Of a stretch of DNA of 64,000 nucleotides, positions 1-64,000 are shown piece after piece. Under the pieces are notes generated by a model. The model saw only the letters and a program-made list of their open reading frames with translations. It searched no databases and was not told the origin of the DNA. The DNA lies in the NCBI GenBank assembly GCA_965223845.1, contig CBDCXR010000004.1, positions 3,616,001 through 3,680,000 on the forward strand, read 5' to 3'. Source of the DNA: Planctomycetota bacterium (GTDB taxonomy: Bacteria; Planctomycetota; UBA8108; SXIK01). Positions within the stretch are counted from its first letter, which is position 1, and each line of letters begins with the position of its first letter. The position numbers and the translations under genes were made by a program.

Positions 1-225
1 ATCGATCGAAAAGCCCCCCCCATCAAAGGGGGATCGACGCCGGCGAACAACGGAGAAAGTCCGACTCGGAGGCGTCTGCCGGCAGCAACAACGTGTACCG
101 TGCCCGCCCAACACTTCCGATAGTCGGGGCCGACGGCACGGCCGAGCCTCGACAGCTCCAGTGTCGCCCGTCACGCGGGCCGCGAAAAGAGCGGTTCCGA
201 GAATCCGGGAATCGGAGCCTCGGGT

Positions 226-792
226 CTATTCGGAGTGGACACTCCGAGCGCGGCGGAGGAAGGCGCGCAGCTCGGCGTCGCTGCCGTACGTCTCCTCGGC
301 CTTCTCCCACACGACGATCGCAGCGTCGATCTCTCCCCTCCCGTAGATCTCCAGGCCGAGCGTCTTCAGGACGGCCGCCGCCCGCTGAACACCTCCACCC
401 GCGTCGTCCGGCTCGTCGAGTTCGGCGATGAGCGCGTCGAGGCCCTCGACCTCGAATACCTTCCGCGCCCGCGCGAGCGTGGCTTCGTCCGGCCGCGCCT
501 CCTCGATCACCGCAGCGGCAACTCGCGGCGGTGACGGCGGAGCGGCCCCGAGGAGCCGGCGGCTGAGCAATTCCCGCAGCACCGCGCCGGCCGGATGCGC
601 ACGCGGAATCGACGCGAGCGCGCTTTCGGCCTCAGCGAGCGAGTCCGCCTCGATGAGATCGAGCACGCGCTCCGCCGATGCGAGCACACTCGCGTCTTCG
701 GGACGGAGCGCACTCCGCGTCCCGGGAAGCGCAGAGCGCCGCGGGACCGCACACGATGCGAGGAGCAGACAGAGGAGCAGAGTTCGGATCAT
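226..792 (-). CDS. Putative lipoprotein with C-terminal TPR-like helices
   Basis: ATG at 792 gives MIRTLLLCLLLASC (lipobox LASC). C-terminal LGLEIYGRGEIDAAIVVWEKA is TPR-like. Confidence 0.7.
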   Translation of the reverse strand: MIRTLLLCLLLASCAVPRRSALPGTRSALRPEDASVLASAERVLDLIEADSLAEAESALASIPRAHPAGAVLRELLSRRLLGAAPPSPPRVAAAVIEEARPDEATLARARKVFEVEGLDALIAELDEPDDAGGGVQRAAAVLKTLGLEIYGRGEIDAAIVVWEKAEETYGSDAELRAFLRRARSVHSE

Positions 793-1030
793 GAATGGTC
801 GAGGGGCGATCGTTTCGGCAGATCCGTCCCGGGCCGATAACGGCGATTTGACGGAACACTCGCGCACGCGAGCTCATGGTTCGATATCGGCAGGTTGAGG
901 GGCCGCCCTTCGCCCCCTCCGATCGGCCGAATAACGCCGAGCGGGGTATTCTTCTTCCGTGTTTCGGTCTCTCGGTGACCCGCATGAAATGCGAGTCGAC
1001 ATCGATCTTTTCGGAAACCGCACTGGGACG

Positions 1031-2470
1031 ATGGGATCTCTCGCTGAACGGATGCGCAGCCTCGGAAGAGCGCTGTGGGAACGCGGGACGGCGTTTGCTC
1101 GGCACCGGAGTGAACCGCAGTCCGACTCCCCTCGGGCGAGCGCCGACGACGCTCGCGAGCGGAGCGGAGTCCGCGCCTTCACTCGCCTTCCGCGAATTCG
1201 CACGATCAAGTATCGCCTCACGCTCCTCTGCGCCGCGATGTCGCTCGTCATCATCGTCGCGACGTTTTGGATGCTGACCCGCACGGCCGACGCGGTCGCG
1301 CGGGACGAAGCCCTCCGCCGTGCGGACGAGCTCACCAGTTACTTCGCCGACTCTATCGCGGAGGCGGTCGCCGCCAACGACCGGCTCCAAGTTCACGTGC
1401 AGGCCGAGGCCCTCGCGCGCGCCGGCGTCTCCAGCGTCCGAGTCGAGAATCAATCCGGGGACGAGCTCTACCCGGCCGCCGCTGCGGCGTCGCGCGATGT
1501 CCGACTGCGCGAGCCCGATCGCGAGTCGGGTTGGTTCGTCGTCACCAAGCCGGTACGCTTCGGCGGTCGCCAGCGCGGTACCGTGAGTGCGCGCTTCAAT
1601 CGTGGCGCTCTCGAGACGCGCGTTCACGAGTCGAACGAGTTCGTCTATCCGATTCTCGCGCTCGGGCTTCTCTCGACGGTCCTCCTCGGCTTCGCCGCTC
1701 TTCACAGCCCGTTCCACGCGCTCCGCCGCCTGGCGAACGTCGCGGAGCGGATCGGCGACGGCGATCTCTCCACCCGTGTGCCGGTCGAGGGTCGCGATGA
1801 GATGGCGGCATTCTGTCAGAGCTTCAATCGCATGGTGAAGCGGCTCGCCGAAGCGCGTCTCGAAAACGCGCGGAGCCATCTTCGTGCCATCGAGGCGATG
1901 ATCCGAACGGTCGAGGCGAAGGACGCCTACACCCAGGGGCACTGCGTGCGCGTTCGGGATTACTCCTCGAGGATCCTCGACGCCCTGCCGAGCTTCCCGT
2001 CCGAGAAGCGGTTTCAAATCGAGACCGCGGCGCTCCTCCACGACATCGGCAAGATCGGAGTGCCGGATCGAGTGCTCCTCAAGCGCGGGAAGCTCACCGC
2101 CGAGGAGATCGAGATCATTCAGCGCCACGTCACGATCGGCGAGGACATCGTCCTTCACCTCGAGTCGATGCGCGAGGTCGCCAACTGGGTGAGGCACCAC
2201 CACGAACGATGGGACGGCGCGGGCTACCCCGACCGCCTCGAGGGCAAAGCGATTCCTCTCGCGAGCCGGGTCATCGCCGTCGCCGACTGCATCGACGCGA
2301 TGCTGACGAACCGCCCGTACCGCACTCCTCGAAGTCTCGACGATGTGATCGGCGTCCTCGCGCGGGAGAGAGGACGGCAGTTCGACCCGGAAGTCGTGGA
2401 CGCGGCGTTGAAGGCGCTCGGTGCGAGCTCGAACTCGGCCGGTCAGCGCGTCGATCCCTCCGCGCCGTGA
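1031..2470 (+). CDS. Membrane HAMP + HD-GYP c-di-GMP phosphodiesterase
   Basis: Two TM segments, HAMP (IGDGDLSTRVPVEGRDEMAAF), KDAYTQGH, LLHDIGKIG, HHERWDGAGYP. Start uncertain. Confidence 0.9.
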   Translation: MGSLAERMRSLGRALWERGTAFARHRSEPQSDSPRASADDARERSGVRAFTRLPRIRTIKYRLTLLCAAMSLVIIVATFWMLTRTADAVARDEALRRADELTSYFADSIAEAVAANDRLQVHVQAEALARAGVSSVRVENQSGDELYPAAAAASRDVRLREPDRESGWFVVTKPVRFGGRQRGTVSARFNRGALETRVHESNEFVYPILALGLLSTVLLGFAALHSPFHALRRLANVAERIGDGDLSTRVPVEGRDEMAAFCQSFNRMVKRLAEARLENARSHLRAIEAMIRTVEAKDAYTQGHCVRVRDYSSRILDALPSFPSEKRFQIETAALLHDIGKIGVPDRVLLKRGKLTAEEIEIIQRHVTIGEDIVLHLESMREVANWVRHHHERWDGAGYPDRLEGKAIPLASRVIAVADCIDAMLTNRPYRTPRSLDDVIGVLARERGRQFDPEVVDAALKALGASSNSAGQRVDPSAP

Positions 2471-2513
2471 GGCGAGTCTCGGTCTTTGAACCGTTCGACC
2501 CGGGTCCCGCTAG

Positions 2514-5500
2514 CTAAAAGCACCCGAGCGAATCCGGCGTCGGATCGCCGCCCGGCAGAGGATATGGCGCCGGGATCGGGTCACCGTCGGCGAAGAGAAA
2601 GTTCAACGTGAAGATCGCGTCGTTGATCGCCATTCGCCCGTCGTCATCACTGTCGGCCGCGTCCGGGCACAGCGGTGGTTCCCCGTCGACAAACAGATAC
2701 TGGAGGAGGTAGACCGCGTCGGCGAGATTGACATTGAAGTCGGCATCGGTGTCGCCGCGCAGAAAGAGCGAGGAAAGTCCCGGGCTTCCTCCGACGGAGA
2801 CCTTCCACGCGCGCGGGTCGTCATTGTCGACCGAGGCGTTGATCTGTCCGAGCGAGAGGCTCGATCCCGGGCGCAAATCCGGCCACGCACCGCTCGAGTC
2901 GTACTCGACGCGGTCGATCGTAGCGCGGTACCCGGCGCCGGCATCGAGGAGCCGGAGTTCTTCTCCTTCATTCGCGAGTCGGCCGTCGTAAGGGCCGAAG
3001 AGGAGCTCCGGCGGGACGCCCCCGAGCGCCGCCGTCAAGTCGTCCGGAGAGCGCGCGACGACAACCACCCCTCCGTCCGGAATCACGGTACCGTCGTCGA
3101 AGGTGAACCCCACTCCGTCGATCGACCACCCACCGATGTCGATCTCGCGCCCGAAGACGTTGACGAGTTCCAAGAACTCGAGATCGGAGTCTCCGCCGGC
3201 CGGGAGGTACATGAGCTCGGTGAATATGAGCCGACCCGTTCTCAATACATCGGGGTACTCGTCCGAGATCGTCTGGCGGAGGAACCGAGCGTGGAGATCG
3301 ACCTGCTCGATCGCGATATCGATGTTGCTCAGCATGTCTGCGGGATACCCCTCCACGTTCGAGGGATACCGCCCCCACCGATCGAAATCCTCCGCTTGCT
3401 CGTCCACGAGCCACTCGGCGAGCTCGCCCATACGGACGAGATACGCACTCGCGCGGAACTTCTCCTCGAGTATGTTCCAGAGTCGCACGAGATACGAACG
3501 CTGGTAGTGGCCATCCCCGGCGCGAAAGAAGAGGTCGAGGAGCCAGTTCGACCGATTGTTCGAACCGATCGACGTGAAGTAGAAGGGCCCCATCTGTGCG
3601 AGTGGGCCTAGATCACCGGCGAGAATGTCGTTGAGCGTTCCGACGGGGCGGCCGGGTCCGACGGCCTGGAACGTGAAGAACTTCCCCATCACGAGGTCGA
3701 GATCCCACGGGAGGAATCCCCACCGGTCCGCGCCGAGGTCGTGATAGAGAAAGTGATTCTTCAGCGAGGCGTCGAAGTTGTTGAGCACCACCTGCGTGAG
3801 TTGGAATCCGATGATCTGCTCGGGCAGAGAGCTCGTCTCCCAAAACTCGAGCGTCGGGCCCTCCGGCGTGCTCGCGTCATCGTGCATCGCGGTGACAAAC
3901 TCCTCGATGTCGGAATAGTCGCTCCCCTCGTTCGTCTCTTCTTCCCAGCGTTCAGAGAATCCGCCGGGCGGAAGCCGCGGAACGCCGGGAATGTCCCCGG
4001 TGTCCGGTTGCTTCGCCTTGTAGAGGCTCCCGCGCGAGTCGAGCCCGGTGCGATCGAGGTACTCTTCGTCGGGATGCTCGAGCGAAAGGAACAGGCCGTA
4101 GTAGCTCCCGCTCACGTTCAGCCGGATGTACTCCGTCGCGACGGCCGGAAGACCGATCTGGTCGACGAACTCCCACGCGAGAAACTCGCGGACGAGCGCC
4201 TTGTCCGTCCAGAGTCCGTTTAGGTTGAGCTTTCTTCGTCCGTCGAAGCGGTAGGCCTTGTTGAAACGGATCTTGAAGTTTCGCTTGAGCACCCGGCACG
4301 CAGTGTTGCCCCGCCAACGCACGCCGACGTCCGGATAGAGTTCCCCGCGGTACGCAAACGAGCCGCGCTTGAGGACCGCGCAGTCGAGATGGTCGTTCAC
4401 CGATTCGGCGTTCGATCCGTCGATCCCTTCGAGAAGGACATGGTAGGCGGGAAGACCACTCGCTAGATCCGTCTCACTCGGATCGAAGACGTAGTAGCCG
4501 CGAAGCTCGCGCGAATCCGGCGCGCCCCCGTCGAGAAGCGGCGGGTAGTCCCGCGATCCAAACGCGTTCGTCGCTTCGATCCACCAGCGCACCTGCGTTC
4601 CGTGCGGAAAGGCCGGAAGCATCGCTCCGTAAACACCGTCGCCCGCGCCCCCGTCGCGGTGACGCCCGTCGTCCGCCATGGCGACCGGAGTGAAGTCACC
4701 GCTCTCGCCCGAGGCGAACCGCAGGACGACGTCGTCCGCTTCCCCGCGCACGTGCGCACTGATCCACGTCTCGTCGGCGCTCGTCGGCTCGAGGGGGAAT
4801 CGACCGACGTGATCGACAAACGGCGCGAGACCCGCCGCGCTCACCGTGTTCGATCGACCGGGCGAAATGATTTGCTCTGTCGCGACCGCCGTGACTCCGA
4901 GATGGATTCCGGCGGAGAAACGAAAGCTCCCCGAGACCGGTTTGACCGCGACCGAGATTCGATACCGGACTTCGTCTCGCAGCGCGGCGAGCGGACTGGT
5001 CGACATTCCATTCCCGGTCCCGCACTCTCCGAGGGGACACGGACCGCTGCTCACGAGACGGATCGCCCCGGTTCCGCCGACGCCGGCCGTTTCGTCCCAC
5101 GTCGAATCCGCCGCGTTCCCCCTCGTTGTCCAGGTGCTTCTGCCGCTGTCGAAGTCGGGATTGAAGAGAAGATTGGGGCCGATCTCCACGCCATCTTCGT
5201 CGAGTTCGCGAAACACGATGTCATCGACGATCACTTCGCCCACCCCGTCCAGGGAGAGGACGAAAGTCTGCGCGAGCCCGGTACTGCGGAACCCTTCGGC
5301 AACGATCGTCCGAAACTCGCCGGGAACGACGCGACTCGAACGCCAGTTGGCGGGATCCTCGCTCGGGAGATCCACGTGGACTCGCTCGAGACTCCGCCGC
5401 TCGCCGTCGGCCGCGTACGGCCAATCACCGAAATCGTCGTAGCGGACACTGTCGACGCGGTTCCCGTCGGCGTCGACGAGCGTGACGCGCTCCCCGCCGT

Positions 5501-6563
5501 TCGACAAACGACCCTCGTACTCGCCAACGAAAGTCGCCTCGCTCACATCGGGATGCGCGCGGAGCGCCCCGGCGTCGCGAGTCAGGACGGCATGATCGCC
5601 GGGCGCGAGCACGAGTCCGTCGGGGAATGTGTAGTCGACTCCCGTCGAGATCGACCATCCCGAGACGTCGACCGGCGCGTCCAGACGATTGTGGAGCTCC
5701 AGAAACTCCTCCGCTTCGCCGTCGTCCCCGACTGGCAGAATCACGCCCTCTGCGCGCGGCGGGTGGTAGTGGATCTCGGTGAAGACGACCGCGCCGAGAG
5801 ACGGCTCCGGCGGCGGACATTGCGGCGCGGGCCCCGGAGCGAGGGGGCTAGGAGCCGCGCCGACCCAGCTCCCGGAGAGCATCCCATCGGATTCGAGACA
5901 CACGCGGTGGAGAGCGTCCCCGTCACCGTCCGCCGACGCCGGCCAAGGCGCCTCGTCGTCGTAGAGCACTCGATCGACGTACGCGTGATTCGCATCGACG
6001 AGAACGACGCTCTCGCGCCCGTTGTCGAGAAAACCGGCGAAGTCTCCGTAGACACGCCGCGAATCGATGGCGAACGCGTCGAGAAGTGCATCGCGATCCG
6101 CCGCGACGATGAGCGATCCGCCGGCGGGGACCATCGCCCCGTCCGGAAAGCGAAACCGAACGCCCCCGGTGAGCTCGAATCCCGACACGTCGACCGCGAG
6201 CGGTCCCGACTCGGTGAGCTCGATGTACTCGACCGATCGCCCCTCGGCGCGCGTCGGATGATAGTAGACCTCGGTGATCGTGAGAGCGCGCAAACTCGGC
6301 GTCGCTCCGACCGTGAACGCGAAGCAAAGCGCGAACCAAACGAGGACATCGGTCGAGCGCGCGAAGGGGTTCGAACTCGGCGGTGACTCAGATGGCGCGA
6401 CGGGGTCGTCGAGGACGATTCCGGTGACGGAGGCGGTGCTGGCGGCCACCGTGGACTGGTCGAGACGGTCTTCGCGTCCTTCGAACGATCGGGATCGCCG
6501 AACTCGAACTGAGTTCACGGAAGCCTCCTCCGAAACACCCGAAAAAGTGACGGACTCCCCCAC
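2514..6563 (-). CDS. Secreted lamin-tail-domain / CotH-kinase family protein with C-terminal dockerin
   Basis: Three LTD repeats (ITEVYYHP, FTEIHYHP, FTELMYLP), CotH core (VRWRGN, NFKIRF, KNHFLY, PWDLD), C-terminal RGDTDADFNVNLADA...AADSDDDGRMAINDA. Start uncertain. Confidence 0.85.
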   Translation of the reverse strand: MGESVTFSGVSEEASVNSVRVRRSRSFEGREDRLDQSTVAASTASVTGIVLDDPVAPSESPPSSNPFARSTDVLVWFALCFAFTVGATPSLRALTITEVYYHPTRAEGRSVEYIELTESGPLAVDVSGFELTGGVRFRFPDGAMVPAGGSLIVAADRDALLDAFAIDSRRVYGDFAGFLDNGRESVVLVDANHAYVDRVLYDDEAPWPASADGDGDALHRVCLESDGMLSGSWVGAAPSPLAPGPAPQCPPPEPSLGAVVFTEIHYHPPRAEGVILPVGDDGEAEEFLELHNRLDAPVDVSGWSISTGVDYTFPDGLVLAPGDHAVLTRDAGALRAHPDVSEATFVGEYEGRLSNGGERVTLVDADGNRVDSVRYDDFGDWPYAADGERRSLERVHVDLPSEDPANWRSSRVVPGEFRTIVAEGFRSTGLAQTFVLSLDGVGEVIVDDIVFRELDEDGVEIGPNLLFNPDFDSGRSTWTTRGNAADSTWDETAGVGGTGAIRLVSSGPCPLGECGTGNGMSTSPLAALRDEVRYRISVAVKPVSGSFRFSAGIHLGVTAVATEQIISPGRSNTVSAAGLAPFVDHVGRFPLEPTSADETWISAHVRGEADDVVLRFASGESGDFTPVAMADDGRHRDGGAGDGVYGAMLPAFPHGTQVRWWIEATNAFGSRDYPPLLDGGAPDSRELRGYYVFDPSETDLASGLPAYHVLLEGIDGSNAESVNDHLDCAVLKRGSFAYRGELYPDVGVRWRGNTACRVLKRNFKIRFNKAYRFDGRRKLNLNGLWTDKALVREFLAWEFVDQIGLPAVATEYIRLNVSGSYYGLFLSLEHPDEEYLDRTGLDSRGSLYKAKQPDTGDIPGVPRLPPGGFSERWEEETNEGSDYSDIEEFVTAMHDDASTPEGPTLEFWETSSLPEQIIGFQLTQVVLNNFDASLKNHFLYHDLGADRWGFLPWDLDLVMGKFFTFQAVGPGRPVGTLNDILAGDLGPLAQMGPFYFTSIGSNNRSNWLLDLFFRAGDGHYQRSYLVRLWNILEEKFRASAYLVRMGELAEWLVDEQAEDFDRWGRYPSNVEGYPADMLSNIDIAIEQVDLHARFLRQTISDEYPDVLRTGRLIFTELMYLPAGGDSDLEFLELVNVFGREIDIGGWSIDGVGFTFDDGTVIPDGGVVVVARSPDDLTAALGGVPPELLFGPYDGRLANEGEELRLLDAGAGYRATIDRVEYDSSGAWPDLRPGSSLSLGQINASVDNDDPRAWKVSVGGSPGLSSLFLRGDTDADFNVNLADAVYLLQYLFVDGEPPLCPDAADSDDDGRMAINDAIFTLNFLFADGDPIPAPYPLPGGDPTPDSLGCF

Positions 6564-6768
6564 GGGCGAGGCACCGTGAAACGCGTGCGACGACCGACTC
6601 GCGCCATCTTATACCTGGCACCGAGCCGCCGCTACGAACACATCCCGGATCCGAGCCGACGCCTCGAACGCGAATGCGAGGCGTCGAAATAGGAGCAGAG
6701 AGGCCCGCGCAAGTGGAGAAGAGAGCGAGACTCCTACCGGAGCTCTCTCAACTAGAGGAGCGCGACGC

Positions 6769-7071
6769 TCAGGCGCTAACGGCGCAGGCGCGGCGTTCGC
6801 GCGACCTGGCCGCAGCGCGAACGTGATAGAGGACTTCGTCGACGTCGGGGACGCGAGACGTCGCCCGCTTCGAGTAAATCAGCCGGCCGTCGACGCGAAC
6901 TTCAAACACCCCACCGCGAGACGGGCGGAGCCGCTCGACGACGCTCGACTCGCTGCGCGCGGCGCTCGCGATGCTCTCGGCGTGCCCGCGGAGGTGACCG
7001 AACTCGCAGTACTCGATCTCGAGACGCACGGGCTCGAAGGGGCCGTCGCTCTCGTTCCAGTCGTCGTTCAT
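6769..7071 (-). CDS. Rdx (SelT/SelW/SelH) family protein, CxxG variant
   Basis: LEIEYCEFG...PSRGGVFEVRVDGRLIYSK...P matches the Rdx fold pattern. ATG at 7071. Confidence 0.8.
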   Translation of the reverse strand: MNDDWNESDGPFEPVRLEIEYCEFGHLRGHAESIASAARSESSVVERLRPSRGGVFEVRVDGRLIYSKRATSRVPDVDEVLYHVRAAARSRERRACAVSA

Positions 7072-7498
7072 CGCAAAAGCGCCCGTTCGAGTCGGTCGTG
7101 AGGAGAGAGTTTCAAGCCGGGGCGATCGAATCATAAATCGTGCTCGTGTCGGTGTTTCTTGCGTTGCCGGAAGGAGATGCCCCGGCCGCAAGACGGTTGA
7201 ACCTACCGCATCGCGACGGTCGAGGTCCAGTCTCACCCCGGCGGGCTCCTATGTCGAATCCTTCGCGCCCCCGCTCCGAGCGGACGCATCTCCCGTGATC
7301 CACGCATGAGACGCTCGATCCCGGCTCTCTATTCACTCGTTTTTTCTGCGCGGGACGGTGGCGAAACGGTCGATCGATCGAAGAAAGTTACCGGACGGTG
7401 AACCACCTCGTTTGTGTGCGGTTCGGTAGCGGGACGGCGACGGGCCCCGAACAACTACCGAGCCTTTCGGTCGGTCGCGTCCGACCGCACGATCGACG

Positions 7499-9505
7499 CT
7501 ACGCGCCGCCTCGCGCGTCGCCGCGACGAACGGCGGACAGGCATAGAACGGCGACCGCGATCGCCGGGAGCCATACGCCCGGTCGAGTGGCGGTGCTCTG
7601 CCATTCTTCACCCCTCGCGCTGGAGACGACCGCGAGAAGGACCCCGTTGTACACACCGTGGAACACCATGCACGGAACGATCGACCGCGACCGGTGCCGC
7701 AACGTCGCGAGCGCGACTCCGAGCGCGAAGGTCACGACGAAGCGATGGATGCTGAGGTGGAACGCGCCGAACAGAACGCCGATCCAAAGCGCCGTTCGGA
7801 CCGGTCGGCGCGCGAGCTCGAGCTCGCCCTGAACCGCTCCGCGCCAGAGAATCTCCTCGCAGATCGCGGGCGAGATCACGATCAGGAAGACACGAAGACC
7901 GAGCGGGATCTCCGCTAGCTCTCGCCCGAAGTCACCGAGAAGCTGGGGCGAGGGAAGGAACTTCTCCTGAAGACTCAGGTAGCCGAGCGCGACCACCGCG
8001 AGCGCGAGCGCCGCGGAGGCGGCGAGCCCGAGATGGCGGATCGACGGCGCACGCAGGGCGAGCGCCTCCCGCCAGTTCAATCGAAACACGAGCGGATAGA
8101 GGAGCGCCGGGAGAAGGACGATTCCCCACAGCGTGAGGACGAGTCCCCACACGAGATCGCGACTCTGCAGCCACGCGCCGCCGTAGTAGACGCCGAGGAG
8201 AATCAAAAGCCCGCCGAAGACGAGCGCGCGCCGACCGCGGGTCTCCGCGACGAAATCTTCGCGCCGCGCCGGTGCGGCGAGGCCGAGGACGATGTCCTCC
8301 CGGGCGAGCAAGATCCGCGTCCCGCGCAGGGCGAGAGCCGCGTAGAGGACGGTGGAGACGAGCGCAATCGCGAATGGAGTCGGCTCGATCGTCCCCGCGA
8401 GAGCGTGGCGCATCCCCGCCGTCACGTTCGCGATGGGAACGACGGCGACCACCCCGCCGAGCTGAACTCCCGGGGCGACGCCGAGGCCGGCGAGCAGCAC
8501 TGCGACGAGTGTGACCGGAAAGAGATACGTCTGTGCTTCGCGGTACGAACGAGCGTAAGCGGAGAGCGCGAGCATCGAAGCGCTCGTCAGCACCGCGAAC
8601 GGGATGGCGAGCGCCGCGACCGCGAGAAGCGCTCCGGCGGTCGGCGGGACGAGAAGCGGGTTCGCGTCCCCGTCTGCGGGAGTCGTCCAGCTCGCGCCGA
8701 CGTAGATCGCGACGCAGTTGAGAACGACCGCGACGAGCGACACGGCGAGAACGACCGCGAACTTGCCGCGGACGACACTGGCGCCGTCCACGGGATGAAC
8801 ATGGAGCGTCTCGAGGGTGCCGCGCTCCTTCTCTCCCGCGACGAGGTCGATCGCCGCGAACGAGCCTCCGGTGAGCAGCAGAAGGACGAGAAGAAGCGGA
8901 AGCAGTCGCGCGCTGTTCGAGTTTCGCCGCTCGGTCGGCGAAGCGAGATCTCGGGGGTTCGCGCGTAAATACTCGTCGTAGCGAATCTCGGCTCCGCGTT
9001 CTCTGAGGCCGCGCTCGATGCGACGGTGGCGTAGATCGGCGATCGCCGCTCTTACGCGTCGTCGTGCCTCGCGGCTCGCCTCGGACGTCGAGCGGTACTC
9101 GAGTCGGTACGCACCGTCGGGCACGAATCGGCTCTCGGGTGGTACTCGGTGTCCCTCGTCCTCGGCTTCACTCGGTGGCGCCGTGACTTCGAGGAGCGCG
9201 TACACGTCGCCGGCGGTCGACCAGTCCTCGTCGGTCTCCCAAACGTGGAGCACCAGTGCGTGCTCTTGAAGAAGCGAGGGGAGATCGTGCGGGAGACCGA
9301 TCACCGCGATCGGCAACGGGCGCGAGGCGAGCTCGCCCCGCTTCTCTCCCGCGAACCGCCACGCAAAGCTGAGCACGGGGTAGAGGAGGACCGGAAGCAC
9401 GAATGCGACGAGGAGCGCCCGGCGATCCCGCAGAATCTCGCGCACCTCCTTGCGAAAGACGACGAACGCGACGCCCGGGACGCTGCGCCCGCGCGGAGCG
9501 CTCAC
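7499..9505 (-). CDS. NatB-like ABC permease fused to CPBP (CAAX/Abi) intramembrane protease
   Basis: FRKEVREILRDRR, AGEKERGTLETL, ARSYREAQ; CPBP motifs EEILWRG, FGAFH, HGVYN. Confidence 0.9.
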   Translation of the reverse strand: MSAPRGRSVPGVAFVVFRKEVREILRDRRALLVAFVLPVLLYPVLSFAWRFAGEKRGELASRPLPIAVIGLPHDLPSLLQEHALVLHVWETDEDWSTAGDVYALLEVTAPPSEAEDEGHRVPPESRFVPDGAYRLEYRSTSEASREARRRVRAAIADLRHRRIERGLRERGAEIRYDEYLRANPRDLASPTERRNSNSARLLPLLLVLLLLTGGSFAAIDLVAGEKERGTLETLHVHPVDGASVVRGKFAVVLAVSLVAVVLNCVAIYVGASWTTPADGDANPLLVPPTAGALLAVAALAIPFAVLTSASMLALSAYARSYREAQTYLFPVTLVAVLLAGLGVAPGVQLGGVVAVVPIANVTAGMRHALAGTIEPTPFAIALVSTVLYAALALRGTRILLAREDIVLGLAAPARREDFVAETRGRRALVFGGLLILLGVYYGGAWLQSRDLVWGLVLTLWGIVLLPALLYPLVFRLNWREALALRAPSIRHLGLAASAALALAVVALGYLSLQEKFLPSPQLLGDFGRELAEIPLGLRVFLIVISPAICEEILWRGAVQGELELARRPVRTALWIGVLFGAFHLSIHRFVVTFALGVALATLRHRSRSIVPCMVFHGVYNGVLLAVVSSARGEEWQSTATRPGVWLPAIAVAVLCLSAVRRGDARGGA

Positions 9506-10299
9506 GTGGGCTCCGCCGACTCGGGAGAGGCCGGCTCCCCGCTCGTCGTCTCCGGCGACGCCCCCACGACGGACTTGAAGATGTCTTCGAGATACGCGTG
9601 GCCCGTCTCTTCTCGGAGCTCGTCGAGCGTGCCATTCGCGCGAATGCGCCCCTCATGGACGATGGCGACGCGGTCGCAAAGCCGCTCGACCTCACTCATG
9701 ATGTGAGTCGAGAAGACAATGCATTTTCCGCGCTCACGACTCGTTCGAATGAAATCGATCATCGTGCTCGCGACGAGGATATCGAGCCCGAGCGTCGGCT
9801 CGTCGAGGATGAGGACGTCGGGATCGTGCACGATCGTCCGTGCGATCGAGACCTTCTGCTTCATGCCGGTCGAGAGCTTCTCGCAGCGAACGCGCGCGAA
9901 CTCGGCGATGCCGAAGAGATCTATGAGCTCTTCCACCCGGTGAGCGAGCTGGGCGCGCGACAGGCCGTGCAGCGTACCGAAATACTGGAGCGTCTCGACG
10001 GGAGTGAGCCGCCCGTACAGTCCCGTCGACGCGGAGAGAAAACCGATGGCCCGGCGCACGGCGAGGGGATCGCTCGCGACGTCGTTTCCGGCCACGCGTG
10101 CCCAGCCCGAGGTCGGCCTGAGGACGGTCGAGAGCATCCGCAGCGTCGTCGTTTTGCCGGCTCCGTTCGGTCCGAGGAGGCCGAAGATCTCGCCCCCCGC
10201 GCAGGAGAAGCTCACGCGATCCACCGCGGTCACATCGCCTCGGCGAGGATCGCGGAAGACTTTCGTCAGCTCGTGCGTCTCGATGCGCGCGTCCGTCAT
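9502..10299 (-). CDS. ABC transporter ATP-binding protein (NatA-like)
   Basis: GPNGAGKTT, LSTGMKQK, ILDEPT, STH. ATGA overlap with upstream gene. Confidence 0.92.
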   Translation of the reverse strand: MTDARIETHELTKVFRDPRRGDVTAVDRVSFSCAGGEIFGLLGPNGAGKTTTLRMLSTVLRPTSGWARVAGNDVASDPLAVRRAIGFLSASTGLYGRLTPVETLQYFGTLHGLSRAQLAHRVEELIDLFGIAEFARVRCEKLSTGMKQKVSIARTIVHDPDVLILDEPTLGLDILVASTMIDFIRTSRERGKCIVFSTHIMSEVERLCDRVAIVHEGRIRANGTLDELREETGHAYLEDIFKSVVGASPETTSGEPASPESAEPT

Positions 10300-11633
10300 C
10301 TCGCGCCTCCCGGATCGCCGGTCCCGAATGCGTTCGCGCGACCCGCGCGCCGGCGCCAACGTCCCCAACCTACGCCGCCCGCGACGACCTCACTCCGGCG
10401 GAGGCGCGCCGCGGCGAGCGCGAGCACGATTCCGACGTAAAAAAGAGAAGTTCCGAAGGTGATCGCGACGACCGCCGCCGAAGGCTCGCCGTCGATCGCT
10501 TCGCGAAAAAGGAGCGCGATGTTCACGAGAGGAACGCACGCGAGGGCCGGAGTCGCGCTGATCTCGGGCGCGGTTAGAAAGAGCGCCGGCACGGCGGCGA
10601 GCACGTAGACGGGCATCACGTACGATTGTCCCTCTTTGAACGTCTGTGCCTGAAAAGCAAGGAACATCATCAGCGCGCTGAAGGTCACGCTGAGAAGAAC
10701 CGCCGCGAGGAGGACGACGAGGAGAACTCCCACACTCATCGAGACCGCGGAGAGCTTGAGGAGAGAAGCTTGGTGGACGAGAGTGAACGAGAGGCTCGCC
10801 GCGTTGAGGATAAACGCGACAAACGAGAGGAGAACGACGGCGAGGAACTTGCCCGCGACGATCGATCCGCGCGCGACCGGTGATAGGAGAGTCGTCTCGA
10901 GGCTGCCGCGCTCGCGCTCGCCGACGGTGACGTCGAGCGCAGGGTAGAGTGCACCGAGAGCCGTCATGACGAGCATGAGAAGCGGCAGAATGCGCGAGAT
11001 GAGGTGCTGCGACCGATCCGCCGTCGTCGAACGATCCTGTCCCGACACATCGACCGAGTCGACGAGACGAGTCGGCGCACCGACCTTCGCGGCGAGCGCT
11101 CGGAGCTCCTCCGTCTTCCACTCTTCGACCACTTCCGAGAGACGATCCTTTGCGCGCACGCTCCGATCCCGAACGCTGGCGAAGAGAACGGTGAGGGCGA
11201 TGTCGCCGATCGCGGCGGGCGCGGGCGTCGCGAGCACCCAGGCGTCGGCGCGGTCACGCGCGATCTCCGCGCGGGCTTCGGTCTCCGACGTCGCGGCGGC
11301 CGCGTCGGCGGCAGAGTCCGTTTCGAGAAGCGTGACCCTTTCATTCGCGCCGAGCCGCTCACGCAGCCGATCCACGGCCGGGATGCCGTCTCCCACGAGG
11401 CGAACGCGCGAGATTTCGTTCTCTTCCACTCCGCGCAAGTACGCGACGGACTGGATGGCGACCCAGACGAGAAACGGATAGAGAAAGACGGGGACGAATA
11501 CGGAGTAGATCAGCGTGTGCTGATCGCGAACGAGGCACCGACATTCCTTCGTGAACGTCACGATCGCTACGCGCATCCACGCGGTCAACGCCGTGCGGTT
11601 CGGTTGAGGTTGAACGCGAGCTGAATCGGACAC
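10296..11633 (-). CDS. NatB-like ABC-2 permease
   Basis: FTKECRCLVRD, GERERGSLETTL, AQTFKEGQ, multiple TM helices. Confidence 0.88.
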   Translation of the reverse strand: MSDSARVQPQPNRTALTAWMRVAIVTFTKECRCLVRDQHTLIYSVFVPVFLYPFLVWVAIQSVAYLRGVEENEISRVRLVGDGIPAVDRLRERLGANERVTLLETDSAADAAAATSETEARAEIARDRADAWVLATPAPAAIGDIALTVLFASVRDRSVRAKDRLSEVVEEWKTEELRALAAKVGAPTRLVDSVDVSGQDRSTTADRSQHLISRILPLLMLVMTALGALYPALDVTVGERERGSLETTLLSPVARGSIVAGKFLAVVLLSFVAFILNAASLSFTLVHQASLLKLSAVSMSVGVLLVVLLAAVLLSVTFSALMMFLAFQAQTFKEGQSYVMPVYVLAAVPALFLTAPEISATPALACVPLVNIALLFREAIDGEPSAAVVAITFGTSLFYVGIVLALAAARLRRSEVVAGGVGWGRWRRRAGRANAFGTGDPGGAR

Positions 11634-11684
11634 CCGGAGAAGCCCTTTGTCGTTCGTGGTTCGCTCAGCCGACCTTCGTGTAGA

Positions 11685-12671
11685 TCACGAATCGAGATCG
11701 CGGTCGTGGAGGAGCCCCTCCTCACGAAGCCGAGCGAAGTGCTCGACGGTGCGGCGGATCCCGTCCTCGAGAGGAGTGAGAGCGATCTCGCCGAGGAGAC
11801 TCCTGAGGCCGCTGTCGTCGAGATCGAAGGCGAGCGGCAGCGGCGGACCTTCGACCCGGATGCGGCTGCGCGCGCCAGGCACGATCTCGTCCAGCGCGTC
11901 GATGAAACTCTCGACCTCCGTGACGGCTCCGCGGAGATTGAACGCGAACGCTCCGTCCTCGAGTGCATCGACGCATTCGACGAAGCGCGCCGCGACGTCC
12001 TCGACGAAGTCGAAGGAAGTCGGGCCCGAAAACGGAATCGTGTACTCCCGCTCGAGCATCGCCGCCTTGATCGCCTTCGTCGGTCCGCTCGTCGCCCCGA
12101 TCTCTCGCCCGACGCCGTAGACCGTGTACGGTCGAAGTCCGACGCTCGGGATCCCGTGGTCGTGCCAGTACACTCGGGCGCAGCCTTCCCCCGCGGCCTT
12201 GAACACGCCGTAGTGCGTGCGCGGCCGGTGGCAGGCCTCGTCCGGAACGCGGCCTTCGTAGTCCTCGATCGGCCCGACGACCGCGGCGCTCGACGCGTAG
12301 ACGATCGGCAAGCCGCCCGCCGTGCGGGCAGCCTCGAACACCTCGAGGGTCCCGCGCAGGTTGACGCGCGAACCGAGAATCGGGTCGCGCCGACAGGTCG
12401 GCACCTGCACGCCGGCGAGATGGATGACGGCGGACGGCGCGAAGTCACGAACGGCGTCGTTCACCGACGAGCCGTCGGAAACGTCACCGAAGTAGCGGCC
12501 GAGTCGCTCGATCTCGTCGCGCGCGAGGATTTGACCCAGGAAATGGTTACTCGGCTCGAGATCGAGAAGCGCGACCGCATCCCCGCGCGCCAGGAGACGT
12601 CGAGCGATCCACGCGCCGATGAACCCCTGGCCGCCAGTGACGAGGATTCGCTGGCTCGAGCCGCCGGTCAC
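11685..12671 (-). CDS. NAD-dependent epimerase/dehydratase (extended SDR)
   Basis: ILVTGGQGFIG, HLAG, YASSAAV, YGVFK. GTG start overlaps the fabF stop (GTGA). Confidence 0.88.
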   Translation of the reverse strand: MTGGSSQRILVTGGQGFIGAWIARRLLARGDAVALLDLEPSNHFLGQILARDEIERLGRYFGDVSDGSSVNDAVRDFAPSAVIHLAGVQVPTCRRDPILGSRVNLRGTLEVFEAARTAGGLPIVYASSAAVVGPIEDYEGRVPDEACHRPRTHYGVFKAAGEGCARVYWHDHGIPSVGLRPYTVYGVGREIGATSGPTKAIKAAMLEREYTIPFSGPTSFDFVEDVAARFVECVDALEDGAFAFNLRGAVTEVESFIDALDEIVPGARSRIRVEGPPLPLAFDLDDSGLRSLLGEIALTPLEDGIRRTVEHFARLREEGLLHDRDLDS

Positions 12672-13906
12672 GGAGCTGCTCGAAACACCAGGCACGAGTT
12701 GTGGCCGCCGAAGCCGAAGCTGTTCGAGATCGCGACCTGCACCGGTCGCTCGATCGCTTCATTCGGAACGTAGTAGAGATCGCACTCGGGATCCGGTTCC
12801 TCGTAGTTGATCGTCGGCGGAATGCGTCCAGTGCGAATCGACTGGATGGCGACGATCGCCTCGACCGCGCCCGCGGCACCGATCATGTGCCCCAGCATCG
12901 ACTTGGTCGAGCTGACCGGAACGCGAAACGCGCATTCCCCGAGCGCACTCTTCAGCACTTTCGTCTCGACGGGATCGTTCTGCTGCGTGGACGTTCCGTG
13001 CGCGTTCACATAGTCGATGTCCGCCGGCTCGACTTCCGCCATATTCATCGCGAGTCGTACGGCCCGAGCGGCCTGCTCACCGCTCGGATCCGGCGCCGTC
13101 TTGTGGAAGGCGTCGGTCGTCTGGCCAAACCCGCTGAGAATCCCGAGAATCGGCGCGTCTCGCCGGCGGGCGTGAGCCATCGACTCGAGGACGAGTGCCC
13201 CGGCGCCCTGCCCCATGACGAATCCACTCCGCCGGCGATCGAACGGACGCGACACGCGCGTCGGATCGCCGTTCGAGCGCGCGAGCGCACCGAGGTTGGT
13301 GAACGTGGCCACTCCGAGCTCCGACACCGCGTCCTCGGTTCCGCCGGCGACCATGACATCCGTCTCGCCGAGAAGGATCGAGCGCGCGGCGAAGATCAAT
13401 GCGTCGCTCCCGGACGAGCACGCCGTCGAGACCGAGGTCGAGGGTCCCTTGAACCCGTAGAGGCGACTCACCTCGCTCGGGGAGACGTCGGGGGTGCCGC
13501 TCGGAACGAGAAGCGGAGACACGCGACGCGGTCCGCGACTCTTGAGCACACAGGTCTCCTCCTCGATCGGGCGGAGCGCTCCGATGCCCGTTCCGAACAC
13601 CGTTCCCACTCGCTCCGGGTCGACATCGCTTCGATCGAGTCCCGCCGACTCGACCGCCTGCTTCGCCGACGCCATCGCGAAGAGAACATACGACGCGAGG
13701 CGTCGCGCCTCCTTCGCGGTGATCCCGACCTCGCGCTCGGGGTCGAACCCCTTCACCTCTCCGGCGATGTCTACCGGGAAACCGTCGGTCGAGAACCCCC
13801 GGATGTGCTCGATGCCCGACCGCCCGGCCAGCAGGGCGTCCCAGACGTCGGAAACTTCATTACCGCAGGGGGTTATGCAACCAACCCCCGTGACTGCGAT
13901 GTCCAT
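12668..13906 (-). CDS. fabF: Beta-ketoacyl-ACP synthase II
   Basis: TACSSG, NAHGTST, SSTKSMLGHMIGAAG, SNSFGFGGHN (Cys-His-His triad). Confidence 0.92.
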   Translation of the reverse strand: MDIAVTGVGCITPCGNEVSDVWDALLAGRSGIEHIRGFSTDGFPVDIAGEVKGFDPEREVGITAKEARRLASYVLFAMASAKQAVESAGLDRSDVDPERVGTVFGTGIGALRPIEEETCVLKSRGPRRVSPLLVPSGTPDVSPSEVSRLYGFKGPSTSVSTACSSGSDALIFAARSILLGETDVMVAGGTEDAVSELGVATFTNLGALARSNGDPTRVSRPFDRRRSGFVMGQGAGALVLESMAHARRRDAPILGILSGFGQTTDAFHKTAPDPSGEQAARAVRLAMNMAEVEPADIDYVNAHGTSTQQNDPVETKVLKSALGECAFRVPVSSTKSMLGHMIGAAGAVEAIVAIQSIRTGRIPPTINYEEPDPECDLYYVPNEAIERPVQVAISNSFGFGGHNSCLVFRAAP

Positions 13907-14220
13907 TCAGGCGATGCTCTCCGGGGCGCATTGGACCCACTCGGGCCGGCGTCGATTCACCCCGCCGCGCCGGCGACTCCGCCGGACGCGGGAGGCCCCG
14001 CAAGTCGGCGCACCAAGACTACTGATGAATCCGCCCCGCGCAAGCGGGAATCGCCCGGCGGAAGCGCGTCGAAGCTTGTCGGGCGGAGACGGGGGAACGT
14101 AAGATTTAGGTCTGGGTCGAGATACCTCTCGTCGTTCTGCCCGTATCGCTGGCTCGCGCCGGAGAGGGCCGCGGTCATTCGTGCGGGTCTGTGCTCAAAC
14201 GCGCATCGGAGGGTGATTCT

Positions 14221-15204
14221 ATGCCGCGGAGATACCGATTCGGAGCTACGGCAGCTCTCTTGCTGATTTCGCTGAGCGTCCCCGCGTGGGCTCAGCCCAT
14301 CTACGAGTACGACGGGAGCAGCGACGCCGCAGGCGGCGGAGCGTTCGACGCGCTCGACGGGACTTTCAGTCACGACAACGGATCGGACGAGTGGGACGGC
14401 GAGGGGTTCGGCGCCGGCAACCCCGGCGGCGTCGAGAGCATCGACGGCTTCCTCCGGATCCAAGATCCCGGTGATCCCCGCGATCACGGCAACGCCGATC
14501 CGGGCAGCAATCGGAAGGTCTACCTCGGTCACGATCTCTCGGCAGACGGCGCGTCGGACACGATGCTCGACGACGGCGTCGTGCTGCGCTTCCGAGCGCG
14601 CCTTTCGCCCGAGGCGGATGATCTCCGTCCCGATGGAGGCGGCGGCGTCGTCGCGTTTCCGGGCGCCGACGGTTATATGGTGCACGACGGGGGGAAGGGG
14701 AACATCAGCCTCAAGCAGGCCGCGGGTGGCGTGATCTCCTTCTGCCTCATCACCGACGGCGATGCGGGGCTCGGCGACGGCCTCATCATGAACAATCTGA
14801 ATGGGAGCGCCGTATCGGGCGATGTCGATCAGCAGGGCGGTGACCCGGGCGAGATCAACCTCGTCGCACTCAACCCCTCCGAGTGGCACGACTTCGTCGT
14901 CGTGATCCGGGCGGGCGGCACCGGTACGCACCAGGCGTCGATCTCGGTCGATGGCGCACCGGCGGGAACGTTCGACGTCACGGCCGGAACCGGATCCGAC
15001 TTCGACGGAATCAGCTACCTCGCGATCGGCGCGGGAGCGACACCGCAGTCCGGCGCGATCGACATCGACCACGTGAGCGTATCGGCGATTCCGGCCGCGC
15101 AAGTGCCGCTCCTCTCGAACTGGGGAACGCTCCTTCTCGTGGCCGCTCTCACGGCCGCCGGAGCCGCTGCACTCCGGGCGCGCCGCGCCTCGACCGAAGG
15201 CTGA
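14221..15204 (+). CDS. Secreted acidic beta-rich protein with IPTL-CTERM-like sorting tail
   Basis: SD GGAGGG before ATG 14221, signal peptide ending PAWA, C-terminus VPLLSNWGTLLLVAALTAAGAAALRARR. Confidence 0.8.
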   Translation: MPRRYRFGATAALLLISLSVPAWAQPIYEYDGSSDAAGGGAFDALDGTFSHDNGSDEWDGEGFGAGNPGGVESIDGFLRIQDPGDPRDHGNADPGSNRKVYLGHDLSADGASDTMLDDGVVLRFRARLSPEADDLRPDGGGGVVAFPGADGYMVHDGGKGNISLKQAAGGVISFCLITDGDAGLGDGLIMNNLNGSAVSGDVDQQGGDPGEINLVALNPSEWHDFVVVIRAGGTGTHQASISVDGAPAGTFDVTAGTGSDFDGISYLAIGAGATPQSGAIDIDHVSVSAIPAAQVPLLSNWGTLLLVAALTAAGAAALRARRASTEG

Positions 15205-15300
15205 GCGAGAGTTCCAGTCGCTCGAAACGAGGATCGGCGGCCGCGCTCGACGCGCGATCGTCGATCTTCGTTCCGGCAGCGATCGCCGTCACACGACGCC

Positions 15301-15336
15301 AAAACAAAAACCGCCGGCGCTGAGCGCCGGCGGTTT
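15301..15336. terminator. Rho-independent terminator after tRNA-Glu (possibly bidirectional)
   Basis: AAACCGCCGGCGC-TGA-GCGCCGGCGGTTT perfect stem. The preceding A-tract gives a U-tract on the minus strand. Confidence 0.85.
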
Positions 15337-15339
15337 CGA

Positions 15340-15417
15340 TGGTGACCCCAAGGGGATTTGAACCCCTGTTACAAGGATGAGAACCTTGTGTCCTGGGCCA
15401 GGCTAGACGATGGGGCC
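15340..15417 (-). tRNA. tRNA-Glu(CTC)
   Basis: GGCCCCA acceptor / TGGGGTC-A-CCA; anticodon arm CAAGG-TTCTCAT-CCTTG; T arm GGTTCAAATCC. Confidence 0.96.
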
Positions 15418-15470
15418 CCAGGCCTCGTCCCGACGCGCGAGTCGCTGACGCGCGCCTCGAGGGAGAGCCG

Positions 15471-15498
15471 ATGATAGGCCTCGCGTCCCGCGGGTCAA
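15471..15498 (-). promoter_or_regulatory. Sigma70-like promoter of tRNA-Glu
   Basis: TTGACC-N16-TATCAT on the minus strand about 55 nt upstream of the tRNA. Confidence 0.55.
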
Positions 15499-15582
15499 CA
15501 GTCCGCCCGAAAAGCTCTCGCCGAGCTTAGGTCGGATCGGGAAGGTTGCTCTCGAGACGTCCTGGGCTCCGGGCGGTCCGGC

Positions 15583-18500
15583 TCAGATCGACCGGAGATA
15601 GGCGACGATGTCGCTCACCTCCGCGGGCGTCATCGAATCGAGGAGCCCGGTCGGCATCAGGGACGTCGAAAGCCTCTCGCGCGTTTCGATCTCGTCCGCC
15701 GACAGCCGGAGGAACCGACCGTCGCGGGTGAGAAAGAGAAGCGCCGCCGCCGAGTCGTAGATGTCTCGTCCTTCGACGACCTCACCGGTCGTGAGCGTCA
15801 GTCGCTCACTGCGGTACCGATCGGCGACCTGGCGATTCGGCAGTCCGATCGCGACGACGAGATCCTCCCGCGTGAACCTCTTCCCGATTCCCTTGAGGTC
15901 CGGGCCGAGCCGGACTCCTCGCCCGCCGACGTGGTGGCAACTCTGACAGGACTTCGCGACGAAAACGGCCATCCCGCGCGCGGCGTCGCCGTTCGCCCAC
16001 GGCGCCGAGCGCATCACCTCTCGCACTCGCTCCTCCGCCGAGCGAAATTCGCGGAGCGCGCGCGCGATGTCCCGTTCCCGCGCCGGAAGTCGATCGATCA
16101 GGCGTTGCGTCCAGTCCTCCACGTTCCCGGACTCGGGCGAACTCCCGCCGACGATCTGCCCGAGTCGCTGCTCGATCTTGAGGAGGAGCGGCTTTTGTGT
16201 GGCGTCGGCGGCGAGGCTCACGATCCAACCGAAGAGGACGAGAGCCTCTTCTTCGTCCCCGGGAGCGGTTCCCCCGAGCCGAATCAATCCCGAGACCGCG
16301 GGATCGGCGAGAAGTCGATCGCTCGATTCGAGCGCGTCTCGAAACACACCGCGATCTTCGCTCGTGGGATCGCGCGCGAGTCCGCGAAGCGCCACGGCCC
16401 GCACCGCCGGGTCGTCGACGACTTCAAGAAGCAAAGTGCGCGACACCGACGGATGCGCGCTGAGAAACGAGACGATCTGCCCCCGCGAGGCCGGGTCATC
16501 GGGAAGCGGTCGCGCAAGAAAGCGCTTCGCCGCGCGAGCCTGAGTCGAATCACTCAGGCTCGCTGCGATCGCAGCGTGGTCCGCGACGCCGAAGCGCGGG
16601 TCGTCGACGACGAGCTCCTCGATCTCCGGTCGGCCCGCGAAGAGCGAAGACGCGACGGCCGCGACGTAGCGATGCCAACGCTGGTCGCGGGCGACCCTCG
16701 ACGCGGCGACCTTCTCGGCGAGACCGACGAGGGCGGCGGCGGCGCGAGGAGCGACCGCCGCCGCACCCGGGAGGCGCGCGAGGTACGACAGCGTGAGGAG
16801 GTCTTCTCCCGGCGACGACTCGGCGTCGATTCGATCGAGCAAGGTGTGAGCGGCAGCCTCTCCGGAGATTTGGAGGAGGCCGAGAAGACGAACGGCCTGC
16901 GCGCTCGGCGCCGGCCGGCGCTTGCCCCCCGTGATCATGGGCGCGATCGATTCGATCTCCGCCGCAAAGGGAGCGAGGTTGACGCGGTCCCAACTCTCGT
17001 AGAACGTCGCGCTCGGATTCGGTCCGGCTTGCAGTCGCTCGAAGCAGAGCTCGACGAGCCGGAGCGCGTCGCGCGCGGCCTCCCGAGACAAGGAGGCGTC
17101 GAGCGCGCGCCGAGCGAAAGCGTAGGCGCCTCGGGGGAAGCGTCCCCACGGGCTCCGCCAGAGCTCAGCGAGTCCCGATGCGATAAGCTCCCGGTCGCGT
17201 CTCGCGTCCGGTCGGTCGGCGGACGGTATGTGAGAGAGTGCGACGGTCGCCGCGTAGCGAACTCGCCGTGAACTGTGGTTCGCCAGCGCGAGGATCTCCT
17301 TCGCGTGCCCCACGGGGCGGTGAACGACCGCTTCGAGTCGAAGTCGAAGGACGCGCGCATCGTCCTCGCCCGCCGGAGCGATGCGGGCGAGCGGTCGGCC
17401 GAGGCGACCACTCCACCAGGCGGCTTGCGCGCGGAGAGCGCGAGGCTGAGAATCCGCTGCGCGCTCGATCTTTTCGAGGAGTCGTCTCGCCGCGTCCCGG
17501 TGCCGCGCAGAGAGTAGGTCGAGAGCCCGGAGCCGCTCGGTCTCGGGTCGCCCGCGGTCCTCGATCGCCGCGACGTACACCTCGGGAGAGAGTTCGCGAG
17601 CGAGCGGCACCCACCGCGCGCGCGACCACGCGGACTCGGGCGCCGGTGCACGAAGAACGAGATCGATCGGAGAGCGACTCGACGTGTCGTCCGGCGCCGC
17701 GGTCGGGCTCGCGGCACCGACCTTCGGTTCGGCTCTGCTCGAGCGATACGCGATCCGGTACACCGACCCAACGAGCCCCCGTCCGCCCGACGAAACGACG
17801 AGGCTGCCGTCGGGTGCGATCTCGATGTCGGTCGGTCCGAACGGCGTCGCCGCTGAGCTCGAGGCGAAGGTTTCCCACTTCGATGAGAACGTCCCCTCGC
17901 GCTCCTCGAGCGGAAAAAAGAGCACGCGCCCGAACGTCCAATCGAGCGCGAACAACCCGCCTCGGTAGCGCTCGGGAAATGCGCGATGCGCGTACACCGC
18001 GACGCCCGTCGGCGATCCGCGTCCGACCTCCGCGACGGGAGGGACGGTGTCGACGGACTCGATCGGCAGCTTGCCCGATCCAGATGATCGCCAGCCGCAG
18101 TCGGCGCCGGGAGTGAGATGGTAGAGCCGACAGGGGCGATACCACGGTAGGCCCTCGTCGCGCTCGCCGTCCGAGTCCCAGGCGAAGATCTCGTTGCGGC
18201 GATCGAACGCGAAATCGTAGGCGTTCCGCATCCCCTGCGCGATCACTTCGACATCGCCGCTCTCCGGATTCAGGCGAAGCAGAAGCCCGGCGTAAGGCAG
18301 CATCACCGGCGATGAATCGAGGAGCGTTCGATCGCGCCCGAATCCCGCGTGATTGCCGACGATCCAGTAGAGGAATCCGTCCGGCCCGCGTCGAACGGCG
18401 TGAGAGTGGTGCTCGCCGCCCGTCTTCAGGCGATAGACGCTGCGCGGCGGTCCGTCGGCGCGTCCGTCGCCGTCCCGATCCTCGATGCGCTGGAGCCCTC

Positions 18501-18873
18501 CGCCGCCGACGAAGTAGAGACCGGAGGCATCGGCGAGGAGACCTTGGGCACCCTCCGACACACCGGTGAGGGTCTCGATCGCTCGGTCGGCGCGCCCGTC
18601 GCCGTCGTCGTCGACGAGCGTCCGGATGTATCCCGGCCCCGAAACGACGATCCGTCCCTTCGCGTCGAGAGTCATGCACTGAATGTCGTGCGCGAGCTCG
18701 TTTCCGGCCACGCGATGGATGACGAACCCGGGCGCGGCGAACTCGAACTCGAGCGGTGGCTCGACGGCGGCCGGGACCGGCGACGACTCGAAAGAGAAGA
18801 CGCGCGCAAAGAAAAGGACGCCCACGACCACCCACCCGGCGCGGACCGGGCGACGCCTCCTTGCTCGTAGCAC
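15583..18873 (-). CDS. PVC-type membrane-bound dehydrogenase / heme-binding CxxCH protein
   Basis: N-terminal glucose/sorbosone dehydrogenase-like propeller (GGEHHSH, GMRNAYD, GRGSPTG), helical middle, C-terminal CQSCH...GPDL...SLMP. Confidence 0.88.
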   Translation of the reverse strand: MLRARRRRPVRAGWVVVGVLFFARVFSFESSPVPAAVEPPLEFEFAAPGFVIHRVAGNELAHDIQCMTLDAKGRIVVSGPGYIRTLVDDDGDGRADRAIETLTGVSEGAQGLLADASGLYFVGGGGLQRIEDRDGDGRADGPPRSVYRLKTGGEHHSHAVRRGPDGFLYWIVGNHAGFGRDRTLLDSSPVMLPYAGLLLRLNPESGDVEVIAQGMRNAYDFAFDRRNEIFAWDSDGERDEGLPWYRPCRLYHLTPGADCGWRSSGSGKLPIESVDTVPPVAEVGRGSPTGVAVYAHRAFPERYRGGLFALDWTFGRVLFFPLEEREGTFSSKWETFASSSAATPFGPTDIEIAPDGSLVVSSGGRGLVGSVYRIAYRSSRAEPKVGAASPTAAPDDTSSRSPIDLVLRAPAPESAWSRARWVPLARELSPEVYVAAIEDRGRPETERLRALDLLSARHRDAARRLLEKIERAADSQPRALRAQAAWWSGRLGRPLARIAPAGEDDARVLRLRLEAVVHRPVGHAKEILALANHSSRRVRYAATVALSHIPSADRPDARRDRELIASGLAELWRSPWGRFPRGAYAFARRALDASLSREAARDALRLVELCFERLQAGPNPSATFYESWDRVNLAPFAAEIESIAPMITGGKRRPAPSAQAVRLLGLLQISGEAAAHTLLDRIDAESSPGEDLLTLSYLARLPGAAAVAPRAAAALVGLAEKVAASRVARDQRWHRYVAAVASSLFAGRPEIEELVVDDPRFGVADHAAIAASLSDSTQARAAKRFLARPLPDDPASRGQIVSFLSAHPSVSRTLLLEVVDDPAVRAVALRGLARDPTSEDRGVFRDALESSDRLLADPAVSGLIRLGGTAPGDEEEALVLFGWIVSLAADATQKPLLLKIEQRLGQIVGGSSPESGNVEDWTQRLIDRLPARERDIARALREFRSAEERVREVMRSAPWANGDAARGMAVFVAKSCQSCHHVGGRGVRLGPDLKGIGKRFTREDLVVAIGLPNRQVADRYRSERLTLTTGEVVEGRDIYDSAAALLFLTRDGRFLRLSADEIETRERLSTSLMPTGLLDSMTPAEVSDIVAYLRSI

Positions 18874-19016
18874 GTTCGACTCTCCCCCTCTGGCTCGCCG
18901 AGGCGACGCCCGACGTATCCTCCGGCAGTGCGAGACGGAATCGCGACCGCGCGCAGGTTTCCGCTCGGTATCATGTCGGCCTCGAACATAGTACGGCTCT
19001 GAGGAGCGAGTTCTTC

Positions 19017-19610
19017 ATGCCTTTCCACCGCGTCTGCCTCTACTGCGGATCGAGCACCGGACACGATGAGCGTTACACCGCTGCCGCGAAGGCGCTCGCG
19101 GCGGAGCTCGCGCGCCGCGGCTGGGAGCTCGTGTACGGCGGCGGAAGCATCGGGCTCATGGGAGTCGCCGCCGACGTCGCGCTCGCGCGCGGAGTTCGGG
19201 TGACGGGCGTCATCACCGAAGAGCTCTGGGAGAAAGAGCTCGGGCACGAAGGGCTGAGCGAGAACATCATCGTCGCGAGCATGCACGAGCGGAAGCGGAC
19301 GATGTACGAGCTCTCCGACGGGTTCGTCGTCCTCCCCGGTGGCTACGGCACGCTCGACGAGTTCTTTGAGATGCTCACCTGGCTGCAGCTTCGCATTCAC
19401 GATCACCCGATCGGCGTCCTCAATATCGGCGGCTACTACGATCGCTTGCTCGCGTTTCTCGACCACGCCCACCGGGAAGGCTTCGTGAGCGCGGCAAACC
19501 GCGATCTCGTTCTCCCGCGGAGCGAAGTCGACTCCCTGCTCGACGCGATGGCAGATTGGGTTCGTGAGCGCGCCGACGGCACCAAGCCCGCTTCCGCCGA
19601 GGGCCGATGA
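19017..19610 (+). CDS. LOG family (TIGR00730) nucleotide phosphoribohydrolase
   Basis: VCLYCGSS, LVYGGG, MHERK, PGGYGTLDE. Confidence 0.92.
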   Translation: MPFHRVCLYCGSSTGHDERYTAAAKALAAELARRGWELVYGGGSIGLMGVAADVALARGVRVTGVITEELWEKELGHEGLSENIIVASMHERKRTMYELSDGFVVLPGGYGTLDEFFEMLTWLQLRIHDHPIGVLNIGGYYDRLLAFLDHAHREGFVSAANRDLVLPRSEVDSLLDAMADWVRERADGTKPASAEGR

Positions 19611-20641
19611 ACATCGCCGGACGCATCGAGGACATTCTGTCGGCTCGCCCCATCGGTGAGCAGGAGGGCGAAGCGCTCGGATCTTCGCGCGAGGGCCGAA
19701 CCTTGCGCGGGTTTCGCTTCGGGTCGGGCTCGATGCGCGTCAGTCTCCTCGGCGGCGCGCACGCCGACGAGCCGGTCGGCCCGCGTCTTCTTCGACACGC
19801 CTGTTCGTACTTCGGCTCGCTCTCTTCTCGCGACGAGCTGCTCTCGCGTTATTCATGGTGGATCGTCCCCCACATCAACCCCGACGGCGAAGCGCGGAAT
19901 CGCGAATGGTACGCCGACGAGGACGAGCGCTACAACTTCGCCCGCTATCTCAAGCACGTAGTCCGCGAGCTCCCGGGCGACGACATCGAGTTCGGCTTCC
20001 CGCGCCCCGGCGAGAACGATCCCAGCGCTCGCCCGGAAAACGCGGCGGTTCGGCGCTGGTGGGAGTCGGCGGGCGGACCGTTCGCCCTCCACGCGTCACT
20101 CCACGGGATGTCCGTCGCCGCAGGGCCCTGGTTTCTCATCGAGCCGGCCTGGGCGGATCGTGTCGAGTTGCTCAAGGAGCGCTGCCGAGAGGCCGTACGG
20201 GAGCTCGGCTACTCCCTTCACGACGTCGAACGCCACGGGGAGAAGGGATTCGTGCGTCTGGGTCGCGGATTCTGCACGCGACCGGACTCCGCGCGGATGC
20301 GCGAGCACTTTCTCGCGCTCGATGATCCGGCGACCGCGGGGCTCTTTCGGCCGAGCTCTATGGAAACGATTCGCTCGCTCGGCGGGGATCCCCTCACACT
20401 CGTGTCGGAGATGCCGCTCTTTCTTCTCCCCGGTGTGGGCGAGACGCTCGGCCCGCCCGATCCTGTCGCGGAGGAATGGCGCGCTAAGATCGACGCGTGG
20501 CGGCGCGACGCCGCGAGGGAGGACGAGAGTGATCGAGTGAACGAGGAAGCCGCGCGCGACGGTCTTCGCGCGATGCCGATCCGGGACCAAATGCGGCTTC
20601 AGTGGACGTTCGTCGCCGCGGGGATCGAGACGGCTCGGTAG
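19607..20641 (+). CDS. M14-family zinc carboxypeptidase-like protein
   Basis: GSSREGR, HADE (HxxE), INPDG, SLHGM, late SEMP. ATGA overlap with the LOG gene. Confidence 0.8.
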   Translation: MNIAGRIEDILSARPIGEQEGEALGSSREGRTLRGFRFGSGSMRVSLLGGAHADEPVGPRLLRHACSYFGSLSSRDELLSRYSWWIVPHINPDGEARNREWYADEDERYNFARYLKHVVRELPGDDIEFGFPRPGENDPSARPENAAVRRWWESAGGPFALHASLHGMSVAAGPWFLIEPAWADRVELLKERCREAVRELGYSLHDVERHGEKGFVRLGRGFCTRPDSARMREHFLALDDPATAGLFRPSSMETIRSLGGDPLTLVSEMPLFLLPGVGETLGPPDPVAEEWRAKIDAWRRDAAREDESDRVNEEAARDGLRAMPIRDQMRLQWTFVAAGIETAR

Positions 20642-20740
20642 AGTCGTTCTTCCCGTTCCACGGTCACGGCCGACGAGATTCTCGGTGAACTGTCTTCCCC
20701 GATCCCCGTCGGATGACGACAACGTCGGCGAACGGAAGGG

Positions 20741-22435
20741 TTACGGACGACGCGGAGATCCATCCTGCCCTAGATCCAATACCGACAGTCCCTGCTCGTA
20801 GACGATGTCGACGGGAATCCCCGCCTCCGCGAGCCGCCCGAGGTCTCCCGCGAGCGTCTCGGTCATCGCGCCGTCCTCCTCCATCCAGGCCCGAACGCCA
20901 TCGCCGTCGCCGCGTCCCTGAAGAATGAGGATCTTCCGGGACAAGCTTTCGATCGCGGCGCGCATCGCCTCGGGCTCGACGCGGTACGTCCCGCTCGCGT
21001 CGTCGCGTGAGAACGCGTTCATGCGCCGGAAGAAGTTGAAGCGGAGAAGGTTCGCGCGCCCGTGTGCGCTCGACGCGCCGAAGCGGATCGAGCGGAAGAT
21101 CCCCGCGAGAAAAGTGACGTAATTGTCCATCAGGTCGCCGTCCGTGATCACCCCATCGCCGCGGAGACGCTCGACCATGTAAAGCCCGAGAACATCCGCC
21201 TTTCCTTCCTCGAGCGCCGAGGCCTCGGCCCCCAGGGCTTCGCGCACGGTTCCCTTCCCGTTGATCGTGTTCTTGATTCCGAGACCGTGGGCGACTTCGT
21301 GGAACATAGTGTTCCCGAAGAACGCCTCGAAGGAGATGTGCTTTCGCTGGTCGGGCGCGATGAGCATGTCCGCGAGCGGGACGAGGATGCGATCGAACTT
21401 CGCGCGCATGGAGTTCTTGAGCTGGAGCCGTCGCGTCCCCTTCTCGAGCTGGACGCGTTCGTCGTTCGGAAGATTGATCGCGATCGTCTTCGAGCCCGCG
21501 TTCGCGTCGCCACCGACGTAGACGACGTCGTACGCATTGAGATCGGAGTCGCGGCCCGGCGTCTCCGTCTTGAATTCGGGCGGCACCGGAAGCCCTTGCT
21601 GGAGACCGGGGAGATGCTGCGCGTAGACCGCAAGGCGTTCGCTCCACTCGACATCCTTCACGAGGACGAAGCACTCGGCGGCCGCCTTCATTCCGAAGAG
21701 ACGATCCTCGTAGGTTTCGATCGGACCCACGACGACGTCGAGGCGATTCGTCTTCATGTCCATCCACGCGAGATCGCTCTCGAGGTAGTCGCCCGAGAGA
21801 AGCGCGTCCGCCCGAAGCTTCAGATAGCGCTTGAGTCCGTCGTCCTCGGCGAGCTCGGCCGCCGCGCGGAGATTCGTTGCCGCGCGCGCCATCTCGTCGG
21901 CGTAGATCTCGTGGTAAGGGATCGCAAGGAGACGGCCGTCCGGTCGGCGGCGGATCACGGTGTACAGCGAACGAAAGGCTTCGTCGTCGTTTGGATTCTT
22001 CGCGAGATGCGCTTCGAACTCTTCGGCCGTCATATCGCGCGGGTAGAAGTTTGCGCCAAGGGGCTTCTCCCCCACGCCGTCTACCAACGGGCGATTGCCA
22101 TCGAGCCGATCCCACGGTCCGTAGTAGATCTCGCAGATCGGCAGCGCCGAGGCCGGCGTCGAGCGGATCAGCTCGCTCCGGTCGCCGTAGGCCTGTTGCC
22201 AGAAGATCGCATCCATCGCCTCAGCCGCCGCGATGAGAAGCGGAATCATGTTCCGCTCGGAGGCGGAGAGCGAGCTCAGGTCGGGCGCCAAGCGAACTCG
22301 GCTGAAGTCCCGCGCGCGGGCCGCGGGATCGAGCGGCGTCGAGCTTGTGGTCTGACAGGCCGGAACGACAACGAAAAGTCCGAGCGCTAGGACGAGCCAC
22401 CGCCCTCTCGCCGGAAGAGAGAATCGAGGAACCAT
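20741..22435 (-). CDS. Dipeptidyl-peptidase III (M49) family lipoprotein
   Basis: Lipobox-like VVPAC, GPIETYED, AINLPND, HEVAHGLG, EEGKAD. Confidence 0.88.
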   Translation of the reverse strand: MVPRFSLPARGRWLVLALGLFVVVPACQTTSSTPLDPAARARDFSRVRLAPDLSSLSASERNMIPLLIAAAEAMDAIFWQQAYGDRSELIRSTPASALPICEIYYGPWDRLDGNRPLVDGVGEKPLGANFYPRDMTAEEFEAHLAKNPNDDEAFRSLYTVIRRRPDGRLLAIPYHEIYADEMARAATNLRAAAELAEDDGLKRYLKLRADALLSGDYLESDLAWMDMKTNRLDVVVGPIETYEDRLFGMKAAAECFVLVKDVEWSERLAVYAQHLPGLQQGLPVPPEFKTETPGRDSDLNAYDVVYVGGDANAGSKTIAINLPNDERVQLEKGTRRLQLKNSMRAKFDRILVPLADMLIAPDQRKHISFEAFFGNTMFHEVAHGLGIKNTINGKGTVREALGAEASALEEGKADVLGLYMVERLRGDGVITDGDLMDNYVTFLAGIFRSIRFGASSAHGRANLLRFNFFRRMNAFSRDDASGTYRVEPEAMRAAIESLSRKILILQGRGDGDGVRAWMEEDGAMTETLAGDLGRLAEAGIPVDIVYEQGLSVLDLGQDGSPRRP

Positions 22436-22565
22436 GTGCGACTTCTCCGCGCGGTTGGTGGAATGGGAGACTCAGAATACCCGCGGCGACTCAGTTTCCG
22501 AACTCCGCTCAACCTTCGGCGACGATCGTCCGATATCTCGAACGAAGACCACGACGGAGCTCACC

Positions 22566-23261
22566 ATGGATCCAGCTTGGTTCGGGAATCTTTTCGAAGT
22601 GTCCGGTCTGCCCCGCCCGGCGGCCTGGATCATCTGCACGTTCGTCTCGATGGGCTGCGGGGCGCTCGTCGGACTCGAGCGCGAGCACGCCGAAAAGCCG
22701 GCGGGACTCCGAACGCTCGTTCTCATCTGCGTCGGCTCGACGATCTTTACGTTCGTGTCGCAGCTCATGGCGACGGGACCGATGTCCGATCCGGCGCGGA
22801 TCTCCGCGCAGATCGTCTCCGGGATCGGCTTTCTCGGCGCCGGGGCCATCCTCCGCTACAACGGCACGGTCGTCGGCCTGACGACCGGCGCCGCGATTTG
22901 GACGGTCGCAGCCGTCGGAATGACCGTCGGGAGCGGTCACGCGTTCATCGGGATCGTGTTCACGATCGTGATCTTTCTCACCCTCACGGTGCTCGAGAGG
23001 TTCACCTGGGTCGCCGTCGGGAAGTGCGAGCACTGGGACGTCGAAGTCCGCTACCGCGACTCGACCGGGATCGTCCTCACCCGGATCGAGGACGTGCTCA
23101 ACGCCCACGCCATCGCGCCGCGGAAGATCGAGCTCCCGACGAGCGATCGGATCGAGGGCTGCGTCTCCGCGCGAGTCTGCCACTCACACCGCGAGCACCG
23201 TATCGTCCTTCGGCAACTGGCCGATGTCGAAGGTGTCGACGGAATCACCGTCGAGCGTTGA
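22566..23261 (+). CDS. MgtC/SapB family protein
   Basis: GLERE, PAGLRT, DPARISAQIVSGIGFLGAG, GLTT. Confidence 0.92.
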   Translation: MDPAWFGNLFEVSGLPRPAAWIICTFVSMGCGALVGLEREHAEKPAGLRTLVLICVGSTIFTFVSQLMATGPMSDPARISAQIVSGIGFLGAGAILRYNGTVVGLTTGAAIWTVAAVGMTVGSGHAFIGIVFTIVIFLTLTVLERFTWVAVGKCEHWDVEVRYRDSTGIVLTRIEDVLNAHAIAPRKIELPTSDRIEGCVSARVCHSHREHRIVLRQLADVEGVDGITVER

Positions 23262-23350
23262 CGTTCCGAAGGTGCCGCCTAGTCCGAAACGCCCTTTCGC
23301 TCCCGCTCCCGTGGAGCGTGAGCATTCTCTCTACCGCGACGCCGACGCCC

Positions 23351-24244
23351 CTACTTGAGGAAGCCGGCGCTCGACATGAAGAGGCGCTCCCGCGCCGGCG
23401 CGCTGATCTCTTCGCGACTCTCGATCTCCGAGAGGTGAGCGGCACAGTACTCGCACTCGGCGGTCTCGAGGTGGAATGCGACGTAGTCCGTCCAATCGGC
23501 GTCGAGCACGCCGAGCGCGTAGGATCCGAGGGTCGTTCGCTTGATGCAGCTGAACATGTTCTCGCGCCAGACTCGCGTGACGAGCGCGCCCGCCTCGCCA
23601 TCGGCGAGCTCGCCGATCGCATCGCTTTTCGCGTGACGCCGGACCGAGCGATGGAGCTGCTCGATGAGCGACTTTCGCGTGCGCGACACCGTCGGCTCGC
23701 TGGTATCGGCGATCGCCGCGGCCTCCTGATTGCTGCGGCCGAGGGAGAAGATCACCTCGAGGATCTTGAGGTCGCGAAACCGCTTCTCGCTCTTTAGCCG
23801 CGCGAGGACTTCGTCGAGCGCACTCGCTAGGACGATCGCTCGGGCGTCTTTCGACTCCTCGCGCCGCGCGTACGAGCTGGGCGTACTTTCCGGCGACGCC
23901 ACGGGTAGACCGCCGCCCGATTCATGCGCGTCGAGCGATACCGCCCCGCGCATCGGCCCCCTCGCGCGCGCGAGATCGGCGATGCGACAGCGCAGGATCG
24001 TGAAGAGATACGCCTGGAGCGAGCGCACGCCGGCCAGACGGTCCATATTGCGGAGGAGCGAGAGAAACGTCTCCTGGACAGCGTCCTCCGGATCGAGACC
24101 GCTTCCCTGCAGTTTCCGCGCCGCGAACGCCTTCAGTCTCCCTCCGAAGCGATCGACGAGCTGCCGAAACGCATCGGACGATCCGCGCCGGATCTCGTCG
24201 AGGAGAAACCGATCCCCTTCTCCCTTGACGCTGTCTCCGCTCAT
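23351..24244 (-). CDS. ECF sigma factor with fused C-terminal zinc-binding anti-sigma-like domain
   Basis: sigma2 (AFRQLVDRF, DPEDAVQETF, YLFTI), sigma4-like HTH, then C-x24-H-x5-C-x2-C. Confidence 0.85.
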   Translation of the reverse strand: MSGDSVKGEGDRFLLDEIRRGSSDAFRQLVDRFGGRLKAFAARKLQGSGLDPEDAVQETFLSLLRNMDRLAGVRSLQAYLFTILRCRIADLARARGPMRGAVSLDAHESGGGLPVASPESTPSSYARREESKDARAIVLASALDEVLARLKSEKRFRDLKILEVIFSLGRSNQEAAAIADTSEPTVSRTRKSLIEQLHRSVRRHAKSDAIGELADGEAGALVTRVWRENMFSCIKRTTLGSYALGVLDADWTDYVAFHLETAECEYCAAHLSEIESREEISAPARERLFMSSAGFLK

Positions 24245-25410
24245 GTCACTCCTGCGATTTGGACCACGGCGTAGATCACGCCCCAGCAGAGAACTCCGAC
24301 CAAAGCTCCCGAGACAAGACGGAGCGGTATCGCCCAGCGGCCGGTCCGGCTGGCGCCGATGAAGACAGCGACGAGGAAGGCCCCGAAGAGGGCGAGCACG
24401 GCGAGACCGGCGATCGCGAAGCCGAGCGGGCTCTCTCGTCGCCGAGAGATGCGCTCATGCCGTTCGAGGATGTCTCCGGCCGTTCGGCCGAGATCCGCGC
24501 TCTCCGCCGGGAGCCCCACCGCCGCGCGGTAGAGCCTTCCGCCGCCCGATCCAGACCACTCGAGGTGGACCTTCATCGGCCCCTCGTAGTCGTATCTCGC
24601 AATCGACTCGGCGATCGGCACCAGCGAGATGACATCGCGCTCCGGTTGAGCGCGCTTGAGCTCGAGAAGGCATCGAACCGCGAGCTTGTACGCCGCACGC
24701 TGTCGGGCTTCGTATTCGGCGGCCGCAACGCTGCGCGCAGGATCGGAGAATCCGTAGACGAAGCCGTCGGGCTCCGCCACCGTGCAAAATCGGGTTCCCG
24801 CGACGTCGATCGTTTCCTCGCCCTGCTCGAGCGCGGTGGGAAGCCAGGGCGGGATGGAAGTTTCCTCCGGGGGACGGAAGTTGAGCCGCGACGACGCCGC
24901 CCAGGCGCGCGCGTCCCACATCGCCGAAGAGTCGCCGCTCACGCTCGCGCGGAACACTTTGGCGCCCGGTCGCCGATCGATTTCGGTCTCGATGTCGGCC
25001 GAAGCGGCGTCGAGCACGAGCCGTGGACGCGGACCCGCGCGGTACTCGAGCACCTCGGCGCCACCCGGTGGACGATCGACGAAGAAGAGCGCAGCGACTC
25101 CGATCGCGACGAATGCGGCGACGGAGTATGGGCCCGGCCGAAATCGAAAGCACGCCCATGCGACGACCCCGATGGCGACGATGACGACGAAGACTAGGGT
25201 CATGCCCGGCACGGGAAGCGATTGCCGCCCAGCGGCTTCCGCCGGCACGTCGGTGGCCGATCGGAGGTAGAAGATCCCGATCGCAAGAACGACGCCGACT
25301 CCTCCCGCGATCTTCAAGATCGTCGAGCGCGTCGACGGCTTCGCGCGGACGAGAACGAAGACCCCGATCCCGACGAGGGCGAGGACGAAGTACACAAGCG
25401 GGATGTCCAT
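24241..25410 (-). CDS. Hypothetical membrane protein (about 4 N-terminal TM, soluble domain, 2 C-terminal TM)
   Basis: Hydrophobic segments; overlaps both neighbours (TAATG and ATGA). Confidence 0.75.
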   Translation of the reverse strand: MDIPLVYFVLALVGIGVFVLVRAKPSTRSTILKIAGGVGVVLAIGIFYLRSATDVPAEAAGRQSLPVPGMTLVFVVIVAIGVVAWACFRFRPGPYSVAAFVAIGVAALFFVDRPPGGAEVLEYRAGPRPRLVLDAASADIETEIDRRPGAKVFRASVSGDSSAMWDARAWAASSRLNFRPPEETSIPPWLPTALEQGEETIDVAGTRFCTVAEPDGFVYGFSDPARSVAAAEYEARQRAAYKLAVRCLLELKRAQPERDVISLVPIAESIARYDYEGPMKVHLEWSGSGGGRLYRAAVGLPAESADLGRTAGDILERHERISRRRESPLGFAIAGLAVLALFGAFLVAVFIGASRTGRWAIPLRLVSGALVGVLCWGVIYAVVQIAGVT

Positions 25411-28400
25411 TACGCGTTCACCTCACCCGGAAGCGTCTCGCGCGGGACGGATTCTCGGCGGACGTCGACTCGCGGCCACGAAAGGAGCACGGCTCCGAGA
25501 CCGGCCGAGAGCAGACTTCCGACGAGGAATACCGCCAAGGACTCATCATCTCCGAGCGCGTGGACGTTGAGATCCGAGGCGACGCGAACGAGATCGCTCA
25601 CGGTCGCGAGAAGGAGAAGCGAGATGAACACGAACGTCTGCCCGATCGCGCCGCGTGCGACGTGCGAGAGCCCCGCGGAGAAGCGCGAAATCGTGATGCA
25701 GACCGCCCCCCCGACGATGGCGAGTCCAGCGGCGATCCAGCCGCGAGTCTCGGCGAACTCGTGGAATGCCGAGCCGCCGAGGTCCGTCCGCAGCACCTCG
25801 GTCGCGAGACCCGTCCGAGCGGCCGCGACGGCGATCCCGAGCGCGACACCGATGATCCAGAGCATCGTCCCCACGCCGAGCCAGTTCGATCCCTTCGTGC
25901 CGGGCGCCGAGACAAAGAGCCCCCGAACGCGCTCGAGGAGAGGCGACTCGGGCACCTCGTCGGGCCCCCGGAGGAAGAAGGTGAACACCCCGAACGCCGT
26001 ACTCGTGATCGCGATCACGACGAAAACGAGCATCTCCTCCGAGCGGATCGGTAAGGAGATGGCGTACGGGACGACACAGACGCCGAGCGCCGCGCACACG
26101 ACGGAGAGAAAGAACGGACGAAGCGTCCCCCCCCAGAGGTGACCGCGGCGACGGCGGAGCGCCTGGCGGAGAAAGAAGACTCCGAAGACGAAGAGCGACC
26201 AACCCGTCGCGATCGCGGCGAACTGGTGGTACGGGTAGCGGTGCATCACCATGATTCCGACAGTCACGCAACCGAGCGCGCCGAGGAAGAGAGCAAACGC
26301 CGCGACGAAGTAGATCAGTCGAAAGAACACGCGCACCGAGCGGAGATGGTTCGGGAGGCCGGTCTCGTCGCCGACGGGTGCGAGCCGCCGGAGAACCGGC
26401 TCGATCACGATGAAGAACCCGAGGACGAAGAGCCCGCCGAGCTGCATCATGAGCGCCACGAACGACTCTTCGCTTCCGAAGGACCACAGATTCATCGGCG
26501 GCGCCAAGAGGAACACGGCTGCCGAAACAGCGGCTATGACCCCTCCGGTGGCGATGAGGAACGGGCGCAGCGTCCGTCCCCAAAACGACGGTCGCCGCGC
26601 GAAGACTCCCCGGTACACCGCGAAGCCCGCGTAGACGAAGAGCCCGAAGCCGCAGGCGATGCAGGCGAGCATCTCCTCGTTGTCCCGCGGAGAGAATTCG
26701 AGCACTGCCGGCGCGACGAGACACGAGATCGCACCCGAGAGAAGCGCGGCAGCGATCGCAAGCCATACGACTCGGGTGCCGAAGGCAGGTGGTTCGCGAG
26801 ACGGAGCGGCCGGGCCGGCGGCGGCCGCTGCGGGCGACGCGCCCGCGGGGCTCGGCGCGGCAGCCGCGCGGCGGTCGTCCGCCGGCGGTCGGTGCGCCGG
26901 AGTCGGGCCTCGACCGCCGGGCGCATCCGGATCGTCCTCGCTTCCACGGTCTTCGCGGTGGGTTCCGCGACGGCGGGCACGCACCTCACTCGGAACGAAC
27001 GGAACGAGCGAGTTCACGAGGAGCGAGCCCGTGAAGAAGATCGCCGCACACGCGATCGGGTTCCCGCGGAGAAAGAGTGCGATTGCGAACGCGCCGAGTG
27101 CCGCGCCAAAGGCCGAGCTGACCGACACCCGCTCCTGGCGAAGCGGTCGCAAGCGGATCGACCAATCGATCACGACCATCGCGATGAACGCGGGCAGCGG
27201 CCACGCCCTGAACGCGTCGAGCCCGATCGTAATCGGGAGCGCCGCGACGGCGAGAGCGAGGAGATTCCAGCCCATTCCCTTCCCCACCCCGAGCCGCGGC
27301 GCGAGAAAGTAGTGCGTGACGAGAGCGCCGGCGGCGACCCCCGCCGCCGCGAGTGCCATCGCGAAAGCGCGATGGGTCGCGTCGAAAAAACCGTAGACCG
27401 CCGTCGCCCCGAGAAGCACGAGCGCAAGCCGAGTGAGCCGCGCACCGAAGGGGATCGAGTCGAGCGACTCCGCCTCCGCGTGTGAAGGATTCCACTTCGC
27501 GCTGGATCCCGCTGCGCCCGCGACGGGCTCGGCTGTCGGCGGCGGAGGTGGAGGTGGAGGCGGCGGAGGTGGAGGTGGCGACGGAGCTCTCGGCGGAGTC
27601 CCGACGACCGGCGGCGGCGTGACGACCTGCGTCGCCTCGACCGGGGCGCCGAACGTAACGGCAGGATCACCGTCCGCCATCTGCACTCGCCGCGCTGCGT
27701 GCGACAAGCTCGCGGGATTGAACACCGAGACGCTGGTCGTGAGCTCGGGGCTGAGAAAGAGCGCCTCCGCGACTTCCTCGGCACTTTGGTACCGATCCTC
27801 CGGCCGCTTCGCCAAAGTCTTCTTGAGGACGGCGCGAAACGGCTCGTCGATCGACTCGAGATCCGGCTCCGCCGTCAGGTGCTTCATGAGAATCTCGCCG
27901 AAGCTGTCTCCCGTGAACGGGACGACGCCGGTGATGAGCTCGTACATGATCACGCCGAAGGCGTAGATATCGATCGAGCGATGGTAGTGTCCCGATCCGA
28001 TCTCCGGCGCCATGTAGTGAACCGTGCCGACGCTCATCGTCTGCCCGCTCTGATGCGAAGCACTGATGAACTTCGAGAGCCCGTAGTCCCCGATCTTCAC
28101 GAAGCCGTCTTCGTAGAAGATGTTCTCCGGCTTGAGATCGCGGTGAACGATGCCCTGATCGTGGAGGTACGCGAGCCCCTTTGTGATCTCGCGCACGAGA
28201 TAGCCCGTCTTTTGTGTACCGAGTCCCTGCGGATTATCGCGGAGGAGATCGCGGAGCGACGGTCCGGTCACGTACTCCATGATCACGATCGGCATCCCCG
28301 ACTCGCCCGTCCGGACGTCGAAGATCGAGACGAGCTGCGGGCTCTTCAGATTGATGCAGCTGCGCACGCCGCGGAGCTCGATCTCCTCGTTTTGGAAGAT

Positions 28401-28532
28401 CGTCTTCAGCGCGACGTCGCGACCGCCGTCGCTTACGGCGTAATAGACTTCGCCGAAGCCGCCGCGGCCGACCCCGCGCTGAATCGTGTAACCCTCGAGC
28501 GGCCGATCGCCGTGGTTGTATCGAAAGTTCAC
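25410..28532 (-). CDS. Hanks-type Ser/Thr kinase with poly-Pro linker and large polytopic membrane C-terminus
   Basis: GRGGFGEVY, VALK, HRDLKPEN, KIGDYG, GTVHYMAPE. GTG start overlaps the upstream stop (GTGA). Confidence 0.92.
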   Translation of the reverse strand: MNFRYNHGDRPLEGYTIQRGVGRGGFGEVYYAVSDGGRDVALKTIFQNEEIELRGVRSCINLKSPQLVSIFDVRTGESGMPIVIMEYVTGPSLRDLLRDNPQGLGTQKTGYLVREITKGLAYLHDQGIVHRDLKPENIFYEDGFVKIGDYGLSKFISASHQSGQTMSVGTVHYMAPEIGSGHYHRSIDIYAFGVIMYELITGVVPFTGDSFGEILMKHLTAEPDLESIDEPFRAVLKKTLAKRPEDRYQSAEEVAEALFLSPELTTSVSVFNPASLSHAARRVQMADGDPAVTFGAPVEATQVVTPPPVVGTPPRAPSPPPPPPPPPPPPPPTAEPVAGAAGSSAKWNPSHAEAESLDSIPFGARLTRLALVLLGATAVYGFFDATHRAFAMALAAAGVAAGALVTHYFLAPRLGVGKGMGWNLLALAVAALPITIGLDAFRAWPLPAFIAMVVIDWSIRLRPLRQERVSVSSAFGAALGAFAIALFLRGNPIACAAIFFTGSLLVNSLVPFVPSEVRARRRGTHREDRGSEDDPDAPGGRGPTPAHRPPADDRRAAAAPSPAGASPAAAAAGPAAPSREPPAFGTRVVWLAIAAALLSGAISCLVAPAVLEFSPRDNEEMLACIACGFGLFVYAGFAVYRGVFARRPSFWGRTLRPFLIATGGVIAAVSAAVFLLAPPMNLWSFGSEESFVALMMQLGGLFVLGFFIVIEPVLRRLAPVGDETGLPNHLRSVRVFFRLIYFVAAFALFLGALGCVTVGIMVMHRYPYHQFAAIATGWSLFVFGVFFLRQALRRRRGHLWGGTLRPFFLSVVCAALGVCVVPYAISLPIRSEEMLVFVVIAITSTAFGVFTFFLRGPDEVPESPLLERVRGLFVSAPGTKGSNWLGVGTMLWIIGVALGIAVAAARTGLATEVLRTDLGGSAFHEFAETRGWIAAGLAIVGGAVCITISRFSAGLSHVARGAIGQTFVFISLLLLATVSDLVRVASDLNVHALGDDESLAVFLVGSLLSAGLGAVLLSWPRVDVRRESVPRETLPGEVNA
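27537..27578 (-). repeat. CCN x14 poly-proline coding tract
   Basis: 14 consecutive Pro codons (CCA/CCT/CCG mix). Confidence 0.9.
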
Positions 28533-30172
28533 GCCTCTCGTCCCCCCTTCGCGGCGGCAGTGATGGTAAACGTCACGCCACTCGCCTCGACGGTGGCACC
28601 GAATGCGAGCGGCTCTTCCTCGCCGCGCACGCGGTTGTCGATCACGATCGGTTCCGAGGCCTTCAGTCGGTACGCGCCCCCAGCGGCGCTGAGAACGAGA
28701 CGCTCCGTCGCGTCGCGCGCGACGACGTGACACGACGACTTATTTCCGATGAGGAGGTGCTCATCGACGAGCACGATCTGCCGCACGTCGCCGTGGACGC
28801 GAAGACCCGAGCCGAGCTCGAGCACACCCGTCGTCGTGAGGGCGGACGGCGCGCGAAACGTGATCTTCGCGCGCTTCCCGAGAACGACCTCGTCGCCATC
28901 GGCGAGCAGGTGCTTGTCGACGCGCCGGCCCGCGACGCTCACCGGGCCACGGGCCACGATGAAGTGATCGCCGTCCACGCGCAAGATCTCAGCGTGAACT
29001 CCCTCGAGATCGGCGCTGAGCGCGATGTCGGGGCGGGCAGACGAGCCGGCGCGTCCGATGGTGACACGTTCGGCCGGCATCACGAGAAAACTACCGACTC
29101 CGTCTACCCAGAGCACGGCGGGCCCCTTCCCCGGCGGCCCCTTCGCGAGGGGCGCCGCGCCCGGGGCGGCGACCGGCGTCGTGCGCTGCGGGTCGAACCC
29201 GCGACCGACATCGTTCGTCCCGGCGCCGACGGCCAGCGTCGCGGCGGGGTCGGCTCCGCGCCGGGGCGCGCTCGCCAGTAGACCGAGCGGACCGCTTCGG
29301 AGCGACACAACGGCGCGCTCGACAGCGTCCACCTGCTTCGCGGTCTCCGCGAGCCACTTCGCTCGAGGAAGAATCGAACTCATCTTCCCGATCGCGATCC
29401 GCGCCAACTCCCAGCGCGCGGTCGATATAGCGTCCGCGGCCGCGCGGGACAGGCGAAGCGGCTCCTCCCAGGCTCCCTCGCCGAAGCCGGCGGCACGGAG
29501 CGGCCCGAGGGCGGCGCCGAGCTGCTCGACACGCTCCAGTCGTCCGGCCGAAAGCGCGGCGAGCGCCTCGGTCTCGCCCGCTCGCGTCGCTTCGAGAATG
29601 AGATCGCGCGTTTCCGCGTCGCTCGCGAGCGCGAGGAGGTCGCGCGTCGCGCCCTCGATCGCGGCGAGGACTTCCTTGTGCTCGAGATGGCTCCGCACCT
29701 TGCTGCGCGCGGCCGCTCCAGCTTCCCGCACCGCGTGCACTTCGTTCTCGAGACTCTTCCGCGCCGTGCGCGAAGTCGGAAGCGTCGCGAGTCGACTCTC
29801 CGCGGCGTCGACCCGACCTGCACCGATATGATTTCGCACGGATTCGAGGACGGCACGCTCGCGCAGCTCGTCCCGGCGGGCATCGCGGAGTGTAGAGAGG
29901 ATGCGTTCGCGGAGGTCCGCGGTTCGCGGGCGGTTCCCCCCGAGCTCCTGCGCCCGTTCGACGTCGGCGAGCGCATCCCGCTTTCGTCCGGCGGCGAGAT
30001 GATCTTCCGCGCGGTCGAGAAGCGGGTCGACGAGCTGCTCGCGGATTTCCTGGCCCTGACGGTGGTCCTTCAGCTCCGATTGCGCGGCCACTTCGTAGGC
30101 CTCGTCGAGCCGTCCGGCGCGGAGCGCCGCCTTCGCTTTTTGAAAGAGGACCATCCGGTTGAACATCGGCAT
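28529..30172 (-). CDS. Helical/TPR-like N-terminus plus FHA-like C-terminal domains
   Basis: LWVDGVGSFLV...VTIGR...HAEI...LADGDEVVLG FHA pattern; a second degenerate FHA-like unit follows. Confidence 0.8.
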   Translation of the reverse strand: MPMFNRMVLFQKAKAALRAGRLDEAYEVAAQSELKDHRQGQEIREQLVDPLLDRAEDHLAAGRKRDALADVERAQELGGNRPRTADLRERILSTLRDARRDELRERAVLESVRNHIGAGRVDAAESRLATLPTSRTARKSLENEVHAVREAGAAARSKVRSHLEHKEVLAAIEGATRDLLALASDAETRDLILEATRAGETEALAALSAGRLERVEQLGAALGPLRAAGFGEGAWEEPLRLSRAAADAISTARWELARIAIGKMSSILPRAKWLAETAKQVDAVERAVVSLRSGPLGLLASAPRRGADPAATLAVGAGTNDVGRGFDPQRTTPVAAPGAAPLAKGPPGKGPAVLWVDGVGSFLVMPAERVTIGRAGSSARPDIALSADLEGVHAEILRVDGDHFIVARGPVSVAGRRVDKHLLADGDEVVLGKRAKITFRAPSALTTTGVLELGSGLRVHGDVRQIVLVDEHLLIGNKSSCHVVARDATERLVLSAAGGAYRLKASEPIVIDNRVRGEEEPLAFGATVEASGVTFTITAAAKGGREA

Positions 30173-30360
30173 CTCACCAGGGGTGTCGGCTTCGTGCTCG
30201 AGCGACGCGATCGGAGTCCATCTTACGCGTCGCGAAGACCGCCGGGGCGAGGCGCGTGAGCCAGGGGGCGACTCGCACCCTTACTCCACCTCGCGCTCAC
30301 AGAGAAAGTCGCGGGAGCCCGGCTTCGATTTCACGAAAAGAGCTCGGATCACCTCAGCCA

Positions 30361-30385
30361 TAAATCACTTCAAATTCATGACTTA
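30361..30385. promoter_or_regulatory. AT-rich inverted repeat upstream of the FHA-kinase-ECF operon
   Basis: TAAATCA-N11-TGACTTA (one mismatch), a very AT-rich patch in a GC-rich background. Confidence 0.45.
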
Positions 30386-30453
30386 AGCAGCCCCCCGCGC
30401 AATCGCCCGCGCACCGCGGGCAATTGCGAATCGGAGCCCGGGACCCCGGGTGC

Positions 30454-31431
30454 TCAGCTCCGTCCGAGGGGCTCGTCGGTGATCTCCCACGCGTGGTAGG
30501 AGCTGCGTGTGAGTGGACTGCTGACCACGTGGCGAAATCCGAGCCGCTGCGCGGCGCGCTCGAGCTCTGCGAACTCTTCGGGCGGCACGTACCGAAACAC
30601 GGTGTGCTGCCCCGCCGTCGGCTGGAGGTACTGCCCGACGGTGAGTGCGTCGACGTCCGTTCGCCGGAGATCCTCTAAGACCGCGAGCAACTCCTCGCGA
30701 GTTTCTCCCAGCCCGACCATCAGACTCGACTTTGTGAGGACACTCGGACGCAGTTCCTTCGCGATGCGAAGCGTCTCGAGCGAACGCTCGTAGTCGGAAC
30801 CCGGCCGCACGCGGCGATAGAGCCGCGGCACCGTCTCGACGTTGTGCGCGAACACAAAGAGCGGAGTCTCGACTACGCGACGGATGAGCTCCGGACGCGC
30901 GTGAAAATCGGGAACGAGCGCCTCGGTCCGACAAGTCGGCAATCGCCGGGCGATCGCTTCGATGGTGCTGGCGACGTGATCCGCGCCTTCGTCGGGGAGA
31001 TCATCGCGATTCACCGACGTGAGCACTGCGTAGTCGAGCCCGAGGGACTCGATCACGTCGGCCACGTGCTCGGGTTCGGCGTGATCGAGGGCGAGCGGCT
31101 TCCCCTTCGCGACCGAACAAAACCTACAACCGCGGGTGCAGGTATCTCCCATGAGCATGAACGTCGCGGTGCCGTGGGCCCAGCACTCTCCGATGTTCGG
31201 ACACTGCGCCTCCTCGCACACCGTGTGGAGCCCCTTCTCGCGCAAGACGCGGGACAAGAACCGGAAGCGCTCGTTCGCTGCGAATCGCGTTTTGATCCAC
31301 GGCGGATGCTTCGGAACCGCGCGCGCGCTGGACAAGACGGGGAGCTCCCGGACGACCGGCGATGCACCACGCAGCGGACGGGGATCACTCTCTGAAACGC
31401 GAGCGCGCGCCGAGTCGGTGTCAGGGGGCAT
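30454..31431 (-). CDS. lipA: Lipoyl synthase
   Basis: CEEAQCPNIGEC, CTRGCRFC, HNVETV, RSSY. Confidence 0.96.
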   Translation of the reverse strand: MPPDTDSARARVSESDPRPLRGASPVVRELPVLSSARAVPKHPPWIKTRFAANERFRFLSRVLREKGLHTVCEEAQCPNIGECWAHGTATFMLMGDTCTRGCRFCSVAKGKPLALDHAEPEHVADVIESLGLDYAVLTSVNRDDLPDEGADHVASTIEAIARRLPTCRTEALVPDFHARPELIRRVVETPLFVFAHNVETVPRLYRRVRPGSDYERSLETLRIAKELRPSVLTKSSLMVGLGETREELLAVLEDLRRTDVDALTVGQYLQPTAGQHTVFRYVPPEEFAELERAAQRLGFRHVVSSPLTRSSYHAWEITDEPLGRS

Positions 31432-31654
31432 CGATCTTTCTTTCGGCGAAGCGAAGCGAGAATGGTCCGCGGATCGTACGATCGTTCGGCGGTGGGCTTT
31501 CCCGAGCGCGAATCGCGCCCGAACACGAGTTCGGATCTGACGGGCGCGCGCGACGGAGAATCGGGGCGCCGATGAGCGCGAGCCGGACTCGGGCCTACAC
31601 TACGAAGACCGAGACCGGCGGGAGACGGAGCGTAACACCGCCGGGGAAAAAAGA

Positions 31655-31729
31655 TGGTTGCCGGACAGGGACTCGAACCCCGACAACCAGGTTCAGAGCC
31701 TGGCGTCCTACCAATTAGACGATCCGGCA
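31655..31729 (-). tRNA. tRNA-Gln(CTG)
   Basis: TGCCGGA / TCCGGCA-A-CCA acceptor; anticodon arm CCAGG-CTCTGAA-CCTGG; GGTTCGAGTCC. Confidence 0.96.
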
Positions 31730-31742
31730 ACGCGATCGCGAT

Positions 31743-31771
31743 TTTATAAGCACCGACCGCACAGGGCGCAA
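31743..31771 (-). promoter_or_regulatory. Sigma70-like promoter of tRNA-Gln
   Basis: TTGCGC-N17-TATAAA just upstream of the tRNA. Confidence 0.6.
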
Positions 31772-31949
31772 CGGAAAACCCATCGCCGGCCGAAGCCGCG
31801 CTGCACGCCTTGTCATCGACTGGGCTCGCCCCTATCTTGAGGCGCTTTGCAGGCGTCGGCGAGACGCGGTTGGGAGCGCCAGGCTCCCCGTTCCGTGCGA
31901 TGCCCTCATGTTTTTCGATTGCTGATCTCGACTCTCGGAAACCTCCGCC

Positions 31950-32708
31950 ATGACGATTCAGATCAAAGGGCGCGTGGCGCTCGTCACGGGAAGCTCGACC
32001 GGTCTCGGTAAGGGGATGGCGTTCGCACTCGCTCGCGCCGGTGCGAAGGTCGCGGTGAATTACTTCAACAACTCAGCGCGCGCCGAGGCGATGTTCGCCG
32101 AGTTTCAGGCGGAGGGACTCGACGGCATGCTCGTCCGCGGCGACGTCTCGACCGAAGCCGGCGTCGAATCGGTGTACGGCGAAGTCGAGAACGAGCTCGG
32201 TCCGATCGACATCCTCGTCGTCAACGCGACTCCCGATCAGCCGCAGATGCCGATCGAAGAGTACACGTGGAAGCACTACGAGGCGATGCTCGACTTCTTC
32301 ATCAAGAGCCCGTACCTGCTCACGCGCCGCTGCGTCGCGCACATGAAGAAGCAGCGCTGGGGTCGCGTCATCAATATCGGGAGCGAAGTCTTCCAGCGTG
32401 GCATGGGGAACTTCAGCGCCTACGTGTCGGCGAAGGGCGGGCAGCTCGGCTTCACGCGCAGCATGGCGACCGAGCTCGCACCGTTCGGGATCACCGTCAA
32501 CATGGTGTCGCCCGGGTGGATCCCCGTCGAGCGGCACGAGAAAGATCCACAGGAAATGAAGGACGGGTACCTCGCCACGGTACCGATGGGGCGCTGGGGC
32601 ACGCCCGAGGACGTCGCGGAGTGTACGGTGTACTTCGCGAGCGAAGAAGCGAGCTTCGTCACCGGGCAGAACGTGTGCGTAAACGGCGGGCTCACCGTCT
32701 GGCACTGA
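31950..32708 (+). CDS. SDR oxidoreductase (FabG-like)
   Basis: TGSSTGLG, YVSAK, VNMVSPGWI. Confidence 0.9.
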   Translation: MTIQIKGRVALVTGSSTGLGKGMAFALARAGAKVAVNYFNNSARAEAMFAEFQAEGLDGMLVRGDVSTEAGVESVYGEVENELGPIDILVVNATPDQPQMPIEEYTWKHYEAMLDFFIKSPYLLTRRCVAHMKKQRWGRVINIGSEVFQRGMGNFSAYVSAKGGQLGFTRSMATELAPFGITVNMVSPGWIPVERHEKDPQEMKDGYLATVPMGRWGTPEDVAECTVYFASEEASFVTGQNVCVNGGLTVWH

Positions 32709-32779
32709 TCGGTGCTTGTTGAAGAAGAAGAAAAAATGGATCGCGAGGCTGATCTGCCGATCGCATCTCGTTTCTCTCC

Positions 32780-34300
32780 TTAGCCCTTCGTCGCGCCTTT
32801 CCCCTCTGCGGGTGCGGCCGAAGCGTAGAGCTCCGCAGCTCGACCCAGTCGCTCAAGAGTCGCGTCGCGACCGAGAAGCGCGATCACCTCGAAAAGCCCG
32901 GGAGTCGCATTTCGTCCGCTGATGAGCGCGCGGACCGGCTGCGCGAGATCACCGAGCCGCGCGTCTTCGCGCTCGACGAATTCGCGCGCGTGGGCGTCGA
33001 GCGCGCTCGGGTCGTCGGGCACCCACGCGCTCTCTTCGAGCGCGGCGAGAGACTCGACGTAACGCTCGACGAGGGGCAGAGTGTCGCGCTTCTTCCGTAG
33101 GACCTTTCGCCCGCTGTCATCGAGCTCGACGGGCGCGAAGTAGAACTCGAGCTTGTCGACAATCGCCGCGAGACAATCGTTTCGCTCGCGCTCGAGGGCG
33201 ATCATCCCGGTGAGACGCGCGCAATCGGCGCTCGCCTCTTCCTCGCTCACGAAACCGCGCGCGACGAGTCGCGGGATGACGAGCTCGACGACGCTTTCGA
33301 GCGGACGTTCGCGCATGTAGTGACCGCCGAGGTGCTCGAGCTTCTTCAGATCGTAGACCGCGCCCGACTTCGAGACACCGCCGAACGAGAACTTCTCGAC
33401 GAGCTCCGCGAGCGAGAAGATCTCCTGCTGATCATCGAAGGACCAACCCATCCGAACGAGGAAATTCAGCATCGCTTCCGGCAGGTACCCCTTCTCCTCG
33501 TACTCGGTGACCGAAACGGCGCCGTGGCGCTTGGAGAGCTTGCCTCCGCCCGGCGCGAGGATGAGCGGAATGTGGGCGTAGCGGGGAACGGGAAGTCCGA
33601 GCGCTTCGTAGAGAAGGAGCTGCTTCGACGTGTTCGAAAGGTGATCCTCGCCGCGGATGACGTGCGTGATTCCCATTCCGTAATCGTCCCCGACGACCGC
33701 GAAGTTGTAGACGACGCTGCCGTCCGACCGGCGGACGATGAAGTCCTCGATCTCCTCGTTGCGAACGACCACTTCACCACGGATGAGATCCTCGCAGCGC
33801 GCCTCACCGGGCGGCACACGAAAGCGGAGGACGTACGGCTCGTGCTCCATTCGGCGCGCGACCTCGCTCGCATCGAGCTCGAGGCAGCGGCGATCGTAGA
33901 GAATCCGCGCCTTCGCCGCCCGCTGCGCGTCGCGCAGCGAGGCGAGGCGCTCCTTCGAGCAGAAGCAGGGATAGATCTTCCGTTCGTCGAGGAGACGCGC
34001 GATCCACTCGCCGTAGGTGTCCGACCGCTCCGACTGGAAGTACGGGCCGTGATCGCCTCCGACCTCGGGGCCTTCATCCCAATGGAGACCGAGGTAGCGG
34101 AGGCCGTCGAAGATGGCCTGAACCGCTTCGGGAGTCGACCTCTCGCGATCGGTATCCTCGACGCGGAGGACGAGCACGCCGCCGCGCTGCCGCGCGTAGA
34201 GGTAGTTGAAGAGAGCGGTGCGCGCTCCCCCGATGTGAAGATATCCAGTCGGAGACGGCGCAAACCGCACGCGGACGTCGCCGGAGGGGAGGTCGTTCAT
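32780..34300 (-). CDS. gltX: Glutamate--tRNA ligase
   Basis: RFAPSPTGYLHIGG, RVEDTD, HVIRGEDH, KLSKRHG. Confidence 0.96.
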   Translation of the reverse strand: MNDLPSGDVRVRFAPSPTGYLHIGGARTALFNYLYARQRGGVLVLRVEDTDRERSTPEAVQAIFDGLRYLGLHWDEGPEVGGDHGPYFQSERSDTYGEWIARLLDERKIYPCFCSKERLASLRDAQRAAKARILYDRRCLELDASEVARRMEHEPYVLRFRVPPGEARCEDLIRGEVVVRNEEIEDFIVRRSDGSVVYNFAVVGDDYGMGITHVIRGEDHLSNTSKQLLLYEALGLPVPRYAHIPLILAPGGGKLSKRHGAVSVTEYEEKGYLPEAMLNFLVRMGWSFDDQQEIFSLAELVEKFSFGGVSKSGAVYDLKKLEHLGGHYMRERPLESVVELVIPRLVARGFVSEEEASADCARLTGMIALERERNDCLAAIVDKLEFYFAPVELDDSGRKVLRKKRDTLPLVERYVESLAALEESAWVPDDPSALDAHAREFVEREDARLGDLAQPVRALISGRNATPGLFEVIALLGRDATLERLGRAAELYASAAPAEGKGATKG

Positions 34301-34892
34301 CTCGCTTCGAGTTCGAGTGGGAAGGCGTACGGGCGCGACGATCCTCTGGCGACCGCCGGAAAACGATATCCCGAACGTCGGGAATGGATCCGGAACGCTA
34401 TCGTTCTGCGTCGGCACGCGCAAGGGGATTCGGCGTCCCGGCTCGAGGCGTCGATTCGCCCTACCGCGCCGGTGCCGTTCGAGACAGGTTCGGCGCCTTG
34501 CGCTACAATCGCAGTCGCAGCTTCTCCCGCTCCCACGCTCGTTCTCCATCCGCCCTGAATTCGCGGCGGACCGGGGACGTCTGTCTCTCAGAAAGCAGAG
34601 CCGACCGCGCCGTCACCCCGTTCGCCGCGAACGCGCGCGACGGGCGGCTCTGATTCCCCCTCGAACGCCCACCGTAGCGGAAGAAGAAGGAGGTCCAGCC
34701 ATGCGGAGTCGAGCTTCGGCGACGCGGGGGCTAGGCGCCTACGCAAGAATGCGGATTCGGCCGGAACACGATCCTCTCGAGCGGGCTTGCAAAAAGTCCC
34801 CTCGCCGGCACGGCAGAGCCGCACCGACTTCACGCCCACGAGCGCGCCTCGCGCTCGTTTCACGCTCTGAACACAGGCACTTCCGGCGAAGC

Positions 34893-35525
34893 GTGCAGGT
34901 TCGGAGCCTTGGATCTTTGCGTCCCGCGACCGCTGCGATCGCGATCGCAGCGGCGATCGCGTGGACACCGCACGCCCCCGCGACGACAACGCGCGACATC
35001 GACTTCGTCGCGCTGGAAAAGCGTGCGGCGACGGTCTTCTACGGAAAGTGCATCGCTCGCCGCACCGTGGACGAAGGCGCACGGATTTCGTACGTCGAGT
35101 ACCAGTTCGAGATCCTCGACGGGGTAAAAGGCTGTCGAGACTCGAAGGGTCGACGCCTGCGCCGCGTCGTCTTTCGACACGCGCAGCTCCGTCCCCGTAC
35201 TCTCCCGGACGGAACGCGCTTCGTTCCGCCGAAGCTCGGCATCCCGACCTACGCGATCGGCGACGAGCTCGTTCTCTTTCTCACCCGCGAATCGCGGCTC
35301 GGACTGTGCGCTCCCGTCGGGCTCCGGCAGGGCTGCTTCCGCGTCACGCGTCGGGGGAACCGCCGCTACGCACAGAACGGCGTCGAGAATCGGCACCTCT
35401 TTCGCGATGTGCGCGAGAGTGCATTTCGAAAGTCCGCGGCGGGCGCGCTCGCGACGGCGAAGCTCGAAGGCGCACGCCTCGAGCTCGGACTGCTCCTCGA
35501 ACTCTGTCGAGGCGTCGCGCGATGA
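34893..35525 (+). CDS. Secreted hypothetical protein coupled to the matrixin gene
   Basis: Signal-like ATAAIAIAAAIAWTPHAPA; RAATVFYGKC, GIPTYAIGDELVLFL, PVGLRQG. Alternative in-frame ATG at 34701 with a perfect SD. Confidence 0.7.
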   Translation: MQVRSLGSLRPATAAIAIAAAIAWTPHAPATTTRDIDFVALEKRAATVFYGKCIARRTVDEGARISYVEYQFEILDGVKGCRDSKGRRLRRVVFRHAQLRPRTLPDGTRFVPPKLGIPTYAIGDELVLFLTRESRLGLCAPVGLRQGCFRVTRRGNRRYAQNGVENRHLFRDVRESAFRKSAAGALATAKLEGARLELGLLLELCRGVAR

Positions 35526-37744
35526 CCTCCGCTCGAGCGCTCATTTCGTCGGCGACGCTCGTCGCGGTCGGCCTCGGAGTGGTACTCGCCGCGCGCGAGG
35601 CGCAGGCGGGCGGTCCACTCCTCGCGGCTCCACGCGGGGAACCGTATCGCTGGGACAGCTCGCAGTCTCTCGTCCTCCATCCGACGACCTCGCGATTGGG
35701 AGCCATCGCGAGTCCGATCGATCTTCTCGAGGCGGCCGTGAGCGAGTGGGATGGCGTCGACACGTCACGGCTCCGCATCGAGATCGGAGATCCGGTTGCG
35801 ATCGACACGAGCGACCTCGATGTGGACTCCTTCGAGGATCTGATCGGTACGAACGATCGCACGAATCCGATCCTGTTCGACTCGGACGGCGACCTCTTCT
35901 CCGACCTCTACGGACCCGACAGCGGGGTCCTCGGCATCGCCGGTCCGAGCCTGATCCGTCCGTCGGAGCGCCGCATCATCAAGGGCTACGCGCTCTTCAA
36001 TGGTGAGGAGGTATCCATCGCCGACCGCACGACGATCGAGGCGGTGTTCACTCACGAGATCGGGCACCTTCTCAACCTCGACCACACTCAGATCAACGGT
36101 CGCCGTCTCTTTCGACCACTGCCTGAGTTTGGTGTGACGCCGACTTCGGCCAGCGTAGCAACGATGTATCCGGTGCTGATTCAGCACCGCGAGGTCGGCC
36201 CGCACCCGATGGCGTCGCTTCACAGCGACGATCGCGCGGCGCTCTCCGCCCTGTACCCGACGGGCGATTTCGCGTCCCGAACGGCGGCCATCACGGGAAA
36301 CGTGTACGACTTCGACGGAGTGACTCCTCTTCACGGCGTCAACGTGGTCGCGCGAAACGTCGACTCGCCACTGAACGACGCTTACTCTGCGGTGACCGGT
36401 CAGCTCATCCGGGAGGAGCACGACTTCGAGCCCGCGGAGAAGCGGGGCGAGTTCGCACTCCGCGGTCTCGTGCCGGGAGCGAGCTACAAGCTCTACGTCG
36501 AAGAGATCGTCGGCTCCTTCGCCGAAGGCTCGAGCCTCGGCCCGCTCGATCCGCCCCTCGACGTCGACCCTTCGAGCTCGAATGCACTCCTCGAGTTCTG
36601 GAATGACGCCGAAGCGGCCACCGCGCCGCCCGACGACGTCGGCGATGCCAGCGAAATCACTCTGGCTCAGGGGGAGAGTCGATCGGGCGTCGATGTCGTC
36701 TTCAACGGGATTGCCCCGCGAGTTCAGGGGATCGTCCCGTCGGCGCTCGGGTACGAGGACGGCGGGCGCGTGACGATCACCGGAGCCAATCTCGATCGGC
36801 TGATCGAGATTCGGCTGGTCGGCCCCGGGCCGGTCGCGCTCGCCAATCCCGTCGTGATCGACGGCGCGACTCTCGAAGCGGACGTGCCGCCGTTCGTGGT
36901 GCCCGGCTCGTACCACGTCACCGTCCGGACGACAAAGGGCCGCGGGACGAGTGAGCTCGCGCTCTACCGCTCCGTCGAGCCGCGCGCGATCGTTACGGTG
37001 ATCGCTCCATCGTCGGTGCCGAACGACGCGACCTCGGTCGTCGAAGTCTTCGGCTCCCACCTCCTCGGAGCAAGACGTGTCGACCTCGTGGCGACCGGGT
37101 CTCCCGTGGTCGAGCTCGACGACGTGATCGTCGCCTTCGACCAGAGTCCGACCGCACCGAGCGGCGTCGGACCGTACAAAATCATCGCGCACATTCCGGC
37201 CGGAGTGCTGCCGCGCGACTACGAGGTCGTCGTGCACAACACCGCCGGAACGAGCGAGACCGGCTTCGCGCGACTGAGTGTCACCGAGCAGCTCCCCGAG
37301 CTCTCGGGCGTCGTCGACCCGGGCGCGATCGGGAACGCACGTGAACGCGAGATCGAAATCTTTGGCCGCCACCTCGCCGGCACCCACTCGGTCGTGCTCG
37401 TCGGCAGCGACGGCGATGTTCCCCTCACCTTAAGGTCGACGACGCTCCGTTCCGTCGTCGCGAGCGTGCCGGCGAGAGTGCCCGAGGGCGACTACGCGAT
37501 CGAGCTCGAGAACACGCGCGGCACCACGGGAGGCGCTCGGCTCACGATCGTTCACGAATCGGGTGGCGGCGGGGGAGGAGGAGGCTGCGGTGCGGTGCTC
37601 CCCCCCGGAAGCGGGCGCCCGCCCGGCTTCGAGCTGCCGGCGATCGTCATCGCCGCTCTCGTTCTGCGGGGTCTCGTTCTCGCGCGGCGCAACGGCGGCG
37701 ACCTCTCCCGCTCGAACGAATCTCATGGACGAGTTCGAGGTTGA
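35522..37744 (+). CDS. Matrixin-like (metzincin) protease with IPT/TIG repeats and a Gly-Cys C-terminal sorting tail
   Basis: Signal peptide ending AQA, HEIGHLLNLDH, Met-turn ATMYP, three IPT-like repeats, polyGly-Cys-TM-RR tail. Confidence 0.85.
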   Translation: MTSARALISSATLVAVGLGVVLAAREAQAGGPLLAAPRGEPYRWDSSQSLVLHPTTSRLGAIASPIDLLEAAVSEWDGVDTSRLRIEIGDPVAIDTSDLDVDSFEDLIGTNDRTNPILFDSDGDLFSDLYGPDSGVLGIAGPSLIRPSERRIIKGYALFNGEEVSIADRTTIEAVFTHEIGHLLNLDHTQINGRRLFRPLPEFGVTPTSASVATMYPVLIQHREVGPHPMASLHSDDRAALSALYPTGDFASRTAAITGNVYDFDGVTPLHGVNVVARNVDSPLNDAYSAVTGQLIREEHDFEPAEKRGEFALRGLVPGASYKLYVEEIVGSFAEGSSLGPLDPPLDVDPSSSNALLEFWNDAEAATAPPDDVGDASEITLAQGESRSGVDVVFNGIAPRVQGIVPSALGYEDGGRVTITGANLDRLIEIRLVGPGPVALANPVVIDGATLEADVPPFVVPGSYHVTVRTTKGRGTSELALYRSVEPRAIVTVIAPSSVPNDATSVVEVFGSHLLGARRVDLVATGSPVVELDDVIVAFDQSPTAPSGVGPYKIIAHIPAGVLPRDYEVVVHNTAGTSETGFARLSVTEQLPELSGVVDPGAIGNAREREIEIFGRHLAGTHSVVLVGSDGDVPLTLRSTTLRSVVASVPARVPEGDYAIELENTRGTTGGARLTIVHESGGGGGGGGCGAVLPPGSGRPPGFELPAIVIAALVLRGLVLARRNGGDLSRSNESHGRVRG

Positions 37745-37846
37745 CGCGCGGGCGGCCTGCGTTTGTCGTAGCGCGGTGATCGACCGCATCGCAGGCGAAG
37801 TTCGCGGTGGGGATGGACCAGTCGTACGCACGAAAGGGACGCGAGA

Positions 37847-38623
37847 GTGAGCCAAACGCCGGTTGCCCTCGTCACGGGTTCGTCGCGAGGCATCGGCCGC
37901 GCCATCGCGGTCGAGCTCGCTCGAGCGGGTTATGACATCGCCGTACACTGTCGCGCGAATCGGGAAGGGGCGAAAACGACCGCCGACGAGATCCACGCCG
38001 CCGGCCGGAGGAGCGAGGTGTTCGCCGCCGATCTCGCGTCGCCGGCAGCGCGGAGTGAGCTCGTCGAGAAGGTGAAGGCCGCGTTCCCGACGCTCGACGT
38101 GCTCGTGAACAATGCTGGCGCCGCGCCGAAGGTGCGCGCCGACCTTCTCGATCTCGAAGAAGACGAGTTCGACGACACCTTCGACACCAATTTTCGCGGC
38201 GCGTTCTTTCTCACGCGGGACATCGCGAACTGGATGCTCGAGACGCGAGACGCGGAGCCGGAGCGCCGCCTCTCGATCGTCAACATTTCGAGCGTGTCGG
38301 AGTACGCACCGACCGTGAATCGCGCCGCGTACTGCGTAGCCAAGGCGGGTCTCGGCATGATGACCAAGCTGTTCGCCGTCCGCCTCGCGGCGGCGAACAT
38401 TCCGGTGAACGCCGTTCGTCCGGGGATCATCGACACCGATATGACTGGCCCTGTGAAAGCGAAGTACGACCAGCGCATCGCAGAGGGACTCACGCCACTC
38501 CGACGCTGGGGCCAGCCGGAAGACGTCGCCCGAGCCGTGCGCGCGCTCGTCCGGGGCGATTTCGACTTCGCGACCGGAAGCGTCGTCGATCTCGACGGCG
38601 GATTTCACATCCGCGAGCTCTGA
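37847..38623 (+). CDS. SDR oxidoreductase (3-ketoacyl-ACP reductase-like)
   Basis: TGSSRGIG, NNAG, YCVAK, PGIIDTDM. Confidence 0.9.
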   Translation: MSQTPVALVTGSSRGIGRAIAVELARAGYDIAVHCRANREGAKTTADEIHAAGRRSEVFAADLASPAARSELVEKVKAAFPTLDVLVNNAGAAPKVRADLLDLEEDEFDDTFDTNFRGAFFLTRDIANWMLETRDAEPERRLSIVNISSVSEYAPTVNRAAYCVAKAGLGMMTKLFAVRLAAANIPVNAVRPGIIDTDMTGPVKAKYDQRIAEGLTPLRRWGQPEDVARAVRALVRGDFDFATGSVVDLDGGFHIREL

Positions 38624-38785
38624 GCCTCCCCCCGCCTTGCCTGCCTCCGGAGGCTCTGCTATCCTCGGCGCCCTTGTGCCCAGAGTCTCCGGAGCGTCGG
38701 TGAACGCACCGCGAGAGAGCGCCGCGCGGCGCGCAGCAGGCTCCGGGCCGCGCGCGAAGACATCGACCGGAAAGGAGAGCCCCGC

Positions 38786-39835
38786 GTGCTTAAGATCGCA
38801 GTCCTACCCGGCGACGGCACCGGACCCGAAGTCGTCGACGAGGGTCTCAAAGTGCTCGAGGCCGCGGCCAAGAAGCACGGTTTTCAGTATTCGACCGAGT
38901 CGTTCGACTTCGGTGGCGACCGTTACCTGAAGACGGGCGAAGTCCTGCCGGAGGGTGGCGCCGACGAGCTCCGGAAGTACGATGCGATCTTCCTCGGTGC
39001 GATCGGCCATCCCGATGTTGCGCCCGGGATTCTCGAAAAGGGACTCCTCCTCGAGCTTCGTTTCCAGCTCGACCAGTACATCAATCTGCGCCCCGTGAAG
39101 CTGTACGAGGGCGTCGACTGCCCGCTCAAGGACAAGGGCCCGGACGACATCGATTTCGTGATCGTTCGGGAAAACACCGAGGATCTCTACGTCGGATCCG
39201 GCGGCTTCACCCATAAGGGCACCGCGAATGAAGTCGCGACGCAGCTCATGGTCGCGACCCGCCAGGGCGTCGAGCGTTGCTGCCGCTACGCGTTCGAGCT
39301 CACGAAGAAGCGGAATCGCACGAAGCGTCTCACGCTCGTCGCCAAGACGAACGTGCTCACCTACGCCCACGATTTGTGGTGGCGGGTGTTCAACGAGGTC
39401 GCGAAGGACTACCCGGAAATCGAGACCGACTACAACCACGTAGATGCGTGCTGTATGTGGATGGTCAAGAATCCGGAGTACTACGACGTCATCGTCACGA
39501 CAAACATGTTCGGCGACATCATTACGGACCTCGGCGCGATGATCCAAGGTGGGATGGGCATCGCCGCGGGCGGGAACATCAACCCGGGCGGCGTGAGCAT
39601 GTACGAGCCGATCGGTGGCTCGGCGCCGAAGTACACCGGGCAGAACGTCATCAATCCGCTCGCCGCGATCGGCGCGCTCGCGATGCTCCTTCGCTACAGC
39701 GCCGGACAGGACGCAGCGGCCGACGATGTCGAGAACGCCGTCATGGCGGTCGTGAAGAAGCTCGACAGCCTGAGCGCGGGCCGGATGGGCTACTCGACGA
39801 CGGAAGTCGGCGACATGGTGGTGGATTCGCTGTAA
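38786..39835 (+). CDS. leuB: 3-isopropylmalate dehydrogenase
   Basis: [36 protein letters not shown]; SD AAGGAG. Confidence 0.88.
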
Positions 39836-39846
39836 GAAAACCCCGA

Positions 39847-41562
39847 GTGAAAGACCGCCCCGTGAAGACGAGTGACTTTCGCGAGGAGGCCGTCCGCGTC
39901 GTTGCGAAGCACTCGGGCCTCTCGCCCGACGAAGTCGACGCCGCGCTCACCACGCCTCCGAAGCCCGAGATGGGCGACTTCGCGTTTCCCTGCTTCGTCC
40001 TCGCCAAGAAGCTGAAGAAGGCGCCGCCCGCGATCGCCGGCGAGCTCGCCGAGGCCGTCGCCGCCGATCTGGACGCCCTGAGCGAGGCGACCGCGCTCGG
40101 TCCCTACCTCAACTTTCGGGTCGACGCGACGCGCTACGCCGATGCCGTGCTCCGATCCGCCATCGCCGAGGGGGACTCGTACGGCCGCTCGGCGGTCGGT
40201 GAGGGAAAGACGATCGCGATCGACTACTGCTCGCCGAACATCGCGAAACCGTTCCACGTCGGCCATCTGCGCACGACGATCATCGGCGGCGCACTCTATC
40301 GTCTCTTCGAGGCGCTCGGCTACCGGGTCGTCGGGATCAATCATCTCGGCGACTGGGGAACTCAGTTCGGTAAGCAGATCGTCGGGATCAAGCGCTTTGG
40401 ATCCGCCGCGGACGTCGGCGACCTGATGGCGCTCAATCGTCTCTACGTCGAGTACCACCAGGCAGAGAAGACTCAACCCGAGCTCGCCGACGAAGCACGC
40501 GACTGGTTTCGACGGCAGGAAGCGGGCGACGCGGAGGCGCTCGAGCTCTGGCGCGCAATTCGAAAGACGAGTCTCGATTACCTCCAGCGCGTCTGCGACC
40601 GACTCGGCGCGCGCTTCGACTCCCACGACGGCGAATCGTTCTTCAACGACAAGATGGATCCCGTCATCGAAGAGGCAGAGGCGAAGGGCATCGCCGAAGA
40701 GTCGGACGGAGCGCTCATCGTCGACCTCTCGGATGATGGCATCGACACGCCGGCACTGCTGCGAAAAGCCGACGGAACGACGCTCTACCTCACTCGAGAC
40801 ATCGCCGCCGCGAAGTACCGAGTGGAGCAGTACTCTCCCGAGCGAATCGTCTACGTCGTCGGCACCGCGCAGACGCTCCACTTCCAGCAGTTGAAGCTCG
40901 TTCTCAAAAAGCTCGGCTACGAGTGGTTCGACTCCATCGAGCACGTCAACTTCGGGCTCGTCCGCGGGATGTCGAGCCGAACGGGAAACGTCGTCTACTT
41001 GGAGCAGCTTCTCGACGAGGCGCGCGACCGCGCTCTCGCCTACATGCGCGAGCACACCGAGAAGAGGAGCGGCCTCGAGAACGAAGAGGAGGTGGCCGAA
41101 GCCGTGGGGATCGCGGCGATCTTCTTCTCCGATCTTTCGAAACAGCGGATCAAGGACTACCAATTCGACTGGGATCAGGCGATTTCCTTCGAGGGTGACA
41201 CAGGTCCTTATCTCATGAGCGCGTACGCACGCATCGCGGGGATCATCCGCAAGTGCGGCGTCGAGTTCGATCCCGAGGCCGATCTGTCACCGCTCACCGA
41301 GCCCGAGGCGCACCAGCTCGTCCGGAACGTCGCGCGCTACCCCGACGTCCTCCTCGATGCCGCGCGACGCTACGAGCCGTCCGTGCTCGCGGGCTATCTC
41401 CTCGAGCTCGCGCGCTCGCTCCACTCGGGGTACGGCGTCCTTCGCGTGAAGGGAGAAGCGGAAACGACCGCGAAGGCGCGCCTCGCTCTCTTCACCGTCG
41501 TTCAGCGAGTGCTGAAGAGTGGCCTCGGTGTTCTTGGAATCCGGGCGCTCGAACGGATGTAG
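39847..41562 (+). CDS. argS: Arginine--tRNA ligase
   Basis: GDFAFPCF, SPNIAKPFHVGHLR, HLGDWGTQFG, MSSRTG, GDTGPY, C-terminal ERM. GTG start at 39847 or 39862. Confidence 0.95.
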   Translation: MKDRPVKTSDFREEAVRVVAKHSGLSPDEVDAALTTPPKPEMGDFAFPCFVLAKKLKKAPPAIAGELAEAVAADLDALSEATALGPYLNFRVDATRYADAVLRSAIAEGDSYGRSAVGEGKTIAIDYCSPNIAKPFHVGHLRTTIIGGALYRLFEALGYRVVGINHLGDWGTQFGKQIVGIKRFGSAADVGDLMALNRLYVEYHQAEKTQPELADEARDWFRRQEAGDAEALELWRAIRKTSLDYLQRVCDRLGARFDSHDGESFFNDKMDPVIEEAEAKGIAEESDGALIVDLSDDGIDTPALLRKADGTTLYLTRDIAAAKYRVEQYSPERIVYVVGTAQTLHFQQLKLVLKKLGYEWFDSIEHVNFGLVRGMSSRTGNVVYLEQLLDEARDRALAYMREHTEKRSGLENEEEVAEAVGIAAIFFSDLSKQRIKDYQFDWDQAISFEGDTGPYLMSAYARIAGIIRKCGVEFDPEADLSPLTEPEAHQLVRNVARYPDVLLDAARRYEPSVLAGYLLELARSLHSGYGVLRVKGEAETTAKARLALFTVVQRVLKSGLGVLGIRALERM

Positions 41563-41633
41563 ACCTAGGCGCGCTCGGGATTTCGACGCGGCGGCTTGCG
41601 TGCTCGAATGAAGGATTATCGTCCCGGGGCCAG

Positions 41634-43067
41634 TTAACCCGAGCCCGTCACCGACTTCAGGTCCGCTCGCTGCTCCGAGTAGTTCTCGCTAAACGCGAGC
41701 ACCGCGGGATCGGGCTCCTCCCCCCACTGTTCGCACGCGTGCCGGTAGAACTCCGGCCACCAGTTCTCGTGCGCCGTAAGTCCCTTCTCCCGATACTCCT
41801 CCCAGCGGTTGAGGATGCGGCTCCAGGTTCGATCGCCGAACTCGACCGCTTCCTTCCGGTTCGCGAACTCGGGAACGAGAAACTGACGGCCGATCTGCGC
41901 GTGGAGCACCTCGTCCGCCCAGTCGAAGTCCTGAATCGTCGCCATGAGAGGAAGTCCGGACTCGGTGGCGAGCTCCCACTCGTAGCGCTTCCCGGTCTTC
42001 GTCATGAGCCCCTGCTCGATGTAGTAGAGCACCGAATGACTCTCGAGCGGATTGCACACGGTGTTCAGATTGAGTGACCAGGTGTGATTGACGCGCGCCC
42101 TCCGCCAGTCGACCCCGAGCGCGGCGAAACCGACTTCGCCGAGCATCGCGTGGCGCGCTTCGTCCCAGAGCTGGCGCGACATCGCGAGGTAGTAGTCCCA
42201 ATCCTTTCCGGTCGTCCGGTGGATGATGCTCGCCATCATCTCGGGGACGTCGATCTCGCGGAGGCGCTTGAAGAGGAGAAGGAGCATCTTCGCTTTCGCG
42301 GGATAGTCGTCGCTGTAGATGAACGCCTCCGCGTTCACTCCACCGTTGTACGGATCGGAGAACCGCTCGTCCCGGGCCGGCACGGGATCGAACTCGTAGG
42401 GCGTCGCGGAGTGCATTCTCTCGGGCGATGAATCCGCCGTATCGCTCGTCCCGTCGAGTCCGCCGGCCGCTTCGAGGCACGCGGACAGACGATCGAGCCA
42501 CGGCTTCGCGCGCGTCCGCGCCTCCGAGTCGACGATGCCGGCGACCGCCTCGCCTCCGAACGCGAGCATGTCGTCGATCTCGAGGAGGGCGAATCGGAGC
42601 ACGCGGACGGAGGGGCGGTCCGTCATCGGGTGCGTCGCACGAACGTACTCCGACATTCCCGCTCGAACCTCGGGTAGCCCGATCTCGTAGACGCCGAGAA
42701 GCAGTTCTTCCGTCGTCGGCGCGCCGAGGATCTCGTCGAAAAGCACCTCGAGTGCCGGGTGAGGGACCTTGTCGAGGTGAAGCGGTGGCTCGCGCATTTC
42801 ACCGACGCGCCCCCGAAGCGCGGCGACGTGCTCGGCGCACAGATACGAGTGGTGACTGAACGCCGTCTTCAGCTCGTAGATCGGCTCCGCCGTGAGGCGC
42901 GCGGTGAGGATCCCGTGGAGACGCTTGAGTGCGTAGTGGAATCGCTTCAGACGATCGACGCAGGCTTCGACGCTGAGGCCTGGTCCGGCCGCTTCCTCAA
43001 GCGAGCAGACGCCCGCGAGAACGGGAATGCCGCGATAAGCGTGCGGCGAATCCGCCGAATCATTCAT
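41634..43067 (-). CDS. Ferritin-like (DUF455-like) putative diiron protein
   Basis: REIDVPE, WDEARH, IEQGL, WADEVLH carboxylate/His motifs. Confidence 0.65.
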   Translation of the reverse strand: MNDSADSPHAYRGIPVLAGVCSLEEAAGPGLSVEACVDRLKRFHYALKRLHGILTARLTAEPIYELKTAFSHHSYLCAEHVAALRGRVGEMREPPLHLDKVPHPALEVLFDEILGAPTTEELLLGVYEIGLPEVRAGMSEYVRATHPMTDRPSVRVLRFALLEIDDMLAFGGEAVAGIVDSEARTRAKPWLDRLSACLEAAGGLDGTSDTADSSPERMHSATPYEFDPVPARDERFSDPYNGGVNAEAFIYSDDYPAKAKMLLLLFKRLREIDVPEMMASIIHRTTGKDWDYYLAMSRQLWDEARHAMLGEVGFAALGVDWRRARVNHTWSLNLNTVCNPLESHSVLYYIEQGLMTKTGKRYEWELATESGLPLMATIQDFDWADEVLHAQIGRQFLVPEFANRKEAVEFGDRTWSRILNRWEEYREKGLTAHENWWPEFYRHACEQWGEEPDPAVLAFSENYSEQRADLKSVTGSG

Positions 43068-43166
43068 ATCTCAATGCTCCGATGGGTCGGGCGCAAGAAT
43101 CGCGCGAAACACCTATCGTAACCGAGATTCGACGGAGGGGGACGCGTCGTTCGACAGTTCGGGGAG

Positions 43167-43385
43167 CTACTGCAGGCGGTAGGTGATGCGCCCCTTGTTG
43201 AGGTCGTACGGGGACATGTCGACCCGTACGCGGTCGCCCGGAAGAATGCGGATGTAGTGCTTGCGCAGCCGCCCCGCGACGTGCGCGAGAATCTGGTGCC
43301 CGTTCTCGAGCTTCACTTTGAACGTCGTGTTTGGAAGGGCCTGCACCACAGTCCCTTCGAGCGTGATCATGTCATCTTTCGGCAA
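43167..43385 (-). CDS. infA: Translation initiation factor IF-1
   Basis: [36 protein letters not shown]; GGAGG SD and TTG start. Confidence 0.97.
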
Positions 43386-43433
43386 AAGATCCTCCGGCTG
43401 AGCGCGTCCACCTGCCCCCGGTCGAATCCGGGT

Positions 43434-43461
43434 ATTCTACCCAGGGCGCCCCGACTGTCCA
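43434..43461 (-). promoter_or_regulatory. Sigma70-like promoter of infA
   Basis: TGGACA-N16-TAGAAT about 50 nt upstream of the start. Confidence 0.5.
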
Positions 43462-43745
43462 CGGCTCGCCCGGACGGCCGACGATGCCGCTGCGGAGTAG
43501 CCGGCGTCCTTCGCGCAGAGCGAGGCCCGCCGCTCGCGACGGACGACCGCCTCTCCCGCAGCTCTCACGGAATTCGGCGACCGCAGCGGCAGAGGCCTCG
43601 CACCGCGGGAGCGGACGCGGCGATGCCGCGGCACGGACGCGAAACGTGTCGGTGCCCCACCGAGCAACCGGCCCGCGAGGCTTCCGCTGCTCGAGACTCC
43701 CGCGATGGCGTCGACGAAGAACTTGGCGAGAACTCCGGGGGCGCC

Positions 43746-45506
43746 TCAGACGTCGATCTTCCCACCGAGAATGGGGAGCCCGCCGACGATTCCTCGCACC
43801 CCGGTGACCTCGCCGTGGACGATGATGTCCGAGCCGTCGACGATGCCGACCTCGACTTCGCGCGAGACGACGCCGCCGGAGCCGCCACCGCCACCGCCGC
43901 CGCACGCGACGGGGATGATCGCAATCGCGACGACCGCACCGGTCGCCATCAGGGTCGAGAATCGGCGCGAACGCCGGAGCCGCCAGGCCGCAACGAAGCT
44001 CACTCCGAAGAGAAGGAACCACGCGTCGCCCGATTCCGCCGGTGGTGCCGGATCGACGACGTCCGCCACAAGGACGAAGTGCGTCGCGGAGCCGCGCGTG
44101 AGCGTCCGCTCCTCGATCGCGATGTCGATCGCACCGTCGTTCCGGCTGAAGCGCTGCGGGAACGCCAGCTCTTCCTCTCCCGCGTCGAGCATTCCGTTCT
44201 CGTTCTCGTCGAGGTAGAGGGTCACGTCGCCGAGCAGCCTCGATTCGTTGCCGGCTCCACTTGCCGTGAAGCGCATCCCGCTCCACTCGCCGGGCTCGAG
44301 GTCGGTCCTCCACTCGATGCGACCGGCGAAGAGAAGCGCTCGATTCCCGCCGTTCATGAGCTTCGGCGCGAATCCCGGTCTCGCGGTGAGATCGCTCCGG
44401 CGACGATCGATATCGACCGCCGTGATCACGACGCGGTCGGAATCATCTCCACAGTCGTCGTCGACCGAAAACTCGAACTCGAAGTCGGTGTCGGAATTCA
44501 CGGGCGGGAGAATGACCGTCGCCTCGATCTCGTCCGTTCCGGTGAAGCTCTCGACCTCCGGACCGGCGATCTGCCGCCACGAGTAGGTTCGGATTCCGCT
44601 CGTCGCGACCCCCTTGAGCGCTACCGCATCGAGCTCGGCGGCGAAGGCGTCCCCGCCCGCATCGGCGAGTGGCGGCGGACACGTCGATGCGACGACGAGC
44701 ACTTCGTCGGTGTCGGAGCCGGAGTCGTTGGTCGCCGTGAGGGCGAAGACGAGATCGGAGTCGAAGAACACCGGCGGCAGCTCGACCGTCAGCAGGCTCG
44801 TCATCTCGCCGCTCAGAGTCGCGGGAGGGCCGGAGATCTGCTCCCAGGAGAACTCGAGGTTTTCGCCGAGGCTCCGGCTACCGTCGAGCATCACCGTCGC
44901 GCCGCCGCGGGCGATCTGATCGGGGCCCGCGTCGGCGAACGGGCTCACGATCACACCGCGAACGACTCGGCCGTCGAACAGCGCCGGGACGACGCTGAGG
45001 CCCGCCGAGTTCGTGAGCACGTTGTTGATCGGCGTCACGCCGGCGAGGCCGTCGACGAGCCCGACGCGCGTAGCTCGGCCGGCCGGCATCAGGATGTCGA
45101 AATCCATGCGCATGAGCGAGTGATCGCCCGCCGGAAGGACGTTCGACGTATCCCCTCCGAGATCGTGCACGCCACCGTAGGCGACCACGCCGGGACTCTG
45201 AACGCCGTTGAAGAAGTTCCACGCCGAAGCGTCGGTCCCGTCGATCGTCACGTCGACGAGCTGGAGATCCGCCGGATCGTACTGCACGCTCGACGAGAAG
45301 GCGTAGACGTCGAAATCGTGCTCGGCGCGAACGAAGACCGAAACGCTCGTCTGATCCGCGCTCGCGTTGACATCTTCGACGTACATCCGGTCGACGCCGA
45401 GCGCGCCCGTCGGGCTCGCGAGGGCCAATACGAGCACAGAAAACGATCCGAAAACGAGACATCGGTTCACGAAGGAGCGGTCGCCCTGTTCGCGGCGTGC
45501 GGACAT
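43746..45506 (-). CDS. Secreted cohesin-like + PKD-repeat protein with an internal TM hairpin / Cys-polyGly motif near the C-terminus
   Basis: Cohesin-like N-domain (VYAFSSSVQYDPADLQLVDV), two PKD/REJ-like repeats (ADAGPDQ...FSWEQISGP; ADAGGDA...YSWRQIAGP), Ig-like domain (VTLYLDENENGMLD), TM-RLRRSRR-TM-ACGGGGGGG tail. Confidence 0.8.
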   Translation of the reverse strand: MSARREQGDRSFVNRCLVFGSFSVLVLALASPTGALGVDRMYVEDVNASADQTSVSVFVRAEHDFDVYAFSSSVQYDPADLQLVDVTIDGTDASAWNFFNGVQSPGVVAYGGVHDLGGDTSNVLPAGDHSLMRMDFDILMPAGRATRVGLVDGLAGVTPINNVLTNSAGLSVVPALFDGRVVRGVIVSPFADAGPDQIARGGATVMLDGSRSLGENLEFSWEQISGPPATLSGEMTSLLTVELPPVFFDSDLVFALTATNDSGSDTDEVLVVASTCPPPLADAGGDAFAAELDAVALKGVATSGIRTYSWRQIAGPEVESFTGTDEIEATVILPPVNSDTDFEFEFSVDDDCGDDSDRVVITAVDIDRRRSDLTARPGFAPKLMNGGNRALLFAGRIEWRTDLEPGEWSGMRFTASGAGNESRLLGDVTLYLDENENGMLDAGEEELAFPQRFSRNDGAIDIAIEERTLTRGSATHFVLVADVVDPAPPAESGDAWFLLFGVSFVAAWRLRRSRRFSTLMATGAVVAIAIIPVACGGGGGGGSGGVVSREVEVGIVDGSDIIVHGEVTGVRGIVGGLPILGGKIDV

Positions 45507-45745
45507 CGGGAATCTCCAGCGAAGGAAGGAGGTGCGTCGGGGCACGGAGAGAAGCAAGTAGAAGCCGGCGCACGCACTGGTTTCGGCCGGTGAACGGCCC
45601 TCTCGGACCAGTTCGTACGCAGACTTCTACGATACCACCTGCCCGTGCCAGTGAAGTGCCGGCCGGCAGTCCGGCGGGCAGTCAAAGAACTCCTACCCCG
45701 TCGATACGGAAACTCTCGTGCCAGTTTGCTCGCGCCGGGCGGCGA

Positions 45746-47089
45746 TCAATCGATCGCCCGATAGCGGCCGCCGCCGATCTTCGCGAGGTCCTTCATGAAC
45801 TTCGTGAACGCGCGGATCTGTTCGGGCTTCGGCGTCGGATAGCGACGATTTCGCAGTTTCTGCGGCCACTCACCCACTCCGCGGAACCCGAACGTATCGA
45901 TGCGAATCCGCCGGCCGGCATTCGCGTCCCGCACCCAAGCGAGGATCTCACGAATCAGCCCCGAGCTCAGATCGTCGCGCGTCCCCTTCCCGCGCTTCGT
46001 CGGAGCACCGTCCGAAAGGAGGACGATCGTGTCCACCCGGAGATCCCGAAAAGCGGTTTTCAGCGCGTCGTCGGTGTGGGTCGCCTCGATCGGCTTCAAG
46101 TTGCGCACGAATTTGAGCGCCGACTGAACGCTCCCTCGCGTCGTCGGCTGGAGCGTCTTCTGCCAGGTGAAGACCCGGTTCGAGTAGGCGACGATGTTGA
46201 AATTCGCGCTCTTCGGAAGAGAGCGAATCGCCCGGGAGAGTTGCTCCTTGGCGCGGAAGAGCCGCTGCCGGTCGGTTTCGACGTCATCGCCGTCGTAGTC
46301 TCCCTCGTCGTACATGTCCATACTGCCGCTCACGTCGACGACGAAGAGGAGATTCCGGCTGAAGATCTCCTCACCGAAAAAATCGACGGATTCCTTCCGC
46401 GGCCGGATCTTGATCTCCGTCGCCCCCTTCCCCTTGCTCTTCTTCCCGAGATTCTTCGGATCGAACTTCGCGCCGACGTTCGCCCAGAACTTCCGCCAGT
46501 CTTCGACCGTGTCGTAATCCTGACCGGTGAGGTATCCGAGTGCGACGCGAGCCTCGTACCAAGTTCGATCGCGGAACTCGGCGAACTCTTCGAAGAGATC
46601 GATCAGTACGGGGATCGCTTCCTTTCGCAGACGACGGCGCGCGGCGTCGATGGCGGCGAGCTGGACGTGGACGACAGGACTCTTCAGTCGCGCGAGCACC
46701 GCTTCGTAGCTCGCGTCGTCGTCGCGACGTCCGAACGCCTCGAGCGCGAGCACGCGCTGCCGATACGCGCGCTTCTCGTCGGCGAGGAGCTCCGCGACCT
46801 TGTCGATGAGAGCATCCGACTCGACCTTTGCGAGCGCCTTCCCCGCCGCACGGTAGAGTCGCTGCGAGGGGATCGCCGTCCCGGCCACGAGGAACACCTC
46901 CGCGATCTCCGGCGATCCCGTCGCCGCCAGCTCTTCGATGAGGGATTCGATCTCGCCGCGGCGGTCACCTTTGACGAGCAGCGTGAGGGTACGCTTGTAC
47001 TCGCGTGCCTTTTGCGGAGTGACCTCTTCGCCGCGGAGGCTAGAGAGCGGAACGAGCAGACCGACCAGCAGAATCCAAACGCGATTCAT
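45746..47089 (-). CDS. Secreted HEAT-repeat + VWA domain protein
   Basis: Signal peptide, HEAT-like helices, MIDAS DVSGSM, ATHT, LLSDG. Confidence 0.85.
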   Translation of the reverse strand: MNRVWILLVGLLVPLSSLRGEEVTPQKAREYKRTLTLLVKGDRRGEIESLIEELAATGSPEIAEVFLVAGTAIPSQRLYRAAGKALAKVESDALIDKVAELLADEKRAYRQRVLALEAFGRRDDDASYEAVLARLKSPVVHVQLAAIDAARRRLRKEAIPVLIDLFEEFAEFRDRTWYEARVALGYLTGQDYDTVEDWRKFWANVGAKFDPKNLGKKSKGKGATEIKIRPRKESVDFFGEEIFSRNLLFVVDVSGSMDMYDEGDYDGDDVETDRQRLFRAKEQLSRAIRSLPKSANFNIVAYSNRVFTWQKTLQPTTRGSVQSALKFVRNLKPIEATHTDDALKTAFRDLRVDTIVLLSDGAPTKRGKGTRDDLSSGLIREILAWVRDANAGRRIRIDTFGFRGVGEWPQKLRNRRYPTPKPEQIRAFTKFMKDLAKIGGGRYRAID

Positions 47090-47277
47090 GGATCTTCCTC
47101 GAGATGCGCGGAATCGCTCGAGAACGAGCGACGACATCGATCCCGGGCAGGGAATCGACCCACCCGGTGGTTTGGACCCAACCTACCACTCCGCCCGCGC
47201 GGCGACCAGTTCGACTCGTCTCCCGAGCTCTTTCTCCGCGATTGACGCGGTTCCAGACGAAGACGGATGATAAGCGC

Positions 47278-48669
47278 ATGCGCACTCGTCCGACCGTTCG
47301 CTTCGCCGGTTCGACCCGTTCCGCCGTCGCCCTGCTCGCCTCCGTCGCCGCTCTCTCGGTCGGCTGCGACCCGGCTCCGCAGGGAGCCTCCGGCGGGAGC
47401 GCGGACGACCCGGCGGCGGTTTACACACGCGCGGAAGCGCTCGCGAGCCGCCACCGGGTGAGCGAGGCCATCGCGACGATCGAGGCGTACGCGCAGGACC
47501 GCTCGGGACCACTGAGTTCGGACGCGGAGCGCGCGCTCTACGAACGCTGGGCCGACCTCCTCCTTCGCGCCTCCCGTCCAGACGACGCCGCGCGCGCCCT
47601 CGCCCGGATCGCCGCGACGGCTCGCCTCGAGCGCCGTGACCTCCGCGCACGCGTCGCGTCCGCGTGCGGGCGCTACGACGAGGCGCTTCGATGGTTCGCA
47701 CGGCTGCCGGACTCGGATCGGCTCCGCAGCCCCGGCGCATTCGCCGACACGGCGCTTCAAGGCGGACGGCCTCGCCTCGCCGCGGCGCTCGCCGCGACCG
47801 AGCTCGCCCGCGATCCGTGGCTCGACGAGACGACCCTAGTGTTTGGACGCGCTCTCGCGCGCTGCGGTCAGAAGGAGGCCGCAGGGGCCTTTCTCGAACG
47901 GTATCGCCGCGGGGAATCGTTCCGGAACGCGCTCGATCTCGCGGTCGAGCTCGAGTTCCACGGCCGGGATGTGGCCGCGCGCCTTCAGCGGGCGAAAGCC
48001 GAACACGCGAGAGGACGCTGGTTCGAGAGCATGAAGCTCGCGAACGACGCCCTCGAGCTCGACCGGAACGCCGGCGCGGCGTACGTTCACCTCGCGGAAC
48101 TCTCGACTCAGCTCGCGCGACCCGCGGATGCGATCCGCGTACTCGAGCGACTTCCGCCCCACGCGCGCAAGTGGCTCGCTCTCGGAAAAGCCTACGAAGC
48201 GAACGACGATCGCGAGCGCGCGAAGCACGCATACGAGGAGGCGGCGGAGCTGGACGACCAACTCACCGAAGCGGCCGACGGGCTCTCTCGCCTCGAATCA
48301 CCGTCCACAGCATCTGCGCTGGATGGGACGCGCCGCGCCGTCCGCGACGCTACCGCCGGCAAGTCGCTCTCGACGACGACTCCGGAGCTCCGGCGGCTCG
48401 CGGACGCGTACGCGGTAGCCAGCCGAGACTTCGAGGCTCGGGGGATTGCGCTCCTCACCGTGCGACTCCAGCCGGGCGACACGGCGCTCCGGCGCTGGGC
48501 GACGCGGCACTTCTCCGCGCCGAGCGATGCCTTCGTCCGCGTCTGGCTTCTCTCCCCAGTCGATACTCGGTCGACAGCGACCGAGCTCGCAGCACTCGGC
48601 GTCGACGTAACGGAGCTCAAGGCTCTTCCCGCGCTCGCTGCCTCGCCGGTCGGTGAGCCCGGGCGGTGA
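47278..48669 (+). CDS. TPR-repeat lipoprotein
   Basis: Lipobox-like LSVGC, TPR-like repeats (ALELD, LGKAYEA, AAELD). Confidence 0.75.
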   Translation: MRTRPTVRFAGSTRSAVALLASVAALSVGCDPAPQGASGGSADDPAAVYTRAEALASRHRVSEAIATIEAYAQDRSGPLSSDAERALYERWADLLLRASRPDDAARALARIAATARLERRDLRARVASACGRYDEALRWFARLPDSDRLRSPGAFADTALQGGRPRLAAALAATELARDPWLDETTLVFGRALARCGQKEAAGAFLERYRRGESFRNALDLAVELEFHGRDVAARLQRAKAEHARGRWFESMKLANDALELDRNAGAAYVHLAELSTQLARPADAIRVLERLPPHARKWLALGKAYEANDDRERAKHAYEEAAELDDQLTEAADGLSRLESPSTASALDGTRRAVRDATAGKSLSTTTPELRRLADAYAVASRDFEARGIALLTVRLQPGDTALRRWATRHFSAPSDAFVRVWLLSPVDTRSTATELAALGVDVTELKALPALAASPVGEPGR

Positions 48670-50438
48670 AGCCGGCGAAAGGGACTGCGATGGCGACGGC
48701 TTCCAATCGGTACCCACCGCGACGAGGGGGACCTGCGGCGTTCCGTATCCTCGCGCCCGTGACCGCCCTCGTCCTCGCGCTCACGTCCGGAGCCTGTGAG
48801 CGGGCCGCCGAGTCGCCCGCCGGAGACGGCATCCGCTTCACCGACGTGACGCTCTCCGCCGGAATCGACTTCGTCCACGTGAGTGGACGCGCTGGGGCGC
48901 GGGCCATGCCCGAGACGATCGGCGGCGGTGTCGCGTGGATCGACTTCGACGACGACGGGACGCTCGATCTCTATTTCGTGAGCGGCCACTCGCAGCCGAC
49001 TTCCGGCGCCCCGGGCGACGCCGGAAACCGCCTCTATCGCGGACGCGGCGACGGCAGGTTCGAGGACGTGACGGAGGCCGCCGGAGTCGGGGACCGCGGC
49101 TACGGGATGGGTGTCGCTGTCGGCGACTACAACGGCGACGGGAAGGACGACATCTACGTCACCAATTACGGACGGAACACGCTCTACCGAAACGAAGGCG
49201 GCAGGTTCACCGATGTGACCGAGGTCGCGGGAGTCGGCGCGCCGGAGTGGAGCACGAGCGCGGCGTTCCTCGATTACGACGACGATGGCTGGCTCGATCT
49301 CTACGTCTGCCAGTACGTCGACTACGATCCCAACCATCACTGCACTCGCGATGGGCACCCCGCCTACTGCAGCCCTAAGGAGTTCGACGGCGTCCCCGAT
49401 CGGCTGTTTCGAAACCGCGGGGACGGTACCTTCGAAGACGTGAGCGAGCTCGCCGGCGTCGCGATCGCGGGACGGATGGACGGAAAATCCCTCGGCGTCG
49501 TCGTCCTCGACTACGATCGCGACGGCGACGAGGACATCTACGTCGCGTGCGACCAAGTGCGGAATCTCCTCTTCGCGAATCGCGGCGACGGGCGCTTCGA
49601 CGAGGTGGGACTCGTCGCGAACGTCGCGTACTCGCGGGAGGGCCGGTCGCAGGCGGGCATGGGAGTCGATGCCGGCGATGTCGACTCCGATGGCGATCTC
49701 GACATCGTCGTCACCAACTTCGCCGACGAGCCGAACGCGCTCTACCTCGCAGACGAGGCGGGGTTCTTCACCGAAGCGAGCGCGGCGCTCGGGCTGGGAG
49801 GACCGTCGTTGGTTCCGCTCGGATTCGGCGTTCTCTTCGTCGATGTCGATCTCGATTCGGATCTCGATCTCTACGTCGCGAACGGACACGTGCAGGACGA
49901 TCCGGGCAGTGTTCGCCCCGGCCGGACCTTCGAGCAGAGCGACCAGATCCTGCTGAACGACGGACGCGGTCGGCTCCGCGACGTGTCGGCGGAAGCGGGC
50001 TCGCCGTTCGCGCGGCGCTACGTGAGTCGCGGAGCGGCGGCGGGCGACTACGACGGGGACGGCGATCTCGACATCGTCGTCGTTCACATCGATGCGCCGC
50101 CTGCACTCCTCAGGAACGACAGCGCTCGCGGCGCGTGGATCGCGTTCGATCTCACCGCGCGCGCTCGTTCGCGGAACGGGTACGGGGCGCGAGTGACCGT
50201 CCACGCGCGGAGGACGCGAGACGGGAGCCCGTTCGTCCGCGTCGCCGAATGCCGCGCGGCGCGAAGCTACGCCGCGTCCTCGGATCCGCGCGTGCGCTTC
50301 GGGCTGGGAGCGGAACCGGTCACGGTCGAGCGCGTCGAGATCCTTTGGCCGTCGGGAGCGGCTCACACTCTCGAACGACCGTCGCTCGGCGAGGTCCACG
50401 CGGTCGCGGAACCCCCGCGACCCACGCCGCCGCGCTAG
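48666..50438 (+). CDS. CRTAC1 / ASPIC-UnbV family FG-GAP propeller protein
   Basis: FTDVT, repeated DxDxDGxxD motifs, SRGAAAGDYDGDGDLD, RFGLG, EILWPSG. Confidence 0.92.
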   Translation: MKPAKGTAMATASNRYPPRRGGPAAFRILAPVTALVLALTSGACERAAESPAGDGIRFTDVTLSAGIDFVHVSGRAGARAMPETIGGGVAWIDFDDDGTLDLYFVSGHSQPTSGAPGDAGNRLYRGRGDGRFEDVTEAAGVGDRGYGMGVAVGDYNGDGKDDIYVTNYGRNTLYRNEGGRFTDVTEVAGVGAPEWSTSAAFLDYDDDGWLDLYVCQYVDYDPNHHCTRDGHPAYCSPKEFDGVPDRLFRNRGDGTFEDVSELAGVAIAGRMDGKSLGVVVLDYDRDGDEDIYVACDQVRNLLFANRGDGRFDEVGLVANVAYSREGRSQAGMGVDAGDVDSDGDLDIVVTNFADEPNALYLADEAGFFTEASAALGLGGPSLVPLGFGVLFVDVDLDSDLDLYVANGHVQDDPGSVRPGRTFEQSDQILLNDGRGRLRDVSAEAGSPFARRYVSRGAAAGDYDGDGDLDIVVVHIDAPPALLRNDSARGAWIAFDLTARARSRNGYGARVTVHARRTRDGSPFVRVAECRAARSYAASSDPRVRFGLGAEPVTVERVEILWPSGAAHTLERPSLGEVHAVAEPPRPTPPR

Positions 50439-50546
50439 CTCGGCGGCGGGTGGCCACAGCTCCGTGCGGGTTCGCCCTCCGTTCGAATCGCGGATCCTCG
50501 GAGAAAACACCGGCGCCGATTTCGCCGTTCGTTAGCGTTTTCGTCG

Positions 50547-50589
50547 TTGAGCGTCGCCACGCTCAAGCGGTACACTCGAAATCGGTGTA
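50547..50589 (+). promoter_or_regulatory. Putative promoter with overlapping palindromic operator
   Basis: TTGAGC-N18-TACACT; perfect TTGAGCGT-CGCC-ACGCTCAA inverted repeat; second TACAC-N9-GTGTA repeat. Confidence 0.5.
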
Positions 50590-50787
50590 AAGGAATAGGG
50601 TTCGGAAGTCCTCGGCTGGAGACGACGGCGCGGATGGCCGTCGGCATCGCCGACGCTTGAATTCTTCATCGATGGGACGGCAGCCCATCGCTGCGGAAGG
50701 TCCATCTCTCGCAAAGCGCTCGGCTCGTTCCGGCGAGGATCCAACGGACTCCCTGCTGTACTCTTCTTCACGGATAGGAGGGTTGCC

Positions 50788-53727
50788 ATGTCCCGCCGTA
50801 CTGTCGGGCTAGCTGTAGCCGCCGCTACTCTCGTTTCACTCGCTGGGCCCGCTTCGGCTCAGACGACCGACGAAGGTTTCATCAATCAATGGCTCGCGTT
50901 CCCCCCGATCACGCGTGTCATCGGGGGCAACTCGCCCGGAATCGATCTCCTTCGCGTAGATTACATCGCCGATGGCGATGAAACCTTCGAGGCGACGATG
51001 CTGCCGACGGAGGACACCGAGGTCGAGCCGGACTTCTTCGATCCCGACTCACCCTCGGTCGGCCTCGCCGATCCGGCCGCGGAGAGCATCTTCACCGTAT
51101 GGGACAATGCCGAGATCGATCCACAGCTCGACACGATGGACATCGCCGCGCGCTTCGGCGAATCGCCCGACTCGGTCTTCTACGGAATCGTCTACATCAA
51201 CGTCGAAGGCGACCAGCCCATCGAGGGCTTCGTCGAGCTCGGAAGCGACGACTCCGTGCAGGTGAAGATCGACGACTGTGAGGCCTTCGTCCGCAATATC
51301 GCTCGCGGGTGCGGCGGCGCAGGCGTCGTCCAGGATCGCGCGGCCGTCACGCTCGCCCCGGGACCTCACCGCGTCATGATCAAGGTGTTCCAGGGCGGCG
51401 GCGGCTTCTGCTATCGCCTGCGGCTCACGGATGCGGAAGGCGTGTCGCTTACCGTCGACGAGCGCATCTCGGTCGGAATCGACCCGGATGATTTCGGCCT
51501 CGAGTCGCTCGACCCCGTGGGGCTTTCGCTCCAGCGAACGGTCACTCCCGACGTTCTCCCGCGCATTTCGCAGGACAACGTAGTCGACGTCAGTGTCGCG
51601 TTCGAAAAGACGCTCCCGACTCTGGCTGACGATGTCGAAGTCGTCGTCGAGGAAGTTCTCGCCGACGGCCTCACGATTACGTCGGCGACGCCGGATCCGA
51701 CGTCGAACGCCGATGGAATCGCGCGCTGGAATACGACGGTGGGCGCGCTCGTCGCGGACGGGATCTCCTACACGATCGAGATCACGGAGAAGGGTGAGTA
51801 CGACCTCGTCGGTCGCGTCACGGTCGGAACCGCACCGGCTTGCGGGACGGGCAGCGGAACGATTCTCGCCCTCGATCTCCAGGGAATCCTCCTCGGCGAC
51901 CTCGTCGGCGGTGGTGAGGGGCTCGGGGATTCCGATCCGCCTCCGTTCGCTGCGATCAACATCGACACTGGGCTCTTCATGACCCAAGACGAGGTGAACG
52001 GGAGCGACGGCAACACGTCCGACAACGACGGGATCAATCCCGCGCCGGTCGACGAGAGTGACGTCATCGACTCTGTGTTCTTCATCGACGACGAAAACAC
52101 CGACATTCAGATCATCAACTCGGGTGGCGTCGAGTACCAGTTCATCGAGGGCGACGCTCATCCGGTGAGCTGGAACGGAATCCTGAGCAACGTCACGCAC
52201 GACCGAGACAAGGGAGTCGGAAACATCTTCGTCGGTGGCGAAGGTGGCATCGCGACCGGTGTCGGCGTCCACGCGTCGGCGGGAGTGACGTTCGATCTCG
52301 CCGGAATGCGGGACGCGTATCCCGGTCAGATCGGTGTGGTGACCGGCATCGTCGGCATGGACACGTGCGGAGGGTCGGTCAACAACTACATCATCTTCAG
52401 CAATGACGACGAAGTGCTCGAGGAGCCGCTCTTCATCCAGTCGGCGACCTCGAACACCGGCGAGTTCGTCGCGCTCATCATTCCTGAAGAGGCGACGTAT
52501 ATGACCTTCGCTGCGGGCGACGCCGGAAACGGCATCGGCTGCGACCACGGTGTGTTCGGCGACATGCGCGTCCTATCGGTCGAAGACGCCGTGCTCCCGC
52601 CCGGAAACGCAGCCTGCGCACGCGATGACGACGGCAACCTCGCGCTCACTTGGGAGCACATCGGCTCGAAGCTCGGAGAGTTCCGGATCACCGCGAACGG
52701 TGAGCAAGTCGGAACGGCAGCGGGTGACGCTCTCAGCGCGACCGTCCCGTCCGCCTCGCTTCCCGATGGGGTCGTGGAGGTCTGCGTCGAGAACAGCGAA
52801 GGCGCCGCGTGCTGCGCGACCGTCGGTGGAACCTCGGTCAACATCAACTGCGGCGGTCCGGCGCTGAACGGATTCGTCGATGGCCGAAACTGGGGGAGCG
52901 ATACCAACACGAACCCGAGTCCGTTCCTCGTCGCCGGTGGAAACACGGCCGATTTCAGCAACGGCTTCAGCCCGCCGATCGGCGTCGCGGACACGCAGCT
53001 CACCGAGCCGGAGTTCGTCGACGATCCGGAACGCAGCCGCCTCTTCGCGACGGAGCGCTGGGCGGACGGCGACGTCGTCTACAACTTCCCGGTGGCGAAC
53101 GGCGACTACGAGGTGTTCCTCCTGTTCGCCGAAGGTTGCTGCAGCGATGGCTGTGAGGACCTCGACGACCCGGCGGAATCGCTCGGAAATTGCCGCGTCT
53201 TCGACATCTTGATCAACGGCGATGTCGTCGAAGATCAGTTCTCGCAGCACGTCGAGGCTCAGCGGGAGCTGGGCGAGGATCTTCCGAACGCGAACTGGGG
53301 TATCGCGCTCGTCAAGGGCCCCTACCTCGTCGAGGACTCGAGTGAGATCGAAGTCCGCATCCAGGATCTCGGCGGCGGCAACCCGCCGGAGAACGCGTCG
53401 ATCAAGGGAATCTCGATCCGCGCGGCGGGCGTCGGTGGCGCTCAGATCCGCTACGGCGACGTCAACAACGACGGCGCGGTCAACATCGCGGATGCGATCT
53501 ACAAGCTGAACAATCTCTTCGGCGACGGCCCCGTGCCGACGTGTGCGGAGACTGCCGACGTGAACTCCGACGAGGCGTACAACATCGCCGACGCGATCTT
53601 CCTCCTCAACAACCTCTTCGGTGACGGTCCGCCTCCGATCGACGGATTCGGTCCCCAGGGATTCGACTGCGGAGAGGATCCGGACCCCGCGAACGCACTC
53701 GGTTGCGCGCTCTACGACAAGTGCTAG
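50788..53727 (+). CDS. Secreted acidic multi-domain protein: galactose-binding-like, NPCBM-like, malectin, C-terminal dockerin
   Basis: SD AGGAGGG, signal peptide ending ASA, LGSDDSV, GVHASAGVTFDL...CDHGVFGD, INCGG...ATERW...FAE...RVFDILING, GDVNNDGAVNIADA / ADVNSDEAYNIADA. Confidence 0.85.
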   Translation: MSRRTVGLAVAAATLVSLAGPASAQTTDEGFINQWLAFPPITRVIGGNSPGIDLLRVDYIADGDETFEATMLPTEDTEVEPDFFDPDSPSVGLADPAAESIFTVWDNAEIDPQLDTMDIAARFGESPDSVFYGIVYINVEGDQPIEGFVELGSDDSVQVKIDDCEAFVRNIARGCGGAGVVQDRAAVTLAPGPHRVMIKVFQGGGGFCYRLRLTDAEGVSLTVDERISVGIDPDDFGLESLDPVGLSLQRTVTPDVLPRISQDNVVDVSVAFEKTLPTLADDVEVVVEEVLADGLTITSATPDPTSNADGIARWNTTVGALVADGISYTIEITEKGEYDLVGRVTVGTAPACGTGSGTILALDLQGILLGDLVGGGEGLGDSDPPPFAAINIDTGLFMTQDEVNGSDGNTSDNDGINPAPVDESDVIDSVFFIDDENTDIQIINSGGVEYQFIEGDAHPVSWNGILSNVTHDRDKGVGNIFVGGEGGIATGVGVHASAGVTFDLAGMRDAYPGQIGVVTGIVGMDTCGGSVNNYIIFSNDDEVLEEPLFIQSATSNTGEFVALIIPEEATYMTFAAGDAGNGIGCDHGVFGDMRVLSVEDAVLPPGNAACARDDDGNLALTWEHIGSKLGEFRITANGEQVGTAAGDALSATVPSASLPDGVVEVCVENSEGAACCATVGGTSVNINCGGPALNGFVDGRNWGSDTNTNPSPFLVAGGNTADFSNGFSPPIGVADTQLTEPEFVDDPERSRLFATERWADGDVVYNFPVANGDYEVFLLFAEGCCSDGCEDLDDPAESLGNCRVFDILINGDVVEDQFSQHVEAQRELGEDLPNANWGIALVKGPYLVEDSSEIEVRIQDLGGGNPPENASIKGISIRAAGVGGAQIRYGDVNNDGAVNIADAIYKLNNLFGDGPVPTCAETADVNSDEAYNIADAIFLLNNLFGDGPPPIDGFGPQGFDCGEDPDPANALGCALYDKC

Positions 53728-53776
53728 TGCGCGTCGGTTGAGAACCGGTCGACCGCTCGACCGGGGCTCGTAGTGG

Positions 53777-53823
53777 AACGACCCTTCGGCTTTCGGCTTC
53801 GGCCGGGTCGAAGGGTCGTTTTT
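53777..53823 (+). terminator. Rho-independent terminator
   Basis: AACGACCCTTCGGC...GTCGAAGGGTCGTT followed by TTT, between convergent genes. Confidence 0.75.
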
Positions 53824-53872
53824 CTAGAGAGATGGAGAGATCGTGATCTTCGCGGTGATTCTTTCGCGGACG

Positions 53873-55336
53873 CTACGGTGACGCGGGAGAGTCGGTCGAC
53901 GTCAAGAACTTGCCCCGCTCGAGTTTGACTTCGCGCCCCGGGTCGTCGTTCGAACGCGAGAGACGCAGTCTCACGCTCTTCCCTTCCGGTCCCTTCAGCA
54001 TCCGGAGGCAGTCTTCGAGACTCTTTCCCTCGGTCGAGACGCCGTCGATCTCGCGCAGGAGTAAGCCATCCGCGATCCCCGCGCGGCCCGCGGGCGACTC
54101 GGGAAAGACCCGGCGGATGCGAGCGAACCCGGACGCCGGGCCCGGTTCGAGCGCCACACCGAGGCCCACGATCTCTCGCACGAGAAGCCGGATGTTGTCG
54201 GAGCTGAGCGGCATCTCCTGAAGGAGAGCCCAGCCGATGCCCGTCGGAGAGAGCGCCATCTGGCTCGAGAGGACGACGACGCCCCGGCGCTTCTTCGTGT
54301 CGAACCCGACGAAGGCGAGGTAACCGTATCCGCCGCCTCCGTGACCGAGAAGATTCGAGCCCGGTGGCTGGTAGACGCGCTCGTCGAGCCAAGGGAGGGC
54401 CGTCCGACCGAAGCGCGGTGAGCCTTCGTGGCGGATCCGATGGGTCTTCTCCATGACGGAACGGAGAGGTGTCTCCTCGAACCCGAGGTTCGCCGCGAGA
54501 AACCGGAGGAGATCGTTCGCCGTCGATCGAAGAGCTCCGGCGCCGCGGAACACCTTCGGGTTGAAGCTCGGCGCGACCGCGCCGTCGGTCCAGTGACCGT
54601 GCGCAAGTCGGCGACGCTGCTCGCCGGACAACGCGATTCGCGTGCTCGTCATTCCGAGAGGTTCGCAGATGCGCGCGACGAGCGCGGCTTCGTATCCCTC
54701 ACCGGCTTTCCGCCCCAGAGCGTGGCCGAGGAGTCCCATCCCCACGTTCGAGTACTGAAATCGTTTTCCCGGTTCTTCGGTCAATCGGTGAGCCGAGAGA
54801 AACGTGTAGAGATCGTCGAAGGTATACGCCTCGCAGGCTAGCTTTTGCGCTTTCCGCCAAGCGGCACCGAGACCGAGGTGGTTCTCGACGGCCAGGTTGT
54901 CCGGAAACCACGGCAGCCCGGAATCCTGCGCGGCGAGATGGAGAAGCGTGATCTCGTTCTCGCCAAAGGCGGGCGCGCTGACGTCGCCGGGAAGATACCG
55001 GTCGACGGGGTCATCGACCGATACCTCTCCCCGGCGAGCCATTTCGAGAAGGAGAAGCGACGTGAACACCTTCGTTACGGAGCCGATCTCGAACACGGTG
55101 TCGCCATCCACTTCGCGATCCGTACCGTTGTCGAGCTTGCCCGCCGAGTAGATTCGCCGGCCGTTCGCGTCCACGAGTCCGATGACCATCGCGGCGTCGC
55201 TCTCGGTGAAATGATCGCGAAGGAGTCGCTCGATCTCGTCCGCGCGCGCGGTGCTGAAGCTGACTTCGGCGGCGGACTCGTTCGCCATCGCGAGAGCGAG
55301 AAACGCGAGCGCAAAGGATCGGGTGCGGAGGATCAT
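53873..55336 (-). CDS. Serine hydrolase (class C beta-lactamase-like / S12) with C-terminal PDZ domain
   Basis: FEIGSVTK, YSN, HGGGG; GLGV...VFPESPAGRAGI PDZ pattern; signal peptide. Confidence 0.9.
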   Translation of the reverse strand: MILRTRSFALAFLALAMANESAAEVSFSTARADEIERLLRDHFTESDAAMVIGLVDANGRRIYSAGKLDNGTDREVDGDTVFEIGSVTKVFTSLLLLEMARRGEVSVDDPVDRYLPGDVSAPAFGENEITLLHLAAQDSGLPWFPDNLAVENHLGLGAAWRKAQKLACEAYTFDDLYTFLSAHRLTEEPGKRFQYSNVGMGLLGHALGRKAGEGYEAALVARICEPLGMTSTRIALSGEQRRRLAHGHWTDGAVAPSFNPKVFRGAGALRSTANDLLRFLAANLGFEETPLRSVMEKTHRIRHEGSPRFGRTALPWLDERVYQPPGSNLLGHGGGGYGYLAFVGFDTKKRRGVVVLSSQMALSPTGIGWALLQEMPLSSDNIRLLVREIVGLGVALEPGPASGFARIRRVFPESPAGRAGIADGLLLREIDGVSTEGKSLEDCLRMLKGPEGKSVRLRLSRSNDDPGREVKLERGKFLTSTDSPASP

Positions 55337-55594
55337 GGGCGGACGGTCTCCGGAAAGGTTCCACTAGTTTCGAGGAGGTCTCGTTCTGAACGCTCTTCCA
55401 TCCCCTGGCCGTCGACGTCGCTAGCGCCTCAGAGAACGGGAACGGGAGCGACGAGAAAACACCCATCTCAGATTCCGCCGAGGCGAATGCGTCACGCGAA
55501 TTTCGTCCGCGCCCCGACTCTCACGCAAACGGGCGGACGCCGGAGTCCGGCGCCCGCCCGCGAGCGGTTCGATCTGGGAAGATGTAACGGGGCG

Positions 55595-56284
55595 TCAGCT
55601 CCCGTTCTTCTTCCCGATGTGGACGAGATCGTAGACCTGGGCCGCCACGATCGCCCCCACGATGGGACCGACCCAGTACACCCAGTGGATGTCCCAGTGC
55701 CCTCCGACGAGCGCCGGCCCAAAGGACCGCGCCGGATTCATGCTCGCGCCGGTGAGCGGCCCCGCGCAGAGGATGTCGAAGGCCACGGTGAGCCCGATCG
55801 CGAACCCATAGACGTTACTCGGCTTCCGGTCGTCCACCGCGACGCCGAAGATCGTCGTCACGAGGAGGAAAGTGAGGATCGCCTCGATGACGAGCACCGT
55901 GATGGCGTTGTCTCCGCTCGAGAGCGAGCCGAGCGTCGCGCCGAGTCGGGGGCCCGGTCCGTCCGCCGCAGCCTCGTTGGCACCCGGAAAAAGCGCGCTC
56001 AGCGCCGCCGCCGCGAGAAGCGCACCCAAGAGCTGCGCCACGATGTACGCCACCGCGGCCGGAGGCGCGATCCGCCCGCGCGTGAGCATCGCGATCGTCA
56101 CCGCGGGATTGATGTGCCCGCCCGATATGTGTCCCGTCGCGTAGACCGCCATCGCAAGCGCCAGCCCGTGCGCGAGCGCCACGCCGACGAGCCCCGCCTG
56201 ACCGTTGATGATGGCCCCGGCGCCGATGAAGGTGAGCGTAAACGTCCCCACCAGCTCGGCCGCAAAACATCGTCCCAAGTTCAT
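55595..56284 (-). CDS. Aquaporin / MIP channel
   Basis: AELVGTF, GHISGGHINPAVT, SMNPARSFGPA, WVYWVGP. Confidence 0.95.
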   Translation of the reverse strand: MNLGRCFAAELVGTFTLTFIGAGAIINGQAGLVGVALAHGLALAMAVYATGHISGGHINPAVTIAMLTRGRIAPPAAVAYIVAQLLGALLAAAALSALFPGANEAAADGPGPRLGATLGSLSSGDNAITVLVIEAILTFLLVTTIFGVAVDDRKPSNVYGFAIGLTVAFDILCAGPLTGASMNPARSFGPALVGGHWDIHWVYWVGPIVGAIVAAQVYDLVHIGKKNGS

Positions 56285-56578
56285 TTGGCTTCGTCCCCCT
56301 CGACGAGTCCGTGGATTCGGTCGCACGCACGCCCGGACGGCGTGGTGTCGCGCGACACTCCTGCGAGCCGACTCCCCCCGATCCGCGCATCTCGCGCTGC
56401 GTGGATCGGTCACCCCGGCCCAACGACGAACGGCCCCGGCTGCTCACCCTCGACGCGGTACGGAGACCGCCCCCGGGGAAACAACGCGCGGCATTGTGCG
56501 CAGTGGCCCGAAGGGAGGTCAAGGATCCACTGCGAGGAGGAGGCGCGCTCGTGCGGATCACCGGATCCGCCCGCCGCT

Positions 56579-56965
56579 TCAATCGAGCGATTCGGGATAG
56601 AGGTCGATCGATCCGACCTCTTCGCCGGCGGCCTCCGCGGCCTTCTTCGCGTTCCACTTGGCGAGCCAAGTTTCCCAGGACTTGCCCGCCGCGGTGTCCT
56701 TTCCCGTGAACGCGATCCCGACGATCTCGTCGTACCCGACACGTCTAGACGGTCCGTCGAGCGGGAAGACATCGGCGTGCGCCGACGCTCCTTCGCCGCC
56801 GCGATTGTAGAGATAACCCTCGAGATCGTCGCCGCTGCGAAGTCTCAAGGTGACGTTTCCCCGATAGTCGAACGCGGCAGCGATGACGGGCGAGACGTCG
56901 CTGCCGTCCTCGCGCGTCCACACGTACCCTTGCGTGTACTCGGACGGAGGTTCGTTCTCGACCAC
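56579..56965 (-). CDS. Conserved-looking hypothetical protein downstream of hpnH
   Basis: Starts 2 nt after the hpnH stop; coding-like codon usage; FDYRGNVT...GKDTAAGKSWETW. Confidence 0.7.
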   Translation of the reverse strand: MVENEPPSEYTQGYVWTREDGSDVSPVIAAAFDYRGNVTLRLRSGDDLEGYLYNRGGEGASAHADVFPLDGPSRRVGYDEIVGIAFTGKDTAAGKSWETWLAKWNAKKAAEAAGEEVGSIDLYPESLD

Positions 56966-56967
56966 GG

Positions 56968-58143
56968 TTAGGAGACCTGTCGCTCGACGACCGGCTCGGT
57001 CTCGGATTCACAGCTCGAGCTCGAGCCGCACGCGGTGTCACTCGCGCCCGACCCCGCACAGGTCGCGGCCGCAGCACCGGCAGCGGGCTTCAGGGGTAGG
57101 CTCTCCCCCTCGAGATACTCTCGCGGCGGCCGCGCGATACCGAACAGAGTGGCCCGCACCGTCGCGAGGAATCCGCGCACCGAGCCGAAGGTGTCATCGA
57201 CGGCCGTCGCCTCGTACCCGCAATGGACCATGCAGTCCGCACAGCGCTCGTCTCGACCGGTGCCGTAGCGATCCCAGTCGGTCTCGTTCATGAGCTCGTC
57301 GAACGACTCCGCGTAGCCGTCTTGAAGCAGGTAGCACGGTTTCTGCCACCCGAACACGTTGTAAGTCGGATTCCCCCACGGAGTGCAAGCGTAGTCCCGC
57401 CTTCCGGTGAGAAACTCGAGGAAGAGCGGCGACTGGTTGAAATCCCACGATCGTTTGGGCCGCTCGAGGATTTTCGCGAACATCTCTCGCGTCCGCCGCC
57501 GCTGGAGGAAGCTTCCCTGGTCCGGAGCCTTCGAATAGCTGTAGCCCGGCGACATCATCATGCCCTCGACGCCGAGAGCCGTCATTTCATCGAAAAACTC
57601 GCGCACCCGCGCGGGCTCAGCCCCTTCGAAGAGCGTCGTATTCGTCGTCACGCGAAATCCGCGCGCGATCGCCTCGCGCATCGCATCGATCGCGACGTCG
57701 TAGGTTCCCTCGCGGCAAACCGCGAAGTCGTGCTCATCCCGCAGCCCGTCCATGTGCACGCTAAAAGTCAGGAATTTCGTCGGCGTGAACTCGCCCAGGC
57801 GCTCGCGGAGGAGGAGCGCGTTCGTACACAGGTAGATGTACTTCTTCCGTTCGACGAGGCCCTCGACGATCTCGACGATCCGCGGATGCATCAGTGGCTC
57901 GCCGCCGGGGATGCTGACGATCGGCGCGCCGCACTCTTCGACGGCCGCGAAGCACTCGTCGGGAGTGAGCTCCTTCTTGAGGACGTGTGCGGGGTACTGG
58001 ATCTTCCCGCAGCCGGCGCACGCGAGGTTACAGCGAAAGAGCGGCTCGAGCATGAGGACGAGCGGGTAGCGCTTTCGCCTGAGGAGCTTCTGCTTGAGGA
58101 CGTAGGAGGTCACGGCCCAAGCTTGGGATGCGGGTACAGCCAA
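56968..58143 (-). CDS. hpnH: Adenosyl-hopene transferase (radical SAM, hopanoid biosynthesis)
   Basis: YPLVLMLEPLFRCNLACAGCGKIQYP, SIPGGEPL, CTPWGNP, CADCMVHCGYE. Confidence 0.95.
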   Translation of the reverse strand: MAVPASQAWAVTSYVLKQKLLRRKRYPLVLMLEPLFRCNLACAGCGKIQYPAHVLKKELTPDECFAAVEECGAPIVSIPGGEPLMHPRIVEIVEGLVERKKYIYLCTNALLLRERLGEFTPTKFLTFSVHMDGLRDEHDFAVCREGTYDVAIDAMREAIARGFRVTTNTTLFEGAEPARVREFFDEMTALGVEGMMMSPGYSYSKAPDQGSFLQRRRTREMFAKILERPKRSWDFNQSPLFLEFLTGRRDYACTPWGNPTYNVFGWQKPCYLLQDGYAESFDELMNETDWDRYGTGRDERCADCMVHCGYEATAVDDTFGSVRGFLATVRATLFGIARPPREYLEGESLPLKPAAGAAAATCAGSGASDTACGSSSSCESETEPVVERQVS

Positions 58144-58426
58144 GAGTCTCTCCGTTGGAGCCGGTCCCAGGGAACTGGCTCGGTTTCACCGGCCGACGCT
58201 TCCACCAGCCCCCGTCCATCGCCGCTCGTTTCCGCGAATGACTCACGCGGTGACGAATCCCCGCGATCGTCGAAGTGCGGCCCGCATCCGCTCCTCTCCG
58301 GTATTAGTTCGGCCAGCCGCTCGCGTTCACGTTGTGATACCCGCGGCTCGGACCAGATTCAACCAAGATCGACGCGAAGCGCGGGGCCGCGACGGAGGCG
58401 CTTCCCAGAGACTCAGTGCAGGCTCT

Positions 58427-59728
58427 TCACCGCGGCTCGTGACGAAACGCACGCTTTCCCGCGCCGTAGTCTCCCGCCACGTGCCCGCGGCCGCGCAAGT
58501 GGTACTTGTAAATCACGAGTCCCTCGAGTCCCACGGGGCCGCGCGCATGCGTCTTGTTGGTGCTCACGCCGACTTCCGCGCCGAAACCGTAGCGGAAGCC
58601 GTCGGCGAATCTCGTCGAAGCATTGTGGTAGACGCCAGCGGAATCGACCCGCGCGAGGAACGCATCGGCCGCGCTCTCGTCTTCGGTCACGATCGCGTCC
58701 GTGTGGTGAGATCCGTGCGAGTTAATGTGCTCGATCGCATCGTCGATGCTCTCGACCGTGCGAACGGCGAGGACGAGATCGAGAAACTCGGTGTCGAAGT
58801 CCTCCGGCGCAGCGGCGACGGATCCCGGAAAATACTCGCGGGAGTCCGCGTCCGCCCGAATCTGCACGCCTGCGTCCCTCAGCGCGGCCGCCACCGCGGG
58901 AAGCACCCGGGCGCGCGCGTCGCGGTGGACGAGAAGGGTTTCTGCGGCGTTGCACACGGCGGGATAGTTCGTCTTCGCATCGAGAACGACGCGGACGGCG
59001 GTGTCGGGATCGGCGGCGGCATCGAGATAGACGGAACAGATTCCGTCGGCGTGCCCGAGGACGGGGATGCGTGTCGAGTTTTGGATCGATCGCACGAGCT
59101 CGTTCGACCCGCGCGGGATCACGAGGTCGATCCACTCGTCGAGCGCGAGCATGTCGCGCACCTCCTCGCGCGTCGCGATGAGCTGCACCGCGTCTTCCGG
59201 CACTCCCGGCACGTCCGCGAGACCGGCGCGGATCGCCTCGACGATCGCGCGGTTCGTTCGATCGGCCTCGCTGCCGCCCTTCAGGATCACGGCGTTCGCA
59301 GACTTGAGGCTGAGGGCCGCGATCTGAAGTGCCGCGTCGGGGCGCGACTCGAAGATGACGCCGATCACCCCGATCGGACAGGTCACGCGCCGGAGCTCGA
59401 GACCATCGTCGAGCGAGATCGCGAACGTTTCGAGCCCGACCGGATCGGGGAGCGCCCGGAGGTCATCGAGACCGGCGAGACCGCCGTCGAACTTCGCGCC
59501 GGTGAAATCGAGGCGCTTCAGCAGCGGCGGAGTCATTTCGCCGCGCTCGACGAGCGCAGCGCCCTCGTCGCGATCGGCATCGTTCGCCGCCGAGATCGCA
59601 GCGCGCGCCGCCAGCAGGCGTTCACCGACCGCCTCGAGCGCGCGGTTTCGCGTCGCCGTGTCTGTCGCGGCGAGCTGGAGCGCGGCGGCGCGCGCGCGGC
59701 GGGCGATGTCCTCGATGGGAGTGGTCAT
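58427..59728 (-). CDS. proA: Glutamate-5-semialdehyde dehydrogenase
   Basis: IFESRP, LKGGSEA, IPRG, CNAAET, NASTRFADG, HARGPVGL. Confidence 0.96.
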   Translation of the reverse strand: MTTPIEDIARRARAAALQLAATDTATRNRALEAVGERLLAARAAISAANDADRDEGAALVERGEMTPPLLKRLDFTGAKFDGGLAGLDDLRALPDPVGLETFAISLDDGLELRRVTCPIGVIGVIFESRPDAALQIAALSLKSANAVILKGGSEADRTNRAIVEAIRAGLADVPGVPEDAVQLIATREEVRDMLALDEWIDLVIPRGSNELVRSIQNSTRIPVLGHADGICSVYLDAAADPDTAVRVVLDAKTNYPAVCNAAETLLVHRDARARVLPAVAAALRDAGVQIRADADSREYFPGSVAAAPEDFDTEFLDLVLAVRTVESIDDAIEHINSHGSHHTDAIVTEDESAADAFLARVDSAGVYHNASTRFADGFRYGFGAEVGVSTNKTHARGPVGLEGLVIYKYHLRGRGHVAGDYGAGKRAFRHEPR

Positions 59729-60083
59729 GGTCGGAGGGACGCAAGGGAGAGATCGAAACGTGCGGTCCGGGGATCGCCGCCGGCTCCGCGTAGCGCGGGA
59801 AACCTCGAGTCTAACCCGGACGTCTCGCTCGATTCCACCGCACGCGTGCCCGGCGAGAGACGACGCCGGCGTCCCCGTCCCGCGCGCGGCCGAGCGGCAC
59901 CGTGCGCCGAGATCGCTGAGCCTGGATTCCCCCGCGAAAGTTAGGGTAGGATCACGCGCTTAGCTTAGTTTCCTACTCGCTTCGACCCCACCCGACGGTT
60001 CGTCCGCTCGCGGTGCCGGTCGAATCAGGAGCGGAGTCTGCGCGCCTCGGTCGAACCGAGGCCATTCACGAAAGGCGAAAACC

Positions 60084-60602
60084 ATGAGCCAAGAACGAAC
60101 CGGTGTGATCACCTTCAAGGGCGGCCCTCTCACTCTGATCGGCCCCGGCCTTTCCGCGGGCGACGACGCACCCGACTTCGAGGCGATCAACCAAGGTCTC
60201 GAGCCGGTGACGCTCGCATCGTCGAAGGGGCGAGTGAGACTCTTCTCCGTCGTTCCGTCTCTCGACACGCCGGTGTGCTCCATCCAGACGAAGCGCTTCG
60301 CCGAGGCGATCGGGAACCTTCCCGACATCGTCGACGTCGTCACCGTGAGCGCGGATCTACCGTTCGCGCAGGCGCGTTGGTGCGGGGCGGAAGACGTGAC
60401 CGCGACGACGCTCTCCGATCACCGCTCGCTCTCGTTCGGCGAGGCGTACGGCGTGCTGATCAAGGAGCTCCGCCTCCTCTCGCGCGCGATTTTCGTCGTC
60501 GATGCGAACGATAAGCTCGCCTACGTCGAAATCGTCCCCGAGGTCACGTCGGAACCCGATTACGAGAAAGCGCTCGAAGCCGCTCGAGCCGCCGCTGGAT
60601 AA
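60084..60602 (+). CDS. tpx: Thiol peroxidase
   Basis: VPSLDTPVC, SADLPFAQARWC, EPDY. Confidence 0.95.
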   Translation: MSQERTGVITFKGGPLTLIGPGLSAGDDAPDFEAINQGLEPVTLASSKGRVRLFSVVPSLDTPVCSIQTKRFAEAIGNLPDIVDVVTVSADLPFAQARWCGAEDVTATTLSDHRSLSFGEAYGVLIKELRLLSRAIFVVDANDKLAYVEIVPEVTSEPDYEKALEAARAAAG

Positions 60603-60630
60603 CCTCGACGCCGCCGCGCCGCGCCGAACC

Positions 60631-61464
60631 TTGCCCGCTACGCCGCGTTTTATCTCCGGCACCTCGGTCGAAATCGTCGATCCTCCCCCGCGCGGGTCCG
60701 TCCGCCACGCGATCTTCGATTGGGACGGAACTCTGAGCTACATGCGCGACGGGTGGCAGGACTTCATGGTGCCGATGATGGTCGAAGTGCTCGAAGAGTG
60801 TCCGCGCGCCGAGGCGCGGGAGACTCTCGAGCGGCTCGTCATCGACTTCGTCGATCATCTCACCGGGAAGCAGACCATCTATCAGATGATCCGACTCGCC
60901 GAAGAGGTGGAGCGGCGCGGCGGAACGCCTCGACCCCCGATCGAGTACAAAGACGAATACTACCGTCGACTGAACGAGCACATCCTCGAGCGCTACGATC
61001 GGATTCGCGCGGGTGAGCGCGCGGCGGACGAGTTCCTGGTCGACGGCGCGCGACGGTTTCTCGAGCTGGCGCGCGCGCGCGATATCCGCTGCTACTTGGC
61101 GAGCGGAACCGACGTCGAATACATCGCGGAGGAGGCGCGTCTCGTCGGGCTCGAGCAGGAGTTCGACGGCGGGATCCACGGCGCCCTGCCGAACTACGAG
61201 GACTTCTCGAAAGCGAAGGTGATCCGCGACATCATCACGGCGAACGACCTCCACGGCCCCGAGTTGATGGTGGTCGGTGACGGTTACGTCGAGATCGAAA
61301 ACGGACGCGACGTCGGCGCCGTGCGCCTCGGGCTCGTCACGGAAGAGCGGAACCGCTACCACATGAACGAGAACAAGCGCGAGCGCCTCGTCCGCGCGGG
61401 CGCGCAGCTCATCGCTTCCGACCTCGGGGAAGGCGAGGCCGTCCTCGACTACCTCGAAGCCTAG
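60631..61464 (+). CDS. HAD-family hydrolase
   Basis: IFDWDGT, LASGT, SKAKV, VGDG. No ATG start; TTG 60631 (or CTG 60595) assumed. Confidence 0.82.
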   Translation: MPATPRFISGTSVEIVDPPPRGSVRHAIFDWDGTLSYMRDGWQDFMVPMMVEVLEECPRAEARETLERLVIDFVDHLTGKQTIYQMIRLAEEVERRGGTPRPPIEYKDEYYRRLNEHILERYDRIRAGERAADEFLVDGARRFLELARARDIRCYLASGTDVEYIAEEARLVGLEQEFDGGIHGALPNYEDFSKAKVIRDIITANDLHGPELMVVGDGYVEIENGRDVGAVRLGLVTEERNRYHMNENKRERLVRAGAQLIASDLGEGEAVLDYLEA

Positions 61465-61616
61465 CCGCCGCGCTCCACTCACACTCCGCCGAGGACTCCG
61501 CGCGTGCACGGCGGCCGGGCCGATTCTCGAGGACCGGGCGAGCGCCGGTGTTCGATGAGGCGCATCGGTAAGCAGGACGACCCGGCTTCGAGGCGCAGCG
61601 CTCGACGCATCGCCTC

Positions 61617-62696
61617 CTACCGCGCCGCGACACGCGTCGGCTCAGCCGGGCTGCGGACACTGTGTTCGTAGTCGAGCTCGACGACTCGCTCGAGGATGCC
61701 TTCGAGCTCCGTCTTCGTCTGAATCCGCTGGAACTCCGTCCGCAATGACGCGGCGCCCTGGATTCCTTTGATGTACCACGTCCCGAACTTGCGCATTTGA
61801 AGCGCCGCGATCTTCGGACAATCGTGGTTGTGCTCCGTGAGGAGATCGAAATGTTCGCGGATCACGCGAACGATCTCGGGAACCTTCGGCCGCTCGGGGA
61901 GAGAAGAACGAGTGAACACTCGCTCCAAATTGCGAAAGAGCCACGGATTGCCGAGGCAGCCTCGCCCGATCACGACGCCGTCGCATCCCGTCTCGGCCAT
62001 CATCTCGAGAGCGTCGGGAGCCTCGAATATATCGCCGTTTCCGAGCACCGGAATCGAAACCGCCGACTTGAGGCGAGCGATGTGTTCCCAGCGGGCCGCG
62101 CCGGAGTACATCTGCGCGGCCGTGCGCGCGTGGAGAGCGATCCACGCGCATCCTTCGCCCTCGGCGACTCGCCCCGCTTCGAGATAGGTGTGCCGCTCTT
62201 CGTCGAGTCCGATGCGAACTTTGATCGTCACCGGGACGTCGCCCGCACCTCGCACAACCTCGGCGACGACGCGACGAAAATTCTTCGCGTCGAGAACCGC
62301 GGCGGCGCCCATGCCCTTGCGGACGAGTTTCTGTACCGGGCAACCGAAGTTGATGTCGATGTGGTCGACGTCGAGTTCCTCGCGGAGCTTTCTCGCCGAA
62401 TCCCCCATCGCACCGGGATCGCAGCCGAAGATTTGAATCGATCGCGGTCGTTCCTCCTCACCGAAGTGCGCGAGATGCCAGGTCTTCCGGCTCCCCTCGA
62501 GAATACCGCGAGAGCTGACCATCTCCGCGACGCACAGACCCGCACCGTGCTCCGAGCAAATTCGGCGATAGGGATAGTTCGTCACTCCGGCCATCGGCGC
62601 GAGCACGACGGGCGGCCAGATCGAAATCTTGTCGCCGAGTCCGAGCGGGGCGGCATCGCGCTGTTCGGCCGGCGATCCGGCGGTGAGTGGAGTCAT
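61617..62696 (-). CDS. dusB: tRNA dihydrouridine synthase
   Basis: LAPMAGV, INFGCPV, HART, GNGD, IGRG. Confidence 0.9.
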   Translation of the reverse strand: MTPLTAGSPAEQRDAAPLGLGDKISIWPPVVLAPMAGVTNYPYRRICSEHGAGLCVAEMVSSRGILEGSRKTWHLAHFGEEERPRSIQIFGCDPGAMGDSARKLREELDVDHIDINFGCPVQKLVRKGMGAAAVLDAKNFRRVVAEVVRGAGDVPVTIKVRIGLDEERHTYLEAGRVAEGEGCAWIALHARTAAQMYSGAARWEHIARLKSAVSIPVLGNGDIFEAPDALEMMAETGCDGVVIGRGCLGNPWLFRNLERVFTRSSLPERPKVPEIVRVIREHFDLLTEHNHDCPKIAALQMRKFGTWYIKGIQGAASLRTEFQRIQTKTELEGILERVVELDYEHSVRSPAEPTRVAAR

Positions 62697-63136
62697 CACT
62701 CGAGGGAGAGCTCGTCGCTGCGGAGGCGCAGGTACCGGCGCTGGAGACAGAGAACACGGAATACGGCGAGGCCCATGAGCGTCACCGTCGGGGCGAAATC
62801 GCCGTGCAGATCGCGCGGCCTGAGGTAGATCTGCCAGGCGATCGCGGCGGCGCCGACGCTGAGGACGGCGAAGTAGAATAGCATCAAGCGTCCGACGAAG
62901 TGGCGCCTTTCGGCAAAGAGCGCGGAAGCGTTTGCGCGGCGGCGGACGCGTTCCTCGAGATCGAGTCCCGTGTGCATTTGGGTGAGCGAAAACCAAATGA
63001 GGCACACAATAAGGACGCCGCTCAACGCGCTCGAGAAATGCGAGAACATCACCAAGATCACGCCGCAGACCGAGATGCAGACGGTCTCCGTCATCCACCA
63101 GAGGGCGATGCGCAAGGTGCTCTCTTGACTCGTCAT
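62696..63136 (-). CDS. Hypothetical 4-TM membrane protein
   Basis: SD GGAG, ATG 63136, four hydrophobic segments, stop overlaps the dusB start. Confidence 0.7.
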   Translation of the reverse strand: MTSQESTLRIALWWMTETVCISVCGVILVMFSHFSSALSGVLIVCLIWFSLTQMHTGLDLEERVRRRANASALFAERRHFVGRLMLFYFAVLSVGAAAIAWQIYLRPRDLHGDFAPTVTLMGLAVFRVLCLQRRYLRLRSDELSLE

Positions 63137-63337
63137 GTCTCCACTCGCGACGCGTTTTCGAAACAGCCATCGTACCGCGCGCGGCGCGACGAGGTCCAGC
63201 CGGTGGGTACGCCGAGGGCACCGGACAACGAACGAAACGGTGCGCCCCCGCGGCGCACTCACGCGCCGTCGATCGCCGCCGCCGACGCGGAGAACCGGAT
63301 GCGAAATCCGCGCGCGAGCCTGGTATTCTCGGGCGGC

Positions 63338-64000
63338 ATGAAACTGCATCCGCGAAGCCAACGACTGGAGACCGAATCGGCGTTCGAGGTCCTCGCGCGC
63401 GCGAAGGAGCTCGAACGGAGCGGACGCAGCATCGTGCACCTCGAAATCGGGCAGCCCGACTTTCCGACGCCGCGCCACATCGCGGACGCGGCGATCGCGG
63501 CGATCCGCGACGGCAAGACGGGGTACGGTCCGACGCCGGGGATCCCGGAGCTGCGCGAGGCGATCGCCGAGGACTCCCGTGCGCGGCGAGGGGTCAGCGT
63601 GAGTCCCGAGCAGGTGATCGTGACTCCCGGTGCAAAGCCCGTCATGTACTACGCGATCGAATCGCTGTGTGGCGAGGGCGACGAGGTCATCTATCCCGAT
63701 CCCGGCTTTCCGATGTACCGCTCGATCGTCGCCCACTCCGGCGCGACCGGCGTTCCGCTTCCGCTTCGTGAAGAGCACGAGTTTCGCTTCGACGCGGACG
63801 AGTTTCGCGCGCTCGTCAGTGATCGCACCCGACTCATCATCCTCAATTCGCCGCACAATCCGACCGGCGGCTCACTGACACGCGACGACTTGAACGTCGT
63901 CGCGGAAGCGAGCGCCGCGACCGGGGCCGTCGTTCTCTCCGACGAAATCTACATCCGCTTCGTTTACGACGGCGCATTTGCGACGATCGCCGCGCTTCCG
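63338..64000 (+). CDS. PLP-dependent aspartate aminotransferase-like enzyme (class I/II), truncated by the window end
   Basis: MKLHPRSQRLETESAFEVLARA, HLEIGQPDF, GIPELREAIA, NSPHNPTG, SDEIY. Absent from the ORF track because it has no stop in the window. Confidence 0.93.
   Translation, partial: MKLHPRSQRLETESAFEVLARAKELERSGRSIVHLEIGQPDFPTPRHIADAAIAAIRDGKTGYGPTPGIPELREAIAEDSRARRGVSVSPEQVIVTPGAKPVMYYAIESLCGEGDEVIYPDPGFPMYRSIVAHSGATGVPLPLREEHEFRFDADEFRALVSDRTRLIILNSPHNPTGGSLTRDDLNVVAEASAATGAVVLSDEIYIRFVYDGAFATIAALP

Follow-up and report, generated by a model that had tools for sequence, protein, structure and literature searches.

A lipoprotein-like signal within the last beta-sandwich of a planctomycetotal cohesin-fold protein: a candidate C-terminal lipid anchor

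The open reading frame described here is located at 43746..45557 on the reverse strand of the window (the whole stretch of 64,000 nucleotides that was analyzed), and all its features given below are on the same strand. Read from a TTG the frame holds 603 aa (stop codon 43746-43748), and translation probably begins at the ATG at 45506 (residue 18); orthologous continuous frames are present in genomes G002, G003 and G005. Residues 18-54 (45396..45506) were read from the sequence as a probable N-terminal Sec signal peptide, with a basic n-region, a hydrophobic core and small residues preceding V55, and the AlphaFold2 (AF2) model has a helix in this region (residues 11-30 in the 586-aa numbering). 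The signal peptide is followed by a cohesin-fold domain (about residues 57-200, 44958..45389). The match to the Pfam Cohesin model PF00963 was weak (E 0.018, 15.7 bits, below the gathering cut-off of 24.1 bits), and the fold was supported by a Foldseek search with the AF2 model, which returned many solved cohesins at E 1e-8 to 1e-6 and TM-scores, normalised to the target, of 0.71-0.80 (e.g. 6kgc_A, 5nrm_A and 1aoh_A). Next come two PKD-like (K319L-like) domains (about residues 205-385, 44403..44945), where PF22352 matched in two stretches (E 2.1e-15) and where the NF038112 match, residues 205-385, covers the PKD-like region only. AF2 confidence was low in the first of these domains (pLDDT <50 at model residues 223-303). 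Sequence and model together suggest that the product is a secreted surface protein with a cohesin fold.

Downstream of the PKD-like domains lies the larger, first part of a beta-sandwich (about residues 386-508, 44034..44402), placed by a repeat-unit HMM and AF2 and ending in the strand F-V-L-V-A-D-V. It is followed by a transmembrane segment, TM1 (residues 512-525, 43983..44024), read from the sequence and helical in AF2, an Arg-rich loop (526-532, 43962..43982), also read from the sequence, and a second segment, TM2 (533-551, 43905..43961), to which NCBIfam NF058595 aligns and which ends in the lipobox-like I-P-V-A. Then come Cys552, a putative diacylglyceryl acceptor (43902..43904, codon checked against the DNA), a Gly7-Ser-Gly2 tether (553-562, 43872..43901) with AF2 pLDDT <50, and a 41-aa tail (563-603, 43749..43871) that HMM, Smith-Waterman and AF2 assign as the last three beta-strands. 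The frame and the position of the Cys codon confirm the layout described in an earlier note on this DNA, from the domain over TM1, basic loop, TM2, Cys and Gly linker to the tail. The insertion of about 55 residues formed by hairpin, Cys and tether (together with the tail hereafter called the module) sits in one loop of the last beta-sandwich, which comprises about 150 residues.

The flanking genes are infA and genes for a 477-aa protein without a Pfam match and for vWA/HEAT, TPR, FG-GAP/ASPIC and NPCBM/malectin/dockerin proteins, with no protease or sortase gene among them. Only the vWA/HEAT neighbour is syntenic, shared with G003. An FG-GAP paralogue was also observed 3-6 kb from the module gene in G005 and G009, but this family is probably too common for its presence to be meaningful. 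The genome has 125 Dockerin_1 matches, one of which is 5 kb away from the gene (window positions 50788-53727).

The domain that is interrupted by the hairpin is also present uninterrupted and in tandem within giant proteins, with a period of about 160-167 aa, and a repeat-unit HMM of 162 positions was made from 79 such units. All 50 tails analyzed aligned in register at HMM positions ~102-145, 44 of them at E<=0.01, a level reached by one of 50 reversed tails and by none of 500 shuffled tails. For the protein studied here (P0001), the part preceding TM1 matched HMM positions 14-108 (residues 414-508, E 1.7e-21) and its own tail matched weakly at positions 111/112-143 (E 0.026; domain E 0.19). 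In a close homologue, P0076, the domain is uninterrupted, with residues 317-434 aligned to HMM positions 26-142, and P0076 was matched by the family tail HMM at 398-435 (E 5.9e-17). When the P0001 tail was aligned to the uninterrupted P0076 by Smith-Waterman, the score was 50 at 398-432, and 0/1000 shuffles reached this value. BLASTP of the C-terminal 203 aa against P0076 aligned the pre-hairpin part only (E 3e-20), leaving the tail unaligned. In P0119 and P0132 one and two Big_2 domains, respectively, are placed between the Cys linker and the tail strands, yet both parts of the domain keep their places on the HMM, at positions 3-104/105 and 104/106-145.

In the AF2 predictions the tail had pLDDT 95-98 in the full model and 93-97 in a C-terminal model (pTM 0.76), and the first part of the split domain had pLDDT 95-98. 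Complex prediction of domain 366-490 against tail 535-586 passed with a score of 0.52 (best of 3 controls 0.00), graded by the tool as 'weak support', and the runs agreed in at least 96% of contacts with partner pLDDT of at least 67. The mark for a pass was reached by 58/80 solved complexes and 2/110 mismatched pairs; passes at scores of 0.60 or lower include seven of the 80 solved complexes and both of the passing mismatches. Since the partners are halves of one fold, resemblance to solved beta-sandwiches may account for the pass. In a comparison of the split domain with PDB structures there was no match at E<=0.001 (best 8w4g, 1.4e-3), and the target TM-score to TTHA1873 (7wwo_A) was 0.51; these weak matches are uninformative on tail packing either way. 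The best ESM Atlas scores were 0.77, below the level that makes a match more than a lead. Taken together, the sequence comparisons and the models give good support to the view that the tail corresponds to the last strands of the domain before it, both by homology and in its predicted fold, as proposed in the earlier note, which had taken it for the missing end of the domain. The alignment with uninterrupted domains suggested there does map the tail to the domain end. From the suggested AlphaFold check the confident folding of the tail stands, and its packing into the domain we infer from homology and from the pLDDT and pTM values, not from contacts.

In the AF2 models TM1 is a helix with pLDDT 53-77, and at its position a hydrophobic segment was found in 51/51 aligned sequences, many of which carry a Pro or Gly close to its outer end. 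The loop that follows has five Arg in its seven residues, and an R/K cluster is seen at this position throughout the alignment. Based on the positive-inside rule, TM1 is predicted to run from outside to inside and the Arg loop to be cytoplasmic. The distance from the last Arg to Cys552 is 19 mostly hydrophobic residues (family median 18, range 13-31), and the basic region and hydrophobic stretch preceding the Cys are of the kind that makes up the n- and h-regions of a lipoprotein signal. This signal-like segment lies at residues 526-552 of 603, and not at the N-terminus of the precursor. The Cys is in an invariant column, 39/39 sequences and then 51/51 (MAFFT), and position -1 is A, S or G in 49/51. 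The lipobox consensus is [LVI][ASTVI][GAS]C, and at Cys552 the -1 Ala and -2 Val agree with it while the -3 Pro does not. In the family alignment position -3 is Pro in 20/51 and Leu in 11, and among 11 N-terminal signals of the same genome none has a Pro there. Possibly LspA or Lgt treats the site differently, because this Pro falls outside the usual lipobox.

The family has a median of 8 Gly among the 14 residues following the Cys, and cleavage ahead of Cys552 would yield a 52-aa piece. N-terminal lipoprotein signals with the same Cys-poly-Gly linker are found in the genome and in its relatives, and about nine of those in the genome itself are convincing. Judged by sequence, TM2, Cys and poly-Gly closely resemble the ordinary N-terminal lipoprotein signals of the clade, in line with the signal-like layout that the earlier note had recognised; the Pro that it considered non-canonical at -3 is indeed present, and the Cys whose conservation it brought up as a check proved invariant.

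The same continuous architecture is present in the homologues P0002 and P0003. A motif filter found the module in 50 of 152 collected proteins, with further members that have Gly-poor linkers, and about 50 cluster representatives carry it. Uninterrupted module-bearing frames, with no internal stops, were found in six genomes of the same class as the source (G000, G001, G002 with two, G003, G005 and G009). Among 47 proteins picked solely by one phmmer alignment spanning domain to tail, the Cys was aligned in 43, and in the remaining four it is 1-3 residues off. Since the architecture recurs as a continuous frame across relatives, a chance layout or an assembly fusion is ruled out. When the genome was scanned for a hydrophobic stretch with a C-terminal Cys-poly-Gly, the only match was the frame at 43746..45557, with no second copy. 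Hairpin-plus-lipobox junctions were also seen in unrelated proteins of the phylum (L058, L065, L061/L067 and L072/L073), and the C-termini of the giant relatives P0053 and P0086 are tails of the TM-plus-basic type that contain a Cys.

A model of NCBIfam, NF058595.1 (invert_tail, 'lipo-invert putative C-terminal anchoring domain-containing protein'), matches residues 512-560 with E 5.6e-6. The score was 26.7 bits for the protein and 29.5 bits in a six-frame search of the genome, against a cut-off of 37 bits, and the alignment extends from model position 28/29 to 80/81 of 113, leaving the flanks 1-27 and 82-113 unaligned. Of 39 family members 25 matched at E<=0.01 (best E among the 39, 2.2e-6), and no match above the cut-off was found in 41 related genomes. 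Eight of the 12 weak matches listed in relatives are ordinary N-terminal lipoprotein signals with Cys-poly-Gly, and the weaker matches in the source genome (L002-L010) are ordinary TM segments or N-terminal signals. The match was lost when C-terminal pieces were used (no family matched with the pieces of 132 aa and 217 aa; E 0.054 with the 69-aa piece), which we took as an effect of filter and length. Judging from the model name and the alignment, NF058595 has the same order of C-terminal TM, basic loop, TM, Cys and Gly-rich segment. Its tail part (positions 73-113) matches tandem repeats in G060, in a frame of 1583 aa where they recur every 321 bases (107 aa), which suggests that this tail, too, belongs to a repeat domain. 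The flanking host domain is different, as only model positions 28-81 align, and the host repeat here has a period of about 160 aa. Since NCBIfam already holds a lipo-invert model that matches the segment, the idea put forward in the earlier note is not wholly new. Our literature search found no paper on the lipo-invert model, and among the papers listed, phrases on an internal or C-terminal lipobox appear to refer to the C-terminal end of a normal signal peptide. In one of them, bioRxiv 10.1101/2022.09.15.508085, such a phrase denotes a signal whose cleavage leaves Cys first in the mature protein.

The genome encodes one LspA, three Lgt, one Lnt and two Omp85 proteins, and it is on the two Omp85 matches that we take the organism to be a diderm; LolA (PF03548) was not found in the genome, which is 91.7% complete. 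The extra Lgt paralogues were considered as a dedicated lipidation enzyme and rejected, since G001, G003, G005 and G009 have one Lgt each.

We consider it fairly probable that the gene encodes a Sec-exported cohesin protein with an internal lipoprotein signal, in which a domain of two chains holds a lipid anchor at the C-terminal end. Sec would export the body of cohesin fold, two PKD-like domains and beta-sandwich, until TM1 acts as a stop-transfer segment from outside to inside and TM2 returns the chain from inside to outside. TM2 and Cys552 would act as an internal lipoprotein signal, where Lgt would add diacylglycerol to Cys552, LspA would cut between A551 and C552 and Lnt might then acylate the new amino end. 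The 41-aa tail would return to the sandwich and form its last three strands. Cleavage would leave a chain A of body and hairpin and a chain B, the 52-aa lipopeptide, kept together non-covalently by their shared fold, and by this hold the body would gain a lipid anchor at its C-terminal end. The analysis establishes the architecture and its conservation, the invariant Cys, the tail's homology with the last part of uninterrupted copies of the domain, and the predicted fold; topology, lipidation and cleavage are inferred, and a later removal of the hairpin is speculative. This supports the interpretation in the earlier note in part. As the cleaved body would still keep its hairpin, the lipid would bring no evident gain without a later removal of the hairpin. 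The cohesin fold and the 125 dockerin matches of the genome suggest a role of the anchored protein in docking dockerin-bearing proteins to the envelope.

The evidence for a split domain fits equally well with a permanent two-helix anchor in a domain loop, where the Cys is unlipidated, or is lipidated by Lgt without a cut by LspA, and the protein stays one chain. The atypical Pro at -3, frequent in the family and absent from the N-terminal signals of the genome, speaks for such an anchor, as does the lack of a dedicated processing enzyme nearby. However, a single C-terminal TM helix would anchor as well, and therefore the return path of the chain needs a reason. Further, an invariant Cys that follows a small -1 residue and precedes the typical lipoprotein tether of the clade is the pattern expected from selection for recognition by Lgt and LspA, and the whole Big_2 domains after the Cys in P0119 and P0132 are placed as in a normal lipoprotein. 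We therefore regard the permanent anchor as unlikely, though it has to be weighed seriously.

Quite improbable, in our judgement, is that TM1 and the Arg cluster form a sorting signal of the exosortase, rhombosortase or myxosortase type, after which the downstream part is discarded and has no role in anchoring. TM1 followed by RRRR does resemble such signals, as do the Pro and Gly near its outer end in many members and the termini of P0053 and P0086, and the genome has exosortase-like genes (2 matches) and two rhombosortase-like genes that score above the cut-off. But discarding the downstream part would cost the domain its last three strands, and yet these strands are conserved and in register; no sortase gene is linked to the locus. 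Models of PEP-CTERM, GlyGly-CTERM, MYXO-CTERM and LPXTG gave no match at E<=1 with the protein or at E<=10 with its C-terminal pieces, in searches where the HMMER filters may drop short weak matches. It is hardly credible, and already contradicted, that a TM protein and a small lipoprotein were fused through loss of a stop codon or through an error of assembly, or that the tail is made as a separate product from internal Met536, an ATG just upstream of TM2. The frame is continuous in about 50 cluster representatives and six genomes, Met536 is not conserved and as a start would lack a basic n-region, and the tail, unlike an unrelated lipoprotein, shares homology with the end of the domain upstream.

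The reading with an internal lipoprotein signal and a two-chain domain can be taken one step further, although we do so tentatively and think it more doubtful than credible. An intramembrane protease might clip the Pro/Gly-rich TM1, and the lipopeptide would carry the body piggy-back to the outer membrane or the surface, so that the body becomes cargo of the lipoprotein sorting route, locked to the lipopeptide by three strands. Alternatively, the hairpin would stay in the inner membrane with the lipid in the outer membrane, and the chains would bridge both. Such a device would be modular, with Big_2 domains on the lipoprotein chain in P0119 and P0132.

The segment shares with a classical N-terminal lipoprotein signal the basic n-region, about 18 hydrophobic residues, small -1, invariant Cys and Gly/Ser tether, and the Lgt, LspA and Lnt genes are present in the genome. 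It differs in lying downstream of a stop-transfer helix and about 530 residues from the start of the protein, in the frequent Pro at -3, and in that the 'mature' part has only about 50 residues and does not make up a domain by itself. In the structural polyprotein of flaviviruses an anchor helix precedes a second one, which serves as the signal for the next segment, and the chain is cut at the outer face behind this second helix. There signal peptidase I cuts and the products are separate proteins, whereas here signal peptidase II would cut and both products would be parts of a single fold. GAIN and SEA domains are likewise cut in two chains joined by a shared beta-sheet beside a membrane anchor; in these the cleaved beta-strand stays embedded, and they are autoproteolytic and eukaryotic and are not known to have a lipid or an inserted hairpin. 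The PEP-CTERM/exosortase, GlyGly-CTERM/rhombosortase, MYXO-CTERM and PGF-CTERM/archaeosortase systems anchor secreted proteins at the C-terminus with lipid attachment or cleavage. They address the same anchoring problem and their signals look like TM1 with its Arg cluster, but here there is a second helix, the Cys comes after this helix rather than before it, and a structural tail follows. Cellulosomal anchoring scaffoldins resemble the modelled protein in a cohesin fold on an envelope-anchored protein, in a dockerin-rich genome; differences are the diderm host, the Pfam Cohesin score below cut-off and another kind of anchor. Unimolecular spanins have the lipid at the N-terminus and the helix at the C-terminus, the reverse of the order here, are not known to have a split domain, and act in lysis. 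In unimolecular phage spanins (PMC6139136), one product has both a lipoprotein signal and a transmembrane helix, and to that extent it resembles the present protein, which could be held by both lipid and helix.

To our knowledge, lipid anchoring at the C-terminal end has so far depended on dedicated sorting enzymes, for example exosortase, archaeosortase or myxosortase. The module suggests a third route to such an anchor, using only the housekeeping Lgt/LspA pathway. If this is true, it would be a bacterial counterpart of the GAIN and SEA domains that are cleaved but stay associated, and signal peptidase II would be able to cut far from the N-terminus of a polypeptide. A class of lipoproteins would then escape annotation pipelines and lipoprotein predictors, as these read N-termini only, and the module would offer a compact, portable tag for C-terminal lipid anchoring of proteins.

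The gene under study lies on the minus strand as an open frame at 43746..45557, with 603 amino acids counted from a TTG codon. The likely start codon is the ATG at residue 18, and the basic stretch and hydrophobic core that follow it look like a Sec signal in the translation. Pfam placed two K319L-like PKD domains in the protein (E 2.1e-15) and scored Cohesin weakly, under its cut-off (E 0.018). In fold the N-terminal domain is a cohesin, matching many cohesins at TM-scores of 0.71-0.80 normalised to the target. The 3' end encodes TM1 (residues 512-525), an Arg-rich loop (526-532), TM2 (533-551), Cys552 (codon 43902-43904, confirmed on the DNA), a Gly/Ser run of 10 residues and a tail of 41 amino acids up to the stop codon, so that the C-terminal layout described in the earlier note was borne out by the open frame. 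Directly downstream on the same strand is infA (43167-43385; the translation was recognised by eye), and beyond it lies a gene for a 477-aa protein that Pfam did not match (41634-43067, minus strand). Long antisense frames, among them one of 778 amino acids opposite the gene (43257-45593, plus strand) and one of 772 opposite an FG-GAP gene (48192-50510), were rejected as genes, being by-products of high G+C; the true strand is fixed by homology.

Sequence comparison indicates that this module is conserved rather than accidental. Residues 400-603, used as query in a word-indexed search, recovered its ending in the relatives P0002 (39% identical) and P0003, and an exhaustive phmmer search with residues 401-603 against 1.84 billion representatives returned 261 matches at E<=0.001. 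When relatives from this search were filtered for 16 mostly hydrophobic residues, a Cys, a Gly/Ser-rich stretch and then 20-90 residues to the end, the module motif was present in 50 of 152; in P0033, P0061, P0074 and P0082 the linker is Gly-poor but the layout unchanged. To guard against circularity we used a filter-independent set of 47 proteins, each with a single phmmer alignment spanning domain through tail, and here the Cys was aligned in 43 and lay 1-3 residues away in the remaining 4. The Cys is conserved in the homologues, being together with a domain Asp the only invariant column in each MAFFT alignment (39 and 51 sequences). In the larger alignment position -1 to the Cys is Ala (34), Ser (8), Gly (7) or Thr (2), position -3 is Pro in 20 and Leu in 11, the last Lys/Arg precedes the Cys by a median of 18 residues (range 13-31) and the piece after the Cys has a median of 52 residues (range 42-62). 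A six-frame search of 59 genomes of the same class found frames reaching the model end at at least 7 loci in at least 6 genomes (the window's genome G000, G001, G002 with two loci, G003, G005 and G009), none with internal stops. The gene in G003 is a positional orthologue with a common vWA/HEAT neighbour, and is ~36% identical as compared to 70-88% for housekeeping neighbours.

The earlier note had proposed that the tail is the missing final strands of the preceding domain. Giant proteins among the phmmer matches contained 5-22 stretches each that matched only the part before TM1, and ten of these proteins show the matches at a spacing of 157-172 residues, although each covers only ~100. We built a repeat-unit HMM of 162 positions from 79 full units cut from giant proteins and compared it with the segments that begin at the Cys. 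The tails fell, 50 of 50, at positions ~102-145, directly following the part that matches the region before TM1, with E<=0.01 for 44/50 real tails vs 1/50 reversed and 0/500 shuffled ones. In the window's protein the first half covers HMM positions 14-108 (residues 414-508, E 1.7e-21) and the second half positions 112-143 (residues 570-601), the latter alone being weak (E 0.026 and 0.19). The relative P0076, which is 37% identical and has no hairpin, carries positions 26-142 contiguously at residues 317-434. With the window's protein left out of its building, a tail HMM matched P0076 at 398-435 (E 5.9e-17), and the Smith-Waterman score of the window's tail against that stretch was reached by 0 of 1000 shuffles. 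Between Cys linker and tail, Pfam placed one Big_2 domain in P0119 and two in P0132, and the halves of these proteins still fell at positions 3-104/105 and 104/106-145. Mapping of P0076 and P0119/P0132 thus puts the insertion point in one loop, near HMM position 105-110. As natural controls these proteins settle the point: the alignments strongly support the tail as the end of the preceding domain, as proposed. The C-terminus of P0076 appears dockerin-like by eye (Asp/Asn-rich repeats), with no Pfam dockerin call at E<=0.1, and P0119 and P0132 carry a DUF11 domain upstream.

AlphaFold2 prediction of the 586-aa protein (39 aligned sequences, mean pLDDT 80) gave 95-98 for the split domain, 53-65 for the two helices, <50 for the Gly run and 95-98 for the tail, which was modelled as three strands. 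Prediction of the last 220 residues (51 sequences) gave a mean pLDDT of 87.3, a pTM of 0.76 and 93-97 for the tail. The three strands are thus predicted with confidence (pLDDT 93-98), and their packing into the domain we infer from model confidences together with homology. When the domain without hairpin (366-490) and the piece from Cys to end (535-586) were predicted as two chains the score was 0.52, as compared to 0.00 for the best of 3 controls, with contact agreement between runs >=96% and partner pLDDT >=67. This was graded as weak support, on a benchmark where the mark was met by 58/80 solved complexes and 2/110 mismatches, and where passing scores <=0.60 came from only 7 of the 80 complexes and from both mismatches that passed. 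Possibly, the pass comes from likeness to solved folds, since the pieces are halves of one beta-sandwich; a structure search found no close solved relative of the split domain. Computation strongly supports the split-domain reading.

The NCBIfam model NF058595, titled 'lipo-invert putative C-terminal anchoring domain-containing protein', aligned to residues 512-560 with 26.7 bits against a cut-off of 37 (E 5.6e-6), and matched 25/39 relatives at E<=0.01. Among its weak matches listed in 41 related genomes (12 at E<=0.001) were four C-terminal modules (L001, L013, L015 and L021) and eight lipoprotein signals of the usual N-terminal sort, with Cys-Gly-Gly-Gly-Gly after them. The window's genome has ~9 convincing N-terminal signals of that style among 11 regex matches, 0/11 with Pro at -3. 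TM2, Cys and poly-Gly thus copy the lipoprotein signal of the clade, apart from the frequent Pro, in line with the signal-like layout noted earlier from the basic loop onward. One LspA, three Lgt-like proteins and one Lnt above cut-off are encoded in this genome, as are two Omp85 proteins; LolA (PF03548) was not found in the assembly (completeness 91.7%). The three Lgt-family genes (G000:C4:6826018-6826923, 6128053-6128709 and 2877489-2878133) compare with one in most genomes of the class. Lipoprotein processing of the putative lipobox Cys is plausible.

The geometry of the module follows from established rules, and from membrane topology onward we infer the following steps. Sec would export the body until TM1 stops transfer, the Arg cluster would remain inside by the positive-inside rule, and TM2 would cross back with its C-terminus facing out, exactly as a lipoprotein signal is oriented. 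Processing by Lgt and LspA would then split the protein into a 52-aa chain carrying the lipid and a body that has the hairpin at its end. Since three strands of the last domain come from the tail, these chains would not come apart. Strand sharing that holds the lipidated chain to the body would explain the return of the chain across the membrane, and also the 'anchoring domain' of the NCBIfam title, since cleavage without it would part lipid from body. Later removal of the hairpin is speculative. Pro or Gly is often found near the outer end of TM1 in the family alignment, and exosortase-like and rhombosortase-like genes are present in the window's genome, none of them linked to the module gene in its neighbourhood; NCBIfam sorting-signal models gave no match to the window's protein or its C-terminal pieces. 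In the giant tandem-repeat relatives P0053 and P0086 the C-terminus consists of a Gly-Cys motif, then a TM helix, then a basic tail, an arrangement presumably like that of Cys-containing C-terminal sorting signals.

The gene lies 5 kb from one for a 979-aa protein (50788-53727, plus strand) with NPCBM, malectin and Dockerin_1 domains. The window's genome has 125 Dockerin_1 matches, and the cohesin-like N-terminal domain (model positions ~5-180) occurs in 59/59 genomes of the class, frequently with numerous matches in a single genome, suggesting that this diderm lineage has an extensive cohesin-dockerin system.

Internal signals are cleaved in polyproteins, and GAIN and SEA domains remain associated after cleavage; the module resembles both in working principle, and the exosortase, archaeosortase and myxosortase systems in aim. 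Of known kinds, the NCBIfam lipo-invert model comes closest. As the match is below cut-off and aligned only over hairpin and Cys, the module family is read as the lipo-invert device in a different host domain, i.e. a variant of a kind already curated. Among 401 genomes of the phylum, NF058595 scores over cut-off covered only its tail part (positions 72/73-113). All of these lie at one locus (L056, G060:C100, about 11031-11804), on three tandem repeats of a 1583-aa frame with a spacing of 321 bases (107 aa), a hint that the NF058595 tail, too, is possibly part of a repeat domain. A literature search found no papers on the lipo-invert model or on such internal or C-terminal lipoprotein signals. 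An internal series of TM, Arg cluster, second TM, lipobox Cys and Gly/Ser linker is also seen in other proteins of the phylum, at L058 (G403), L065 (G427), L061 (G289)/L067 (G422) and L072 (G337)/L073 (G130), which continue ~200-500 residues past the linker. These look like places where a membrane protein is joined to a lipoprotein of full size, and the use of internal lipoprotein signals may thus extend beyond the window's family.
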